DNA of 64,000 nt from assembly GCA_965221165.1 (NCBI GenBank), contig CBDCRP010000003.1, forward strand, positions 832,001-896,000. Direction: 5' to 3'. This document shows, piece after piece, positions 1 through 64,000 of this stretch (positions are counted from its first letter, which is position 1; the number at the start of each line of letters is the position of its first letter). This stretch comes from a bacterium. GTDB lineage: Bacteria > UBA8248. Both the position numbers and the translations under genes were made by a program. The notes beneath the pieces are model-generated. The model did no database searches. It was not told the origin of the DNA and worked only from the letters and a program-made list of their open reading frames with translations.

Positions 1-2
1 TC

Positions 3-641
3 ATGGAAGGCTTGTTCCGGCTTGGGCGACACCAGATGTCGGACGTGGGCCGTGTGGTGATGGCGAGCGTCGTTCCTCCCCTGGGGCCGAATCTGGAAGA
101 CATGGCGAAACGCTATTTCGGCGTCAAGCCACTGGTGGTCGGCCCGGGAATACGCACGGGAATCGCCATAAAATATGATAACCCACATGAGGTGGGAGCG
201 GACAGAATCGTCAACGCCGTCGCCGGCCACCACCTGTACGGGGGACCTTTGGTCATCGTCGATTTCGGGACGGCCATCACCTTCGATGCGATATCCGCCG
301 CGGGGGAATACCTGGGCGGCGCCATTTCGCCCGGCATGGGAATCGCCCTGGAGGCGCTCATCGACAAAACGGCCCGCCTTCCCAGGGTCGAAACCGCCGT
401 TCCGCCCTCGGTCATCGGAAAAAACACGGTCCACAGCATTCAATCCGGCATCGCTTATGGATATCGAGGCCTGGTGAAGGAAATCGTCGGGCGCATGAAA
501 AACGAACTAGGGGAAGATACGAAGGTGGTCGCAACCGGCGGACAGAGCCTGTCTTTCAGCGAAGAAGGAGGGGTATTCGACCTGATCAACCCCGATTTGA
601 CTCTTCTGGGTCTGCGCCTGATCGCCGAACGAAATCCATGA
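3..641 (+). CDS. coaX: Type III pantothenate kinase (5' end probably outside the window)
   Basis: SVVP, GADR, IVDFGTAITFD, GGAIxPG and VATGG motifs; the N-terminal DxGN motif is absent, so the gene is likely truncated by the window edge. Confidence 0.93.
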   Translation: MEGLFRLGRHQMSDVGRVVMASVVPPLGPNLEDMAKRYFGVKPLVVGPGIRTGIAIKYDNPHEVGADRIVNAVAGHHLYGGPLVIVDFGTAITFDAISAAGEYLGGAISPGMGIALEALIDKTARLPRVETAVPPSVIGKNTVHSIQSGIAYGYRGLVKEIVGRMKNELGEDTKVVATGGQSLSFSEEGGVFDLINPDLTLLGLRLIAERNP

Positions 642-694
642 GGGCCACGAGGTAGCGGCTCTCTCATCGAGCAGATGCCTCCGGCAAGACACCC

Positions 695-1054
695 CTACTG
701 AAACGCATTCCGGATAAGTTCTTTCGCCTTTGGTTTTTTCCCCGTCTCCGCCTCCAGTAACACCACATCGAAGCGGCATACGGAAGATTGCTCATGCGGG
801 TGCGTCAGCAGATAGTGCTGCGCGGCTTGCGCGATTCTGCGCTGTTTCTCGCGATTGATGGCCTCAGCCCCGCTGAGGGACTTGCCCGGCGCGCGGGTCT
901 TCACCTCGATGAACGAGAGAACACCGCCTTCGCGCGCGATGATATCCACCTCGTAGCGGGAACCGCGGTAGTTTCGCTCGATGATTTCATACCCACGGCG
1001 GCGCAGGAATTTCACGGCCACGTCTTCCCCGATTTTTCCACTCTCGCGGCTCAT
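695..1054 (-). CDS. yraN: YraN/UPF0102 family endonuclease-like protein
   Basis: GE..A..FL...GY.I.ERN.R....EVDIIA, FIEVKTR and RFDVV motifs; start moved to ATG 1054 (MSRESG); lies directly downstream of rnhB. Confidence 0.9.
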   Translation of the reverse strand: MSRESGKIGEDVAVKFLRRRGYEIIERNYRGSRYEVDIIAREGGVLSFIEVKTRAPGKSLSGAEAINREKQRRIAQAAQHYLLTHPHEQSSVCRFDVVLLEAETGKKPKAKELIRNAFQ

Positions 1055-1061
1055 CGCGTCC

Positions 1062-1664
1062 TCACGCCCCGACCACCACAGGCACCCCCCGGAAAGTTCG
1101 CCGGTGAATGCGGCAGGGGCCATGAAGCTCAAGAGCAGCGAGATGATCCCGCGTGGGATAGCCCTTGTGCTTGCCGAATCCATAGCCCGGAAAACGCCCG
1201 TCCATCCGCGCCATCACCCGGTCCCGGTACACCTTGGCGACCACGCTCGCCGCGGCGATGCAGGCGCACCGCGAATCCCCTTTCACCAGCGGGGTTTGCG
1301 GCAACGAGACGGGAATCCTCTTGTTGCCGTCGATGAGTATGTGAGCGGGCGCGAGCCCAAGTCTCTCCACGGCGGTCGCCATCGCGCGAAGGGACGCCTG
1401 GAGGATGTTTATTCTTTCGATCTCGCGTGGTCCGGCCGCCGCCAGAGCGACGGCGCGCGCTTTGGCGAGAATCTCGGGCAACAGCGCTTCCCTGCGGCTT
1501 GGGGAGAGTTTTTTGCTGTCATCAAGGCCGGCGATCGGATTCTCCGGGTCCAGCACCACGGCGGCGGCCACTACCGGGCCCGCCAAGGGGCCGCGCCCCG
1601 CCTCGTCCACGCCTGCGACGATGGAGGCGCCTTCGCTCGCGAGATCAAGCTCGATGGAATACAT
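1062..1664 (-). CDS. rnhB: Ribonuclease HII
   Basis: GVDEAGRGPLAGPVVAAAV, DSKKL, DG, KGD and AAASVVAKV.RD motifs. Confidence 0.97.
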   Translation of the reverse strand: MYSIELDLASEGASIVAGVDEAGRGPLAGPVVAAAVVLDPENPIAGLDDSKKLSPSRREALLPEILAKARAVALAAAGPREIERINILQASLRAMATAVERLGLAPAHILIDGNKRIPVSLPQTPLVKGDSRCACIAAASVVAKVYRDRVMARMDGRFPGYGFGKHKGYPTRDHLAALELHGPCRIHRRTFRGVPVVVGA

Positions 1665-1819
1665 GAAAGACCATACGGGGCGGTGGATTTTCTTAATATA
1701 TCGATGAACCAGAGAGTTCTCAAGGGGTGATCACGCCATCCGGCTTGGGGGACGGGCAAAAATCTGAGAAGATGCGCATATCCATAAAATGCAAGAAAAT
1801 ACCGACCGGAGAAGACACG

Positions 1820-2809
1820 TTGGCAAAGAAAGATATTTTTCAAAAAGACCACCTCATCAATTCGCACGACGAAGGCATCAAGCTGCATTTAAGAGAGAAA
1901 AAACTGCGCGGAATGAAGAAGTCGGAAACGGCCAACGCGCTGCTCATGGTGCATGGGCAAAGCACCCCGTCGCCCGTCGCCTTCGACCTTCCGCTGCCCG
2001 GCTACTCATGGATGGATTTCGCCGCCGTCCGTGGTTTTCACGTCTACGCCCTTTGTATCCGGGGCTACGGACCCTCCACGCGGCCACCGGAAATGCTCAG
2101 GAGCGCCGCCGGTCAACCCCCGGCCGTACGGGGAATCACGGCGGTGCGCGACATCGACGCCGCCGTGCGATTCATCTGCGAGCAAAACGCCATTGGGAAG
2201 CTGAACCTTCTCGGCTGGTCGTGGGGCACGACGACCACGGCCGCCTTCACGGCCGGAAAACAGGCTCGCGTCCGCCGCCTCGCTCTCTACGCTCCGTTTT
2301 ACGCATACGACAATCCCCAGGCGGCGGCCCTCTGGGAAGACCCCGCGCGCCCCGGACACTGGAACCCTCGAAAAGGAGCGTGGCGCTGGGTCACGGAAGC
2401 CTACCAGCGCGAACGCTGGGACGGGAGCATTCCCAAGGGGCAGCACGCGAAGTGGAGAACCGAAAAGGCGATCAAACGCTTCTGGAGCGAACAACTCAAA
2501 TTCGACCCCGAGGGCGCCCGCAGAAAAACACCCGCCGTCCGCGTGCCCAACGGCGCGATGGCGGATGGCTACGACCGCGCGCGCAACAAGCCGCTTTACG
2601 ATGCAAGCAGAATCACCTGTCCGGTCCTGACCATCCGGGGGGATCACGACAGGAGCTCGACCGACCCCATCTTCGCCGCCGTCTATCGCGCGATGGTCAA
2701 CAGCCGCGGGAAGCGCTCGGTCGTCCTGGGCGACGCCACGCATTTCGCCCAGTACGAATGGTGCCGCGAGGCCTTATACAAAGAGGTGCAGAATTTTATA
2801 GAAGGTTGA
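1820..2809 (+). CDS. Alpha/beta fold hydrolase
   Basis: HG oxyanion motif, RGYGPS, GWSWG nucleophile elbow, GDHD and ATHF candidate triad residues; TTG 1820 is the probable start (ORF track begins at 1727). Confidence 0.85.
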   Translation: MAKKDIFQKDHLINSHDEGIKLHLREKKLRGMKKSETANALLMVHGQSTPSPVAFDLPLPGYSWMDFAAVRGFHVYALCIRGYGPSTRPPEMLRSAAGQPPAVRGITAVRDIDAAVRFICEQNAIGKLNLLGWSWGTTTTAAFTAGKQARVRRLALYAPFYAYDNPQAAALWEDPARPGHWNPRKGAWRWVTEAYQRERWDGSIPKGQHAKWRTEKAIKRFWSEQLKFDPEGARRKTPAVRVPNGAMADGYDRARNKPLYDASRITCPVLTIRGDHDRSSTDPIFAAVYRAMVNSRGKRSVVLGDATHFAQYEWCREALYKEVQNFIEG

Positions 2810-2834
2810 GCGGGGATAGAAAACCAACAGCAAA

Positions 2835-2872
2835 AAGACCCGGGGCGATGTCCCGGGTCTTCTCTATTTTTG
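2835..2872 (+). terminator. Rho-independent terminator, possibly bidirectional
   Basis: AAGACCCGGG-loop-CCCGGGTCTT hairpin flanked by an A-run upstream and a T-rich tract downstream. Confidence 0.7.
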
Positions 2873-2948
2873 AAGTTGTCTCGTCCTATCTTCTGTGAAT
2901 GGTCTCCAGGTCGATCGAGCGGGCATCCGCAGTCATTGGACGAATCAC

Positions 2949-3050
2949 CTACCTGCTCGCGCCAAAAGCGCCGACTACATCGTGAGTGTTGAATGTCCCG
3001 CCGACTTCATGATGATTCGGCCCATAGAAAGAGCCGTTAATGTTTACATG
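2949..3050 (-). pseudogene. C-terminal remnant of a TbpB/HpuA-like beta-barrel surface lipoprotein
   Basis: Manual translation HVNINGSFYGPNHHEVGGTFNTHDVVGAFGASR*; no in-frame start codon before the upstream stop at 3093-3095. Confidence 0.65.
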
Positions 3051-3092
3051 GTAAAAAGTGGGAATAATTAAGCAAAGTTGACAAACATAAGT

Positions 3093-3608
3093 TCAATACT
3101 GAGCCCTCAAAAATCTAACACCAACCTTTTCACAAGCCTTCATTATTCTGTATTCATACTTTCCCAATTTTCCATCTCTATCATAGATAACCACAACAGG
3201 TTCCTTTCCCGTTAGAACAGAAAAGAAAACAGCCTGTTGCAAGCTATCGAGACTGCTTCTCTTATCTAAACCACCTTCATAAACAGAATCCGAAGTCTCA
3301 CAATCCACCTTCACATAACCCTTGGGATATTTATGCCGAGTCTCGGTAACACCACCAACGCTGGCGCAAAAGATTTTATTGTATTCGTCTTCACTCATTT
3401 TCTTTGTTTTTGATTTTACAGGTTGTTTAGGACTTCTTTCATCGGGAGAAAAACTAGGACTTCTATGGCAATGTCTTATTCCTGTTCTCCGATTATAATG
3501 ACAACCATCTGCGGCCAAACCACCACCATGCGCAAACGATAAATCGGGAATCGAAATTATAGCTACAACCAGAATTCCTAAAAAGAGTACGGTCGGGAAC
3601 CGTCCCAT
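3093..3608 (-). CDS. Secreted YHYH-domain protein with putative PD-(D/E)xK-like C-terminal domain
   Basis: Signal peptide ending SFA, then HGGGLAADGCHYNRRTGIRHCH; AT-rich relative to its flanks. Confidence 0.75.
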   Translation of the reverse strand: MGRFPTVLFLGILVVAIISIPDLSFAHGGGLAADGCHYNRRTGIRHCHRSPSFSPDERSPKQPVKSKTKKMSEDEYNKIFCASVGGVTETRHKYPKGYVKVDCETSDSVYEGGLDKRSSLDSLQQAVFFSVLTGKEPVVVIYDRDGKLGKYEYRIMKACEKVGVRFLRAQY

Positions 3609-3773
3609 CCCTTATACCCTCCTCGTAAGGGTAAAGTTCGAAACACCATGCGCCTTGAATTGGGTCTTGTTGCGGCTCTACATGGTGCCGGGAGAAATTA
3701 TGGTAGTGGGCTGAACAGCGATGGTCAAGCAAAAAATATCAAAGCCCTGAAGGGCGAGAAATTCCGTTGCGCT

Positions 3774-4121
3774 CTACCTTCTGCGCCGCTCTTTCACCTG
3801 GGCCGCCTTGCCCTTGCGGTCTCTCAGGTAGTAGAGCTTCGCTCGGCGCACCCGGCCTTTTCGGGTGACCTCTATCTTGTCGACTCTTGGGGAATGCACC
3901 GGGAAGATGCGCTCCACGCCGATTCCGTACGAGAGCTTGCGGACGCGGAACCTCTCGCGCAGCCCGCCGCCCTGCCTTCCGATGACGACACCCTCGAACA
4001 CCTGGATGCGCTCCTTGTCGCCCTCGACGATTTTCACGTGAACGCGCACCGTATCTCCCGGTTCGAATTCGGAAACGTCCTTGCGCATGCCCTCGCGCTC
4101 AATTTTGTCGATAATGTTCAC
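3774..4121 (-). CDS. rplS: 50S ribosomal protein L19
   Basis: [23 protein letters not shown] and [12 protein letters not shown] motifs. Confidence 0.98.
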
Positions 4122-4160
4122 CCGCCTGCTCCTTTTCCTCGAAATATCAGCAATGAACCA

Positions 4161-4733
4161 CTATACCCGTCTCTCGCCGAGAATGCGATCTACCACAATC
4201 GCCGCCGCACCGCGAACCGACAGATGGTTGAATCTCACATCCGCCTCCGCCCGTACCGGCAGCAAAACCACCTCGGACATCTCCAAAACCTCATCCGCCA
4301 GACCCCAACTCGTGCCGAACAAAATAATAAGCGGGGCGTCCATCCCTTTCATCTCGCCGCGCAGCGCTTCATATCCCACGGCGCGAGGGACTCGCCTGGC
4401 CGTCGTGGCCACACATCGCGGCCTTTTCGATTCCTTGCGCTCCACCTCCTCGACGAGCGCATCCAAAGACGGCAGAACTTCAAGGAATTCGAGCGTCTCT
4501 CCCCTTTGCGGATGCAACGCGCGGCCCGGACCCTCTACGAAATGCCCTACCACCCGCTCGACGAACGCCCGCTGGGGAGCAGAAGGGTGTACCACAAATA
4601 CGCCCGAGATGCCATAGGTTCGGCCCACGCGGGCGAGATCGTGCAAATCGAGGCTCGTGACCGAAGAGGTCACGACGACGCCGTCTCGATTGAGAACCGG
4701 GTAGTGAATCAGCGCGAGATAGACGTTCCCCAA
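4161..4733 (-). CDS. SPOUT-class RNA methyltransferase (TrmD-associated family)
   Basis: YLALIHYPV.N, T.LDLHDLAR..RTYG, LFGT.WGL and NHLSVR.AAAI..DR motifs; located between trmD and rplS. Confidence 0.88.
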   Translation of the reverse strand: MGNVYLALIHYPVLNRDGVVVTSSVTSLDLHDLARVGRTYGISGVFVVHPSAPQRAFVERVVGHFVEGPGRALHPQRGETLEFLEVLPSLDALVEEVERKESKRPRCVATTARRVPRAVGYEALRGEMKGMDAPLIILFGTSWGLADEVLEMSEVVLLPVRAEADVRFNHLSVRGAAAIVVDRILGERRV

Positions 4734-4748
4734 TACCCCTCAATCCTT

Positions 4749-5477
4749 TTACTTCCTGGAAGATTCCAGTAGGCGCAAATCTTCATCGCTCAATTCCGCC
4801 CGCTCGAACAGGTCCATTCGTCTTTCTCTCGTTCTTTTGAGAGCCTGGCGTCTCCTCCAGAGCCGAACCGCTTCATGATCGCCGGACAAAAGCACGTCCG
4901 GTGCGCGAATCCCCTCGCACTCCGCCGGCCGCGTGTAGTGTGGGTGATCGAGAAGCCCATCGGTGAAGCTGTCCTGCGCGGCGGAATCATCGTTGCCCAA
5001 TACGCCGGGGATGAGCCTGCCGACGGCGTCGATGACGGCCATGGCCGGAATCTCCCCTCCCGAGAGCACATAATCACCGATAGAGATTTCCTCATCCACG
5101 CACAATTCGCTCACCCTTTCATCCACGCCCTCGTACCGGCCGCAGATGAGGAGCAACCTGGGAACTTTAGAGAGCCGAAGGGCGGTCGTCTGGTCGAACA
5201 ACCTTCCCTGCGGAGTGAGCAACACCTTGAGCGGCTCGGACTCCCCATCCTCTCGAATCTCCCGAACGCCTTTGAGGACGGGTTCCGGCTTCATGACCAT
5301 GCCCGCTCCGCCGCCGAAGGGGGCGTCGTCGGTTTGCTGGTATTTTCCCTCGGCGAAATCCCGCAAATTCCAGACCTTGAGCTCCAGTAGGCCCTGCTGC
5401 GCCGCGCGCCCCACAACGCCCTCTCGAAACGCTTCGGCCACCATGCGAGGGAGTATGGAAAGAATGTCGATGCGCAT
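4749..5477 (-). CDS. trmD: tRNA (guanine-N1)-methyltransferase
   Basis: DD.PFGGGAGMVMKPEP, CGRYEGVDERV, SIGDYVLSGGE and PHYTRP motifs. Confidence 0.98.
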   Translation of the reverse strand: MRIDILSILPRMVAEAFREGVVGRAAQQGLLELKVWNLRDFAEGKYQQTDDAPFGGGAGMVMKPEPVLKGVREIREDGESEPLKVLLTPQGRLFDQTTALRLSKVPRLLLICGRYEGVDERVSELCVDEEISIGDYVLSGGEIPAMAVIDAVGRLIPGVLGNDDSAAQDSFTDGLLDHPHYTRPAECEGIRAPDVLLSGDHEAVRLWRRRQALKRTRERRMDLFERAELSDEDLRLLESSRK

Positions 5478-5486
5478 GAGAACTCC

Positions 5487-5993
5487 TCAATGCTCGTCAT
5501 CGAACTTAGGCGGACGAAAAATCCAGCGCCCATCTTCGCGCCTCAATACGACCTCGCGCGTCGCGGGCACGAGCAAATCCTCTCCCCCCGGCGTGCGTAT
5601 GGCAATGACGTCGTTTCCCCCGGCGCCGAACATGTCCACCACATGACCGAGAAGACGCCCCTCTTCGTCCAGGATTTCACAGCCCTCGAAATCCTCGAAA
5701 TAGAGAACCCCCTTCTCGGGACCATCCAGGAATTTTCTATCGGCCAGGAAAACTATCCCCCGCAGCGTCTCGGCGTCCTCGGGGGTGTCGGTTCCTTTGA
5801 GCTTCCAGACAACGGCTCCCTTGCCGCCCTGATGGCAGGCCTCTATCTCGAATCTTTTCGCAGGCTCATCCCGCGAGAACACCTCCAGGATTCGTCCATA
5901 AGCGTCGACGTCATCGAGCCAGGGTTCCACTCGAACTGCTCCCTTGAGACCATGGGGCCTAAGCGCAACGCCCACGGCCACCTTCTCGCTCAT
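5487..5993 (-). CDS. rimM: 16S rRNA processing protein RimM
   Basis: PHGLKG N-terminal motif, PRC-barrel (G.V.D...AGGNDV...LLVP); position between rpsP and trmD. Confidence 0.92.
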   Translation of the reverse strand: MSEKVAVGVALRPHGLKGAVRVEPWLDDVDAYGRILEVFSRDEPAKRFEIEACHQGGKGAVVWKLKGTDTPEDAETLRGIVFLADRKFLDGPEKGVLYFEDFEGCEILDEEGRLLGHVVDMFGAGGNDVIAIRTPGGEDLLVPATREVVLRREDGRWIFRPPKFDDEH

Positions 5994-6002
5994 GGGACGT
6001 CC

Positions 6003-6248
6003 CTAACCGTTGATTCCCGCCTTGTCGAGCAGATTCTTGACCGTCCGGGTCGGGATGGCGCCTTTGTCTATCCAAGCCTTGGCTTTCTCGAGGTCGATGC
6101 CGATGAAGGCGGGGTCTTGTGAGGGATCGTAGCGGCCGATGCTTTCGATGAAACGACCATCGCGCGGCATCCGCTCATCCTGGACGACGACGCGGTAGCG
6201 CGGCGCTTTCTTCATACCGCCCCGGGCAAGTCTGATTTTTACTGCCAA
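6003..6248 (-). CDS. rpsP: 30S ribosomal protein S16
   Basis: [34 protein letters not shown]. Confidence 0.98.
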
Positions 6249-6259
6249 AATATTTCTCC

Positions 6260-7594
6260 TTAATAATTAAGCATTTGACGCATTCTCTGCATCTGTTTTT
6301 TCTTCCCACCCTTGGAAAACTGCTTCATCAGCTTCTGTGTTTGCGAGAATTGCTTGAGCAGTCGATTCACGTCCTGCACTCGGGTTCCGCTCCCGGCGGC
6401 GATGCGCTTTCTACGGCTACCCTTGATGATTTCAGGCTTCATGCGCTCGGTGGGCGTCATCGAATCGATGATGGCCACCGTGTGTGAGAGCTCCTTCTCG
6501 TCGATATCCACGTCGGGCATCTTGTTTCCCAGACCCGGAATCATGGACATGACCTCGCCCATCGAACCCATCTTCCTCATCTGAAGAATCTGCTCTTTCA
6601 TCGTCACCAGGGTGAACGCCCCCTTCCCGAGGGATTCCACCATGGACTGCGCGTCATCGGCGGAGATGGCGGCCTCGGCCTTCTCGATGAGGGACATGAC
6701 GTCCCCCATGCCCAGAATGCGCGACGCCATTCTCTCGGGATGAAACTCCTCCAGCGCATCGAGTTTCTCGCCCACACCGACCAGCTTAACGGGCACGCCC
6801 GTCACCGCGCGCAGCGAAAGGGCGCCGCCGCCTCTGGCGTCCCCGTCGAGCTTCGTGAGCACGACGCCCGTAATCCCGATTCGCTCGGAAAACGCCTGGC
6901 CCAGGCCGACCGCCTCCTGGCCCGTCATGGCGTCCGCAACCAAAAGCACCTCCTCGGGCCGCGCCGCCTCCTTCATCCGCTTGAGTTCATCCATCAAAGA
7001 ATCATCGATGTGCAGCCTGCCCGCACTGTCAACGATACAATAATCAAAATGCTCGAGGCGTGCTCTTTCCATCGCTTGCCGCACGATCTCCAGGGGACTC
7101 GACATGCCTTCAGAATCGAATGAGTCGGCGCCGGTCTGCTCGGCCAGCCTCTTGAGTTGGGCGATGGCCGCCGGCCGCGCGACGTCCGCAGGCACGAGAA
7201 GAACGCGCAACCCCTTGCTTCTTAGTTTCAGGGCAATCTTGCCGGCCGTCGTCGTTTTCCCCGAGCCTTGGAGGCCGACGAGCATCACGGTGGTGACACC
7301 GCTCGCGACGCGCTCGAGCGGAGCGCTCTTGGCCCCCATGAGTTCCGTAAGACGCCCCTGGACCACCTTGATGACCTGCTGGGAAGGATCGAGGTGCGCG
7401 ACGCACTCGGCGCCGACCAGATCCTCACGAATTTTCGCCACCAAATCCTTGGCGACCCGAAAGTTCACGTCGGCTTCGAGCAACGCCAGGCGGATCTCGC
7501 GAAGCGCGGAATCGACCTGTTTTTCTCCCAAAACACCCCTGCTTCTCAAATCCCTGAAGATTCCGCCAAGGCGCTCTTTCAAGCCGTCAAACAT
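6260..7594 (-). CDS. ffh: Signal recognition particle protein Ffh
   Basis: [26 protein letters not shown] and C-terminal M domain; start set to MFDGL (ATG 7594). Confidence 0.97.
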
Positions 7595-7780
7595 CGAACT
7601 CCCCAAATGATTGATATTCAATATGTTTCCGAGTTTCCACCCGCAAGCCCGAAAGAGGAAAACCAACTTATAAGGATTTTACACGGGAAGTGTCAACCGC
7701 GTATAGACCGCCCGGCACCTCGTCCAGGTCGGAAAAGAAAATAGCGCGGATGCAAAAGGCGTCCACCGCGCCTGAAGCGC

Positions 7781-8458
7781 TCAGCCGCCCCTGATGCCGC
7801 GTATGGCTTCCGCATAGTCTTTCGCCCCGAATACGGCCGAGCCCGCCACAAGCGCCTCCGCGCCCGCCGCGCGTATATCGGCTACATTTTGCGGAGTGAC
7901 GCCGCCGTCGACTTCTATCAGAACCGAGGAGCCTCCCGCTTCGATCATCTCCCTCAGGCGCCGTATCCGCTCCAAGGAAGCGGGGATGAACGCCTGGCCC
8001 CCAAAGCCTGGATTGACGCTCATGACGAGCACCATATCCACCTCAGGCAGCAAATTCTCGATTTGCGAAAGCGGCGTTCCGGGGTTGAGCGTCAGCCCCA
8101 CACCCAAGCCAAGCCCGCGTATCCTCTGGAGGGTTCGGTGAATGTGCCTGGGCGCCTCCACGTGAACCGTCAAGATGTCCGCGCCGGCATCCGCAAACGC
8201 TTCGATGTATCGATCCGGATCCGCGATCATCAGATGCACGTCTAGCACCATATCGGGAGCGGCTCTCCTGGCGGCCCGAACACCCAAAGGCCCCACCGAA
8301 ATGTTCGGCACAAAATGGCCATCCATCACGTCGAAATGCAGCCAGTCGGCTCCGGCTTCGCGCACCGCCCCTATCTCTTCGCCCATCTTCTCGAAAGAAC
8401 AGGACAACAAAGAGGGCGCGACCCGGATTTTTCCAGGCGACATATCCGGCTTGGGCAT
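7781..8458 (-). CDS. rpe: Ribulose-phosphate 3-epimerase
   Basis: APSLL, HFDVMDGHFVPN, DVHLM, MSVNPGFGGQ and VDGG motifs. Confidence 0.97.
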   Translation of the reverse strand: MPKPDMSPGKIRVAPSLLSCSFEKMGEEIGAVREAGADWLHFDVMDGHFVPNISVGPLGVRAARRAAPDMVLDVHLMIADPDRYIEAFADAGADILTVHVEAPRHIHRTLQRIRGLGLGVGLTLNPGTPLSQIENLLPEVDMVLVMSVNPGFGGQAFIPASLERIRRLREMIEAGGSSVLIEVDGGVTPQNVADIRAAGAEALVAGSAVFGAKDYAEAIRGIRGG

Positions 8459-8472
8459 ATTGGTTCCTCTCC

Positions 8473-9411
8473 CTAATGCTTTTGCTCTTCGACCAGACGG
8501 CCATCGAGAAATATACGCGCTCTCGCTCCGCCCTTCACCCGCACCAGCAAATGGATCTCCTCGCCCGCGCGCACCTCGCGGGAGATCTCCTCGCGCGTTT
8601 CGCCGTTCGATTCCATCTCCACGCGAAGTTCGCGCCTCGGCTTTCCGTGCGGCACGCGGTAGCGCAAGACGATGAAATTCCCCGCAATCTGGTCCGCGCC
8701 CCGCGCCACGTCCACATGCACGCGATGGCCCGCGAGGACGCGCCGCCCGTGCGGTGGTATTTGAGAAACGATGGAACCTCGCAGGGAACCGGGGCGATCC
8801 ACGTAGCGGACGCGCCCGACCTCCAGGCCGAGCGCGCGAACCCGGTCGAGGGCAGTGTTGACGGGTTCTCCAATCAGGGAAGGCATGACGTAGGCCCGCT
8901 CACGAGAACCCTGGCTGACGACGAGAACCACGCCTTCGCCTCGCCTGATGTTTTCACCCTCATTCGGCCAGACGCCCAAAACCTGGTCGATGGGTCGTTT
9001 GGGATCATACAACCGCTCCACCAGGCGAACACGAAGGCCTTCGAGGCGAATGAGAGTCTCCGCGCGACTCAGGTTCTTGCCCACCACCGTCGGCACCGCC
9101 ACATCCCGCGGACCTTTGCTGAGAACGAGCGATACGATTCTTCCCTCGCGGATGAGGCGTCCGCCGGGAGGATTCTGGCGCACTACGTGATTCATGGATA
9201 CCGCATCGCTGAACACGTGATCGCTAACCTGCATGGGTATTCCCTTCTCCCCCAGCAATTCCAGCGCGCGAACCACGTCGAGGCCCGCGACCTGGGGTAG
9301 GAAAATACCCTCTCCCCCCCTGAAGACGTAGAGGCCCACAGCACCTCCGACGCCGCCCAACGCGACGAGGAGCACAAACCAGAAAACGCCTTTCAGTATC
9401 CCTCTCAGCAA
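8473..9411 (-). CDS. Membrane-anchored PASTA-domain protein (three PASTA repeats)
   Basis: N-terminal TM segment; three repeats of P.V.G...A...L...G...V..Q.P..G..V...VS.G; typical rsmB-PASTA-rpe context. Confidence 0.85.
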   Translation of the reverse strand: MLRGILKGVFWFVLLVALGGVGGAVGLYVFRGGEGIFLPQVAGLDVVRALELLGEKGIPMQVSDHVFSDAVSMNHVVRQNPPGGRLIREGRIVSLVLSKGPRDVAVPTVVGKNLSRAETLIRLEGLRVRLVERLYDPKRPIDQVLGVWPNEGENIRRGEGVVLVVSQGSRERAYVMPSLIGEPVNTALDRVRALGLEVGRVRYVDRPGSLRGSIVSQIPPHGRRVLAGHRVHVDVARGADQIAGNFIVLRYRVPHGKPRRELRVEMESNGETREEISREVRAGEEIHLLVRVKGGARARIFLDGRLVEEQKH

Positions 9412-10775
9412 CTTCTACCCTCTTTGCGCCAACTCATGGCGAAAAAACCATCGAGGTCCATTCCCGGCGTTATCCGCAAGGCCCCGTCCGGGCCCAGAAA
9501 TCCTCTTGCGCTTTCGGGAAGAGCGCCTCCATCCCGTATGGGGACGAATCCCGGCTCTCGAAACGAAGAAGCGACTTCTTCGGTTTCCTCGGGCTCATTC
9601 GTGCAAACCGAATAAACCAATCTGCCCCCACGGCGCACAGCACCGGCCGCTCCTCGCAAAATCGCCATCTGCCGACGCGCCTGCGCCGCCAGTTCTTCTT
9701 CCCTCACCCGCCATCTCGCATCGGGATGCCGCCTGAACACTCCCAGTCCGCTGCACGGCGCATCCACGAGAACGAGGTCGAATTTTTCATGAAAAGGCGG
9801 CTTCGCCCCGTCCATCCGCAAAACCTGCACATCCGCCCGAATCCTAGCACAATTACGCTTCAGGCGAGCGAGCCGGTGGGACGCCTCATCCCCTGCAACG
9901 ACGCTTCCGCTCACCCCCGCGGCCCAGGCGAGACAAGCCGTTTTGCCTCCGGGCGCCGCGCAGATATCGAGAATTTTTTCTCCGGCGGCGGCACCGGCAA
10001 ATCGCGACACCAGACTCGAACCCTCGTCCATGACGATGAACTTCCCCTCACGATAGGCCGTCGTTTCGCTGAAGCGAACTCCGGGTGTGCTCTCGCCCGG
10101 AAGAAATATCAAACAATCCGGATCGGCGCATCCGGGCCGCGTGGCGACGCCCTCACTTTGGAATTCCGCCATCAGCCCCGGGAGGCTTACCATTTTCGGA
10201 TTCACACGAAAGACGACCGGGGCTTCTGCGTTATTCGCCCGGCATCGCCTCTGCGCCTCCTCCTCCCCCAGTTCGCGCATCCAGCGCCTCACCAACCATC
10301 TTGGATGGGATTCCCATATCGTCAGATAATCTTCACGATTCTCGGGCGGCGAAACTTCATGCTCCGCCACCTTGCGCAAAACCGCATTCACCAACCCCTT
10401 CGCCCAGCCCAGGTTTCGGCGATTCACCAAAGAAACACTGCCGTCCACCGCACTGTGCGGGGGCACGCGATCCATGAACAAGAGCTGGTAGGTTCCCAAC
10501 CGCAACGCTTCTCGCACGGGAGGCGCCACATTCGGCTTATCCAGAAAATGGCCGTAAACGAAATCCAGACGATTCCGCCACCTCAGGACGCCATAGATCA
10601 AATCGCGCAGAAACGCGCGGTCGCGTGGGTCGAAATCCGCCGATGAAAACCGCTCCGCCAACTGGTCTGCGGCGATGGGGTTTTTCTCGAAGGAGAGAAG
10701 AGCGGCGTGCGCCGCCCGGCGAACGAGGTCGACAGAACGCCCGTGTTTCTCACTCACCGCGAGATTCCGGCTCAC
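9405..10775 (-). CDS. rsmB: 16S rRNA m5C967 methyltransferase RsmB/Sun
   Basis: NusB-like N-terminus, DICAAPGGKT, LVDAPCSGLG and YSVCT motifs. Confidence 0.93.
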   Translation of the reverse strand: MSRNLAVSEKHGRSVDLVRRAAHAALLSFEKNPIAADQLAERFSSADFDPRDRAFLRDLIYGVLRWRNRLDFVYGHFLDKPNVAPPVREALRLGTYQLLFMDRVPPHSAVDGSVSLVNRRNLGWAKGLVNAVLRKVAEHEVSPPENREDYLTIWESHPRWLVRRWMRELGEEEAQRRCRANNAEAPVVFRVNPKMVSLPGLMAEFQSEGVATRPGCADPDCLIFLPGESTPGVRFSETTAYREGKFIVMDEGSSLVSRFAGAAAGEKILDICAAPGGKTACLAWAAGVSGSVVAGDEASHRLARLKRNCARIRADVQVLRMDGAKPPFHEKFDLVLVDAPCSGLGVFRRHPDARWRVREEELAAQARRQMAILRGAAGAVRRGGRLVYSVCTNEPEETEEVASSFREPGFVPIRDGGALPESARGFLGPDGALRITPGMDLDGFFAMSWRKEGRSC

Positions 10776-11719
10776 GCGCTCTCTCCGAGCACGAGGCCGG
10801 GCCGGGATGGATATCCCCTGGCGAAAGCCCGCGCATCCATCTTCTTCTTGCCCGGCGGCTGTATCTCCAGAATCACCAAATTGCCCTTACCCGTGGATAC
10901 GCGGATTCCCTCTCCCTCGGGCGTTTCGGCCAGCCCGAGAATTTCACCGGCGGCTCCGCCGGATTCGCCTGGATTCGGCCAGGCCCGCCACATCCGCACC
11001 GGGCCATTCTCCACGCCCGGCCATGAGGTCTGCGCCACAGGCCAGGGATTGAGCCCTCTTATCAATCTATCGAGACGGCTCGCTGGCAGACGCCAATCGA
11101 GTTTCGCTTCTTCTTTTTGGAGTTTTTCCGCATAGGTGACCAGCGATTCGTCCTGGGGCTCTTCGGCGGCCTCGCCGTTTTCGAGTTTCAGCAACGTCGC
11201 TACCATCTGCTCCGCACCCAAGTCGGCCAACTTGTGGTGAAGGGCGCCGGAGGTGTCCCTCGGCCCAATCGGAAGCGAGCGCCTCGCGAGCACGGGACCG
11301 GCGTCGAGTTCGGATACGACCCGCATCACGCAGACTCCCGTCTCGTCGTCCCCCTCGAGAAGAGCGCGCTGAATCGGCGCCGCTCCCCGCCAGCGCGGAA
11401 GAAGCGATGGATGGAGGTTCAACAATCCCAAACGGGGAACATTCAAGAGTTTTCTGCTCAAAATCTGCCCGTAAGCCGCCACGACGCCCACGTCGGGCCG
11501 AAATTCCGCAACATCCGTCGAGCGAATTCTCTCCGGCTGCAGGACGGGGAACCCCGCCTCGAGCGCGCATATTTTGACGGGCGGTGGCGTCAGCCTGCGT
11601 CCCCTTCCCGCAGGCCTGTCCGGCTGCGTGAACGCGGCAGTCACCTCTATGGGGGATGCCATCAGCGCCCGGAGCGTCGGCGCCGCGAACTCGGATGTCC
11701 CGAAGAAAACCGCCCGCAT
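10772..11719 (-). CDS. fmt: Methionyl-tRNA formyltransferase
   Basis: FFGT.EFA, TQPDRPAGRG and NLHPSLLPRWRGAAPIQ motifs; start set to MRAVFF. Confidence 0.97.
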   Translation of the reverse strand: MRAVFFGTSEFAAPTLRALMASPIEVTAAFTQPDRPAGRGRRLTPPPVKICALEAGFPVLQPERIRSTDVAEFRPDVGVVAAYGQILSRKLLNVPRLGLLNLHPSLLPRWRGAAPIQRALLEGDDETGVCVMRVVSELDAGPVLARRSLPIGPRDTSGALHHKLADLGAEQMVATLLKLENGEAAEEPQDESLVTYAEKLQKEEAKLDWRLPASRLDRLIRGLNPWPVAQTSWPGVENGPVRMWRAWPNPGESGGAAGEILGLAETPEGEGIRVSTGKGNLVILEIQPPGKKKMDARAFARGYPSRPGLVLGESA

Positions 11720-11809
11720 GGATTTCTCCCCGAAAAAGCGCGCATCCACCAAGAACAGGGCCGTGCGCGGATGAGACCCGAAAATATAGCACGGGAAAAG
11801 AGGGGATTC

Positions 11810-12319
11810 CTAAGAGGCGGCCTTGGCCTGTTTCTTGAGGCGGCGCTTCACGACGTCGCGCTTCGTCTTGTTGAGATGATCCAGGATGAGTTTTCCGTCC
11901 AGATGCTCGATTTCATGCTGGAGGACGAAGGCGAGAACTTCGCGCGCATCGAGAACCACCTCCTCACCGTTTAAGTTCAGCCCCCGCACCCGCACCGCCT
12001 CATGACGGCGGATTTTCTCGGTCACGCCCGGCAGCGAGAGGCAGCCCTCCTCCACGATGCGCTCGCCCTCGGCGCTTTCGATTTCGGGGTTGATGAGAAA
12101 ATGCACTTGGCCCGGGTCTTTCCCGAGCGAGACGTCCACCACGATGAGCCGGATGCTCTCGCCCACCTGGGGAGCGGCGAGGCCGACGCCGGGCGCATCA
12201 TGCAGGGTGGCGAGCATCGCGCGCGCAAACTCCTCTATCCGCTCCGTAATCCGCTCGACGGGAAGGCATTTCCGGCGAAGGGCGGGCGCCGGATATTTGA
12301 GAATTTCCAACACGGCCAT
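11810..12319 (-). CDS. def: Peptide deformylase
   Basis: GVGLAAPQVG, EGCLS and QHEIEHL motifs. Confidence 0.97.
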   Translation of the reverse strand: MAVLEILKYPAPALRRKCLPVERITERIEEFARAMLATLHDAPGVGLAAPQVGESIRLIVVDVSLGKDPGQVHFLINPEIESAEGERIVEEGCLSLPGVTEKIRRHEAVRVRGLNLNGEEVVLDAREVLAFVLQHEIEHLDGKLILDHLNKTKRDVVKRRLKKQAKAAS

Positions 12320-12535
12320 GAGAGATTCCCGAATGAAATGAACACGCGGCCATCACACCCCGCCGGCTCGCCCTAGGGTTTGAGAAGGGCAAGCCGCTGG
12401 AACACCAAATCCCTCGCAGCCACTTTGGTGCGAACGGAGGCGTTCAAATCATAAAATATCCTGGACCCAGAATGAAGAGCTTGACTTTCCAAAATAATGA
12501 AAATATCCAAAAGGTCTATTTTCTGCTTTCGGCCC

Positions 12536-13636
12536 CTATTTCGGCGTCGCCGCCTGGGGCTGGGGCGTCTCTTTCGGCTCTGCGGTCGCTTTCGGCGCGT
12601 CGATTCCGACGGCGGCGCGCACCTGCCTCTCGATTTCCGAGAAAATATCCGTGTTCTCCTTCAAAAACCGCTTCACGTTCTCACGCCCCTGGCCGATTCG
12701 CTCCTCGCCGAAGGAATACCACGCCCCCGTCTTGGTGACGATGTCTTTTTCGACGCCCAAATCGAGCACGTCGCCTTCTTTCGAGACGCCGAGCCCGAAC
12801 ATGATGTCGAATTCCGCCGTGCGGAACGGGGGCGCAAGCTTGTTCTTCACCACGCGCACCCGCGTCCTGTTGCCCACGTTGTTCTCGCCTTCTTTGATCG
12901 CGGCGATTCGCCGAATGTCGAGACGCACGGAGGAATAGAATTTCAGCGCGTTTCCGCCGGAAGTGGTTTCAGGATTTCCGAACATGACGCCGATCTTCAT
13001 GCGAATCTGGTTGATGAAGATAAAGCACGTGTTGCTGCGGTGCACCACGCCCGTGAGCTTGCGGAGCGCCTGGCTCATGAGCCGCGCCTGGAGACCCACA
13101 TGGTGATCCCCCATGTCTCCTTCCAGTTCCGCCTTGGGCACCAGAGCGGCTACGGAGTCGATGACGACCACGTCGAGCGAGGCGCTGCTCGTCAAAATCT
13201 CGGCTATCTCCAGGGCCTGCTCTCCCGTATCGGGTTGGGAGACGATGAGGTTATCGGTCTGCACCCCGAGCGCCTTGGCGTAGCTCGGGTCCAGAGCGTG
13301 CTCCGCATCCACGAAGGCGGCCATTCCGCCTTTGCGCTGCACCTCCGCGATGATTTGTAGTGCGATGGTCGTCTTGCCCGAAGACTCGGGCCCGAATATC
13401 TCCACGATTCGCCCGCGCGGCACGCCGCCACAGCCCAAGGCGGCATCGAGCGATACCGAACCCGTCGAAATGGCCGGAACCGCCTCCATACCCGGCCCTT
13501 CGCCCAGGCGCATGATGGAGCCTTTGCCGAATTGGCGGTTGATCTGGTTGAAAGCCATGTCCAGCGCCTTGTCGCGGCGCTCACGCTCTTGCGGGTTCTC
13601 GGATTTCGAGGAGGGTGACCCGTTTTTGAGGTTCAT
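12536..13636 (-). CDS. recA: Recombinase RecA
   Basis: [19 protein letters not shown] and [13 protein letters not shown] motifs; start set to MNLKNG after a GGAG RBS. Confidence 0.98.
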
Positions 13637-14071
13637 CGGAAAACTCCCTTGGATGAAGGAATGCGCACCGGTTCGGGCGATGGCGGACATAGGTTGAATG
13701 TAGGGGATCGACCCATTTTCTGCAATACAACAAGCGCCATCAATTCCAAAAGGACTTGCGCGGAGCAGGCCGCATCCCCTTATCCAGCCATATTTTCGAA
13801 CAACGGCGGTGACTTACTTTCGCTAAATATACGTGAAATGGCTCTGCAGATCAAGTACAAAAAGCGAAAATTCATGCCCAAAGCCACTTTTTCCCGTTAA
13901 ATAGAGCAAAATTGAGGTTTCTGAGTCTGATTGGTATCCAGGGCGCTTCAAACATTGACATCACCCTGGTCAGGCGTGGGCAGACCTCACATAGACCTGC
14001 GGATTTTCAGCGCTCAAGCCCCGGGCAGGCACGAGACACGATGCAGCGGACGGACTATCCCCCGCCGGGGC

Positions 14072-14653
14072 TTACGCCTGGCCCAACGTCACTTTTTCCA
14101 GCGTGGTGTGTATGGCGCCAGAGGGATTGAGTTCGCTTCTGAGCAAAACCGCCTCGCGCGCACGGCAGATGAGAGGGGGCGTCAACCATCTCTGCTCGGC
14201 GACTTCAAGCTCTCCTTCGAGCCCTGCGGGTGGACGATCCCGGGAGCGTCGCCTCGCCAGCGTCATATGCGGGCGAAAAGGTCCCTCCCCGGAGGGAAAC
14301 CCCGCTTCGGCCAGATAACGAGAGAGGCTTGCTTCAAGTTTCACCAGTGGTTCCGGCGTTTCCGAGGGACCCACCCAAAGCACATTGGGACGCTTGAGAT
14401 GCGGGAAGACGCCAAATTGGTTGATTGAAATATCAAAGGCAGGCGCGCTCTCTCCCGCACGAAGCAGCGCCTCTGCGGCGGCTGTGGCCTGATCTTCTTC
14501 GATGTCGCCTAAAAAACGCAAGGTAACGTGGATATTCTCGGGCCTCATCCAGCGGAAATCATCGAGAGCGGACATAGTTGCAAGCGAGGTTTGAAGCGAT
14601 TCCAGGAGTCTGTGTTCATCTGCGCTGAATGGAATCGCCAAAAACGCGCGCAT
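14072..14653 (-). CDS. thpR: RNA 2',3'-cyclic phosphodiesterase (2H phosphoesterase)
   Basis: MR.FLAI, H.TL.FLG and PH.TLAR 2H motifs; cinA-thpR-recA synteny. Confidence 0.9.
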   Translation of the reverse strand: MRAFLAIPFSADEHRLLESLQTSLATMSALDDFRWMRPENIHVTLRFLGDIEEDQATAAAEALLRAGESAPAFDISINQFGVFPHLKRPNVLWVGPSETPEPLVKLEASLSRYLAEAGFPSGEGPFRPHMTLARRRSRDRPPAGLEGELEVAEQRWLTPPLICRAREAVLLRSELNPSGAIHTTLEKVTLGQA

Positions 14654-14749
14654 GGGGAATCTCCTTAAACATCAGGCCTGCCGCATGGCCTCAGTGCACG
14701 AGAAGGCCCGCTTCACACGGGGAAGAACCGCCCTCACGCATCATTATAG

Positions 14750-15241
14750 TCAGTCCAGCGCTTCGAGGGCATCACGCACCATCTCGAGCGCGGTTTGCGC
14801 CGTCTGGGCCTTCACTTCCATACGAGATCCTCCGAACACATGGTGTCGGCAAATAGTGCAGGAAGGCGTGGCGACGGCCATATACACCGTGCCCACCGGC
14901 TTCCCGACGCTTCCCCCGGTGGGGCCGGCGATGCCCGTAACGGACAGCCCGAAATCGCTGCCCGCCGCCGCGCGAACGCCCTCCGCCATCGCGCGCGCGC
15001 AGGCCTCGCTCACCGCGCCCGGCCCGCCCTCACGCGCAACGATATCTTTCGGCACGCCCAGGAGCGCCATTTTCGCCTCGTTGCTGTAGGTGACGAAGCC
15101 CTGCTCGAAATAAGCGGAACTGCCGGAAACGTCGGTGATGCGGCTGGCTACCAGACCACCCGTGCAACTCTCCGCAGTGGCGATGCGCCAACCCTTTTCA
15201 CTCAAGCGTGCTCCGAGCCATTCCTCCACAGATTCCGCCAT
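14750..15241 (-). CDS. cinA: CinA C-terminal domain / NMN deamidase PncC
   Basis: AESCTGGL, GSSAYF, TYSNEAK, GAVSE..A..MAEG and TGIAGPTGG motifs; no MocF domain. Confidence 0.9.
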   Translation of the reverse strand: MAESVEEWLGARLSEKGWRIATAESCTGGLVASRITDVSGSSAYFEQGFVTYSNEAKMALLGVPKDIVAREGGPGAVSEACARAMAEGVRAAAGSDFGLSVTGIAGPTGGSVGKPVGTVYMAVATPSCTICRHHVFGGSRMEVKAQTAQTALEMVRDALEALD

Positions 15242-15261
15242 TCAGCTTTGCTCCCCAGAAA

Positions 15262-15732
15262 TCAGACAAGCCCGAAATATGACAGGCCAAACAAGAACAC
15301 CCAACCCATAACCCCCGCGGCGATGTCGTCCGCCACGACGCCCACGCCACCCGATAACCCCTCCAGGCGCCGAAGCGGCGGCAGCTTGACGATGTCAAAA
15401 ATACGAAAAAGGAAAAAACCCGCTACCAGTGCGCTCGGGCTCGGGTCAATCCCGATGAAGCAGACAAATTGGCCCACACATTCATCCACGACGATTTCCG
15501 GGGGGTCTTGCCGGTTCGTGATCGCCTCATATTTGCCGGACACCCATACGGCGAGCGGAATCAGGAGGATCAAAAACAAGGCCGGAAGATAGCAGCTTAT
15601 CCGGTAGAGCAAAAAATACAGCAGAGTGGCGATTAGAGAAGCCACCGTGCCCGGCGCCAGAGGAACCAGCCCGAGACCGCCCAGGGTGGCTACAAGCCGG
15701 GACAAAGCCTCGTTTTTACCTTTTCGGTTCAT
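15262..15732 (-). CDS. pgpA: Phosphatidylglycerophosphatase A
   Basis: APGT.AS, DP..IVVDE..GQ, FRIFDI.K and G.GVV.DD..AG motifs. Confidence 0.93.
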   Translation of the reverse strand: MNRKGKNEALSRLVATLGGLGLVPLAPGTVASLIATLLYFLLYRISCYLPALFLILLIPLAVWVSGKYEAITNRQDPPEIVVDECVGQFVCFIGIDPSPSALVAGFFLFRIFDIVKLPPLRRLEGLSGGVGVVADDIAAGVMGWVFLFGLSYFGLV

Positions 15733-15737
15733 TGATT

Positions 15738-16919
15738 TTACTGGCTTGCGGCGGTTCCGTTCAGCCGGGCGGCGACATATTCCCTCGCCCAGCGATCCGC
15801 CTCCAGAATCGTCTCCAGCGCATCCGCCTCCATGTTCTCGTGCGCCTCCAGCGCAGCCCCCACCACATCGGGAATATCCATGAATTTAGACGCACCCGAC
15901 AAGAACGAGGCGACGGCCACCTCGTTCGCCGCATTGAGAACGGCAGGCGCCGTCCCCCCCTCGCGCATCGCGTTTCTCGCATGGACGAGACAGGGAAACC
16001 GATCGGGGGCCGGCGCTTCAAACGTCAGGGAACCGACCTGCGCCAAATCGAGTCTCGGCGAATTGATGGGCAATCTCTCCGGAGAGAAAATGGCTTGCGC
16101 GATGGGAATCCGCATGTCGGGCATGCTCATTTGCGCCACGAAACTCCCGTCAACGAACTCCACCATGGCGTGCACGATGCTCTGCGGATGAACCAGCACG
16201 TCCACTTGTTGGGGCTTTAACCCGAAGAGCCACCTCGCTTCGATGATTTCAAGACCCTTGTTCATCATCGATGCCGAATCAATCGTAATCTTGGGTCCCA
16301 TCTTCCAGTTGGGGTGATTCAGCGCCTCTTCCAGAGAAACATTCCTCATCGCCTCTATGGAATGGTTCCGAAAAGGGCCGCCCGAGGCCGTAAGCACTAT
16401 CCGCTCCACCTGGGAGTGGGGCCTGTCCGCCAGCGCTTGCGCCACACCCGCATGCTCGCTATCCACAGGGAGCAACTCGACCTCCCGGGCCGAAGTTCGC
16501 GACGTGACGAGTTCCCCGGCCATGACGAGCACTTCCTTGTTCGCAAGCGCAATCGAGGCGCCCACGTCGATGGCGGCCAGCGTCGGCCTAAGTCCCGCCG
16601 CGCCCACCAGGGCGGAGACCACGAGGCTGGCGCCCGCACCCGCGGCCACCTCGCTCAAGCCCTCATCTCCCGAAAGCACCCGCGTCCCGGGAGGAAGCGC
16701 ATCTTGAATGCGCGCCGCGTCCACGTCATCAGCCACGGATACGATTTTGGGCCGAAATTGCCTCGCCTGCTCCACGAGGCGCTCCCAGTTTCTTCCGGCG
16801 GCAAGCGCCACCACATCGATTCTTTCGGGAAATTGCGCCACAACATCGAGGGCGTTTTCCCCGATGCTGCCCGTAGATCCCAATATGGCAATTTCCCGCC
16901 GTTTCATTTTCCGGCTCAT
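15738..16919 (-). CDS. dxr: 1-deoxy-D-xylulose-5-phosphate reductoisomerase
   Basis: ILGSTGSIG, LANKE, LPVDSEH, LTASGGPF and HPNW.MG.KITIDSA motifs. Confidence 0.98.
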   Translation of the reverse strand: MSRKMKRREIAILGSTGSIGENALDVVAQFPERIDVVALAAGRNWERLVEQARQFRPKIVSVADDVDAARIQDALPPGTRVLSGDEGLSEVAAGAGASLVVSALVGAAGLRPTLAAIDVGASIALANKEVLVMAGELVTSRTSAREVELLPVDSEHAGVAQALADRPHSQVERIVLTASGGPFRNHSIEAMRNVSLEEALNHPNWKMGPKITIDSASMMNKGLEIIEARWLFGLKPQQVDVLVHPQSIVHAMVEFVDGSFVAQMSMPDMRIPIAQAIFSPERLPINSPRLDLAQVGSLTFEAPAPDRFPCLVHARNAMREGGTAPAVLNAANEVAVASFLSGASKFMDIPDVVGAALEAHENMEADALETILEADRWAREYVAARLNGTAASQ

Positions 16920-16936
16920 CCCCTATGCGTGGTGAC

Positions 16937-17728
16937 CTAAAGCTGTATCCAATACAAGTAACAGTAAAACGCGGGACCCGCCATGAGCAAACCGTCAATC
17001 CTGTCAAGCACCCCCCCATGGCCGGGGATGATGGCGGATGCGTCTTTTTCCCCTGCCGCGCGCTTTAAGATCGATTCACCCAAATCCCCCATCAACGCGA
17101 ACAACCCGATTCCCCCCGATACAGGAATCGCAAGCCATGGGTCGACGCCGGGAACATCCATGTAGAGCGTCGTGAGAACACCCACGAGGACGCCTGCGAG
17201 GATTCCCCCGATTGCTCCCTCCACTGTTTTTCCGGGGCTGATTCTCGGCGCTATCTTTCTTTTCCCCAACGTCTTGCCGGTGAACATCGCCGCGATATCG
17301 TTCGCCCAGACGACGACAAACAAAAAGAAAGTGGCCTCCATGCCACCCGGGAAAGTTCTGATAAGCACGATCAAGCCACCGGCACCGCCCACCCAAATCA
17401 CGCCAAGAAGCGACATCCCCGCCAAGGAGAGGCTGTCCCGAAGGGCCTCGCTCGAAAACGCCTTGAGAAAGACGCGAAACAGAATCACCGCGAGGACCAA
17501 CACCGGCAAAACGCCGCCCACCCACACGGCGAGCACAAATGCGCAGGCATCCAGAGCTCCTTCCCATGCTCTCACGCGCCACCCGCAAAGATTGACCAGG
17601 GCCTGAAATTCCCATCCCGCGCGAAAAACGAGTAGAAGCGCCACACAGAGAAATACGATTGAGGAGGTAAAAAACAAGACGACGAGAATCGGCGCCGCAA
17701 GCACCAAGGCGCTAATGAGGCGGGTCAA
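16937..17728 (-). CDS. cdsA: Phosphatidate cytidylyltransferase
   Basis: Multiple TM segments; ISP.KT.EG, GDL.ES..KR.AG.KD and PGHGGVLDRID motifs; probable TTG start 17728. Confidence 0.94.
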   Translation of the reverse strand: MTRLISALVLAAPILVVLFFTSSIVFLCVALLLVFRAGWEFQALVNLCGWRVRAWEGALDACAFVLAVWVGGVLPVLVLAVILFRVFLKAFSSEALRDSLSLAGMSLLGVIWVGGAGGLIVLIRTFPGGMEATFFLFVVVWANDIAAMFTGKTLGKRKIAPRISPGKTVEGAIGGILAGVLVGVLTTLYMDVPGVDPWLAIPVSGGIGLFALMGDLGESILKRAAGEKDASAIIPGHGGVLDRIDGLLMAGPAFYCYLYWIQL

Positions 17729-17730
17729 AA

Positions 17731-18489
17731 CTAATTTCTCCGAGTCGTGAACTGCTCCTCGGTGAGACCAAATTTCCGCACCCGGGACTGGTAGGCGAGA
17801 ATGGCGTCTTCGAGTTCGCGTTCCCCGAATTCCGGCCATTTGATATCCGTAAAATAAAGTTCCGCATATGCCGCTTGCCAGAGAAGATAGTTGGAGAGCC
17901 TGAGTTCACCGCTGGTTCGAATCAAGAGGTCGAGTTTGGGCAAATCCGCCGTATACAGATGACGCTCGATGTCACCCTCATCGATTTCCTCGGGTTGAAG
18001 AACTCCCTTTTGAACTTCCCTGGATATGGCTCTCGCCGCGTCGGTGATCTCCCGGCGCGCGCCGTAACTCAGCGCCAAGGTCAGAGTCATCCCGTCCAGG
18101 TCTGCAGTCTGCTCCTTGACGCGCTGGATGACCTCCTGCGCGAACTGGGGCAAGTCCTCTTCGTGTCCGATGGTGTTGAAACGGATGCTCTCCCGGAGCA
18201 TCCTCTGAAGTTCGCGCTCGAGGTAATCCGCCAGAATATCCATGAGCGCATCTACTTCGTCTTTGGGTCGGTTCCAATTCTCGAGGGAAAAGCTGTACAG
18301 GGTGAGAGCCTTGATGCCGATGCGGCGCGCATGCGCCACCACTTTGTCGACAGACTTCACGCCCTCACGGTGACCTGCAACTCGGGGAAGAAAGCGTTGT
18401 TTGGCCCAGCGGCCGTTCCCATCCATTATGATGCCGATATGGTGGGGAAGGCGTTCGAGATCGATGCGTGGGTCGATGCGAGATTCCAT
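17731..18489 (-). CDS. uppS: Undecaprenyl/isoprenyl diphosphate synthase
   Basis: HIGIIMDGNGRWA, FS.ENW.RP and RTSGE.RLSNYLLWQ motifs. Confidence 0.97.
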   Translation of the reverse strand: MESRIDPRIDLERLPHHIGIIMDGNGRWAKQRFLPRVAGHREGVKSVDKVVAHARRIGIKALTLYSFSLENWNRPKDEVDALMDILADYLERELQRMLRESIRFNTIGHEEDLPQFAQEVIQRVKEQTADLDGMTLTLALSYGARREITDAARAISREVQKGVLQPEEIDEGDIERHLYTADLPKLDLLIRTSGELRLSNYLLWQAAYAELYFTDIKWPEFGERELEDAILAYQSRVRKFGLTEEQFTTRRN

Positions 18490-18507
18490 GCGCGCTCCGG
18501 TGGAGAA

Positions 18508-19062
18508 CTAAACCTCGAGAATCTCTTTCTCTTTGGCTGAAAGCAAGTTGTCTAATTCGGACACGAACTGATCCGTCAGCTTTTGGACATCTCCCTGTCC
18601 TTTCCTGAGGTCGTCCTCCGTGATCTCTTTTTTCTTCTCGAGGTCTTTTATGCCATCGTTGCCGTCGCGCCGAATGTGGCGCAGCGCAACCTTGTGCTCT
18701 TCCGTCATCTTCTTGAGCAGCTTCACCATCTCCTTGCGACGCTCCTCCGTAAGCGCCGGCACCGGCACGCGGATGATTTTTCCGTCATTCGATGGGTTCA
18801 AGCCCAACTCCGCCGACTGAATCGCCTTTTCTATGTCGCCCAAGGAGTTGATATCGAAAGGCTGAACGATGATGAGCTGAGGTTCCGGTACGTTCAAGGT
18901 AGCAAGCTGATTCAGCGGCGTGGACGTTCCATAGTAGTCGACCATCACGCCACTGACGAGATTCGTAGAAGCGCGCCCGGTTCGCACGCGGGCGATTTCG
19001 GACTTGTATGACTCCACGGTGGATTGCATTTTTTTCTTTAACGCGGCGAGAACTTCATCCAT
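18508..19062 (-). CDS. frr: Ribosome recycling factor
   Basis: RTGRA, V.YYG..TPL.Q and P.LTEERR motifs. Confidence 0.97.
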   Translation of the reverse strand: MDEVLAALKKKMQSTVESYKSEIARVRTGRASTNLVSGVMVDYYGTSTPLNQLATLNVPEPQLIIVQPFDINSLGDIEKAIQSAELGLNPSNDGKIIRVPVPALTEERRKEMVKLLKKMTEEHKVALRHIRRDGNDGIKDLEKKKEITEDDLRKGQGDVQKLTDQFVSELDNLLSAKEKEILEV

Positions 19063-19172
19063 CGGCCATCTCTCCCTGTTGGAAGCCCAAAACCATTATT
19101 TCACGCCCTTCATCCCCCGCCCAAACCCTTCACCGCGCGCCCTGAATCTCACCGAAGGCGACTCGCGTCGCA

Positions 19173-19907
19173 TCAATCCTTGGCGGCCTTCACCAAAGTT
19201 CCCACCTGCTTACCCTCCACGACGCGGCGAATGTTGCCGGGTTTCAGAAGGTTAAAAACAATAATGGGCAAATTATTGTCCATGCACAAGCTGACGGCGG
19301 TGGTGTCCATGACGGCGAGTTGGCGATTGAGCACCTCGATATAAGTCAATTCATCGATGAACTCGGCCGTATAGTCCTGATTGGGATCGGCGGAGAAAAC
19401 GCCATCAACGTTCGTGGCTTTGAGTATGCACTCGGCGCCCACTTCTATGGCCCTGAGGCTCGCGGTGGTATCCGTCGTGAAGTAGGGGTTCCCGGTGCCG
19501 CCGGCGAAAATGACGACCCGGCCTTTTTCCATATGGCGCACCGCACGCCTTCTGATGTAGGGCTCGCACAACTCGGCCATGTGGATGGCGCTCTGGACGC
19601 GGGTGGCGAGGTTCACTTTTTCAAGCGCGTGTTGGAGAGCCAGAGCGTTGATGACCGTGCCGAGCATCCCCATGTAATCGGCGTTGGTTCGCTCCATACC
19701 GGCGGCGGCGGCGGCAGCGCCCCGGAAGATGTTCCCGCCACCTACGACGATGGCGATTTCAACTCCCATCCGGTGGATTTCGTCGATTTCTTGCGCGATA
19801 TCGTCAACGACGTTATGGTCGATGCCGTATTTGAGATCTCCCCCCAGGGCTTCGCCTGAGAGTTTGAGCAAAATCCTCTTGAATCGCAGGTCGCCGCGCA
19901 TGGACAT
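19173..19907 (-). CDS. pyrH: UMP kinase
   Basis: [24 protein letters not shown] and [10 protein letters not shown] motifs; exact start uncertain. Confidence 0.97.
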
Positions 19908-19963
19908 CCCCAAAAATTTCAAGCCAATGACAACGGGCGGTGCGAATGATTCGTTAGAAGGAC

Positions 19964-20833
19964 CTACCCTTCATTCGACGCGGAAAGCTCACCGAGTTGA
20001 AAGCGAGCCCAGGAAGAAACCCGAATTTCCTCACCCAACTCCGCGCTCCTGTCTTTGAGATACGCCTGAACCGTCTTGTCGGTATCCTTGACGAATAGCT
20101 GATCGAGCAGGCAAATCTCTTTTTTATATTTGTTGATGCGTCCTTCGACGATTTTCTCCAGAATATTCTCCGGCTTACCGGAATCTTTCTGCTGGGCGAG
20201 GAGAATCTCGCGCTCACTCTGAAGGACCACCTCCGGTATCTGATCCTCAGAGAGAAACTGCGGGCTGCTCGCCGCAATGTGCATCGCCAGATCGTGCGCG
20301 GTTCCCGCGAATGCGGAATCACTCGCTTTCTCTGGTGCTTCGCATCTCAAGTCAAGCAAAACGCCGATGCGACCGCCTGGATGAATATAGGAAACCACTT
20401 TGCCCGCGTCGCCGTCTTCCAACGAGAGGCGCTGCCCGCGGGCGACAATGATGTTCTCGCCCAATTTGGCGATGGCCTCCGTCGTCACCTCTTTCAGCGC
20501 TCCGGAGAGACCATCTCCTCCATTGTCCTTTGCATGGTTCGCGACGGTTTCGAGAAGCGACTGAAAATCCTCCGTGCGGGCCACGAAATCGGTCTCGCAA
20601 TTCACCTCGACGATGACGCCCATACGGCCGCCCTCCCCGAGAGAAGCATATACCTGGCCCTCGCTCGCCGCGCGCCCCGCTTTTTTGGCGGCGCTGGAAA
20701 GCCCTTTTTCCCGCAAATAGCGCACCGCTTCTTCAAAATCTCCCTCGTTCTCCTTGAGGGCTTCCTTGCAATCCATTATACCCGCACCTGTGCGGGTTCT
20801 TAACTCCTTGACCATCTGAGCAGTCACTTCCAT
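19964..20833 (-). CDS. tsf: Elongation factor Ts
   Basis: VKELR.RTGAG.MDCK.AL and [10 protein letters not shown] motifs. Confidence 0.98.
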
Positions 20834-20894
20834 GCCCTGAACCTCTCCTCATGCAATCCGGCTGTCGATGAAAAAGTAATGGTTGTCCTTCTGC

Positions 20895-21683
20895 CTATGT
20901 TTTATCGCCGCTTGCCGTGGCCGCCGCAGCCATCATCTCCGCCGCCACCGCATCACCCGATGCGACGACGGCTTCGACGTCCTCGGCCTCAGTCTCCTTG
21001 CGCACGGTGGCTCCCTCTGCGATGGCCTCCGCCACCCGTGATACGAAGAAGCGAATCGAGCGCAGGGCGTCGTCATTGCCCGGCAAGATATAATCCACCC
21101 CGTCGGGGTCGGAATTCGTGTCCACTACCGCGATGACGGGAATACCCAGTTTCCTGGCCTCGCGGATGGCGTTGTACTCATGTCCCGTATCGATGACGAA
21201 CATGGCCTGAGGCAATTTATCCATATGCTTGATGCCGCCGAGAAACTTCTCGAGCCGCGCCATGTCCTTCTCGCGCCTGACCGCCTCTTTTTTCGCCAAA
21301 AGCTCAAAGGTGCCGTCGTTCTTCATCGTCTCCAGATCGAGGAGGCGCGCGATGGAATTTTTTATCGTCGAGAAGTTCGTGAGCGTCCCGCCGAGCCAGC
21401 GCTGGGTGACGAAGGGCATTCCCACGTTGCGGGCCTCTTCCATCACGATTTCCTGGGCCTGTTGCTTCGTTCCCACGAAGAGCACCTTGCCGCCCTTCGC
21501 GGCGATGTCGCGAATCACCTCCCGAGCGGTGTTGAACAACTTGAGGGTTTTTTGAAGGTCGATGATGTAAATCCCGTTTCGCGCGCCGAAAATATAAGAG
21601 CGCATCTTGGGGTTCCATCGGATGGTCTGGTGCCCGAAATGGGCGCCTGCTTCCAGCAATTCGCGCAACGTAATCGGGTTCAC
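20895..21683 (-). CDS. rpsB: 30S ribosomal protein S2
   Basis: [25 protein letters not shown] and GNDDA motifs. Confidence 0.98.
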
Positions 21684-21879
21684 GGGAACTCTCCTTTTGC
21701 CCCGCCTTTCATCGAGGGGAGCTCTGCCAGCCTATTGGCGGATCAGGCCGAATTTTTAAGCATTTGATTTTATTTGAGTAATCTGCCGACCAACTCCGCC
21801 ACCACGGCGTCCGCCACCGCTCGGCGCATGGAATGTCTCATAAGAACACCGACGATTCAAGTCGCCGAATCAAAAGCGT

Positions 21880-23100
21880 TCAAGTCTTGTAATCCGCGTT
21901 GAACCGCACGTATTCCGCGCTCAAATCCGTCGTCCAGAAAACGGCCTCCGCATCACCGACTCCGAGTTCCAGTTCGAGGCCGTATTCGGGCTGCTTGAGC
22001 AGGGGAGCCAAGTCTTCGGCCCAGCCCGGGACGGGCGCGCCATCGCGCATCACCTGCACGTTCTCGATCGTGAGCGACATCTTTTCGGGCGCCAAGTCCG
22101 CGCCGCTGTAGCCGGCCGCCGCAAACATCCGGCCCCAGTTGGGCATCTCGCCATGAATCGCCGTCTTCACCAACAGGCTCTCGGAAACCGACTTCGCGGC
22201 CAGACGCGCCTGCTCCTCGCTGGCTGCGCCCGTAATTTTCACCTCCACCACCTTGTTCACCCCCTCGCCATCACGAACGATGGACAGAGCCAGTTCCTTG
22301 CATACCCGGTAAAGCCCCGCCTCGAACCGCTTCAGGGCTTCCGCCGACTCCACCGCCACGCCAGATGCGCCCGTGGCGGCCAGGATTACCGTGTCGTTCG
22401 TCGACGTGTCGCCGTCAATCGTCACGCAGTTGAACGTCTTGCGCACGACGGCGCGCAGGATAGTCTGGAGGTCGGCTTGCGAGCAGGCGGCGTCGGTGGC
22501 GATGTAGGCGAGCATGGTCGCCATGTCGGGGGCGATCATGCCGGCTCCCTTGGTAATGCCGCCGATGTGGAAAACGCTCTCATCCGCACGCACCCGGACG
22601 GCGTGCTCCTTGGGCCGTGTATCGGTCGTCATGATGCCCACCGCCGCCTCGTGCCCATTATCCGAGGAAAGGCCGGACATCAGGTTCGCGATTTGACCCT
22701 TCATGGCGTCCACCGGAAGCGGGGCGCCGATAAGCCCGGTGGAGGACATGGCGACTTGCGCTTCGGGGCAGTCGAGTGAATCTGCCACTTCTCCGCACAG
22801 GCTCACGGCGTCCTCATAACCTTGTCGGCCCGTGCAGGCGTTCGCGTTGCCGCTGTTGACGAGAAATGCCCGCAAAGGCGATTTCCCGACCCGCTCCCTG
22901 CACAGGGTGACAGGAGCGGCGCACATCTTGTTTTGGGTATACACGCCCGCGGCGGCGGCCGGGGGGTCAAAGGCAAGCAGCACCATATCGGGCTTGCCCG
23001 AGGGCTTGATGCCCGCCGTCACCGAAGCGGCCCTTACTCCCTCGGCAGCGCAGATGCCGCCATCAATCGCCTGTATGAATTCCTGTTCGCTCACATCCAA
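21880..23100 (-). CDS. argJ: Bifunctional ornithine acetyltransferase / N-acetylglutamate synthase
   Basis: NSGNANACTG, IMTTDT, KGAGMI.PDMATML, DGDTSTND and DGEG motifs. Confidence 0.96.
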   Translation of the reverse strand: MDVSEQEFIQAIDGGICAAEGVRAASVTAGIKPSGKPDMVLLAFDPPAAAAGVYTQNKMCAAPVTLCRERVGKSPLRAFLVNSGNANACTGRQGYEDAVSLCGEVADSLDCPEAQVAMSSTGLIGAPLPVDAMKGQIANLMSGLSSDNGHEAAVGIMTTDTRPKEHAVRVRADESVFHIGGITKGAGMIAPDMATMLAYIATDAACSQADLQTILRAVVRKTFNCVTIDGDTSTNDTVILAATGASGVAVESAEALKRFEAGLYRVCKELALSIVRDGEGVNKVVEVKITGAASEEQARLAAKSVSESLLVKTAIHGEMPNWGRMFAAAGYSGADLAPEKMSLTIENVQVMRDGAPVPGWAEDLAPLLKQPEYGLELELGVGDAEAVFWTTDLSAEYVRFNADYKT

Positions 23101-24128
23101 AACCCCGGGTGAAGGAGACCTTGCGTCTCGGGAAGCCCCAGCATCAGATTCATGTTCTGAACCGCCGCTCCCGATGCGCCTTTTACCAGATTATCTATCG
23201 CCGCGACAACGATGAAGCGCGACGTCCGCTCATCATGCACCAAGCCGATGTCCACGTAATTCGAGCCGGCCACCTGCGTCACGTTGGGAAGCGCGCCCTC
23301 GTGCATCAGGCGGATGAACGGCTCATCCGCATAGGCGTCGCGCAGCGCCGCCCGAACCGCCGAAGCATCGGCGCCGCCCTCGCTCTCGGAGTAGATGGTC
23401 GAGAGAATGCCCCGTGTCATAGGCGCCAGATGCGGGGTGAAGGAAACCTGCACGACGTCGCCCAAGGCGGCGGACAATTCCTGCTCAATCTCGGGCGTAT
23501 GGCGATGATTCCCCACACCGTAGGCCTTGAAGCCCTCGTTCACCTCGCCGAACTGAAGACCCAAGTCCGCCTTTCTACCCGCTCCCGAAACGCCCGACTT
23601 CGCATCCACGATAATGGAGTTCGGCTTGATGAGCCTCGCCCTTAAAAGAGGAGAGAGGGCCAGAATCGCTCCCGTGGGATAGCAACCCGGGTTCGCGACG
23701 AGGCGCGCTTTTTTAATATCCTCGCGATAGAGTTCGGGTATGCCGTAAATGGCGTCCGCTATTCTTTCGGGCGAGGTATGCTTTGCCTTGTACCAGGCTT
23801 CATAGACACCAAAATCCCGCAAGCGGTAATCCGCGGAAAAATCCACCACCCGGTGACCGGCCTCCAGCAAGGAGGGCACGGTGTTCATCGCCACCCGATG
23901 GGGCAGGCAGCAGAATACGAGATCGGCTCCATCGCAGACGGAGAGCTCGAACTTCTCGAGCACCCCGCCGTGCACCGAAGCGAGGGCGGGAAACACCTCA
24001 TGCACCTTCTTGCCTGCATAGGTCTCGGACGTGAGGGACATCACCTCCACACCCCCGTGCGACCCGAGAAGCCTCAATAACTCAAAACCCGTGTATCCCG
24101 TGGCGCCCACCACGGCAATTTTCGGCAT
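23091..24128 (-). CDS. argC: N-acetyl-gamma-glutamyl-phosphate reductase
   Basis: GATGYTG.EL, ANPGCYPT, SGVSGAG, HRH.PEI and DNLVKGA motifs. Confidence 0.97.
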   Translation of the reverse strand: MPKIAVVGATGYTGFELLRLLGSHGGVEVMSLTSETYAGKKVHEVFPALASVHGGVLEKFELSVCDGADLVFCCLPHRVAMNTVPSLLEAGHRVVDFSADYRLRDFGVYEAWYKAKHTSPERIADAIYGIPELYREDIKKARLVANPGCYPTGAILALSPLLRARLIKPNSIIVDAKSGVSGAGRKADLGLQFGEVNEGFKAYGVGNHRHTPEIEQELSAALGDVVQVSFTPHLAPMTRGILSTIYSESEGGADASAVRAALRDAYADEPFIRLMHEGALPNVTQVAGSNYVDIGLVHDERTSRFIVVAAIDNLVKGASGAAVQNMNLMLGLPETQGLLHPGFWM

Positions 24129-24255
24129 CTCCTTCTCCTTCAGCATCCTTTCGCTTCAGATCAAATCTTCATCAAAAGGGTATCTGTCACAATCCATTTT
24201 TTCGCACAAAAAAAGGAGCCGGCAAAGCCAGCCCCCGAATCGACCACCAGAGTGG

Positions 24256-24651
24256 TTAGCGTTTGGAGAACTGGAAGCTCTTGCGCGCGCCTTTCAAGCC
24301 GTATTTTTTGCGCTCTTTGACACGAGAGTCGCGCGTGATGAGGCCCGCTTTTTTCAGAATCGTCCGGAATGCGGGGTCCACGTCCAGCAGGGCCTTTGAA
24401 ATGCCGTGGCGAACGGCGCCCGCCTGGCCGGTGAGTCCCCCGCCCTTCACGGTAGCCCGCACGTCGTAGCTGCCCCAGGTCTCGGTCAATTCGAAGGGCT
24501 GCTTGATTACCATGAGCGAGGTGTCGCGGAGGAAATACTCGTCCGCCGGCGTGTTGTTGACCAGAATTCTGCCGTCGCCCGGCTCTATCCAGACGCGCGC
24601 GACGGCTGTTTTCCGTTTTCCCGTTGCGTAGTGCTTCGGTATCGTAGCCAT
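24256..24651 (-). CDS. rpsI: 30S ribosomal protein S9
   Basis: [20 protein letters not shown] and QFSKR C-terminus. Confidence 0.98.
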
Positions 24652-24677
24652 ATCGATTTCAAAAACCTCTTGGAGTT

Positions 24678-25127
24678 TCAGTCAAACTGCACCGCTTCGG
24701 GGCATTGCGCCTCGTGCGGATGTTTATCGCCCGCGTATACTTTGAGTTTTTGCAGCAAGGAGCGCCCCAGCTTGTTTTTGGGCAACATTCCCCTCACGGC
24801 GTGTTCTATCACACGCTCGGGATGCGTTTCCAGCATGCGCTCCGCGCTCACCTCCTTGAGATGCCCCGGATAGCCGGAATGGCGGTAATACTTTTTCTCC
24901 GAAAGCTTTCGGCCCGTGAGTATGATGCGCTCCGCATTGATGATGACGACGTACTCGCCATTATCGACGTGCGGCGTCCAGTCCGGTTTGTGCTTCCCGC
25001 GCAGCAACGTAGCCACGCGCGTGGAAAGACGCCCCAGAGTCTGATCCTTCGCATCCACCAGCACCCAACCGCGCTGGGCGTTGGCCTTCTCTTTCGTGAG
25101 GCTGACTGTCTTGTGGTACATTCTCAT
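24678..25127 (-). CDS. rplM: 50S ribosomal protein L13
   Basis: W..VDA....[16 protein letters not shown] and HSGYPG motifs; start set to 25127. Confidence 0.97.
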
Positions 25128-25339
25128 CGGCTCTCTTCTCTTCTGTGCGCAAAAACAATCTTCTCTCAAGAAGACGAAGGTGTAACTAAACCCCAGATGG
25201 CCGGACGATGTCAACCACCTCGGGCGGAATTTTCCGGGAAAGGGACCCATACGCGGACGCAGTGCGTATCTCATTGTTTTTTATGAATTTAAGACCCCGT
25301 GCCGACCCCAAGTGAAACCATCGGCCAAAGAAAGCCGCA

Positions 25340-26638
25340 TCACAGTTTGAACAAACGGCCGTTTTGCTCGAAATCCGCGAAGGCGTTGCGCGTATCCACG
25401 ATGCAATTCGCATGGGCGTGGATGCACTCTCTGTCCAATAATTCGTGATTCGCGAGCAGGACCACGCAGTCGTATTCACGCAGCGAATCGGCGCTGATGG
25501 GCCGGGATTGCGCTTTTACAGGATGCACTTCGATTTCCGGCACATAGGGATCCGAATAAAAAACGCTCGCCCCGAGGCGTTCGAGACCGCGCCAGACGTC
25601 GAGGGCAGGACTCTCCCGGATATCGGTGGCCTCCGCCTTGTACGTCACCCCTATCAGTAAGACCCTGGCTCCCTTGAGCGGCGTGCCCGTCTCGTTCAGG
25701 GCGTTGGACGTGAGTTCCACGACGAACTGCGGCATCGAATTGTTGACCTTCTCGGCCAGGTCGATGAACCTCGCCTCGAATCCCTCCTGTCGGGCCTTCC
25801 AGGACAAGTAGACGGGATCAACGGGGATGCAATGCCCGCCGAGGCCCGGCCCGGGATAAAAGGGCATGAAGCCGAAGGGCTTCGTCTTCGCCGCCTCAAT
25901 CACCTCCCACACGTCCACGTCGAGGGCATGGCACATTTTCGCCATCTCGTTCACCAGGGCGATGTTGACGCTGCGAAACGTATTTTCGAGCAACTTCACC
26001 ATCTCCGCGACCCGGGGCGAGGCGACCCGCACAATCTCCTCGACCCCGCCTTCATACAAAGCGCAAGCACAATCCGCACAGTTTTGCGTCACACCGCCCA
26101 CGACTTTCGGTATATTCCTCGTGGTGTATCGCTCGTTTCCGGGGTCTAGGCGCTCGGGCGAGAAGGCGAGGTAGAAATCCTCGCCCACCTCCCAGCCCTC
26201 TTCGGACAAAACGGGCAAAATGATTTCCTCGGTCGTCCCCGGATAGGTAGTGCTTTCGAGCACATAAAGCTGCCCTCGCCTGCGGTGATGCCTGATGCTC
26301 CCGATGGCGGACTGCACGAAGGACAAATCCGGGTCTCCGGTCTTGCCCAATGGAGTGGGAACGCAAATGCTGATCGCGTCCACCGCCGCAAGCATCCCAT
26401 TGTCGGAGGTGAACTCGAGCCGATTCGTCCCCAGCCCCGCCGACACGCTTTCTGAGGAAACATCCGGAATGTAGCTCTTCCCTTTTTGCAGGTCACCAAT
26501 GCGGCCGGGGTTCGAATCCAGCCCGACGACCCGGTAGCCTGCGCGCACGAACTCCAGGGCGAGCGGGAGTCCGACGTACCCCAAACCCATCACACACGCG
26601 TGAACCTTCTTTTTCCGAATTTTCTCGATGAGTTGCAC
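25340..26638 (-). CDS. Nucleotide-sugar 6-dehydrogenase (UDP-GlcNAc/ManNAc dehydrogenase, WbpA/WecC-like)
   Basis: GLGYVGLPLA, CVPTP, ESTTYPGTT, FSPER, KLLENTFR.VNIA and GGHCIPVDP motifs; GTG start after GGAGG. Confidence 0.92.
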   Translation of the reverse strand: MQLIEKIRKKKVHACVMGLGYVGLPLALEFVRAGYRVVGLDSNPGRIGDLQKGKSYIPDVSSESVSAGLGTNRLEFTSDNGMLAAVDAISICVPTPLGKTGDPDLSFVQSAIGSIRHHRRRGQLYVLESTTYPGTTEEIILPVLSEEGWEVGEDFYLAFSPERLDPGNERYTTRNIPKVVGGVTQNCADCACALYEGGVEEIVRVASPRVAEMVKLLENTFRSVNIALVNEMAKMCHALDVDVWEVIEAAKTKPFGFMPFYPGPGLGGHCIPVDPVYLSWKARQEGFEARFIDLAEKVNNSMPQFVVELTSNALNETGTPLKGARVLLIGVTYKAEATDIRESPALDVWRGLERLGASVFYSDPYVPEIEVHPVKAQSRPISADSLREYDCVVLLANHELLDRECIHAHANCIVDTRNAFADFEQNGRLFKL

Positions 26639-26938
26639 AGACCCCTCCACAAGACAAACGTATGGGGGTCCTCTGAGAACGATCATTACATGGTTGGTGA
26701 CTCGCCGAATTCCTTTTGATCCATTCGCCTGGAAGGGAAACCAAAAGGATTTCCAGCGAACCGATCGTTCGCGGCCAACTCATGACGCGGAAAAGTACGT
26801 GAGATGCCGATAGTGCTCGCCGCGCCGATTGACATTCCTCCGGTGGCTGAACACTATAGAATATCGACGTGCATTTCTACAGCCTGGTTCGTTTCAATCG
26901 ACGGCCATCACGGCGTTTACACAACGGGGGACCCGAGC

Positions 26939-27907
26939 ATGAAATGGTTGACGGGACTGGCCGCGGGCCTGCTCCTCTGGACGGGCACTGCCCATGCGGC
27001 GGAAAAATGGAACATGCCGACGGCGTATGGGACCGCGAACTACCACACGCAAAACGCCAAGCTCTTCGCCAAGGCGGTGAACATATGCACTGAGGGGAAA
27101 CTCGATATCGTGGTGCATGGAGGCGGTTCCCTCATCAAGGGCGGCGAGATCAAACGCGCCGTGCAAACCGGCAAGGCTCCCATCGGCGAGCGCTTGCTGA
27201 GCGCGCACCAGAACGAGAACGCCCTCTTCGGGTTCGACTCCGTACCGCTGCTGGCCACGTCCTTCGAGGAGTCCGAGCGGCTTTGGCGGGCGGCCCGAAG
27301 CCGACTGGCGAAGATTCTCGCCGAGCAGAATCTCGTACTGCTCTACTCCGTCCCCTGGCCGCCGCAGGGGATGTATTTCAAACGCGCGGTCGGCGGCGTC
27401 GCCAACATGCGCGGGCTCAAGTTCCGCGCCTACAACGCCGCGACGGCGAGGCTGGCGGAACTCGCCGGAATGCCCTCGGTGCATGTTGAGGCGGCGGAAC
27501 TCAACCGGGCGCTGGCGAGCGGGGCGGTGGAGGCCTTCATCTCATCGAGCGCGACTGCCTACGACCTCAAACTCTGGAAACACGTGAGCCATTTCTACGA
27601 CACCCGGGCCTGGCTGCCGCGCAACTACGTGTTTGCGAACAAACGAGCTTTTGAAGCGCTCGACCCGCATGGGCGCAACTGCCTGCGCTCCTCGGCGCTG
27701 CTGGCGGAAGCGGCAGGAACCGCGCGGGTGCGCGAGTTGACCGGCTTTTATCTCAAACAACTCGTCGCCAACGGCATGAGCGTACAGAAGCCCGGGAAGC
27801 GCCTCGCCGCCGATCTCGCCAAAATCGGAGAAACCATGTCCGCCGAATGGACCAAAGCCGCAGGGGCCGGAGGCGCCGCGATCATCAAGGCCTTTAGGGG
27901 GAAGTAG
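26939..27907 (+). CDS. dctP: TRAP transporter periplasmic substrate-binding protein (DctP family)
   Basis: Signal peptide ending AHA; WPPQG and GLKFRAYN motifs. Confidence 0.88.
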   Translation: MKWLTGLAAGLLLWTGTAHAAEKWNMPTAYGTANYHTQNAKLFAKAVNICTEGKLDIVVHGGGSLIKGGEIKRAVQTGKAPIGERLLSAHQNENALFGFDSVPLLATSFEESERLWRAARSRLAKILAEQNLVLLYSVPWPPQGMYFKRAVGGVANMRGLKFRAYNAATARLAELAGMPSVHVEAAELNRALASGAVEAFISSSATAYDLKLWKHVSHFYDTRAWLPRNYVFANKRAFEALDPHGRNCLRSSALLAEAAGTARVRELTGFYLKQLVANGMSVQKPGKRLAADLAKIGETMSAEWTKAAGAGGAAIIKAFRGK

Positions 27908-27967
27908 AGGTTCGGGAACCTTCTTCAATGAGGGGGCTTGGCCTTCAACATGGATTGCGAAACAGGG

Positions 27968-28010
27968 TTGACGTTTTCCTCCATTCCTCCGATAATTATC
28001 TTATGGAGGA
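27968..28010 (+). promoter_or_regulatory. Sigma70 promoter and candidate autoregulatory operator of vapBC
   Basis: TTGACG-17 nt-GATAAT; palindrome GATAATTATC over the -10 box; inverted repeat TCCTCCAT/ATGGAGGA. Confidence 0.7.
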
Positions 28011-28017
28011 ATAAGCG

Positions 28018-28272
28018 ATGCCACTGAACATCAAAGATGACGATACCCATGAGTTGGCAAAAAAACTCGCGAGCCTGACCGGAGAATCCATGGCCAAGGC
28101 CGTCAAGCGCGCCATACAGGAAAAGCTGGCGCAGGTGGAGAAGATGCGGGGCGGGACCCCGCTTGCCGATGAACTGGACCGCATCGCCTTGTATTGCGCC
28201 AAGCTGCCGAGACGTGACGAGCGAAGCAGCGAAGAGATCATCGGGTATGACGAAAGCGGCTTGCCCGCTTGA
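28018..28272 (+). CDS. vapB: Type II antitoxin VapB (Rv0623-like RHH family)
   Basis: MPLNIKD....LA..LA..TGES...AV and GYDE.GLP motifs; overlaps the vapC start. Confidence 0.9.
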   Translation: MPLNIKDDDTHELAKKLASLTGESMAKAVKRAIQEKLAQVEKMRGGTPLADELDRIALYCAKLPRRDERSSEEIIGYDESGLPA

Positions 28273-28691
28273 TGGTCATCGACACATCGGCGCTCATCGC
28301 CATCATGGGCGATGAACCCGAAAGGCGCGCCTTCAATGAACTAATTGAAAAGGCGGCGGTCACCTGCATCAGTGCCGCGAATCTGCTTGAAACCCGCATA
28401 ATTTTGTTTGCCCGATTCGATGATAGCGCGACCTTGGCATTGGACGCTTTTTTCCAGAAGAGCGGCACGACCATCATGGATGTGTCGCCTCGCATCGCCG
28501 ACATTGCTTTCGACGCTTACAGACGTTTTGGTAAGGGCACCGGCCACGGCGCCGCCTTGAACTATGGCGATTGCTTCTCCTATGCCTTGGCCAAGTATCT
28601 GGATGCACCGCTCCTGTTCAAGGGCGATGATTTCTCTCAGACGGACATCGTATCGGCCATGGACGAAGCGGCGAGAAAAGAAAAATCGTGA
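28269..28691 (+). CDS. vapC: Type II toxin VapC (PIN-domain RNase)
   Basis: VIDTSAL.AI, LNYGDCFSYALA and LLFKGDDF..TD motifs. Confidence 0.93.
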   Translation: MMVIDTSALIAIMGDEPERRAFNELIEKAAVTCISAANLLETRIILFARFDDSATLALDAFFQKSGTTIMDVSPRIADIAFDAYRRFGKGTGHGAALNYGDCFSYALAKYLDAPLLFKGDDFSQTDIVSAMDEAARKEKS

Positions 28692-28769
28692 GCGATTTTC
28701 ACTCAGGAAGCGTTGTTTGAAGAATCTCTCGTGATGTCCCCGCACCAGAAAGCGTGTGGGCGGACAACA

Positions 28770-29432
28770 TCAAATGTTCATGGCGCGGACGAGGGGCGCA
28801 CCCTCGTGAAGATCGATCACGTTCAAGGCCGCAAAGTCCTGCTCCAGCCGAAAAAAGCTCTCCAGCGGAGCGCCCAGCGCATCGCACAGAATCACCCGGT
28901 TCACCGCCGCATGGGCGCAGATGATGACGTTCTTGTCTTTTTCCCGGACGCAGATGCCGCGAAACGCGGGCAAGACCCGCGCGGCGAGTTCTTCGAGAGA
29001 TTCCCCATCACCCGGCGGTTTGGAGCGCACGGAATTCCGGTAATGCGCGGCCAATCGCTCGGGTTGGTTTTTCGTGAGGGAGGCGTGCGTCTCCCCTTCC
29101 CAGTCGCCCAGGTGAAGTTCGGCGATATCGGAAACGATCACGGGCTTGAGTCCCAAGCCCATCGCATCCGCTAATATCTCCGCCGTCCTCGCGGAGCGGA
29201 TGAGCGGGCTGGCGTAAAGAGCCGCTTCACCCTCCATCAGCCAACCCTTAACGCGCGCCGCCGCTTCGCGAACCTGCGCCTCGCCTTCCGCCAAGAGCGG
29301 CGCATCGGTGCTGCCGTAGAAATAACCCTCTTTCGATCCCTCTGCCGCGCCGTGTCTGAGCAAAAGGACGCGCGTGGTGGTTTCGATCCCCCGGGGCATG
29401 GAAACGGTGGAATCGGCCCGCCTGTCGGTCAC
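28770..29432 (-). CDS. Histidine phosphatase family protein (CobC/PGAM-like)
   Basis: LLRHG, SPL.RS..TA, E...G.WEG, GES and AH..VNR motifs. Confidence 0.88.
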   Translation of the reverse strand: MTDRRADSTVSMPRGIETTTRVLLLRHGAAEGSKEGYFYGSTDAPLLAEGEAQVREAAARVKGWLMEGEAALYASPLIRSARTAEILADAMGLGLKPVIVSDIAELHLGDWEGETHASLTKNQPERLAAHYRNSVRSKPPGDGESLEELAARVLPAFRGICVREKDKNVIICAHAAVNRVILCDALGAPLESFFRLEQDFAALNVIDLHEGAPLVRAMNI

Positions 29433-29498
29433 GTTTTTTCTCCAACGTAAAAATCAGGCGGGCAAGCCCTCCGAGCGTGCTCAAAACCCGCTTCGACG

Positions 29499-29900
29499 CT
29501 ATTTCGTGGCCAGAGATATATCCCGAATCCCCGCCCCGGATATAAGGCCCATCACCTTGATCACATAGCCGTAATCGAGGCGCTTATCCGCCTTGACCGT
29601 CAAGGAAGGCTTGAACTTTCCACTCTCGACGCCCGCCTTCAATTCGTTTTCGAGGTGATCGAGCAGCACCGTCTTTCCGTTTAAGGAGATTCGCTTCTCC
29701 ACGCCGACTTCGATGAGAAACGATTTTTTCTCCACCACCTCGGCGCTCGATTTCGCTTCGGGGAGTTCAATGTCGAGCCTGCGGGTGAAATCCACGAAAG
29801 AGGTGGAGACCATGAAAAAGATCAGGAGCAAAAAAACAACGTCAATCAACGACGTGAGTTGGAGGCTGTAATCTTCCTCTGAATCGCCCTGAAAGCGCAT
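29499..29900 (-). CDS. exbD: ExbD/TolR family protein
   Basis: LTSLIDVVFLLLIFFMV TM segment and AD...YG.V..VM motif. Confidence 0.9.
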   Translation of the reverse strand: MRFQGDSEEDYSLQLTSLIDVVFLLLIFFMVSTSFVDFTRRLDIELPEAKSSAEVVEKKSFLIEVGVEKRISLNGKTVLLDHLENELKAGVESGKFKPSLTVKADKRLDYGYVIKVMGLISGAGIRDISLATK

Positions 29901-30722
29901 TTACATGTCCTCGCGCTGCGGACTCAAGCTCTCCAGACCCTGCGCCTCGTCGTGGAGCGCATCATCCGTGTTCTCGCTTGGTCCTCCTGCTTGCGCCGCC
30001 AGGTTCTGCAAAAGCGCCAGGGCGATCGATTCCATCTCGAACAGGAGGCGACCGCTGCGCGAGCGGAAAAAGTGATACGCCGCAAGGGCCGGAATGCCTA
30101 TCAAAAGGCCCGCCGCCGTGGTCAGAAGCGCTTCCGAAATCCCCTCCGCCACCAGATTCGGGTTTCCCGTGCCTGCGCGGCTGATGACGTCGAAGGCGCG
30201 AATCATGCCGACGACGGTGCCGAACAGGCCCAGCATCGGCGCCAGGTTCGCGATGACGCCCAAGCCGCGGAGGTTGCGCGACAAGACGGTCGATTCGTGC
30301 CGGCCCGCGCCGACCATGGCGCGCTCCATCTCGCCGAGTCCCAGGCGCCGCCTCGCCAGACCCGCCTGCAGTACGCGCGCGAGGGGCGCGTCGAACCGCT
30401 CACAGATGCCGGCGGCCTCCGCGAAATCGCCGCGCCGCCAACACCTCTCGGAGGCGGACACGAGGGCTTCTGGAAGAACTTTCTTTCGCCTGAGAGAGAT
30501 GAGCCGTTCGAGCGTCACCATGAGCGCAATGACCGAGCACAGCCCCAGGGGGATCATCGTATACCCCCCCTTCTTCAAAAGCTCCCACACCCTGGGAGTA
30601 AAACCCCACCCGGCAACGTTCCAGGCGGCGAGCGCCTGCGTCGCGGCGAGCAAGAGAAAAACACCCGCCAAACTCGTGGCGAAGATCCATTTGCGGCTTA
30701 CACCTTTCGGTTCACGAGACAC
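29901..30722 (-). CDS. exbB: MotA/TolQ/ExbB proton channel protein
   Basis: APMLGLFGTV.GMI.AF and GISEAL.TTA.GL motifs. Confidence 0.9.
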   Translation of the reverse strand: MSREPKGVSRKWIFATSLAGVFLLLAATQALAAWNVAGWGFTPRVWELLKKGGYTMIPLGLCSVIALMVTLERLISLRRKKVLPEALVSASERCWRRGDFAEAAGICERFDAPLARVLQAGLARRRLGLGEMERAMVGAGRHESTVLSRNLRGLGVIANLAPMLGLFGTVVGMIRAFDVISRAGTGNPNLVAEGISEALLTTAAGLLIGIPALAAYHFFRSRSGRLLFEMESIALALLQNLAAQAGGPSENTDDALHDEAQGLESLSPQREDM

Positions 30723-31405
30723 CGGGGAGAACTCCTAAGACCCGCGCCGGGTCGGTTTCCATCGTGATGTCCGCATCGAACGTCTCCTCGCAAAGGGGAA
30801 TCAACTCGCGCGCGAGTTCCGCCAGCGGAGGCGAATCCCCCAATAGTTTTTCGAGGGAAGTCACGCGTCCGTCCACCTCGCCGCAGGGGTGCATCATCTC
30901 GAAATATCTCAAATCAGGCGATGCGTTGAACGAAACCCCGTGCATCGTCACCCAGCGCCTCGCGCCCACGCCCAGGGCGAGAATTTTTTCATCACCCACC
31001 CACAGGCCCGGATTCCCCTGCCTTCTCTCGGCGCGGAATCCTTTTTTATCGAGATAGCGCCGAAAGACCTCCTCCAGCCGCCTGCAGTGGAGGTGCACGT
31101 CGCGCTCCCACTCGCGAAGATCGCATATGGCATAAAGCATCAATTGGCCCGGGCCGTGAAAGGTGACCTCGCCGCCCCGGTTGATTCGAACCAGGGGAAC
31201 CTCCGCGCCATCGACGGGAGAACGCCTGAGAAGCACGTTTTCCTCGGCTCCCCCTTTGCCCAGCGTCATGACCGGCTCATGCTCCAGGAAGAGAAAAACA
31301 TCCTCCCGGAGGCGGCCTTCGGCGCGCTCGGTCCACAAGCGCTTTTGCAAATCCCATGCCTCATGGAACGCCACCCGACCCAGGAAGACGGCCCTGACGG
31401 ATGGT

Positions 31406-31413
<8 letters not shown>
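30712..31413 (-). CDS. lipB: Octanoyltransferase LipB
   Basis: EH.PV.T.G, RGG.VTFHGPGQL, HG..FN and PCG motifs. Confidence 0.92.
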
Positions 31414-34837
<3,424 letters not shown>

Positions 34838-35002
34838 GTCTGCTCCTCGGGGGCGGTATCTAATGCGGGCCTGCTCTTTCTGGTTACTGCTTTTAGTGTA
34901 GCGCCTTCAGTTTACCGCTTTTGTCGTGCTCGTTGCATTTTATTTTGGTTTCGCAAGGGCGCATCCGGGATTTTTCGCTTTCTGCGGGGGTCTTCGCATG
35001 AA

Positions 35003-35368
35003 TCACCCGGCATACCCCAGAAGCTCGCTGATGTATCTGCCCGGCATCATGGCGAACCCGCCCGCGATGAGAGCGCCTATCATCGTGCCCGTCATGAACG
35101 CCGCATGCCTCCGCACATTTCCCCGCCGTATCGAGACCACCGCGACTATCATGCTGAAAATCGTCCATATCGTCAGCAAGTGAATCCAGCTGAATTCACC
35201 ATGGTTTAACTCTCGTATCCAAAAGGACGAGACCGTGACATAGGTCATCACGACGAGCCAGCACCAGCCGATGATGCGGTGCCTGCGCGTTCCCTTCGCA
35301 GAGGCCAGATTGACCATGCCGAGCCCGATCGCCAGCACCGCCAGAATGAGATGCGTCCATATCAGCAA
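35003..35368 (-). CDS. DUF2306-like membrane protein
   Basis: KGT..HR..G, SWIH.L, H...M and PGR motifs with four TM segments; TTG start after GGAGGT. Confidence 0.8.
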   Translation of the reverse strand: MLIWTHLILAVLAIGLGMVNLASAKGTRRHRIIGWCWLVVMTYVTVSSFWIRELNHGEFSWIHLLTIWTIFSMIVAVVSIRRGNVRRHAAFMTGTMIGALIAGGFAMMPGRYISELLGYAG

Positions 35369-35529
35369 GGTTTCACCTCCCACAAACCATAGACAACCCG
35401 CGCCGCACACTCGATGCGGAAACGCCCCTTCCGCGCCGCCTCATGGCCATGAACGCTCGCCTCCATAAGAAGCGAACCCAGGAAAAAGAGCGGAACCACA
35501 GCGAGCGAGGTCTTCAATACGCGATACAT
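35362..35529 (-). CDS. Small hypothetical protein (55 aa, signal-peptide-like N-terminus), below the ORF-track cutoff
   Basis: MYRVLKTSLAVVPLFFLGSLLMEASVHGHEAARKGRFRIECAARVVYGLWEVKPC*; its stop lies 1 nt after the downstream TTG start (TTGCTGA). Confidence 0.45.
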   Translation of the reverse strand: MYRVLKTSLAVVPLFFLGSLLMEASVHGHEAARKGRFRIECAARVVYGLWEVKPC

Positions 35530-35746
35530 TTCATGCAACCCCCAAAGAGAATTTCAGAAGCGATGTGAACCTCGAACAGCGGAAAATTTCACGGGCGCGA
35601 TGACGAGATAATTTCATGCAATCCATTGTTTCTAAAGCGTTAAAATCTACTCTCCTCGAATCGTTTATTCTTGTTTTTTATCCAAAAATGTCTAAAATTC
35701 AGGATAGCGTTCCTATCCCAAATACTCGATGAAAATTGGAGAAAAA

Positions 35747-36496
35747 ATGCGCAAATTTCTTCTCTTGATTATTATCGTCTTTTTGGCGGGATGTAAAACT
35801 TCATCCGACATGATTTCATCCGCCGGGTATTTCGACACGGGTGGCAGGACAACATATCAAGACAAAGACTGGAACGTTGAGTTTTATGAAAACTGTGATT
35901 TACCGGACTCCTCTTCGGTCCGATGGGTAACAGAAGGAAAAGAGACGTTCTTGCGCTTTAAACTGAAAAACAAACAGGTAGGAGGATGTAGTTCTGACGG
36001 AATACAAAGGCACGGCGCGCCATACTGGGAGCGGGCGGAAATAAAACAGGCGAGTACCTTGGCACAAGACGCAGACTATACTTTGACCTTCAAGGTTCGG
36101 TTCGTAAAGGGATTTTCCTACGAAAGAGAAGACTTTTTTCAAATGCATCAATCTGTTTCAGGTTGCAGAGTCGGCCCTCCTATGATGTTCAAATTTTCAA
36201 ATGAGCGTTTGACAGCTAAACGTTGGTATGAGCGCTTGAAAAGGAATGTCCACATCAATGAAGTCATCGGGAAATGGATAGACGTAAAGCTGGAGGTTAA
36301 TTTCACAGAATCACATTACAACCTGTATTTTAATGATGAAAAGCTCATAGACGAGGGAAATTTTAGTGTCACGTCATGCGGAGAGCCGCATTTCAAATTC
36401 GGAATCTACAGACCCGGCGACGAGGGGGCGACCGGCGAAAGAATCTCCGTATTGGATATCGACAAAATCAGATTGGTTAAGAAGAAGAAAAAGTAG
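35747..36496 (+). CDS. Polysaccharide-lyase-like (beta-jelly roll) lipoprotein
   Basis: Lipobox LAGC; ERAEI, FFQMHQ and HFKFGIYR motifs; AT-rich. Confidence 0.7.
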   Translation: MRKFLLLIIIVFLAGCKTSSDMISSAGYFDTGGRTTYQDKDWNVEFYENCDLPDSSSVRWVTEGKETFLRFKLKNKQVGGCSSDGIQRHGAPYWERAEIKQASTLAQDADYTLTFKVRFVKGFSYEREDFFQMHQSVSGCRVGPPMMFKFSNERLTAKRWYERLKRNVHINEVIGKWIDVKLEVNFTESHYNLYFNDEKLIDEGNFSVTSCGEPHFKFGIYRPGDEGATGERISVLDIDKIRLVKKKKK

Positions 36497-36532
36497 TTTT
36501 TTATTAACCTATTGACTTTTATTGCCTTCCGC

Positions 36533-38068
36533 TTACTCCCACTCGATCGTTCCCGGCGGCTTGGAGGAGACGTCGTACACCACGCGGTTCACGCCGCGCA
36601 CCTCGTTGATGATGCGCGATGAGGCCTCGGCCAGCAAATCCGGCGGAAGCCTGGCCCAGTCCGCCGTCATCCCGTCCTGGCTGGTGACGGCCCTGAGCGC
36701 GAGAGCGTTCTCATAGGTTCTCGCATCGCCCATCACGCCCACGGTATTCACGGGCAGCAACACGGCGAACGCCTGCCAGACCTTGTAGTAGTGATCGTGC
36801 TTGCGGAGCGTTTCGATGAAAATGGCGTCCGCTTCCTGTAAGGTTTTCACGCGCTTCTCCGTCACCTCGCCCAAAACGCGCACGGCGAGGCCGGGTCCGG
36901 GGAACGGATGCCGCCAGAGCATCTCGCGGGGCAGTCCCAGTTCCTCTCCCGCCTCGCGCACTTCGTCCTTGAACAACTCGCGCAGGGGTTCGATGAGCGC
37001 GAGCCGCATCCACTTGGGCAGTCCTCCCACGTTGTGGTGGCTTTTTATCGTCGCCGAAGGCCCCTTGAACGAAACGCTTTCGATGACGTCGGGGTAGAGC
37101 GTTCCCTGGGCCAGGAATTTCACGTCGCCCAGCTTCTTCGCCTCGCGCTCGAACACGCGGATGAAGATCTCGCCGATTCTCTTTCTCTTGGCTTCCGGGT
37201 GCGTGACGCCGCGCAGCGTGCTCAGGAATTCCCCGCTCGCGTCCACGTGGATGAGGTTCAACCTTTCGCCGAAGGTCGACACCACGCTTTCGGCCTCGTT
37301 TTTTCTGAGCAGGCCGTTGTCCACGAAGATGCAGGTGAGCCGCTCGCCTATCGCCTCCTTGACGAGCATCGCCGTGACGGAGGAATCCACGCCGCCCGAG
37401 AGGCCGCACACCACGCGCTTCGGCCCCACCTGCTCCCTGATGCGCTCGACCGCCTCCTCGATGAAGGAGCGCATCGTCCAGTCGCTCGCGCATCCGCAAA
37501 TCCTGCGCACGAAATTGTAGAGAATCTCCTTGCCCCGCGGGGTGTGCGCCACTTCCGGGTGAAACTGTATGCCGTAGCGCCGTCCATCGTCGGACATCAT
37601 CGCCGCCACGGGCGACCCCTCCGAGCGCGCGAGCGACCTGTAGCCGGGCGGCGGCGCTTCTATCGTGTCTCCATGACTCATCCAGACGGTCTCGTCGCCA
37701 GAGGAGCCGAGAAAAATACCGACGGACTCCTCAACCTCCACCTGCGCGCGTCCGAATTCCCTTTTGGGATAAGGGCCGACCTTTCCGCCGAGAAGGTGGG
37801 TCATGAGCTGCATGCCGTAGCAAATCCCCAAAATGGGGAATTCGCCCTCGAACAGCGCAGGGTCGACCGAGGGAGAGCCGTTCTCGTACACGCTGTTCGG
37901 CCCGCCCGAGAGGATGACGCCTTTCGTGTGCGGGCCCGTTATCTCGCGCCAATCCCGGGTGCATGGTTGAATCTCGCAATACACGTTCAACTCCCGAACG
38001 CGCCGGGCGATGAGTTGCGTATACTGCGAGCCGAAATCGAGAATGAGTATCTGGTCGCGCATCGTCAT
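36533..38068 (-). CDS. guaA: GMP synthase (glutamine-hydrolysing)
   Basis: [43 protein letters not shown] and KPPGTIEWE motifs. Confidence 0.98.
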
Positions 38069-38297
38069 CTTCGGATAGAGCAGAACGAACCGCCTATCCT
38101 CCCTCCACTTTCAAGCCCGTTCGAAGTCGGGCCATCGGCCAGCATCCCCGCGCGGGTGCGTATGAACCGGAAAACCCGTCATCCGGCCACCCTGCGCGTT
38201 CGTCTTTTTAGGCGATGGGCGAAGCACTCATGCGCTCATCTGCGCGCGCACCCGCACCGACTCTAACGGGCATCGCCCTGGATATACCCTCTATCAA

Positions 38298-39977
<1,680 letters not shown>

Positions 39978-40094
39978 TTAGAAGGAAGCGGCATCAAAAG
40001 CCCTCCTTGATAGCCCTCCTATTTCTTGCCGCGCCATTGTGTTGCGCGCGCGCGCGGGTGTCAAGAGCCTCCCCGGTTTCGCGCGAGAATCGGC

Positions 40095-42017
40095 TCAACT
40101 TCGCAGAAAGCGCCTTCGCACGAGGCCTGCGCCCATCACCAGCATGACGGGCCGCCCGTGCGGGCAGGTCCATCTGCCCGGTGTTTTCTCGAGTTCCTCG
40201 ACGAGGGAGGCCACTTCTTCGGGGCGCATGGCCTGCGCCGCTTTCACGGCGCCCCGGCAACTCATTCTCGCGATGATGCCGTCGATCAGATCGGCGAAGC
40301 TCACGGGCTGCTCCAGATCCGCCAGACCCTCTACAATCTGGCGCACCGCTCCGGCAGGATTCCTGTCCGCCAAAAGCGCGGGCACGGCCCGAATCCGGTA
40401 TTCCCCGGGACCCGCGCACTCGAGTTCGAACCCCGAGCGCAGCAGATCTTCACGATGCGCCTCGAGGCCGAGCGCCTCTTCGGGCCTCAGGCGAATCTCC
40501 TCCGGCACCAGACACGCCTGGCTATCCACGCGCCCATCCTTGAACTGATCGCGAAACCGGTTGTAGAGCACCCGCTCGTGCGCGGCGTGCTGATCGACGA
40601 GCACAAGCCCCTGCCGAGAGCCGAACAACAAAAAGCACTCCTCCCATTGACCAAGATAGCGGCACTCGGAGAGGACCACGGGATCGGCCGGATGGGGCGG
40701 CTCGAGGGTGCGCTCGAGCGGCGAGGGCGCGGGGGATTCTGGCGGGGAGGCCGGAAGCCCAGGCGGCTCGGGGTCCACCGGCCCGGCGTCGGGTGTGGGC
40801 CGCGAGGCGTCGAGTGTAGACCGCCCGGCGTCGGGCGGTCTCTCGGCACAGACGCCATAATCTCCAGTGGCTCCATAATCGCCAAAGTACCCGCCGCCGC
40901 CCAACAAAGAGGGAGCCGGCGGTCGGGTGGGGAGCGACGCGTCGGTCCCCTCGGCAAGACTGCCCGGCGCCGCGCGGCCTACGTCCTGGTGGGCGAAATC
41001 CCGCCGTACTCTTTGGGGCCGCGCGCCCAAAACGGCGGCGACGCTCTCGCGCACCAGATCGTAGACGCTCGATGCGAAGCGGAAGCGCACTTCCTGCTTG
41101 GCGGGATGGGCGTTCACGTCCACGTCCTCGGGCGGCATCTCCAGAAAAAGGATGAAGACGGGGTGGCGCTTCACCGGCATGAAGCTGCGGTAGGCCGCAT
41201 ACGCCGCATGGACGAAAAGACGATCCCGGATGGGGCGTCCGTTCACGAAGAGATACTGCGCGTCGCGGGTGGAGCGGTTCAGGCCGGGCGCGCCCGCCCA
41301 GCCGCCGAACATCATGTTTTCGGATGAGGCGCGCGGAATCTTCAGCAGATGCGAGGCCGCCGCCTCACCCACGAGTTCCACAGCGCGCGCCAGAGCTCCC
41401 CCTGAGCCGTCCAGATCGAGCAGCGTTCTCCTGCCGTGGCGCAGGGTGAACGCGACGTTCGGGTTCGCCATGGCCGCCTGGTTCGCCACCTCCAGGCAGC
41501 GGGTGAGTTCGGTTTCTTTTCTTTTCAGGAATTTACGCCTCGCGGGCACGTTATAGAACAACGAGCGCACATCGACCCTGGTGCCGGGCGCGGCGCCCAT
41601 CTCCGTGACGCGCTGAAGCTTCCCGCCCTCCACGCGCACCTCCGTGCCCAGGGCATCCCCCGGCCTTCTGGTGGTAATGGTCATTTTCGAGACCGAGGCG
41701 ATACTCGGCAGCGCCTCCCCCCGGAAGCCCAGGGTGGCCACGCGACCCAGATCCCAATCCGTCGCTATCTTGCTCGTCGCGTGCCGCTCGAGACACAAGA
41801 GCGCGTCGTCCTCGCTCATGCCGTGCCCGTCGTCGACCACCTGAACACGCGCGGAGCCGCCCGATTCCAGGTCGATTTCCACCCGCTCGGCGCCTGCGTC
41901 GATACTGTTTTCCACCAACTCCTTGAGGACGGAGGCAGGGCGCTGCACCACTTCGCCCGCGGCGATCTGGTTCGCGAGCGATTCGGGCAGTATGCGTATG
42001 CGTGATACTTGTTTCAT
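40095..42017 (-). CDS. mutL: DNA mismatch repair protein MutL
   Basis: NQIAAGEVV.RP, GFRGEALPSI, DQHAAHER, SCR and CPHGRP motifs (endonuclease-type MutL). Confidence 0.97.
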   Translation of the reverse strand: MKQVSRIRILPESLANQIAAGEVVQRPASVLKELVENSIDAGAERVEIDLESGGSARVQVVDDGHGMSEDDALLCLERHATSKIATDWDLGRVATLGFRGEALPSIASVSKMTITTRRPGDALGTEVRVEGGKLQRVTEMGAAPGTRVDVRSLFYNVPARRKFLKRKETELTRCLEVANQAAMANPNVAFTLRHGRRTLLDLDGSGGALARAVELVGEAAASHLLKIPRASSENMMFGGWAGAPGLNRSTRDAQYLFVNGRPIRDRLFVHAAYAAYRSFMPVKRHPVFILFLEMPPEDVDVNAHPAKQEVRFRFASSVYDLVRESVAAVLGARPQRVRRDFAHQDVGRAAPGSLAEGTDASLPTRPPAPSLLGGGGYFGDYGATGDYGVCAERPPDAGRSTLDASRPTPDAGPVDPEPPGLPASPPESPAPSPLERTLEPPHPADPVVLSECRYLGQWEECFLLFGSRQGLVLVDQHAAHERVLYNRFRDQFKDGRVDSQACLVPEEIRLRPEEALGLEAHREDLLRSGFELECAGPGEYRIRAVPALLADRNPAGAVRQIVEGLADLEQPVSFADLIDGIIARMSCRGAVKAAQAMRPEEVASLVEELEKTPGRWTCPHGRPVMLVMGAGLVRRRFLRS

Positions 42018-42300
42018 AAGGGATTCCTCGTGTTTCCTGACAAATCAACTTCTCTCATTTCAAGAGAGATGTCAAGCACAAACCACAATATTTTGTGTCT
42101 ACAGGAATTTAGTTACGCCATATGATGGGATATTTGCCCGTTGCGGCGTTTTTGAGGCGTCCATGTGGATTTTGATTGCCCCGGTGTGCATTTTATGCCA
42201 TAGTTAGTGTCCCCAAGGTAGTAGATCGCCCATCATATAGTATCTGCACATAAAATCTGCAAAACCAAACACCCGACCTACAAATCAAAGTACGCACCTA

Positions 42301-42456
42301 TCGCCCGAGTAGTCTGCGGCTGCACCGCCAAAGCGAGCTTGCTCGTCTGGCGGCTTGAGCCTCGCGCCACCTGATAAAGGGGAGGTGGTGTGAACACGCG
42401 CGCGGTGAACAGGCAACCCGGGAACGAATCGAGCAATCAGGCGAAGGAGAGCCTGA
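42301..42456 (+). promoter_or_regulatory. Candidate structured 5' leader / cis-regulatory RNA
   Basis: Closing stem plus two internal hairpins and a hairpin containing the SD sequence; found by manual pairing, family not recognised. Confidence 0.4.
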
Positions 42457-42459
42457 AAA

Positions 42460-45400
42460 TTGAAAAGTCAGATGATGATAGTAAGGAAAACGGGTGGAGC
42501 AGTTCCCCGCATTCGCCTTGTGCGGGCCACATCACGTCCGCGAAAGCGCCTCCGCGCGTTCGCCTCTTGCATCCTCGTGCTCTCGCTCTTCATCTATGCT
42601 TTCTACGCCATAAACTCCACGGCGCAGACAACGGAAATCTGGTCAAGGCAGATGACGGTGGGAGCCGAGGGAGGCAGGGGGTTATATGGATTTTCCGGCT
42701 CCAATTTTAATTTTACCGACCCCACCAAAGGCTACGGCAGTCTCGGAAACTTCAACGCCGAAACCAGCGAAGCCGGCGGCTACGGAGAGCGCAATTTTTA
42801 CATCGGCCCTAAATCCTTCTACATCGAATACATCAGGTGGACCAGCTACTGCCTGTATTTCGGCCTCAACCGGCAATTGCCGGATGACAACTACGGCGAT
42901 GGCAGCGCGACGCCTATAGACGCCGCGAGCACCAGCAACCTGATTCTCCGCATCGGCGGGCGGGATTTCCATTTGGGCAACGCGAGGGCCGGCGCACCCT
43001 CGTTCTATGAATGGCCAGGCCCCCCCAACCTTCCTCTGAGCGCGGGCGGTTCGTTCACCGCCAGCCTCAGAACGGGCGAGGCTTTGAACCTGGACAGGAT
43101 CGATACCAGCATGTGCCGCAGCAACGGCAACGGCGGCAACCCGGACAACGGAACTCCACGGGTGGTGAGTCTGGAGTTGGTTCCCGATCCGATTTCGGAG
43201 AATGGCGGGTTCAGCACGGTGCGGGCGAGCGTCTCGCCGGCGTCCGCGACGCCGTTCACGGTGACGATCTCCGCGCAAGCGGTATCGCCTGCTACTTCGG
43301 GTGATTTCACCCTGAGCGGAAACACCACCCTGAATTTCGCGGCGGGAGCGACCCAGAGTTCGGGGACGGTGACGATCGCGGCGATGAACAACAACATGGA
43401 CGCGCCGAACAAGAGCGTACGGGTCTCGGGGAGCGTGAGCGGCGGGACGAACGTGACGGCCCCTGAAGACGTGTTCCTCACGATCACCGACGATGATGGC
43501 TCGCCGACGGGTCTCGCGCTCTCGGTGTCTCCGGATTCGGTGGCCGAGAACGGAGGATCGAGAACTCTTAGCGTGACGGCGACGCTGACCGGCGGGGCCG
43601 CACGGTCCGTGGCCACGGAGGTGACGCTGAGCGCCCTCGATGGGACCGCTACGAGCGCCGATTTCTCGGCCGGCACGGCGACGCTGGAAATTCCAGCGAA
43701 CAATCTCAGCGGAACGGGCACGCTGGCGCTGACGCCGACAAACGATCAGGTGGCCGAGGGCCCAGAGACGCTCACGATAAGAGGGACGGCGACGGGCCTC
43801 ACGCCCGGCGAGGCGACTATCACCATCACCGATGATGATGCGGCAACGCTCTCCGTGGGACCTGCAACGGTGAACGAGGGCGAGGCGGCGCACTTTACGG
43901 TGACGCTCTCGCGCGAGGCGGCGGCGGACGTGCAACTCAACTGGACGACGGAGGACGGGACGGCCACGGCGGGCTCGGACTACAGGGCAGCCTCGGGGCC
44001 GCTCACCATCTCCGCCGGGCAGACGAGCGCGACGATAAGCGTGACGACGCTGGAGGACTTTGTAACTGAAGAGACGGAGGCCTTCACGGTGCGTATCACC
44101 GCGCCGAATCTACCGCCCGGGGTGAGCCTCGGGACGGAGAGCGCGACGGGGACGATCAACGACGACGAGGCCGCGCCGGTGGTGAGCCTGATCCTGGGCC
44201 CGGATTCAATTTCAGAAAACGGCGGCGTCAGCGCGGTGCGGGCGAGCGTCTCGCCGGCGTCCGCGACGCCGTTCACGGTGACGGTCTCCGCGCAAGCGGT
44301 ATCGCCTGCTACTTCGGGTGATTTCACCCTGAGCGGAAACACCACCCTGAATTTCGCGGCGGGAGCGACCCAGAGCACGGGAACGGTGATGATTCGGGCC
44401 GAGAACAACAACATGGACGCGCCGGACAAGAGTGTAGTGGTCTCGGGGAGCGTGAGCGGCGGGACGAGGGTGACGGTCCCTGCCGACGTGACCTTGGCCA
44501 TCACTGACGATGAAGGCTCGCCGACGGGGTTGACGCTCTCCGTGTCTCCGGATTCGGTGGCCGAGGGGGCGGGGTCGACGACCCTGAACGTGACGGCGAC
44601 GCTGACCGGCGGGGCCGCGCGGTCCGTGGCCACGGAGGTGACGCTGAGCGCCCTCGATGGGACCGCTACGAGCGCCGATTTCTCGGCCGGCACGGCGACG
44701 CTGGAAATTCCGGCGAACAATCTCAGCGGAACGGGCACGCTGGCGCTGACGCCGACGGATGACGCGATTGCCGAAAGCCCCGAAACGCTCACGATAAGAG
44801 GGACGGCGACGGGCCTCAGTGACGGCGAGGCGAGCATCACCATCACCGACAACGACACCCCGCCCGACGCACCCTTGAACCTCTCGGCCAGAGCGGGGGG
44901 GTCGTCGCGAATCGACCTCTCCTGGACTGCTCCAGAAGACAATGGCAGCCCCATCACCGGCTACAAGATCGAGGTTTCCGAGGATGAGGGATCGAACTGG
45001 GCTGATCTGGAGGCCGACACCAGTTCCCCCGCCGCGAGCTATGCCCACACCGGGCTTGCTCCCAACACCACGCGGCACTACCGCGTCTCGGCGATCAACG
45101 CCGCCGGCCCGGGCCAGGCATCGAACGTTGCGAACGCCACCACGCAAAGCGGGAACGGCGAGGACGACGGCGACGGCGGAAACAATGGCGGAAACATTGA
45201 AGGAGAAACTCCTCTTACGCCGATAACGCCGCCGCAGCTGCTTGACGTGACGGTGGACGGAAACAAGGTGGTGCTTACTTATAACGAGCCCCTGGACGAG
45301 GGGTCCGTGCCGGACCCGGGCGACTTCATGCTGAGTACGGGAGACGTCGAATCGGTCGACGTCAGTGGCCCACGAGTTACGCTGACCCTGGAATCGCCGA

Positions 45401-47319
45401 TAAACCCCGGTGAGGGGGTGACGCTCTCCTATACGCCCGGGACCAATCCGATCCGCAACAAAAACGATGTCGGCGCCGAGCCCATCACGTCCATGACAGC
45501 GCAGAACATCGGAAAAGCACCGGCGCTGGTGGAAGCGATTGTGGTGGGCAATCGTTTGACGCTCACCTACGACGAGATGCTGGATAAGACTTCCGTCCCG
45601 ACGCCGGCCGCTTTCTCGGTGATGGTGAATGGCGAGGACCGGGCGGTCACCATGGTGAAGATCGATGGCAGGAAAGTAAAGCTCACCCTGGAATCGCCCG
45701 TAGAGCCCGACGAGGAAGTGACGCTCAGCTACGACTCCGAGTCGGTCGGCAGCCCGTCCATCTTGGACCTGACCGAAATTCCCGCCGCACCCCTGAACAA
45801 CCTGGCGGTAACCAACCTCACCTCGACTGTCCAAGACAACACCCTGGCGACGACTCACTGGCTCTCGCATTTCGGACGCACGGTGGCGATCCAGGCGGTG
45901 GAGATGGTCGACAGCCGGTTGAAATCGCCTTCCATGAGACAGGAATCGAGAGTGACGCTCGGCGGACGAAACGTGGATTTCTTTGGTAATCCTGCAACCT
46001 CTTCTTCCGCACAGGACGATTCGGGCCTCGGCGACGCTTCCCGCCTCGCAAGCCTCGCCCCGGGCTTCGGCGGCCTCGCGCGATGGAGTGGCGCGAACGG
46101 GGCGGGCCTTGCGGGAGATGATTCCCCGGTGGATTACCGCGAAATATCGATGAACGATCTTCTACTGGCGAGTTCGTTCCATCTCGCCTCGGCGCAGAGC
46201 GCAGAAAACGGCCTGGGCGTGCGCTGGACGGCCTGGGGCCGGGGTGCGCGGGCGGGCTTCCATGGGGATACGGGCGGTATCACCGTCAGTGGCGACGTGA
46301 CGACGGGCACGCTCGGGGCCGATTACGAATGGGATCGCACCATGGTGGGCGTCGCGCTCTCGCACAGCCGGGGCGAAGGGCACTACTCACTCTACGGGCA
46401 GCGAAGTGCGGTGGAAGCCAAGCTCACGAGCGCGTACCCCTACATCCGCTATACGGTCAACGAACGCCTCTCGATTTGGGGCATGTTCGGCTTCGGGAAC
46501 GGCGATTTTACGCTGAATAAGGGGGAAATCGACGAGGAGGTCGAAACGAACATCTCCATGCGGATGGGGGCGTTCGGTTTTCGCAGTTCGCTCTTTCCGA
46601 TGGCACGCCAGGTCGGCTACGACCTCGCGCTCAAGTCCGACGTCATGGTAGTCGAGATGGAGGCGGATGAAGTGGATAACCGCCTGCTCCCGGTGGACGT
46701 GAAAACGAGCCGCTTCAGATTGCTTCTGGAGGGTTCACGCGAGTATAAGCTCCGCCGCGGCGCATCGCTCACGCCCTCGCTGGCGATAGGCCTGCGCTAC
46801 GACGGCGGCGACGCGGAACAAGGAGGCGGCATCGAGCTGGGCGGCGGCTTCCGCTTCTTCGATCCCTCGCTGGACATGGTGATAGACGTGAGCGCGCATG
46901 GTCTGCTCTTGCACGAGGAGAGCAGTTACAGAGAATTGGGCGTGGGAGGCTCGGTTCAACTCATGTGGGGCAATCGCAAGCCAGGCCTCTCCATCCGGGT
47001 GGGCTCCTCGTGGGGCGACGCACCGAGCGGAGTGGAGCGGCTCTGGTCGCAGCCCGGCGTGGCGGGTCTGGCCTCGGACGCAAAGGGCAACGGCGCGCAC
47101 TTCGAGGCGGAAGTGGGCTACGGGATGAATGCGCTGGGCGGTCTGCTGACCCCCTACGCCGGTCTTGCGGTCTCGGAAGGAGGAAACGGGACCTATCGCG
47201 TGGGCGGGCGCCTGAGAGTGGGCGAGCGCCTGAGCTTGAGACTCGAAGGAGATCGCCGCGAACGCGTGGGGGGCAACTCCTCCCACGGCGTCGCCCTGGT
47301 AGGCTCCGTGCGCTGGTAA
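42460..47319 (+). CDS. Large adhesin-like autotransporter (Calx-beta-like repeats, FN3, two SwmB-like domains, C-terminal beta-barrel)
   Basis: Extended signal peptide; T/S/G-rich repeats ending ITDDD; FN3 (LSWTAP..GSPITGY.IE...YRVSAIN); V.G..L.LTY.E.LD repeats; barrel ending in W; start codon uncertain. Confidence 0.85.
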   Translation: MKSQMMIVRKTGGAVPRIRLVRATSRPRKRLRAFASCILVLSLFIYAFYAINSTAQTTEIWSRQMTVGAEGGRGLYGFSGSNFNFTDPTKGYGSLGNFNAETSEAGGYGERNFYIGPKSFYIEYIRWTSYCLYFGLNRQLPDDNYGDGSATPIDAASTSNLILRIGGRDFHLGNARAGAPSFYEWPGPPNLPLSAGGSFTASLRTGEALNLDRIDTSMCRSNGNGGNPDNGTPRVVSLELVPDPISENGGFSTVRASVSPASATPFTVTISAQAVSPATSGDFTLSGNTTLNFAAGATQSSGTVTIAAMNNNMDAPNKSVRVSGSVSGGTNVTAPEDVFLTITDDDGSPTGLALSVSPDSVAENGGSRTLSVTATLTGGAARSVATEVTLSALDGTATSADFSAGTATLEIPANNLSGTGTLALTPTNDQVAEGPETLTIRGTATGLTPGEATITITDDDAATLSVGPATVNEGEAAHFTVTLSREAAADVQLNWTTEDGTATAGSDYRAASGPLTISAGQTSATISVTTLEDFVTEETEAFTVRITAPNLPPGVSLGTESATGTINDDEAAPVVSLILGPDSISENGGVSAVRASVSPASATPFTVTVSAQAVSPATSGDFTLSGNTTLNFAAGATQSTGTVMIRAENNNMDAPDKSVVVSGSVSGGTRVTVPADVTLAITDDEGSPTGLTLSVSPDSVAEGAGSTTLNVTATLTGGAARSVATEVTLSALDGTATSADFSAGTATLEIPANNLSGTGTLALTPTDDAIAESPETLTIRGTATGLSDGEASITITDNDTPPDAPLNLSARAGGSSRIDLSWTAPEDNGSPITGYKIEVSEDEGSNWADLEADTSSPAASYAHTGLAPNTTRHYRVSAINAAGPGQASNVANATTQSGNGEDDGDGGNNGGNIEGETPLTPITPPQLLDVTVDGNKVVLTYNEPLDEGSVPDPGDFMLSTGDVESVDVSGPRVTLTLESPINPGEGVTLSYTPGTNPIRNKNDVGAEPITSMTAQNIGKAPALVEAIVVGNRLTLTYDEMLDKTSVPTPAAFSVMVNGEDRAVTMVKIDGRKVKLTLESPVEPDEEVTLSYDSESVGSPSILDLTEIPAAPLNNLAVTNLTSTVQDNTLATTHWLSHFGRTVAIQAVEMVDSRLKSPSMRQESRVTLGGRNVDFFGNPATSSSAQDDSGLGDASRLASLAPGFGGLARWSGANGAGLAGDDSPVDYREISMNDLLLASSFHLASAQSAENGLGVRWTAWGRGARAGFHGDTGGITVSGDVTTGTLGADYEWDRTMVGVALSHSRGEGHYSLYGQRSAVEAKLTSAYPYIRYTVNERLSIWGMFGFGNGDFTLNKGEIDEEVETNISMRMGAFGFRSSLFPMARQVGYDLALKSDVMVVEMEADEVDNRLLPVDVKTSRFRLLLEGSREYKLRRGASLTPSLAIGLRYDGGDAEQGGGIELGGGFRFFDPSLDMVIDVSAHGLLLHEESSYRELGVGGSVQLMWGNRKPGLSIRVGSSWGDAPSGVERLWSQPGVAGLASDAKGNGAHFEAEVGYGMNALGGLLTPYAGLAVSEGGNGTYRVGGRLRVGERLSLRLEGDRRERVGGNSSHGVALVGSVRW
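43162..44855 (+). repeat. Internal direct duplication (about 43162-43838 and 44179-44855, offset 1017 bp)
   Basis: Long stretches identical at the nucleotide level between the two copies of a two-domain module. Confidence 0.9.
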
Positions 47320-47551
47320 AACGAGCTTTCCCTGGGCACTGCACGATTCTTCTCTGCTCGGAAGAACCTATTCCCTCCTTTGAGGCCTCCACTCCGCGCC
47401 GTGCGGCGCCATCTCCCATCACGACATATTGCGCTCAAGCGCTTGTGATTCTCCCATATCATGCGATGTTTCCCATCGGAGCGTTATTGCTTGTTTTCGG
47501 CGGTTGCGCGTATACTGCGCCCGTCGGAATTCCCAAAGCGTGAGGCCCGCC

Positions 47552-48370
47552 TTGAGCGAGAAAAAAAGCGGCTTTGAGCGCGCGGTGGAGGTTATGGCCC
47601 GCCTCAGAGCGCCCGACGGATGCCCCTGGGACAAGGAACAGGACCACCATACCCTGAAGCCCTACCTCATCGAGGAGGCTTACGAGGTGATGGAAGCCAT
47701 CGAGGCAAGCGACCCCGCGATGCTCAAGGAGGAGCTGGGCGACCTCTTGCTTCAGGTGCTCTTCCATTGCCGGCTCGCCGAGGAGAAGGGTCTCTTCGAC
47801 GCCCAGGAGACCGCCCGCGCCCTCGCGCAAAAGATGATCGACCGACACCCCCACGTATTCGAAAACACCCTGGCCGAGACCAGCGGCGAGGTGCTCAGGA
47901 ACTGGGAGATCAACAAGAGAAAGGCCCGCACGGAGGATGAGAAAGGCGCCGCCTCCATTCTCGACGGCGTGCCCGCCGCCATGCCCGCCCTCCAGCGCGC
48001 CCAGAGGCTTCAGGGAAAGGCTTCGCGCGTGGGCTTCGATTGGCCCGATGCGGCCGGGGCGGCGGAGAAGGTGGAAGAAGAATGGGCGGAACTCAAAGCG
48101 GCGATGCGGAAAGGGGACCAGAAGGCGGTGGAAGAGGAGATGGGCGATTTTCTTTTCGCGGCCGTGAATCTCTCCCGGAAGCTCGGGGTGAACGCCGAAG
48201 AGGCGGCCCGCGCCTGCATCGGGCGCTTCACCGCGCGTTTTCACCATATGGAGGAGGCGCTGCGCGCCCAGGGACTCTCCCCCGAGGACGTATCGCTAGA
48301 AGCGCTCGAAGTGCTTTGGAGTGAGGCGAAAAAGCCGGTACGGGCGAGGGACTTCCCTGACTCTCCGTAG
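47552..48370 (+). CDS. mazG: Nucleoside triphosphate pyrophosphohydrolase MazG
   Basis: LR.PDGCPWD..Q, EEAYE, EELGDLL.QV, RHPHVF, GFDW and EE.GD motifs. Confidence 0.95.
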   Translation: MSEKKSGFERAVEVMARLRAPDGCPWDKEQDHHTLKPYLIEEAYEVMEAIEASDPAMLKEELGDLLLQVLFHCRLAEEKGLFDAQETARALAQKMIDRHPHVFENTLAETSGEVLRNWEINKRKARTEDEKGAASILDGVPAAMPALQRAQRLQGKASRVGFDWPDAAGAAEKVEEEWAELKAAMRKGDQKAVEEEMGDFLFAAVNLSRKLGVNAEEAARACIGRFTARFHHMEEALRAQGLSPEDVSLEALEVLWSEAKKPVRARDFPDSP

Positions 48371-48436
48371 AATCCCGGCCCATGCCCATTCGATAAGAAA
48401 CCGGCCTGCCCGCCCGGAAACGACCAGGATCGATCG

Positions 48437-50941
48437 ATGACGCGAAAACCCCGAACGCATCGTCCCAGAAGAACGACGCCTCCCCCCCAGACGGGCCTGT
48501 TCCCCGAGGACGGCAACGAACTGACCGGCGTGGTGGAACGGGTACGCTTCCGCGCGGAGGACACGGGCTACAGCGTCTTGCTCGTCCAGCCGGACAACGC
48601 GGATTTTCCGCGCGTGGCCGTGGTGGGCCATCTCTCCTCCATCCGAGAGGGAGAGCGCGTCCGGTTCGAGGGCGTCTGGAAGGATCACCCCAGGTTCGGT
48701 CGCCAGTTCCATGCCGAACTCGCCCGTCCGCTGCCGCCCACGACGGTCGAGGGAATCGAAAAATATCTGGCCTCGGGCATCGTGAAGAACATCGGCCCCG
48801 CCCTGGCCAGGCGCATCGTGGCGCGCTTCGGTGAAAAATCGCTCGAGGTGCTCGACAACCATCCCGAACGGCTCACGGAAGTCAACGGGCTGGGCGAGAA
48901 GAAGCTGGAAACTATCATCGAGAGTTGGAAGAGCCAGAGCGAGGTCAAGGAGATCATGCTCTTCCTCCGGCAATACGACATCCCGCTGCACATGTCGGAG
49001 AAAATTCTGAGAACCTACGGCGAAGCCTCCATCTCGATTCTCCGCGAAGACCCCTATCGCCTGGCGGCGGAGATTCACGGCGTGGGCTTCAAGAGCGCGG
49101 ACCGCATCGCGCAGCGGCTGGGGATTCCCCCCGACTCGCCCAAGCGCCTGGCGGCGGGAGCCGTCTACGTGCTGAACCAGCTCGCCGAGCGCGAGGGCCA
49201 CTGCTTTCTGCCTTATGGGAACCTGGTCGAGACCGCCGCCGAAATGCTCGAGACCGAAGCAGACGCCCTCACCTCCATCCTGGAAAATCTCGGCCGGAGC
49301 GGCTCCCTGGTGATCCAATCGGCGAACATGATCGAAAACCTGGCCTCGGCCGAGGGCAAGCGGGTCTATGCCCGCCCCCTGTACGCCGCGGAATGCGAGG
49401 TCGCCCGCCGTCTCGCAGCACTCATCCAGACCCCGCGCGACGAGGCGCGTCTGGAAGCCGCCATGCGGGGACAAGGCGTGCCCGGAAGCACGACGGGAGA
49501 GCGCCTGGGCCACCTCGCCCGGCGCGCCCTGGAGGGCGGCATGGCCACCAAGGATCAGGGCGCCGCCATAGAGGGCGCGCTCACGCAAAAAGTACTCATC
49601 GTGACGGGAGGCCCCGGTACCGGCAAGACGACCATCGTGAGCGCCGTCACCAACCTCTATACGAAACTGGGCCTCCAGGTCATCCTGGGCGCACCCACGG
49701 GCCGGGCGGCCAAGCGCCTCTCCGAGGTCACAGGCCACGAGGCGGGCACCATCCACAGGTTGTTGGAGTTCAGCTGGCACTCGGGCGGCTTCACCCGCGA
49801 TGCGGAAAACCCGCTCACCGGCGACATCGTGATAATCGACGAGGCCTCGATGCTCGACGTGCACCTGACGGCCCACCTCTTGCGCGCGGTGCCGGACGCG
49901 GCGACACTCGTCCTCGTGGGCGACGTGGATCAGCTCCCCTCCGTGGGTCCCGGCAACATCCTGAGCGACGTCATCACCTCCGAAACACTGCCCGTAGTAA
50001 GGCTCACCGAGGTCTTCCGCCAGGCGCAGGAGAGTCTGATCGTCGAAAACGCCCACCGCGTGAACCGGGGAGAGATGCCCAGAAACGGCAAGGGAGAGCA
50101 AGAGGACAAGCCGCTCGATTACTACTTCATCGAAGAGAGTGAGGCGGAACGATGCGCGGACATCATCATCGAACTCTGCCGCGAGCGCATTCCCGAGAAA
50201 TTCGGGGTCGACCCCATCGCGGAGCTTCAGGTCATCTCCCCCATGCAGCGCGGCGTGCTCGGCGTACAGAGCCTGAACGCGCGCTTACAGGAAGCGCTCA
50301 ACCCCGCGGGCGCCGCGCCCGCCCTACAGAGCGGAGGGCGCACGTTCCGCACGCGCGACAAGCTCATCCAGGTGCGGAACAACTACGAGAAAGACGTGTT
50401 CAACGGCGACATCGGCGTCGTGCGCAGCGTCGCGCCCGAGGACGGGAGCATTCGCGTGGCCTTCGATTCGAATGTCGTCGAATATACGCGCGGCGCGCTG
50501 GATGAGGTGATGCACGCCTACGCCATCACCGTGCACAAGAGCCAGGGAAGCGAATACCCCGCCGTCGTCATCCCGCTGCACACCCAGCACTACCCGATGC
50601 TGCAAAGAAACCTCGTCTACACCGCCCTCACGCGGGCGAGGCGGCTCGTAGTGCTCGTCGGGGCGAAAAAAGCGCTCGGCATCGCGATAGGAAACGCGCG
50701 CGTGAGAAGAAGATGGAGCGGTCTGCCCGAGAGAATCCGCCGCGAGGCGAATCTCGCCCCGCTCCTCGAGGAGGCCTCCCCTCCCCCGCAGGACATCGAG
50801 GAAACACAAGACACCGGGGAGGACGAGGCGCAATTCACAGAAGACGCCCCGCCCGATTCCCTTTACGAGGATGAAGCGACCGGGGACGACGAGGACTCCC
50901 CGCCCGATAACGAACTGACCTACCACCCCGTGGACGAGTAG
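48437..50941 (+). CDS. recD2: ATP-dependent RecD2-like DNA helicase
   Basis: N-terminal OB/HhH region, TGGPGTGKTT, APTGRAAKR, IDEASM, GDVDQLPSVGPG and HKSQGSEY motifs. Confidence 0.94.
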   Translation: MTRKPRTHRPRRTTPPPQTGLFPEDGNELTGVVERVRFRAEDTGYSVLLVQPDNADFPRVAVVGHLSSIREGERVRFEGVWKDHPRFGRQFHAELARPLPPTTVEGIEKYLASGIVKNIGPALARRIVARFGEKSLEVLDNHPERLTEVNGLGEKKLETIIESWKSQSEVKEIMLFLRQYDIPLHMSEKILRTYGEASISILREDPYRLAAEIHGVGFKSADRIAQRLGIPPDSPKRLAAGAVYVLNQLAEREGHCFLPYGNLVETAAEMLETEADALTSILENLGRSGSLVIQSANMIENLASAEGKRVYARPLYAAECEVARRLAALIQTPRDEARLEAAMRGQGVPGSTTGERLGHLARRALEGGMATKDQGAAIEGALTQKVLIVTGGPGTGKTTIVSAVTNLYTKLGLQVILGAPTGRAAKRLSEVTGHEAGTIHRLLEFSWHSGGFTRDAENPLTGDIVIIDEASMLDVHLTAHLLRAVPDAATLVLVGDVDQLPSVGPGNILSDVITSETLPVVRLTEVFRQAQESLIVENAHRVNRGEMPRNGKGEQEDKPLDYYFIEESEAERCADIIIELCRERIPEKFGVDPIAELQVISPMQRGVLGVQSLNARLQEALNPAGAAPALQSGGRTFRTRDKLIQVRNNYEKDVFNGDIGVVRSVAPEDGSIRVAFDSNVVEYTRGALDEVMHAYAITVHKSQGSEYPAVVIPLHTQHYPMLQRNLVYTALTRARRLVVLVGAKKALGIAIGNARVRRRWSGLPERIRREANLAPLLEEASPPPQDIEETQDTGEDEAQFTEDAPPDSLYEDEATGDDEDSPPDNELTYHPVDE

Positions 50942-50958
50942 AAGACCATCGACGGAAT

Positions 50959-51012
50959 AAAAAAAAACCCGTCCCGGAGGACGGAGGCAGGATGGCTGCC
51001 GGGAAGCGGGTG
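50959..51012 (-). terminator. Probable rho-independent terminator for the minus-strand small ORF
   Basis: A-run (T-tract on the minus strand) adjacent to the CCCG-TCCCGG / CCGGGA-AG-CGGG inverted repeat. Confidence 0.55.
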
Positions 51013-51228
51013 TTACTTCGCCGTTCGCTCGATTAAAGTCTTGAGCGCGGTCATGGATTCGGCGTGATTTTTCATGACCTCCTCATGCCGTCTGGCACCG
51101 GTACTTTCCCGCAATTCCGAGGAGCGGCTCATCTGCTTCAAGCCCATCCAGATGAGCCCGCACTGCGCGAGCCCGATGAGGGACTGCATGGCGTAGAACC
51201 CGAGTGTCGCCGTCTCAAAACCGCTCAT
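51013..51228 (-). CDS. Small membrane-anchored hypothetical protein, copy 1 (71 aa, MSGFETATL...)
   Basis: RBS AAGGGG before ATG 51228; paralogous to 52307-52513; one hydrophobic helix plus a charged helix. Confidence 0.75.
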   Translation of the reverse strand: MSGFETATLGFYAMQSLIGLAQCGLIWMGLKQMSRSSELRESTGARRHEEVMKNHAESMTALKTLIERTAK

Positions 51229-51307
51229 TTCTTTCCCCTTGCGGGTCCTTGACTTTCCAATGCGAAACGCCGTGGCCTCGCCCCCATGGCTCGCAACCTG
51301 GGACAAA

Positions 51308-51350
51308 ATACTAGTCCCTTTTGCGCTCCCCCGCAAGATTCGGCTTTGCG
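51308..51350 (-). promoter_or_regulatory. Sigma70-like promoter plus candidate operator, copy 1
   Basis: TTGCGG-17 nt-TAGTAT; 21-mer at 51330-51350 identical to 52627-52647. Confidence 0.6.
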
Positions 51351-51510
51351 CGCTACAGAGAGAACCGACCCGCCACTCCATGGATGAGGAATAGTGGACG
51401 TCATCGTCTCGCCTAAATTTGTTGCTCATTTTATCGTTGTGTTATCTTGTCCCCAAGAGATTATTTTTGCACTCGGGCCATGAACGGGTACGAAAACAAG
51501 GAGCAGGGAA

Positions 51511-52200
51511 ATGGGGGAAATAATGGACGCTGATGATCCGAAAAATGGCGTGGCGGAGAACGAGAAGAAAGGCGAGGAAGTAATGATCGAAGAAGAAACT
51601 TTTGTCCTTCGAGTATTCTATCATGAGAGCCATATTCTCACGACGGGTGAGGCGCAAACACTCAATCAATCACGGCATAAACGCATCCGCAAAGCTGGTT
51701 TCGAGTTCAAAAAACAGGCCGACGACCTTACAAGCAATATAGCAAGCCACAACCAGTTGGCCGAGGTGTTCGAGTCCCCCATGGTGTATCGTAAGGGTCA
51801 TCCACTCACAGCGGACGATGCGAAAGAATGTGACGAATTACGTCGTGAGAACATTCGCGAATACGCAGAAAAACTCATCAGGAAGGCAAACGATCCAGAA
51901 GATTCAATGACAATGGAAGTGGCTCGCAAAGCCATCATGGATCATGACGAAACATATAAGTTACGGGCTAAGCCGAACCTTGTCGAGGTCGAGAAAGAAG
52001 CGAAAGAGTTCGCGGAAAAGGTCATCAAGCGTGAATTGAAAAACAAAGGCCACAAAATCACAGACATTGATAAAGATGAACTCAACACGGACATTGAAAA
52101 ACTCGCGAAAGATCCCCGTATTGTTGAATACGCCGAACGGAACGTTTCAGGTATAGACGCTCTCTCTGAGGAATTAAAATCAAAACTTTCAAAACTTTAG
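51511..52200 (+). CDS. Hypothetical highly charged helical protein (229 aa), lower GC
   Basis: Long ORF in a compositionally distinct segment; internal repeated motif. Confidence 0.75.
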   Translation: MGEIMDADDPKNGVAENEKKGEEVMIEEETFVLRVFYHESHILTTGEAQTLNQSRHKRIRKAGFEFKKQADDLTSNIASHNQLAEVFESPMVYRKGHPLTADDAKECDELRRENIREYAEKLIRKANDPEDSMTMEVARKAIMDHDETYKLRAKPNLVEVEKEAKEFAEKVIKRELKNKGHKITDIDKDELNTDIEKLAKDPRIVEYAERNVSGIDALSEELKSKLSKL

Positions 52201-52306
52201 TGGTGTTGGGGTCTTGGCGAGCTATCGGATTGATCTTCTCTGTACAGTGAAGACAGGGGCAATATTGCCGAATCGCCCTCTCTGCCCTCCTTGAAAGGGG
52301 CAGGAA

Positions 52307-52513
52307 TTATTTTCCCGTTCGTTCGATGAGCGCCTCGAGCGCGGTCATCGATTCCTCATGCCGTCTGGCACCCTCCCTTTCCCGCAATTCCGAAGAGCGG
52401 TCCATCTGCTTCAAGCCTTTCCATATAAGAAAACATTGAACGCTTCCTACGATGAGAGCTACAGTGCTCTGAATGCCTGATGCCCAAAGTGTGGCTGTTT
52501 CAAAACCCGTCAT
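52307..52513 (-). CDS. Small membrane-anchored hypothetical protein, copy 2 (68 aa, MTGFETATL...)
   Basis: RBS AAGGGGG; paralogue of 51013-51228. Confidence 0.75.
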   Translation of the reverse strand: MTGFETATLWASGIQSTVALIVGSVQCFLIWKGLKQMDRSSELREREGARRHEESMTALEALIERTGK

Positions 52514-52604
52514 TCCTTCCCCCTTACGGGTCCTCTGTCGTTACATTGAAAACCTCGTGGGCCCAGGGCGCCGCACCCTGCGTTGCTCGCAATCTCAGAC
52601 AAAA

Positions 52605-52647
52605 ACACTACCCGCTTTTCCGCTCTCCCGCAAGATTCGGCTTTGCG
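52605..52647 (-). promoter_or_regulatory. Sigma70-like promoter plus candidate operator, copy 2
   Basis: TTGCGG-17 nt-TAGTGT; shares the 21-mer with copy 1. Confidence 0.6.
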
Positions 52648-52652
52648 TGCGA

Positions 52653-53687
52653 TCAGGGCGTGAGCACCACCTTGAGAGACTCGCCCGCTTGGGCGACGAG
52701 GCGGAAACCCTCCTGCGCCTGCGCGAGCGGGAGCCTGTGGGTGATCATTGCCTCGGCCTCTATGCGTCCGGCGCGAATGAGCGCCAGCGCTTCTTCCAGG
52801 TCGAGCGGGGCCGCGCCGTAGGTGGTGGTGATGCTTATCTGCTCGCTCCAGATTCTGTTCAGGTCCATCTCGGGGTGATGGCCCGGCGGCGTGGGGGCGA
52901 AGAGCTGCAAGACCCCGCAAGTTGCGACGCACGAGAGAGCCGTACTCAAAGCCTCGGGGGCGCCAGCGCACAGGATGACGCGATCCGCCAGCCGGCCGTC
53001 GTTCGCCTCCCGTAGAGCCCCCGCCATATCCTCGCATGGAGGCAGGGCATGCGCGCCGAACCGCTCGGCGGTCCTCAGACGATAGGGGTGAATATCCGTC
53101 GCGAAAACGGGCCCCGCTCCCAGGAGACGCGCCGCCTGCACGTGCAATAACCCTGACATGCCGCTTCCCACCACGAGGACGCTCAGACCCGGCGTCATCC
53201 GAAAGCGCCTCCAGCCGCGCAGAACGCAGCCCAGCGGCTCGACGAACACGCCCGCATCGTCGGACACCTCATCGGGCAGATGGAACGTGCCCCGCTCCAC
53301 GTTGATGGCGGGCACCCGGATGAATTCGGCGAAACCGCCCGGGTCGAAATTCGTGCTTTTGAGAGTCGCGCAGGCGGTGTGGTCTCCGCGCAGGCAAAGC
53401 GCGCAGCGGTTGCACGGCACGTGATGGGTGACCATGACGCGATCGCCGGGCCGGAAACTCTCCACCCCATCGCCCGTCTCTGCGACCACGCCCGTCACCT
53501 CGTGGCCCAGAACGCGCGGCGCGCTCTTGACGCGGTACCACTCCATGACGTCGCTGCCGCAGATGCCGATCGCGCGCGTCTCGATGAGAAGCTCGCCCGC
53601 TCCGGCGCGGGGTTTTTCTACCTCCACGATTCGCACGTCATCGTTTCGGTAATAAACCGCCGCTCGCATGGTTTCCGGCATTTTCAT
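52653..53687 (-). CDS. Zinc-dependent medium-chain alcohol/polyol dehydrogenase
   Basis: GICGSD, GHE..G, C..C..C.......C zinc motifs, EPLGC, G.G..GL and ITHR motifs. Confidence 0.9.
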   Translation of the reverse strand: MKMPETMRAAVYYRNDDVRIVEVEKPRAGAGELLIETRAIGICGSDVMEWYRVKSAPRVLGHEVTGVVAETGDGVESFRPGDRVMVTHHVPCNRCALCLRGDHTACATLKSTNFDPGGFAEFIRVPAINVERGTFHLPDEVSDDAGVFVEPLGCVLRGWRRFRMTPGLSVLVVGSGMSGLLHVQAARLLGAGPVFATDIHPYRLRTAERFGAHALPPCEDMAGALREANDGRLADRVILCAGAPEALSTALSCVATCGVLQLFAPTPPGHHPEMDLNRIWSEQISITTTYGAAPLDLEEALALIRAGRIEAEAMITHRLPLAQAQEGFRLVAQAGESLKVVLTP

Positions 53688-53711
53688 ACTTCCTGCGTTT
53701 TGCCCCTGACT

Positions 53712-54614
53712 TCACTCGACGCGGGAGGCCGCGCTCAAATCCTCGAACATCTCATAGGCCGCGTCGGGGCTTGAGTCCTCATGCACGACGGCGCGCACCG
53801 CCTGGATCATCGCGACGGGGTGCGCGCTCTGGAAGATGTTCCGGCCCATGTCCACACCCGCAGCACCCTCATCAATCGCCCGGCGGCAAAACGCGAGCGC
53901 CTCGCGCTCGGGAACCTTCCTGCCTCCCGCGATGACGATGGGCGCGAAACAACCGCGCACCACGCGCTCGAACCCATCGCAGTAATACGTCTTCACGACG
54001 TCCGCTCCGTGTTCCGCCGCGATGCGCGTGGCCAGCCCCAGATAGCGCGCGTCGCGCGTCATCTCCTTGCCCACCGCGGTGATGCCCAAGACAATCAAAT
54101 CGTGCTTGCGCCCCTCATCGCTCATGCGGGCGAGGTTCAGGATGGATTCTTTCTGGTAGCGCGCGCCCACGTAAATCGACACCGAAACGCCCGCCACGCC
54201 CAGGCGCGCCGACTCCGCCGCCGAGACGGTGATGGACTCGTTCGAGAGTTCGCGGTTCACGATTTCATCGGCGATGCGTTCTCTCAAGGCTTCGCGTTCC
54301 GCTCCATCCTCTACCCCCGCCCCCCGGATGCTGAGCTCGCGCTCCAACTCCACCGGGTCGGAATAGACGATGGCGTTTCCCCCCGAGGCCCTGAGAATCA
54401 CCGGCGTTTTGCTCTCAGGCGGCATACAATGCAGGAAAACACCCTTCGTGGGACTCATCGCGTCGCAATAGGGCAAGAGGGGTTCGATGGTCTTTCCGGG
54501 TTCTTCGAGACCCGAGGTCGGTCCCTGAAAATAGCCGTGGTCCACCGCCAGCATGACGATGCGCCCCGTCTTCTCGTTCATGATCTTTTTTGTGTGCTCA
54601 GACATCGCTTCCAT
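53712..54614 (-). CDS. lsrF: LsrF-like thiolase / class I aldolase
   Basis: A.DHGYFQGP, ILRASG, ELSNE, VKTYY, IVIAGG.K and GVDMGRNIFQ motifs. Confidence 0.82.
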   Translation of the reverse strand: MEAMSEHTKKIMNEKTGRIVMLAVDHGYFQGPTSGLEEPGKTIEPLLPYCDAMSPTKGVFLHCMPPESKTPVILRASGGNAIVYSDPVELERELSIRGAGVEDGAEREALRERIADEIVNRELSNESITVSAAESARLGVAGVSVSIYVGARYQKESILNLARMSDEGRKHDLIVLGITAVGKEMTRDARYLGLATRIAAEHGADVVKTYYCDGFERVVRGCFAPIVIAGGRKVPEREALAFCRRAIDEGAAGVDMGRNIFQSAHPVAMIQAVRAVVHEDSSPDAAYEMFEDLSAASRVE

Positions 54615-54688
54615 CCTCAGAGGGCGGAGCGGGCCGAGCCGCCGCCAGATATATGCGGGTGACGAGATTCATTTCACATTCGGACATT

Positions 54689-55669
54689 CTATGAATTCTC
54701 CGGCGGCAGGGGCGGGCCGCCCTTGTAGAAGACGCGCCCCATGGTGTGGTTTCTGGCCGTAAAATCCTCTTCACTTCTGTCTTCGGCCACAGCGCGCTTC
54801 AGCAGGTTGAACTTGGCGTCTATGTCGTCCGCGTAGTGGAGCAGGAGCGCCTCCGCCGACATGGGAACTTTAACGGTTCCCCAGTCGGGCTGTCCCTGAT
54901 GCGAGAGGATGAGGTGCTCCAGATGCAGCAGGAAATCCTCGGGCAAAGCCTCTCCCTCGGGGAAAACACCCTCGCGCCGCGCCCAGTCGCGGGCGATGTC
55001 ACGCCCCAGCACGATGTGGCCGACCAAGCGGCCCGCGGCAGTGTAGTGCGTCGCACCCTCGGTGGAGAGTTCTTCGAGCTTACCGATGTCGTGCAAGAGC
55101 GCGCCCGCGACGAGGAGGTCTTTCGAGACGTCGTATTTATCCGCCAGATAAAGGCACGTTTTCGTGACTGACAAGGTGTGCTCGAGCAGTCCGCCGAGAT
55201 AAGGATGGTGAATGCGCTGGGCGGCGGGCCACTCGCGGAATTTCTCTTCATAGGCGTTCAGTATCGCGGTGAGATAGGCGGCCACGAGCGGGTGGCAGCC
55301 GCCCGCGATGCGCTTCGCCTCCTCCCACATCACGTCGATATCGTAAGGCGTGCGCTGCACGTAGTCCTCGGGCTTAAAGCCGCTCTCGTAGTCCTGCTCG
55401 TTCACCCGGCGGACGCGCTCCACCCGAAGCTGCAAGCGGCCCTGGTAGTTCTCCGCCATGGCCCGCACCTTGATGAAATCGCCCGCCTCGAGTTCTCCCT
55501 CCACCTGCGTGGCGGGCTCCCAGACCTTGGCGGGAACGTCACCCGTTCCGTCTTCCAACATTAAATCGAGATATTCCCTGCCCGCCCGGCTCTGGCGCGC
55601 CTCGTATTCCCTGATCCTGAAAAAAGAATCGAACCGCTCGCCCTCTTTCAGCGCCGCCACCTTCGTCAC
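54689..55669 (-). CDS. yhaM: OB-fold + HD-domain 3'-5' exoribonuclease (YhaM/Cbf1-like)
   Basis: YL.L.L.D.TG...AK.W OB-fold; HH.Y.GGLLEH, LLHDIGK, GHI..G and H.ILSH motifs; GTG start 55669. Confidence 0.85.
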   Translation of the reverse strand: MTKVAALKEGERFDSFFRIREYEARQSRAGREYLDLMLEDGTGDVPAKVWEPATQVEGELEAGDFIKVRAMAENYQGRLQLRVERVRRVNEQDYESGFKPEDYVQRTPYDIDVMWEEAKRIAGGCHPLVAAYLTAILNAYEEKFREWPAAQRIHHPYLGGLLEHTLSVTKTCLYLADKYDVSKDLLVAGALLHDIGKLEELSTEGATHYTAAGRLVGHIVLGRDIARDWARREGVFPEGEALPEDFLLHLEHLILSHQGQPDWGTVKVPMSAEALLLHYADDIDAKFNLLKRAVAEDRSEEDFTARNHTMGRVFYKGGPPLPPENS

Positions 55670-55792
55670 GAACCCACTCCTGAACGAGAAAATGAAACCG
55701 CGATGCGAATCGCCATTGTAGGGGGAAGGTGGTGCGAATCGCAATGAAAGAGCTTTCATATAGGCGGGCTGCGTGGAGGAATCGAATCTCCC

Positions 55793-55910
55793 GCAGGGGC
55801 GGACCTATTTGTCCGCCCCACAGTTCGCGAACCGCCCCTACAAAGACACAATGCCCCTTCATCGGTCGACAAACAGAACACCGTCATCCCGGCGAACCCG
55901 GCGTCAGAGA
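55793..55910. repeat. REP-like palindrome cluster A
   Basis: GCAGGGGCGGAC-ctattt-GTCCGCCCC hairpin, ACCGCCCCTAC, then GTCATCCCGGCG. Confidence 0.5.
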
Positions 55911-56015
55911 AAAAAGGGACGCATATATGGTCGACCTTTCGGTCGTCACCTACAACCACCACCTAAATCAGGCAATCCGTCTCACTCTTTCTTGCAGGGG
56001 CCTCGCTCACACGGG

Positions 56016-56234
56016 TCACGGCCGGTGTTTACCCAGTGAATCTCGCCCGATTCGCGCTTCAACCCCTTGGGCGTCGCGCCGGTTCTGGCCGCTTCCTTTA
56101 TTCGCCGCGGCGATTTCGGCTGTTTCTTTCGCTCGTTGCCGCGCGCGTTTGGCTGCCCGGCGCATCGCGACATCAGAACCTACGAAGTCCGGGTCGCGAG
56201 GCTTTAGCGTCAGGTTTTGTTTCCGTGAATTCAT
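56016..56234 (-). CDS. Small basic hypothetical protein coupled to the zeta-like ATPase
   Basis: ATGA overlap with the upstream gene; A.RRAA.RAR helix. Confidence 0.6.
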   Translation of the reverse strand: MNSRKQNLTLKPRDPDFVGSDVAMRRAAKRARQRAKETAEIAAANKGSGQNRRDAQGVEARIGRDSLGKHRP

Positions 56235-56761
56235 TCACTCGACTCCTCTACCAGCAATTTCGGCTCATCGCCCGAATTATCGTACAAAATCCATCCATCG
56301 ACCAGGTTCCGATAGATTTGCTCGAAATTGCTCCAGCCAGCGTCGAACCGTCTTCGGATCACCGACTCCGGCACGTCGTGTCCTCCTTCCAGAACACGCT
56401 GCGCGACGCGCCCGATCGCCATTTCGGGCGTCGGCAGTTGCAAGAAAAACAGCTTGACCCGGTAGCCCTGCTCCCGCCAGCAGGGAATATGGCGCACATA
56501 ACTCCGCCCGCTCAAAGTCGTTTCGAAGGCGAAACTCTCTCCTCGCAGCGCGTGTTCGCGGATTTGCTCCAACATCAACCTACCGGCCTGAAAGCCGACC
56601 AGATGAGGATCGGAAGGGTTCAGCTCCGCCGCGATGACATCGGCGTTGATGAAAAGCGGGCAATCCGCCTCGTTCGGCAGAAATCCCGTGGCGAACGTCG
56701 TCTTCCCGGCGCCATTCAGCCCGGCAATAATGAATATCCTCTTCTCGGTCTCATCCGCCAC
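56231..56761 (-). CDS. Zeta-toxin-like / AAA family P-loop protein
   Basis: IIAG.NGAGKTT, FINAD.IA, SFAFETTLSG, RV..GGHDVP...I.RR and DNS motifs. Confidence 0.85.
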   Translation of the reverse strand: MADETEKRIFIIAGLNGAGKTTFATGFLPNEADCPLFINADVIAAELNPSDPHLVGFQAGRLMLEQIREHALRGESFAFETTLSGRSYVRHIPCWREQGYRVKLFFLQLPTPEMAIGRVAQRVLEGGHDVPESVIRRRFDAGWSNFEQIYRNLVDGWILYDNSGDEPKLLVEESSE

Positions 56762-57030
56762 GGGTAGCCTGCATCTTTTCAAGTTGCTTCATGCGCCGCG
56801 TCTATTTTTCTACCCTGCCTATTCCCGCCATGCGCCACCCGACATGCAAGGTCGGACCAAAGCGCATCGGCTCACCCTGTGGTATATATAAGCGCCGATG
56901 GGACGGGAAGGCTTCATGCGCCCCGCCTCGCCATCAATAACAACGCGCGGGGTTCATGGCGCGGAATTATGGGACCATGAAAACGCGTAAGATTTCGGGG
57001 TTGTCCCCATATGGAGCGAATGAGGCGACG

Positions 57031-57534
57031 ATGAAAAAAACGGTTTCCTTTCTGTGCGCGCTTGCGCTCGCCGTCATCATGAGTTGGCCCCTGCCCGTCC
57101 AGGGGGAAGCGCCCCGAAGACGCCTCACCGCGCGCGTCACCAAGGTGTACGACGGAGCGAGCTTTCAACTGGGCGGCGGCCTGCGCTCCGCCCTCATCGG
57201 CGTGGCCGCCCCCGCGCCCGGCGCGCCCGGCGCGAGCCAGGCCCATGCCTACCTGAAACGTCTCATCGAGAACAGGACCGTGAGCCTCGAAATCGACGAA
57301 AAACCCGTGGACGCCTACGGACAGACCCTTTATTACGTTTTCGTGGAAGAAGGCGGGCACGTGAACGTGCTCATGGTGCTCCGGGGTCTGGGCCGCGCCC
57401 TCGTGAAACACCCCAACGTGCGCTACCGCAAGGAACTGATAGAAGCGGAAAACCTCGCCAAGAGATACCGCCGGGGCGTCTGGGGAAACGAATTCGACCC
57501 GCGCGACCCGGTGGACCGCCCCCTCGGCCGCTGA
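57031..57534 (+). CDS. Secreted thermonuclease (SNase)-like protein with degenerate active site
   Basis: Signal peptide; SNase fold hallmarks (V..V.DG, LIG..AP, D.YG..L.YV, N..MV..G, AE..AK..RRGVW). Confidence 0.8.
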   Translation: MKKTVSFLCALALAVIMSWPLPVQGEAPRRRLTARVTKVYDGASFQLGGGLRSALIGVAAPAPGAPGASQAHAYLKRLIENRTVSLEIDEKPVDAYGQTLYYVFVEEGGHVNVLMVLRGLGRALVKHPNVRYRKELIEAENLAKRYRRGVWGNEFDPRDPVDRPLGR

Positions 57535-57610
57535 AATTTCATACGGGCAAGCTCAGTAAGACAACCAAATCTCTCGTAGCCGTTTCATAAGGGAGGGCTT
57601 GGGAGAAGAA

Positions 57611-57745
57611 GCAGGGGCGGGCACATGGGTGGCGAACATGTATGTTCGACCCTACGAAGCATCACACCCTCGACCTTGCATTTCACCACCTCGCCGTTGC
57701 GGTGTCATTCCCTCCCTGGTCGGGTTTGATGCCGGAATGACGACG
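57611..57745. repeat. REP-like palindrome cluster B
   Basis: GCAGGGGCGG...CGAACAT/ATGTTCG...CCCTAC and GTCATTCC...GGAATGAC inverted repeats. Confidence 0.5.
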
Positions 57746-57967
57746 AACCTAGAGTCTTCAGGGTCAGATCGCGGCCTGTCCCTACTTTTTTAACGTCGGC
57801 GCACTTGGGAAGATGCAGCCACCGCCGCGTGGGGGATCCCACACTGGCGGAGTCACGGGAAAAACCGAATCTTTCGTATTTCCCGGCAGCAACGGCCGCT
57901 CGGCCGGCAAGCCCTTCCTCATCGGTCGGGTTTGAACTCGCATTTACCCCCTACTCCTCACCGCCTT

Positions 57968-58735
57968 CTATTTCTCCTTTGGCGCGCCGCCCGCGTCCGC
58001 CTCGACGAAGGGCCTGAGCAGGTCGAGCGGCAAGGGGAAGACGATGGTGGAGTTGTTCTCTGTCGCCACTTCGGAGAGGGTTTGCAGGAACCTCAACTGA
58101 AGCGCGCCCGGGGCCGTGGAGATGGTGGCGGCAGCCTCGGCCAGCCGCTCGCTCGCCTGGTATTCGCCCTCCGCGTGGATGACCTTGGCGCGGCGCTCGC
58201 GCTCGGCTTCCGCCTGGCGGGCGATGGCGCGCTGCATCTCGTTGGGAAGGTCCACGTGCTTGAGTTCCACGTTGGTGACCTTGATGCCCCAGGGGTCGGT
58301 GGCGTGATCGAGAAGCTCCTGGAGCTGGGAGTTGATTTTCTCGCGTTCGGAAAGAAGATCGTCCAAATCCATCTGTCCCAGTACGCTCCTGAGCGTCGTC
58401 TGGCTCAACTGGCCCGTGGCGTAGAGGAAATCCTCCACCTCGATGATCGCGCGCTCGGGGTTCAGCACGCGGAAGTAGACCACGGCGTTCACCTTCACCG
58501 ACACGTTGTCTTTCGTGACGATATCCTGCGGCGGCACGTCCATCGTCACCAGCCGCAGGCCCACGCGAGTCATGCGGTCGATTACCGGAAGCACGATGAT
58601 GAGGCCGGGCCCCTTGGTGGAAAGGAAGCGCCCCAGCCGGAAGATGACGCCGCGCTCGTATTCGTTCAGGACGCGGATGGCGCTCACGAAGAACAACAAG
58701 ATGATGATAGCGCCGATGATTAAGCTCCAATTCAT
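57968..58735 (-). CDS. SPFH/stomatin-like (slipin) protein
   Basis: [40 protein letters not shown] and [11 protein letters not shown] motifs. Confidence 0.93.
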
Positions 58736-60064
58736 TTACCCACCCTCCTTCTCTACGCGGAGCCTGAGGCCATCCACCGACACCACGCGGACTTTGTCGC
58801 CGATTTCCAGGGGATCATGAGAATCCGCCTGCCATATCTCGCCGTGCACCCGAACCTGGGCCGGCGACCCTAGCCTGGGCGAGGCGCTGACGATGCCGGA
58901 TTCGTCGAGCATTCCTTCCGAGCCCGAGACCGGCCGCACCCGCTGGGCGCGAAAGCCCATTCCCACGAGCCAGACGAAAAACATGGCCGTTCCGGCAACC
59001 GCGGGCAGAATCACTTTCAGGCTGATTTGCAGGTAGGGGTCCGGAGAATCGATGAGCATGACCGAGCCGAGCGTCATGGCGATGATTCCGCCGATGGTGA
59101 GCCCTCCATAGCTCACCACCTTGATTTCCAGGAGAAACATGATGATGGCGAGCCCCATCAAAAGAAGACCCACATAGTTCACCGGCAAGACTTTCAAAGC
59201 GTAGAGCGCCAGGAGGAGGCTGATGGCGCCCACCACGCCGGGAAGAATGGAGCCTGGATTCGAGAGTTCGAAGAACAGCCCGTACATGCCCAAAAGCATC
59301 AAGATGTAGGCGATATTGGGGTCGCTCAAGAGGGTGAGCACCTTTTGGCGCCAGCTTCGCTCGAGCACGATTTGCGCAGCGCCCCTCGTCGACAGTGTGA
59401 CGGTGGCCCCGCTGGCGAGCTTTATTTTTTTGCCGTGAACCGCCAGGAGAAGGGATTTGACGTCCGCAGCCACCAAGTCGATTACTTTTTGCTTCAGGGC
59501 CTCCGCCTCATCCACGGATATCGCCTCGCGAACCGCACTCTCCGCCCATTCGGTGTTGCGTCCCGTGCGAGAGGCCACCGCCCGCGCAAAAGCGGCTACA
59601 TCGTTCATCGCCTTTTTGCGCATATCTCCCTGAATCTGCTTCCCTCCACCCGAAACGGGCGAGGCTGCGCCGATGTTCGTTCCCGGCGCCATGGCGGCGA
59701 TGTGAGCCGACATCGTGATGAACGTACCGGCGGATGCGGCTCTCGCCCCTCCCGGAGCGACATATACGGCCACGGGGACGCTCGAACCGAAAATCGATTT
59801 CACGATATCTCGTGTGCTGGTAACCAGACCACCAGGGGTATCAAGACGGATGACGAGAAGCTGCGCCTGTTTTCGGGCGGCTTCTTCGATGCCGAACGCG
59901 ATGTACTCGGAAGTGCCGGGAGATATGGCGTCGGCCACGTCCAACACCACGACGGGAGGCGTCTTTTGCGCGGCGGTGGCGTGGTAGAGGGTCAGCATCG
60001 CACCCATAGACACCAGGGAGATCAAAACCGCCAAATGGATTTTTTTCTGGAATTTCCTCCGCAT
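58736..60064 (-). CDS. nfeD: NfeD family membrane-bound serine protease
   Basis: LDTPGGL, A.AASAG.FI, TNIGAA.PV, TM block and GE.W.A C-terminal OB domain; paired with slipin; start uncertain. Confidence 0.9.
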   Translation of the reverse strand: MRRKFQKKIHLAVLISLVSMGAMLTLYHATAAQKTPPVVVLDVADAISPGTSEYIAFGIEEAARKQAQLLVIRLDTPGGLVTSTRDIVKSIFGSSVPVAVYVAPGGARAASAGTFITMSAHIAAMAPGTNIGAASPVSGGGKQIQGDMRKKAMNDVAAFARAVASRTGRNTEWAESAVREAISVDEAEALKQKVIDLVAADVKSLLLAVHGKKIKLASGATVTLSTRGAAQIVLERSWRQKVLTLLSDPNIAYILMLLGMYGLFFELSNPGSILPGVVGAISLLLALYALKVLPVNYVGLLLMGLAIIMFLLEIKVVSYGGLTIGGIIAMTLGSVMLIDSPDPYLQISLKVILPAVAGTAMFFVWLVGMGFRAQRVRPVSGSEGMLDESGIVSASPRLGSPAQVRVHGEIWQADSHDPLEIGDKVRVVSVDGLRLRVEKEGG

Positions 60065-60146
60065 GCCATCCCTCAAAAGCGCCAAGACCAATTGCTCCAT
60101 CTTAACACAAAGGAGAACATTTTATTTCTCGCCTCAAACGGGTCTC

Positions 60147-61484
60147 CTAAACATCCAAGTCGAGCAATACCTCGTCCACGATGCCCACGGCCGTATCCAC
60201 TTGCTCCTCGTCGATAATCAGAGGAGGCAAAAACGCCAGAACATTCCCGTGGTGTCCTCCCGGATAGATGAGAAGACCTTTTTTCAAGGCCATATCACTC
60301 GCCTTTTTGGCGACGCCCAAAGGTTCGCGCGTCGTCCGATCGGAAACCAGTTCGGCCGCTATCATCAACCCGCGCCCACGGACTTCACCAACGATGGAAT
60401 GGCGTTCTGACAGCTCCTCCAACCCTCGCAAGAAATAAGCACCCATCTCCAGGGAACGATCGGCGAGTTTTTCCTCCTCATACACCTCCATGGAAGCCAA
60501 ACCGGCGGCGCATGCCATGACGTTTCCCGCGTAGGTGCTGCTTTCGGTTCCAGGACTTGAAGCATCGGCTATATCTTTTTTCGCAACGCAGGCAGCGAGG
60601 GGAAGCCCTCCCGAAATCGACTTTCCCATCACGACCAGATCGGGCTCGATATCTTCATACTGGTAGGCGAACATTTTTCCCGTCCGGCAAAATCCGCTCA
60701 TCACCTCATCGATAATGAGCAAAACCCCGTGACGATCGCATATCTCTCGAAGCGCTTTCAAAAACCCTATGGGGGCCGGAATCATGCCGCCGTTTCCCTG
60801 AACCGGCTCGATGATGATGGCCGCCACATCGCCCCAGCCGCTTACCGGATTATCGAGAAATTCATTGATGTAGCGAATCGTCCCCTCCGCGCATTTTTCC
60901 GCTCCATCACCGAAAGGGTTTCGATAAGGATAGGGATAGGGAACGTGATGAACCCCCGGAACGAGCGTTCCCAGTCCTTCACGCTGGTTCTTTCTGCCCA
61001 TCAGGGCCACGGCGCCCAAGGTTCTGCCGTGGAACGCGCCCGTAAAGCCGACGATTTCACCGCGCCCCGTCGCCCGGCGGGCCATCTTGAGAGCGGTTTC
61101 CGCCGCTTCACTGCCCGATGAGCCGAGAATCATGCTCTTGGGGGTCGCGCCCGTATGCAACGAGAGAACTTTTTCAAGAAATTCGTTTCTCACCCTCGAG
61201 CCCAGCGACATGGCTTGATGCACCTGTTCCGCTTGTTTTTTCATCGCCGAGACAACCCTGGGATGACAATGACCGGCATTCAGTGAACCAAAACCCGCGA
61301 CAAAGTCCAAAAACAAATTGCCATCAATATCCTCGATAACCGCCCCTTGCGCGCGTTCGACAACAACGGTTTCGGGACTCATCCCGAAGCTGAGGGCCGC
61401 GCGGCTCTCCGTGTTCCTGAGGCGTTCAAGTTCTTTTCGGGTTTTGGGACCGGGATGTGAAACCAGAAAATTCGGTGCTTTCAA
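60147..61484 (-). CDS. Class III PLP-dependent aminotransferase (GabT-like)
   Basis: D.DGN.FLDF, SGSEA.E.ALK, AFHGRT, EPVQG.GG, DEV.SGF.RTG and MGKS..GG motifs. Confidence 0.92.
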   Translation of the reverse strand: MKAPNFLVSHPGPKTRKELERLRNTESRAALSFGMSPETVVVERAQGAVIEDIDGNLFLDFVAGFGSLNAGHCHPRVVSAMKKQAEQVHQAMSLGSRVRNEFLEKVLSLHTGATPKSMILGSSGSEAAETALKMARRATGRGEIVGFTGAFHGRTLGAVALMGRKNQREGLGTLVPGVHHVPYPYPYRNPFGDGAEKCAEGTIRYINEFLDNPVSGWGDVAAIIIEPVQGNGGMIPAPIGFLKALREICDRHGVLLIIDEVMSGFCRTGKMFAYQYEDIEPDLVVMGKSISGGLPLAACVAKKDIADASSPGTESSTYAGNVMACAAGLASMEVYEEEKLADRSLEMGAYFLRGLEELSERHSIVGEVRGRGLMIAAELVSDRTTREPLGVAKKASDMALKKGLLIYPGGHHGNVLAFLPPLIIDEEQVDTAVGIVDEVLLDLDV

Positions 61485-61671
61485 TGGAAACCCTCCTCGT
61501 TATTCACCAATACCTCTATCATATTCTAAAAAGCATGGGGAACAACTCCGTTCATTCGGGGAAACTGCGTCCTGAGCGCGTGTCTTTCTTACCTTAATGT
61601 TATAGGATGCGCGCCAAGCGAAAATTACGCACACTTAGAAACCACCCGCGCTTGAAAACATCGAGGTATCT

Positions 61672-62925
61672 GTGAGCCAAACCGCTTCCCCGAAAAGAAT
61701 ATATTACGGCTGGTACATTCTTGCCGGGTGTTTCACGATGATGTTTTTGGGCTTGGCGACCAGAAATTCCTTCGGCCTCTTCCTGAAACCGATGATCGAA
61801 GATTTCAAGATCAGCCGCGCCGCGTTGTCACTCCCCTTTTCTCTTTGCCTGATTCTCTACGGCGCATCCCAGCCGTTGGGCGGACTCATGATGCGCCGCT
61901 GGGACCCCAAAACGATCATCATCTGGGGGTCGGCGCTGACGACCATCGCCATGCTGGGAATCAACCAGGTCGACTCTCTGTGGGGCGTGTATCTGTTTTT
62001 CGGCATCCTGCTGGGCATAGGAGGAATCGGCAACAGCGTGACCGCCTTTACGCCGCTGGTGTCCAACTGGTTCCCGGACAGGCGGGGCCTGGGCATGTCG
62101 ATCGTGAGCGCCGGCTCGAGCATGGGCCAACTCATGCTGCTTCCTTTCTTCGCGTATCTGATGGGTTTTCTGGACTGGAGAACGACTTCGCTCACCATCG
62201 GCATCATTTTCATATTCACCTTGATGCCCATTTCGATTTTCGTTGTCAGAAATTCTCCAAGAGCCGGGGAGAGCCTCCAGAGTGGGACGACTTCCGGCGG
62301 CAACATCAAAATGGTCGTTCCCTACGATTTGCCCTGGGTGCAGTGTCTTCACAAGATGCCGTTCCTGCTTTTGCTTACGAGCTTTTTCACCTGCGGCTTC
62401 ACCGTAACCGTCGTTTCCGTTCACTGGATCCCGTTTGCGACGGACGTAGGCTTCTCCGCGGCTGTTGCAGCCACTTCATTCGCCCTGGGGGGTGGCCTCA
62501 ATACCGTTGGCGTTCTGGCCGTTGGCCCCCTGTCGGATAAAATCGGCAGGAAAATCCCCTTAAGCGTGGTTTACGCCTTCAGGGGTCTTGGATTTGTCCT
62601 GTTCATTTTCTTCAAGAACGATTTCACCGTCTGGGCCACGCCCATGATTATTGGTCTTTCCTGGATAGCGACCGTCCCGCTCACTTCGGCACTGACGGGA
62701 GATTTCTTCGGCTCGAGAAACGTAGCGATTCTGTTCGGACTCATCACGTTCAGTCATCAACTCGGTTCGGGCCTGAGCGCCTGGTTGAGCGGATACATCT
62801 ATGACGTAACGGGCAGCTATAACCTCGCATTTGCGCTGGCCGCCTACCTTTGCCTTCAGGCGGCGGTGATAGTCACTTTCATCAATGAAAAAGAGGTCCG
62901 CATTACCCAGGTTGCTACAACATAA
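61672..62925 (+). CDS. MFS transporter
   Basis: About 12 hydrophobic segments; YYGW, WF..RRGL..S and G.LSDKIGR motifs. Confidence 0.9.
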   Translation: MSQTASPKRIYYGWYILAGCFTMMFLGLATRNSFGLFLKPMIEDFKISRAALSLPFSLCLILYGASQPLGGLMMRRWDPKTIIIWGSALTTIAMLGINQVDSLWGVYLFFGILLGIGGIGNSVTAFTPLVSNWFPDRRGLGMSIVSAGSSMGQLMLLPFFAYLMGFLDWRTTSLTIGIIFIFTLMPISIFVVRNSPRAGESLQSGTTSGGNIKMVVPYDLPWVQCLHKMPFLLLLTSFFTCGFTVTVVSVHWIPFATDVGFSAAVAATSFALGGGLNTVGVLAVGPLSDKIGRKIPLSVVYAFRGLGFVLFIFFKNDFTVWATPMIIGLSWIATVPLTSALTGDFFGSRNVAILFGLITFSHQLGSGLSAWLSGYIYDVTGSYNLAFALAAYLCLQAAVIVTFINEKEVRITQVATT

Positions 62926-63057
62926 TTCCACATGAATGGAATTCAGAAACCGCACGCCACGAAATAAATATGCCGATTTGCCACCTGGAGTCGCCTCTGC
63001 AATAATTCCATCCCTATCGGGCGAGGCCAAGCTTCGCCTTTTACTTTTGGTGATGAT

Positions 63058-64000
63058 ATGGACTGCAACTGCTGGTTCCAATGTATCAATCCTGAATGCG
63101 AAGCAACCTATTCCATTTTCGATTCCGTCTATCAGTGCCGCGAATGCGAGAGTCTTCTGGAAGTCACGCACGATCTGGAAACCCTGCGAATGCGAAGCGC
63201 GTCGGAGTGGCGCCATTTGTTCGACGACCGCTACCAGCGCAACATATGGCCGTATGGCAGTGGTGTGTGGGGCAAAAAAGAGTGGGTTTGCCCGTTGATA
63301 AATGATGAAAACATCATCTCGTTCTACGAAGGCGGGACGAACCTTTTCTGGGCCAACCGTTTGGGCCGGGAACTCGGAATCGGTGAGTTGTGGATCAAGC
63401 AATGCGGGAACAGCCACACGGGCTCTTTCAAGGATCTGGGCATGACGGTGCTCGTATCCGCCGCCCAGCAAATGATGTCCGACGGGAAAAAACTTCGCGC
63501 CGTCGCTTGCGCATCGACGGGCGATACTTCCGCCGCACTGGCTGCGTATGCAGCAGCGGCCGATATTCCTTCTATCGTTTTCCTGCCGCGAGAAAAAGTA
63601 TCGGTGGCGCAACTCATTCAGCCTATCGCGAACGGCGCCATAGTGCTCGCCATCGATACGGATTTTGATGGCTGTATGCGCATCGTGAAACAGGTGTGCG
63701 AGGAACAAGGCATATATCTCGCCAACAGCATGAATTCACTGCGAATCGAAGGTCAAAAAACCATCAGCATAGAACTCGTTCAGCAATTCAACTGGGAGGT
63801 TCCCGATTTAATCATCATCCCTGGAGGAAACCTGGGAAACGTAAGCGCGCTGGGCAAAGGTTTCATGCAGATGCGCGACCTGGGGCTTATCGACAAGCAG
63901 CCTCGCATCGTTTGCGCTCAGACGGAAAAGGCCAATCCCTTGTATAGAAGTTTTATGACCGATTTCCGGGAATTTCACCCCATAGCCGCCGAACCAACGC
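63058..64000 (+). CDS. thrC: Threonine synthase (runs off the window end; absent from the ORF track)
   Basis: Manual translation MDCNCWFQC..., [40 protein letters not shown] and PGGNLGN motifs. Confidence 0.92.

Follow-up and report, generated by a model that had tools for sequence, protein, structure and literature searches.

Within the window, the whole stretch of 64,000 nucleotides analysed here, two similar small genes lie in one orientation on either side of a foreign-looking gene, raising the question of whether they form toxin-like cassettes that capture cargo, as the first-pass annotation had suggested, or belong to something else. Both units exist as two paralogous, self-contained genes, ORF A and ORF B, encoded on the minus strand (Table 1). 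Their alignment has a mean column identity of 79% across 459 columns, and three direct repeats of 77 nt (86% identity), 55 nt (76%) and 49 nt (86%) join them. Comparison of the two reading frames yielded a dN of 0.23 and a dS of 0.92, a ratio of 0.25, indicating that the duplication is old and under purifying selection, not recent and neutral. Since the median dN/dS across the wider family is 0.17 (372 pairs), we consider its members to be real genes. The in-frame indels that had been taken as a sign of selection on the protein are also real: the indel in the helix corresponds to exactly one 7-residue HxExM heptad, and that in the hydrophobic segment, of 4 residues, separates two transmembrane subtypes. 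Orthologues of ORF A in L025 and L026 are 87% and 85% identical to it.

Table 1 Features of the two cassettes and of the sequence between them (window coordinates).
Feature	Position	Strand	Description
ORF A intrinsic terminator	50959..50985	-	hairpin TCCGTCCTCCGGGACGGG at 50968-50985, then T9; terminator scan
ORF A	51013..51228	-	71 aa, starts MSGFETATL; TM subtype 'GFYxxQS-IGLAQC'; 2 HxExM units; C-terminal ALKTLIERTAK
ORF A 5'UTR	51229..51303	-	conserved 5'-proximal stem-loop (~51261-51296), GGACCCG box, purine-rich RBS; upstream alignment, 28 genes
ORF A promoter region	51308..51350	-	-10 TAGTAT 51308-51313; -35 TTGCGG 51331-51336; exact 21-mer 51330-51350
Conserved block CCGAATCTTGCGG in ORF A promoter	51331-51343	-	upstream alignment
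Low-GC lineage-specific insertion, ~908 bp	51389..52296	+	takes the place of the spacer and terminator normally found between two array genes
229-aa ORFan gene	51511..52200	+	inside the insertion; K/E-rich, predicted helical
Terminator-like hairpin and T-rich tail	52281..52304	+	terminator scan; most likely ends the 229-aa gene
ORF B	52307..52513	-	68 aa; TM subtype 'WASGIQSTVALIVGSVQC'; 1 HxExM unit; C-terminal ALEALIERTGK
ORF B 5'UTR and promoter region	52514..52647	-	-10 TAGTGT 52605-52610; -35 TTGCGG 52628-52633; exact 21-mer 52627-52647

ORFs A and B very probably belong to a genuine family that has so far escaped description. No Pfam match was found for ORF A, and the sole match for ORF B, VTT_dom (E 0.18), reached 12.7 bits against a cut-off of 33.9. 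Seven paralogues gave no Pfam match attributable to homology; one protein of 305 aa (L008) nominally passed the cut-offs of DUF2383 (31.1 bits vs 30.8), Sigma70_r1_1 (28 vs 22.5) and PRESAN (27.7 vs 23.7), matches that we read as repeat-driven. NCBIfam, PHROGs and PADLOC returned nothing for A or B, and a profile search of PDB sequences with the family produced no match at E<=1. One paralogue displayed a weak PHROG match to 'Rz-like spanin' (E 0.051). No characterised family was thus matched in Pfam-A, NCBIfam, PHROGs, PADLOC or PDB sequences, and the earlier proposal that these single-TM helical proteins represent an undescribed family is supported, both by this lack of curated-library matches and by the selection acting on the genes. 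Excerpts of the literature retrieved on the family motifs, on His/Met heptad coiled-coil membrane proteins and on Nitrospinota sponge-symbiont genomics contain no description of it, nor do the available portions of PMC10839748 mention it.

Eleven family members, of 68-305 aa, are encoded in this genome, and every one of the 22 genus genomes contains the family, with 1-32 matches each. By the same count, it was found in none of 19 genomes from 8 other genera of the same taxonomic family, and in one of nine genomes from other taxonomic families of the phylum. The named records of this Nitrospinota genus derive from environmental MAGs. In public data, the family amounts to 589 proteins at E<=1e-3 in a 90%-identity database and to ~510 representatives or clusters at 50% identity, of which 136 reach E<=1e-10, with divergent members located on other chromosomes of 3.3-8.7 Mb. 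Using a single family protein as query, we recovered ten related loci, all of which keep the order recD2-array-adh-aldolase, the array being fixed between the recD2-like helicase gene and the alcohol-dehydrogenase gene adh. These arrays comprise 1, 1, 2, 2, 3, 3, 3, 3, 4 and 4 family genes, and no cargo. The array genes encode proteins of 64-97 aa that fall into two series, 64/71/78/85/92 and 68/75/82/89, both progressing in 7-aa steps. An all-versus-all comparison of the ORFs within 6 kb of nine local loci revealed no recurrent partner; besides the family itself, it turned up no more than dispersed short repeats and a few pairwise similarities. The latter are one-off resemblances between neighbours (ADH-like, aconitase-family and one other), each shared by two loci. 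No metal-homeostasis gene adjoins these nine loci, and the neighbours at the eight paralogue loci are housekeeping genes.

The view that each cassette is self-contained, with a promoter region, a 5'UTR, an RBS and a terminator for each gene, is supported for the family ORFs, yet several details of the proposed regulation did not survive. Both boxes of the TTGCGG-17-TAGT(A/G)T promoters are present, although a strict sigma-70 consensus scan detects no promoter in the region. The 21-mer is identical upstream of A and B, but the operator dyad read into it is not conserved among the 28 array genes compared, which come from 11 genomes: they maintain the right half alone, CCGAATCTTGC, which lies over the -35 box, whereas the left arm, CGCAAAGCC, varies freely. 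The operator-dyad guess was therefore testable, and is here rejected, by phylogenetic footprinting. The 21-mer does not constitute a genome-wide regulon signal either, because it has just two matches at <=3 mismatches in the 3.69-Mb genome (none for the reversed control) and other paralogues have other promoters. Downstream of the promoter, folding of 24 UTRs with RNAalifold gave 11 stem pairs at -13.6 kcal/mol, with no compensatory changes in the hairpin. The UTR of ORF B is a variant with a longer and different hairpin, common to three relatives. An upstream ORF in the hairpin (ATG within CCATGG) was discarded because 1-nt indels between copies break its frame. The conserved 5'UTR would be compatible with a putative cis-encoded antisense RNA that represses a toxin mRNA, as in type I toxin-antitoxin systems. 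An Rfam search returned nothing relevant, with two chance snoRNA-like matches at E 0.3-0.75. Finally, the downstream hairpin ascribed to each unit is canonical at ORF A, and terminators of this type also follow the array genes in relatives, as seen in the upstream alignment; the hairpin beside ORF B, by contrast, scores on the plus strand only and hence fits the 229-aa gene rather than ORF B.

The family proteins are built to one plan: a short, acidic N-tail (MTxFExAxL), one TM helix, a basic juxtamembrane stretch, HxExM heptads or hendecads in varying number, and the motif ALxxLIERT at the C-terminus. The TM helix often carries a polar Q-C pair (202/377 sequences), HxExM is present in 364 of the 377 sequences collected, and the hydrophilic C-terminus, a helix with the signature ...HEESM(T/A)AL+xLIERT, is the most conserved part of the protein. 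Between these modules, the tail repeats in frame by 7, 11, 14 or 18 residues; the DNA repeats with a 21-nt period (4.2 copies, 86% matches), with further periods of 21 and 75 nt, and of 42, 54 and 96 nt. Lysine and arginine amount to 0.40 in the 15 residues before the TM helix and to 3.36 after it, and the tails are 14% Arg. From the positive-inside rule, the N-tail is predicted to be outside and the tail cytoplasmic. The AF2 monomer is a single helix from residue 4 to 91, with a pLDDT of 88-93 in the repeat region. The tail is probably a cytoplasmic helical rod, bearing in mind that with ~2.5 heptads the shortest members fall short of what a stable coiled coil would usually comprise. A homo-oligomer prediction with four copies of a 92-aa orthologue reached a median score of 0.41 against a mark of 0.42 (controls, 0.00), a result that weighs neither for nor against oligomers. 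Two other readings of the N-terminal region were rejected: 'LAQC' is not a lipobox, because the residue preceding the Cys (position -1) is invariably Gln and the N-region lacks positive charges; and 'MTGFE' does not follow the type IV pilin consensus, in which Glu is at +5, as the Gly varies and the Glu sits at +2.

In most members, His and Met share one helical face, with Met at heptad position a and His at position d. We counted His/Met spacings in 235 tails and compared them with shuffled controls. His is followed by Met at lag 4 in 766 instances (70 expected), and Met by His at lag 3 in 210 (67 expected). Pairs of His were observed 238 times at lag 7 (45 expected) and 227 times at lag 11 (44 expected), and pairs of Met 217 times (70 expected) and 224 times (65 expected) at the same lags. 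Four of the 11 local members are devoid of the HxxxM motif and display ALIERT-like or REFIEQGRES repeats instead, indicating that a function dependent on His and Met is not universal in the family.

Taken together, these data place the two cassettes next to each other in a tandem array of genes for lineage-expanded small bitopic membrane proteins, and we propose, with a probability of roughly 45% for the reading as a whole, that the proteins act as membrane-tethered rods. In this model, the array genes would be autonomous transcription units, and their products would project membrane-tethered helical rods. The His/Met stripe might drive association between tails in response to metal or pH, or might buffer metal, on the inner membrane face, while the invariant C-terminal helix could provide a common interaction surface. 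Rod length and copy number would change through slippage of the 21-nt units and unequal crossing-over from gene to gene. Known proteins of comparable layout exist. PspB, YhcB/ZapG (DUF1043) and EzrA are small proteins in which a short external N-tail and one TM helix precede a helical or coiled-coil tail in the cytoplasm; they are encoded by single-copy genes and fixed in length. The family shares their N-out/C-in bitopic plan and helical tail, but differs from them in being highly paralogous, in varying its length by tandem repeats and in having terminal motifs of its own; no match to their Pfam families was obtained at E<=1.

The part of this model that assigns a metal- or pH-dependent role to His and Met is more doubtful. 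It draws on a likeness to SilE and PcoE, which also have helix-forming repeats with His and Met every 7 residues on one face and, as the family, are nearly Cys-free. According to the excerpted text of PMC5008109, the SilE motif HxxMxxxHxxMxx folds into helices upon binding of Ag+ or Cu; the family pattern, HxExMxxHxExM, can be set beside this motif 2, and the excess over shuffles, eleven-fold for His to Met at lag 4 and three-fold for Met to His at lag 3, reproduces the i+3/i+4 spacing of SilE type. However, no homology between SilE/PcoE and the family is detectable. SilE is soluble, bears a signal peptide, resides in the periplasm and is encoded in a metal-efflux operon (sil; pco for PcoE), whereas the family proteins are anchored in the membrane, face the cytoplasm by prediction, occur in 10-30 copies without metal-gene neighbours, and have conserved N- and C-terminal modules that SilE lacks. 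Neither a periplasmic location nor a sil/pco linkage is indicated by the charge bias or by the neighbours at the eight loci. As a general observation, Met/His metal sites are typically periplasmic, whereas the positive-inside rule places these tails in the cytoplasm. Bolder, and unlikely in our estimation, is the idea that the proteins represent a new class of His/Met/Glu-lined membrane-tethered bundles that store, buffer or sense Cu, Ag, Zn, Ni, Fe or pH at the membrane's cytoplasmic face. Slippage of the 21-nt repeats and array expansion to ~30 copies per genome would adjust the capacity of such bundles, and they would be alike in function to SilE/PcoE or to the Csp copper-storage bundles, while unrelated in sequence.

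The same architecture could be read as that of pore-forming or membrane-disrupting peptides, such as type I toxins, BhlA-like holins, viroporin-like channels or exclusion proteins, in which oligomerisation of the TM helices would rely on the conserved Q-C pair, with the tail gating or regulating the pore. BhlA/UviB-type holin-like proteins (PF10960), as well as type I toxins such as Hok, Ldr and TxpA, are likewise small, with an N-terminal TM helix and a charged C-terminal helix, and type I toxins also form tandem multi-copy loci with structured 5'UTRs, reminiscent of the autonomous units described here, each with a long, conserved and structured 5'UTR. In addition, the nearest ESM Atlas cluster, with 168 shared features, contains PF10960 (Holin_BhlA) in 28% of its members; its score of 0.88 is below the 0.9 threshold, so this sole link to BhlA holins is only a lead. 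Against these points, neither a Pfam holin or toxin match (even at E<=1) nor a PHROG lysis match (below E 0.05) was obtained, and PADLOC returned nothing for A or B. Searches of viral contigs, phage records and plasmids yielded no relatives, and the eight paralogue loci, set among housekeeping genes, have no endolysin or spanin neighbours, and no lysis or defence partner. Whereas type I toxins are usually <60 aa, the array genes and local paralogues encode 64-97 and 68-305 aa, mostly as a hydrophilic tail, the C-terminus of which is better conserved than the membrane segment. Finally, the family is kept at 10-30 copies per genome under purifying selection. We therefore hold the type I toxin, holin or exclusion role put forward in the first pass to be improbable.

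A reversed topology, N-in and C-out, would turn the proteins into periplasmic rods of variable length, either Lpp- or i-spanin-like, which would tether or space envelope layers, or membrane-anchored Cu/Ag sponges of the SilE/PcoE kind. Periplasmic Cu/Ag proteins typically carry His/Met motifs, judging from the same excerpts of PMC5008109, the rod changes length in heptad steps, Lys is the last residue encoded by the array genes, and the weak spanin match of one paralogue points in this direction. This arrangement nevertheless has little to commend it, as it runs against the strong charge bias across the TM helix, the acidic N-tail without a signal-peptide n-region and the Arg-rich tails; moreover, there is no lipobox, and the C-terminal Lys is not conserved family-wide.

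We then consider the gene between the cassettes. As described, it lies on the opposite strand and has a lower GC content, 40-49% against ~65% in the flanks. Comparison with six related arrays by blastn restricted homology to 50900-51388 and 52297-52748, on either side of the insertion. Only three homologues of the 229-aa protein were found among 5.8 billion proteins (93, 79 and 76% identity; 229-233 aa). The protein had no match in Pfam, NCBIfam, PHROGs or PADLOC and no usable one in the ESM Atlas, and its AF2 model (pLDDT 47.5, pTM 0.29) was too poor for a fold search. Queried with this protein, none of the 22 genus genomes contained the gene, and searches of metagenome and viral contigs and of phage and plasmid records likewise found nothing. 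Contigs ~97% identical that run from promoter A through the 229-aa gene to the 3' end of B were recovered from three further runs of three other studies. A join of 51252 to 52657, skipping 1404, was observed in three runs; as its shorter side is just 21 nt, too short to be trusted, the one-copy allele that it suggested was not retained.

These data show a foreign insertion, specific to the source lineage, that splits the array and carries the 229-aa gene, unrelated to the family, and the idea that the cassettes serve as integron-like recombination flanks that capture and mobilise cargo is hence unsupported. The position of a low-GC gene exactly between direct repeats of ~79% identity, the recurrence of this arrangement in the further runs and the adjacency of two of the eight other paralogue loci to type IIG restriction-modification genes, typically variable regions, would fit such a role. 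Yet a foreign gene separates copies in none of the 10 syntenic arrays and none of 11 other family loci, so that no varying cargo is seen in relatives, and the single larger gap (733 nt, L024) consists of REP-like repeat sequence. The insertion encodes no recombinase, its only ORF being the ORFan, and no integrase or transposase, terminal inverted repeats or target duplication is apparent at 51389 or 52296. As the protein query also failed to find the gene in the genus genomes or among phages, plasmids and viral contigs, capture is largely refuted and very improbable. As for a neutral local duplication of spurious or non-functional reading frames, which only the short length and missing annotation of the genes would favour, it is ruled out, to near certainty, by the dN/dS values, by the in-frame heptad steps and by the maintenance of the family in all genus genomes and in hundreds of clusters.

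The bitopic proteins of the array, in the reading that we favour, pair an unvarying membrane anchor and C-terminal helix with a rod that changes by exact heptad length steps between species and between neighbouring genes. If the family is as it appears, it is among the most expanded in this Nitrospinota genus, with up to ~30 paralogues per 4-Mb genome, and offers a natural test bed for the tuning of a coiled-coil protein by repeat slippage. It is invisible to every curated library searched, and a profile for it would name several hundred 'hypothetical' clusters. Should the stripe bind metal, it would represent a new metal-handling solution in an uncultured nitrite-oxidiser lineage.

An ORF listing of 50700-53000 returned two small paralogous genes, ORF A and ORF B, with a longer gene for a 229-aa protein between them. 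The units carrying ORF A and ORF B share three direct repeats of 77 nt (86% identity), 55 nt (76%) and 49 nt (86%), and align with a mean column identity of 79% over 459 columns, while GC content falls to 40-49% across the 229-aa gene, compared to ~65% in the flanks. These data confirm the duplication around a lower-GC gene described in the first-pass annotation, with corrections of detail. ORF A is followed by a canonical terminator, but the hairpin adjoining ORF B, previously ascribed to that unit, scores as a terminator on one strand only and hence fits the 229-aa gene. Likewise, the proposed promoter hexamers, TTGCGG-17-TAGTAT and TTGCGG-17-TAGTGT, are present, but neither is recognised by a strict sigma-70 consensus scan, with 0 sites in the cassette region.

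Coordinates of the features of the two cassettes and the intervening gene
Feature	Position	Strand	Description
ORF A terminator	50968-50985	minus	canonical, T9 after hairpin
ORF A	51013-51228	minus	71 aa, N-terminus MSGFETATL
(A/G)AGGACCC box, unit A	51250-51256
21-mer, unit A	51330-51350		exact copy
Insertion	51389-52296		~908 bp, in place of the spacer and terminator that usually separate two array genes
229-aa ORF	51511-52200	plus	between ORF A and ORF B
Hairpin adjoining ORF B	52281-52304	plus only	terminator score
ORF B	52307-52513	minus	68 aa, N-terminus MTGFETATL
(A/G)AGGACCC box, unit B	52538-52545
21-mer, unit B	52627-52647		exact copy

A six-frame search with ORF B identified 11 family members of 68-305 aa in the 3.69-Mb genome, and an HMM of their N-terminal 60 residues retrieved exactly this set. 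All 11 share an M-T-x-F/Y-E/Q-x-A-S/T-L motif at the N-terminus, one hydrophobic helix (often with G..QC), a basic segment, a variable-length repeat region and a C-terminal AL+xLIERT-like motif. In public data, a profile built from 8 members retrieved 589 proteins at E<=1e-3 from the 90%-identity collection and 510 from the 50%-identity representatives, 136 of these at E<=1e-10. The distribution among whole genomes is sharply patchy: matches occur in 22/22 genomes of the same genus (1-32 per genome), in 0/19 genomes from eight other genera of the same taxonomic family, and in 1/9 genomes from other families of the phylum. Loci related to the array come from Nitrospinota or Nitrospinaceae MAGs, and divergent members, again multi-copy, reside on other chromosomes of 3.3-8.7 Mb. 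In the own genome, 8 paralogue loci lie among housekeeping genes, and the 9 family loci compared have no recurrent neighbour gene. Two of the 8 have a type IIG restriction-modification gene within ~0.4-1.8 kb, MmeI-like in one case and Eco57I/N6_Mtase-like in the other (L045:7232-10015, minus strand, contig C3 ~667.5-670.3 kb; L048:5622-8693, plus strand, C3 ~1927.2-1930.3 kb), which suggests that some paralogues are located in variable or defence-type regions.

The gene order recD2-like, array, adh, aldolase, HD gene is kept in ten related genomes (L025-L034) at 87-94% protein identity, and the number of family genes in the recD2-adh interval is 1, 1, 2, 2, 3, 3, 3, 3, 4 or 4, with a single orientation and ~220 nt between genes; at other loci in relatives, arrays reach five genes. 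Together with the two of the window, this gives 28 array genes, whose lengths form two series, 64/71/78/85/92 and 68/75/82/89, in exact 7-residue steps. What varies is the count of (K/N)NH(A/E)E(S/T/N)M heptads, between 1 and 5. A 4-residue indel within the transmembrane segment separates the two series and defines two subtypes, of which ORF A and ORF B represent one each. Both subtypes co-occur in five of eleven genomes (the window, L026, L027, L030 and L033), indicating that the A/B split predates the species. The median pairwise dN/dS of 0.17 (372 pairs) and the dS of 0.92 between ORF A and ORF B (dN 0.23, ratio 0.25) mark the array genes as old and under selection. At the DNA level, tandem repeats have a 21-nt period in L025 (4.2 copies, 86% matches), periods of 21 and 75 nt in one local paralogue and of 42, 54 and 96 nt in the 305-aa paralogue, and the whole gene unit repeats at a 477-nt period. 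In one relative, two adjacent genes of the array (L030:3466-3714 and 3946-4194) specify the same 82-aa protein and are near-identical upstream, a sign of recent within-array duplication or gene conversion. Separately, many REP/MITE-like repeats (40-130 nt, 75-96% identity) are dispersed genome-wide, at ~57615-57658 of the window and dozens of other sites (for example C3:1926195-1926414, 1988423-1988638 and 2035766-2035926); some are near family loci, yet without specificity for them. Related short units also form arrays, at C1:9728-10091 and C3:1061589-1061829.

We then aligned the 200 nt preceding each of the 28 array genes. Conserved were a block CCGAATCTTGC(G/A)G containing the -35 box, a -10 box TAGT(G/A) that follows 17 nt downstream, the stem-loop TTGCGGGCCATGG...CCGTGGCGTTCGCA near the 5' end, and a GACCCG box directly 5' of the purine-rich RBS. 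The 21-mer had been read as an operator dyad; its left arm, CGCAAAGCC, is not conserved, leaving this reading unsupported, and no further copy with <=3 mismatches exists in the genome beyond the two cassettes. The exact 21-mer is the conserved -35 block plus neighbouring bases shared by chance or homogenised by gene conversion. For 24 UTRs, RNAalifold predicted a hairpin of 11 pairs (-13.6 kcal/mol), with U-G for U-A at one pair in 12/24 sequences, no compensatory change at any pair and no Rfam match; this fold is plausible but not proven. In ORF B and three relatives the UTR is a variant whose hairpin is longer and different. Other own-genome paralogues have different promoters, TTGACG-17-TATAGT in three, and a GAGGACCC box is retained 20-45 nt ahead of the start codon in several. 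The (A/G)AGGACCC box recurs at this distance also in distant paralogues with different promoters (C3:1551234, 1776730, 1926641, 2036811 and C2:932302). It may serve translation as a control or standby site, or be one of a pair of GGA motifs bound by a CsrA-type regulator.

In blastn comparisons with six related arrays, homology is confined to 50900-51388 and 52297-52748, delimiting the insertion that brought in the 229-aa gene. Contigs of ~97% identity from three other runs in three other studies cover 51305-52332, from the ORF A promoter across the 229-aa gene into the 3' end of ORF B, so the arrangement is real and common to close relatives. The cassettes had been proposed to capture cargo genes. 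Nevertheless, no intervening gene separates family copies in 10 syntenic arrays or 11 other loci of relatives, where the sole larger intergenic gap includes REP-like repeat sequence; cargo capture is therefore not a family property. By sequence, the 229-aa protein is nearly an orphan: three homologues of 229-233 aa (93, 79 and 76% identity) among 5.8 billion proteins, with no hit for this query in the 22 genomes of the genus, no hit in contigs of metagenomes or viruses or in phage and plasmid records, and no match among Pfam, NCBIfam, PHROG and PADLOC families. Its AF2 model is unreliable (pLDDT 47.5). The frame is open in all four homologues, but evolution of the ORF seems fast. The closest homologue is ~7% different in residues, and 7 of the 10 differences listed against related contigs fall at first codon positions.

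We analysed residue spacing in 235 tails with the C-terminal motif.

Residue pairs in 235 family tails compared with shuffled controls
Pair	Lag	Observed	Expected
His to Met	4	766	70
Met to His	3	210	67
His to His	7	238	45
His to His	11	227	44
Met to Met	7	217	70
Met to Met	11	224	65
His to Glu	2	755	139

In the heptad register, Met occupies a and His d, and the register continues into the C-terminal motif (L at d, I at a). Cys is nearly absent (0.04 per sequence). Mean K+R rises from 0.40 in the 15 residues before the transmembrane helix to 3.36 in the 15 after it which, by the positive-inside rule, predicts a cytoplasmic tail. AF2 modelled a 92-aa orthologue as a single helix (residues 4-91; pLDDT 88-93 across the repeats). 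HxExM, the His/Met heptad unit, occurs in 364/377 collected sequences, but is absent from 4/11 own-genome members, which carry ALIERT-like or REFIEQGRES repeat units instead, so the universal parts are the N-terminal module, transmembrane helix and C-terminal helix. As in many members, the predicted external N-tail of the public-data proteins P0029, P0030, P0084, P0116 and P0239 is likewise lengthened by 7-residue (A/S)SLALQ(Q/E) repeats; heptad additions can thus extend the protein on both sides of the membrane.

The best reading of the family is a membrane-tethered cytoplasmic helical rod. Its length would be set by the number of repeats, its His/Met face would mediate metal- or pH-dependent association or metal buffering, and its invariant C-terminal helix would offer a common interaction surface. 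The nearest functional precedent for the proposed metal-dependent role is SilE, whose HxxMxxxHxxMxx motifs align His and Met along one face of a helix and which folds upon Ag+ or Cu binding (PMC5008109). However, SilE is not homologous and is periplasmic, whereas the family tails are predicted to be cytoplasmic; this location, the members lacking His and Met, the absence of metal-related neighbours at the 8 paralogue loci and the lack of any recurrent neighbour argue against a metal function. The earlier suggestion of toxins or holins is improbable: one ESM Atlas neighbour, below threshold, is the only point in favour, against no family matches, no phage context found and lengths of up to 305 aa. 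Pfam, NCBIfam, PHROGs, PADLOC and PDB sequences gave no family match (three nominal Pfam matches of the 305-aa paralogue are taken as repeat-driven). Taken together, the shared operator, toxin-like peptides and cargo-capturing flanks first proposed are mostly unsupported, but the cassettes are a real feature, of a family undescribed in every library searched and in the result listings of the literature searches. For this family, the predicted repeat-tuned His/Met rod constitutes the most interesting testable lead.
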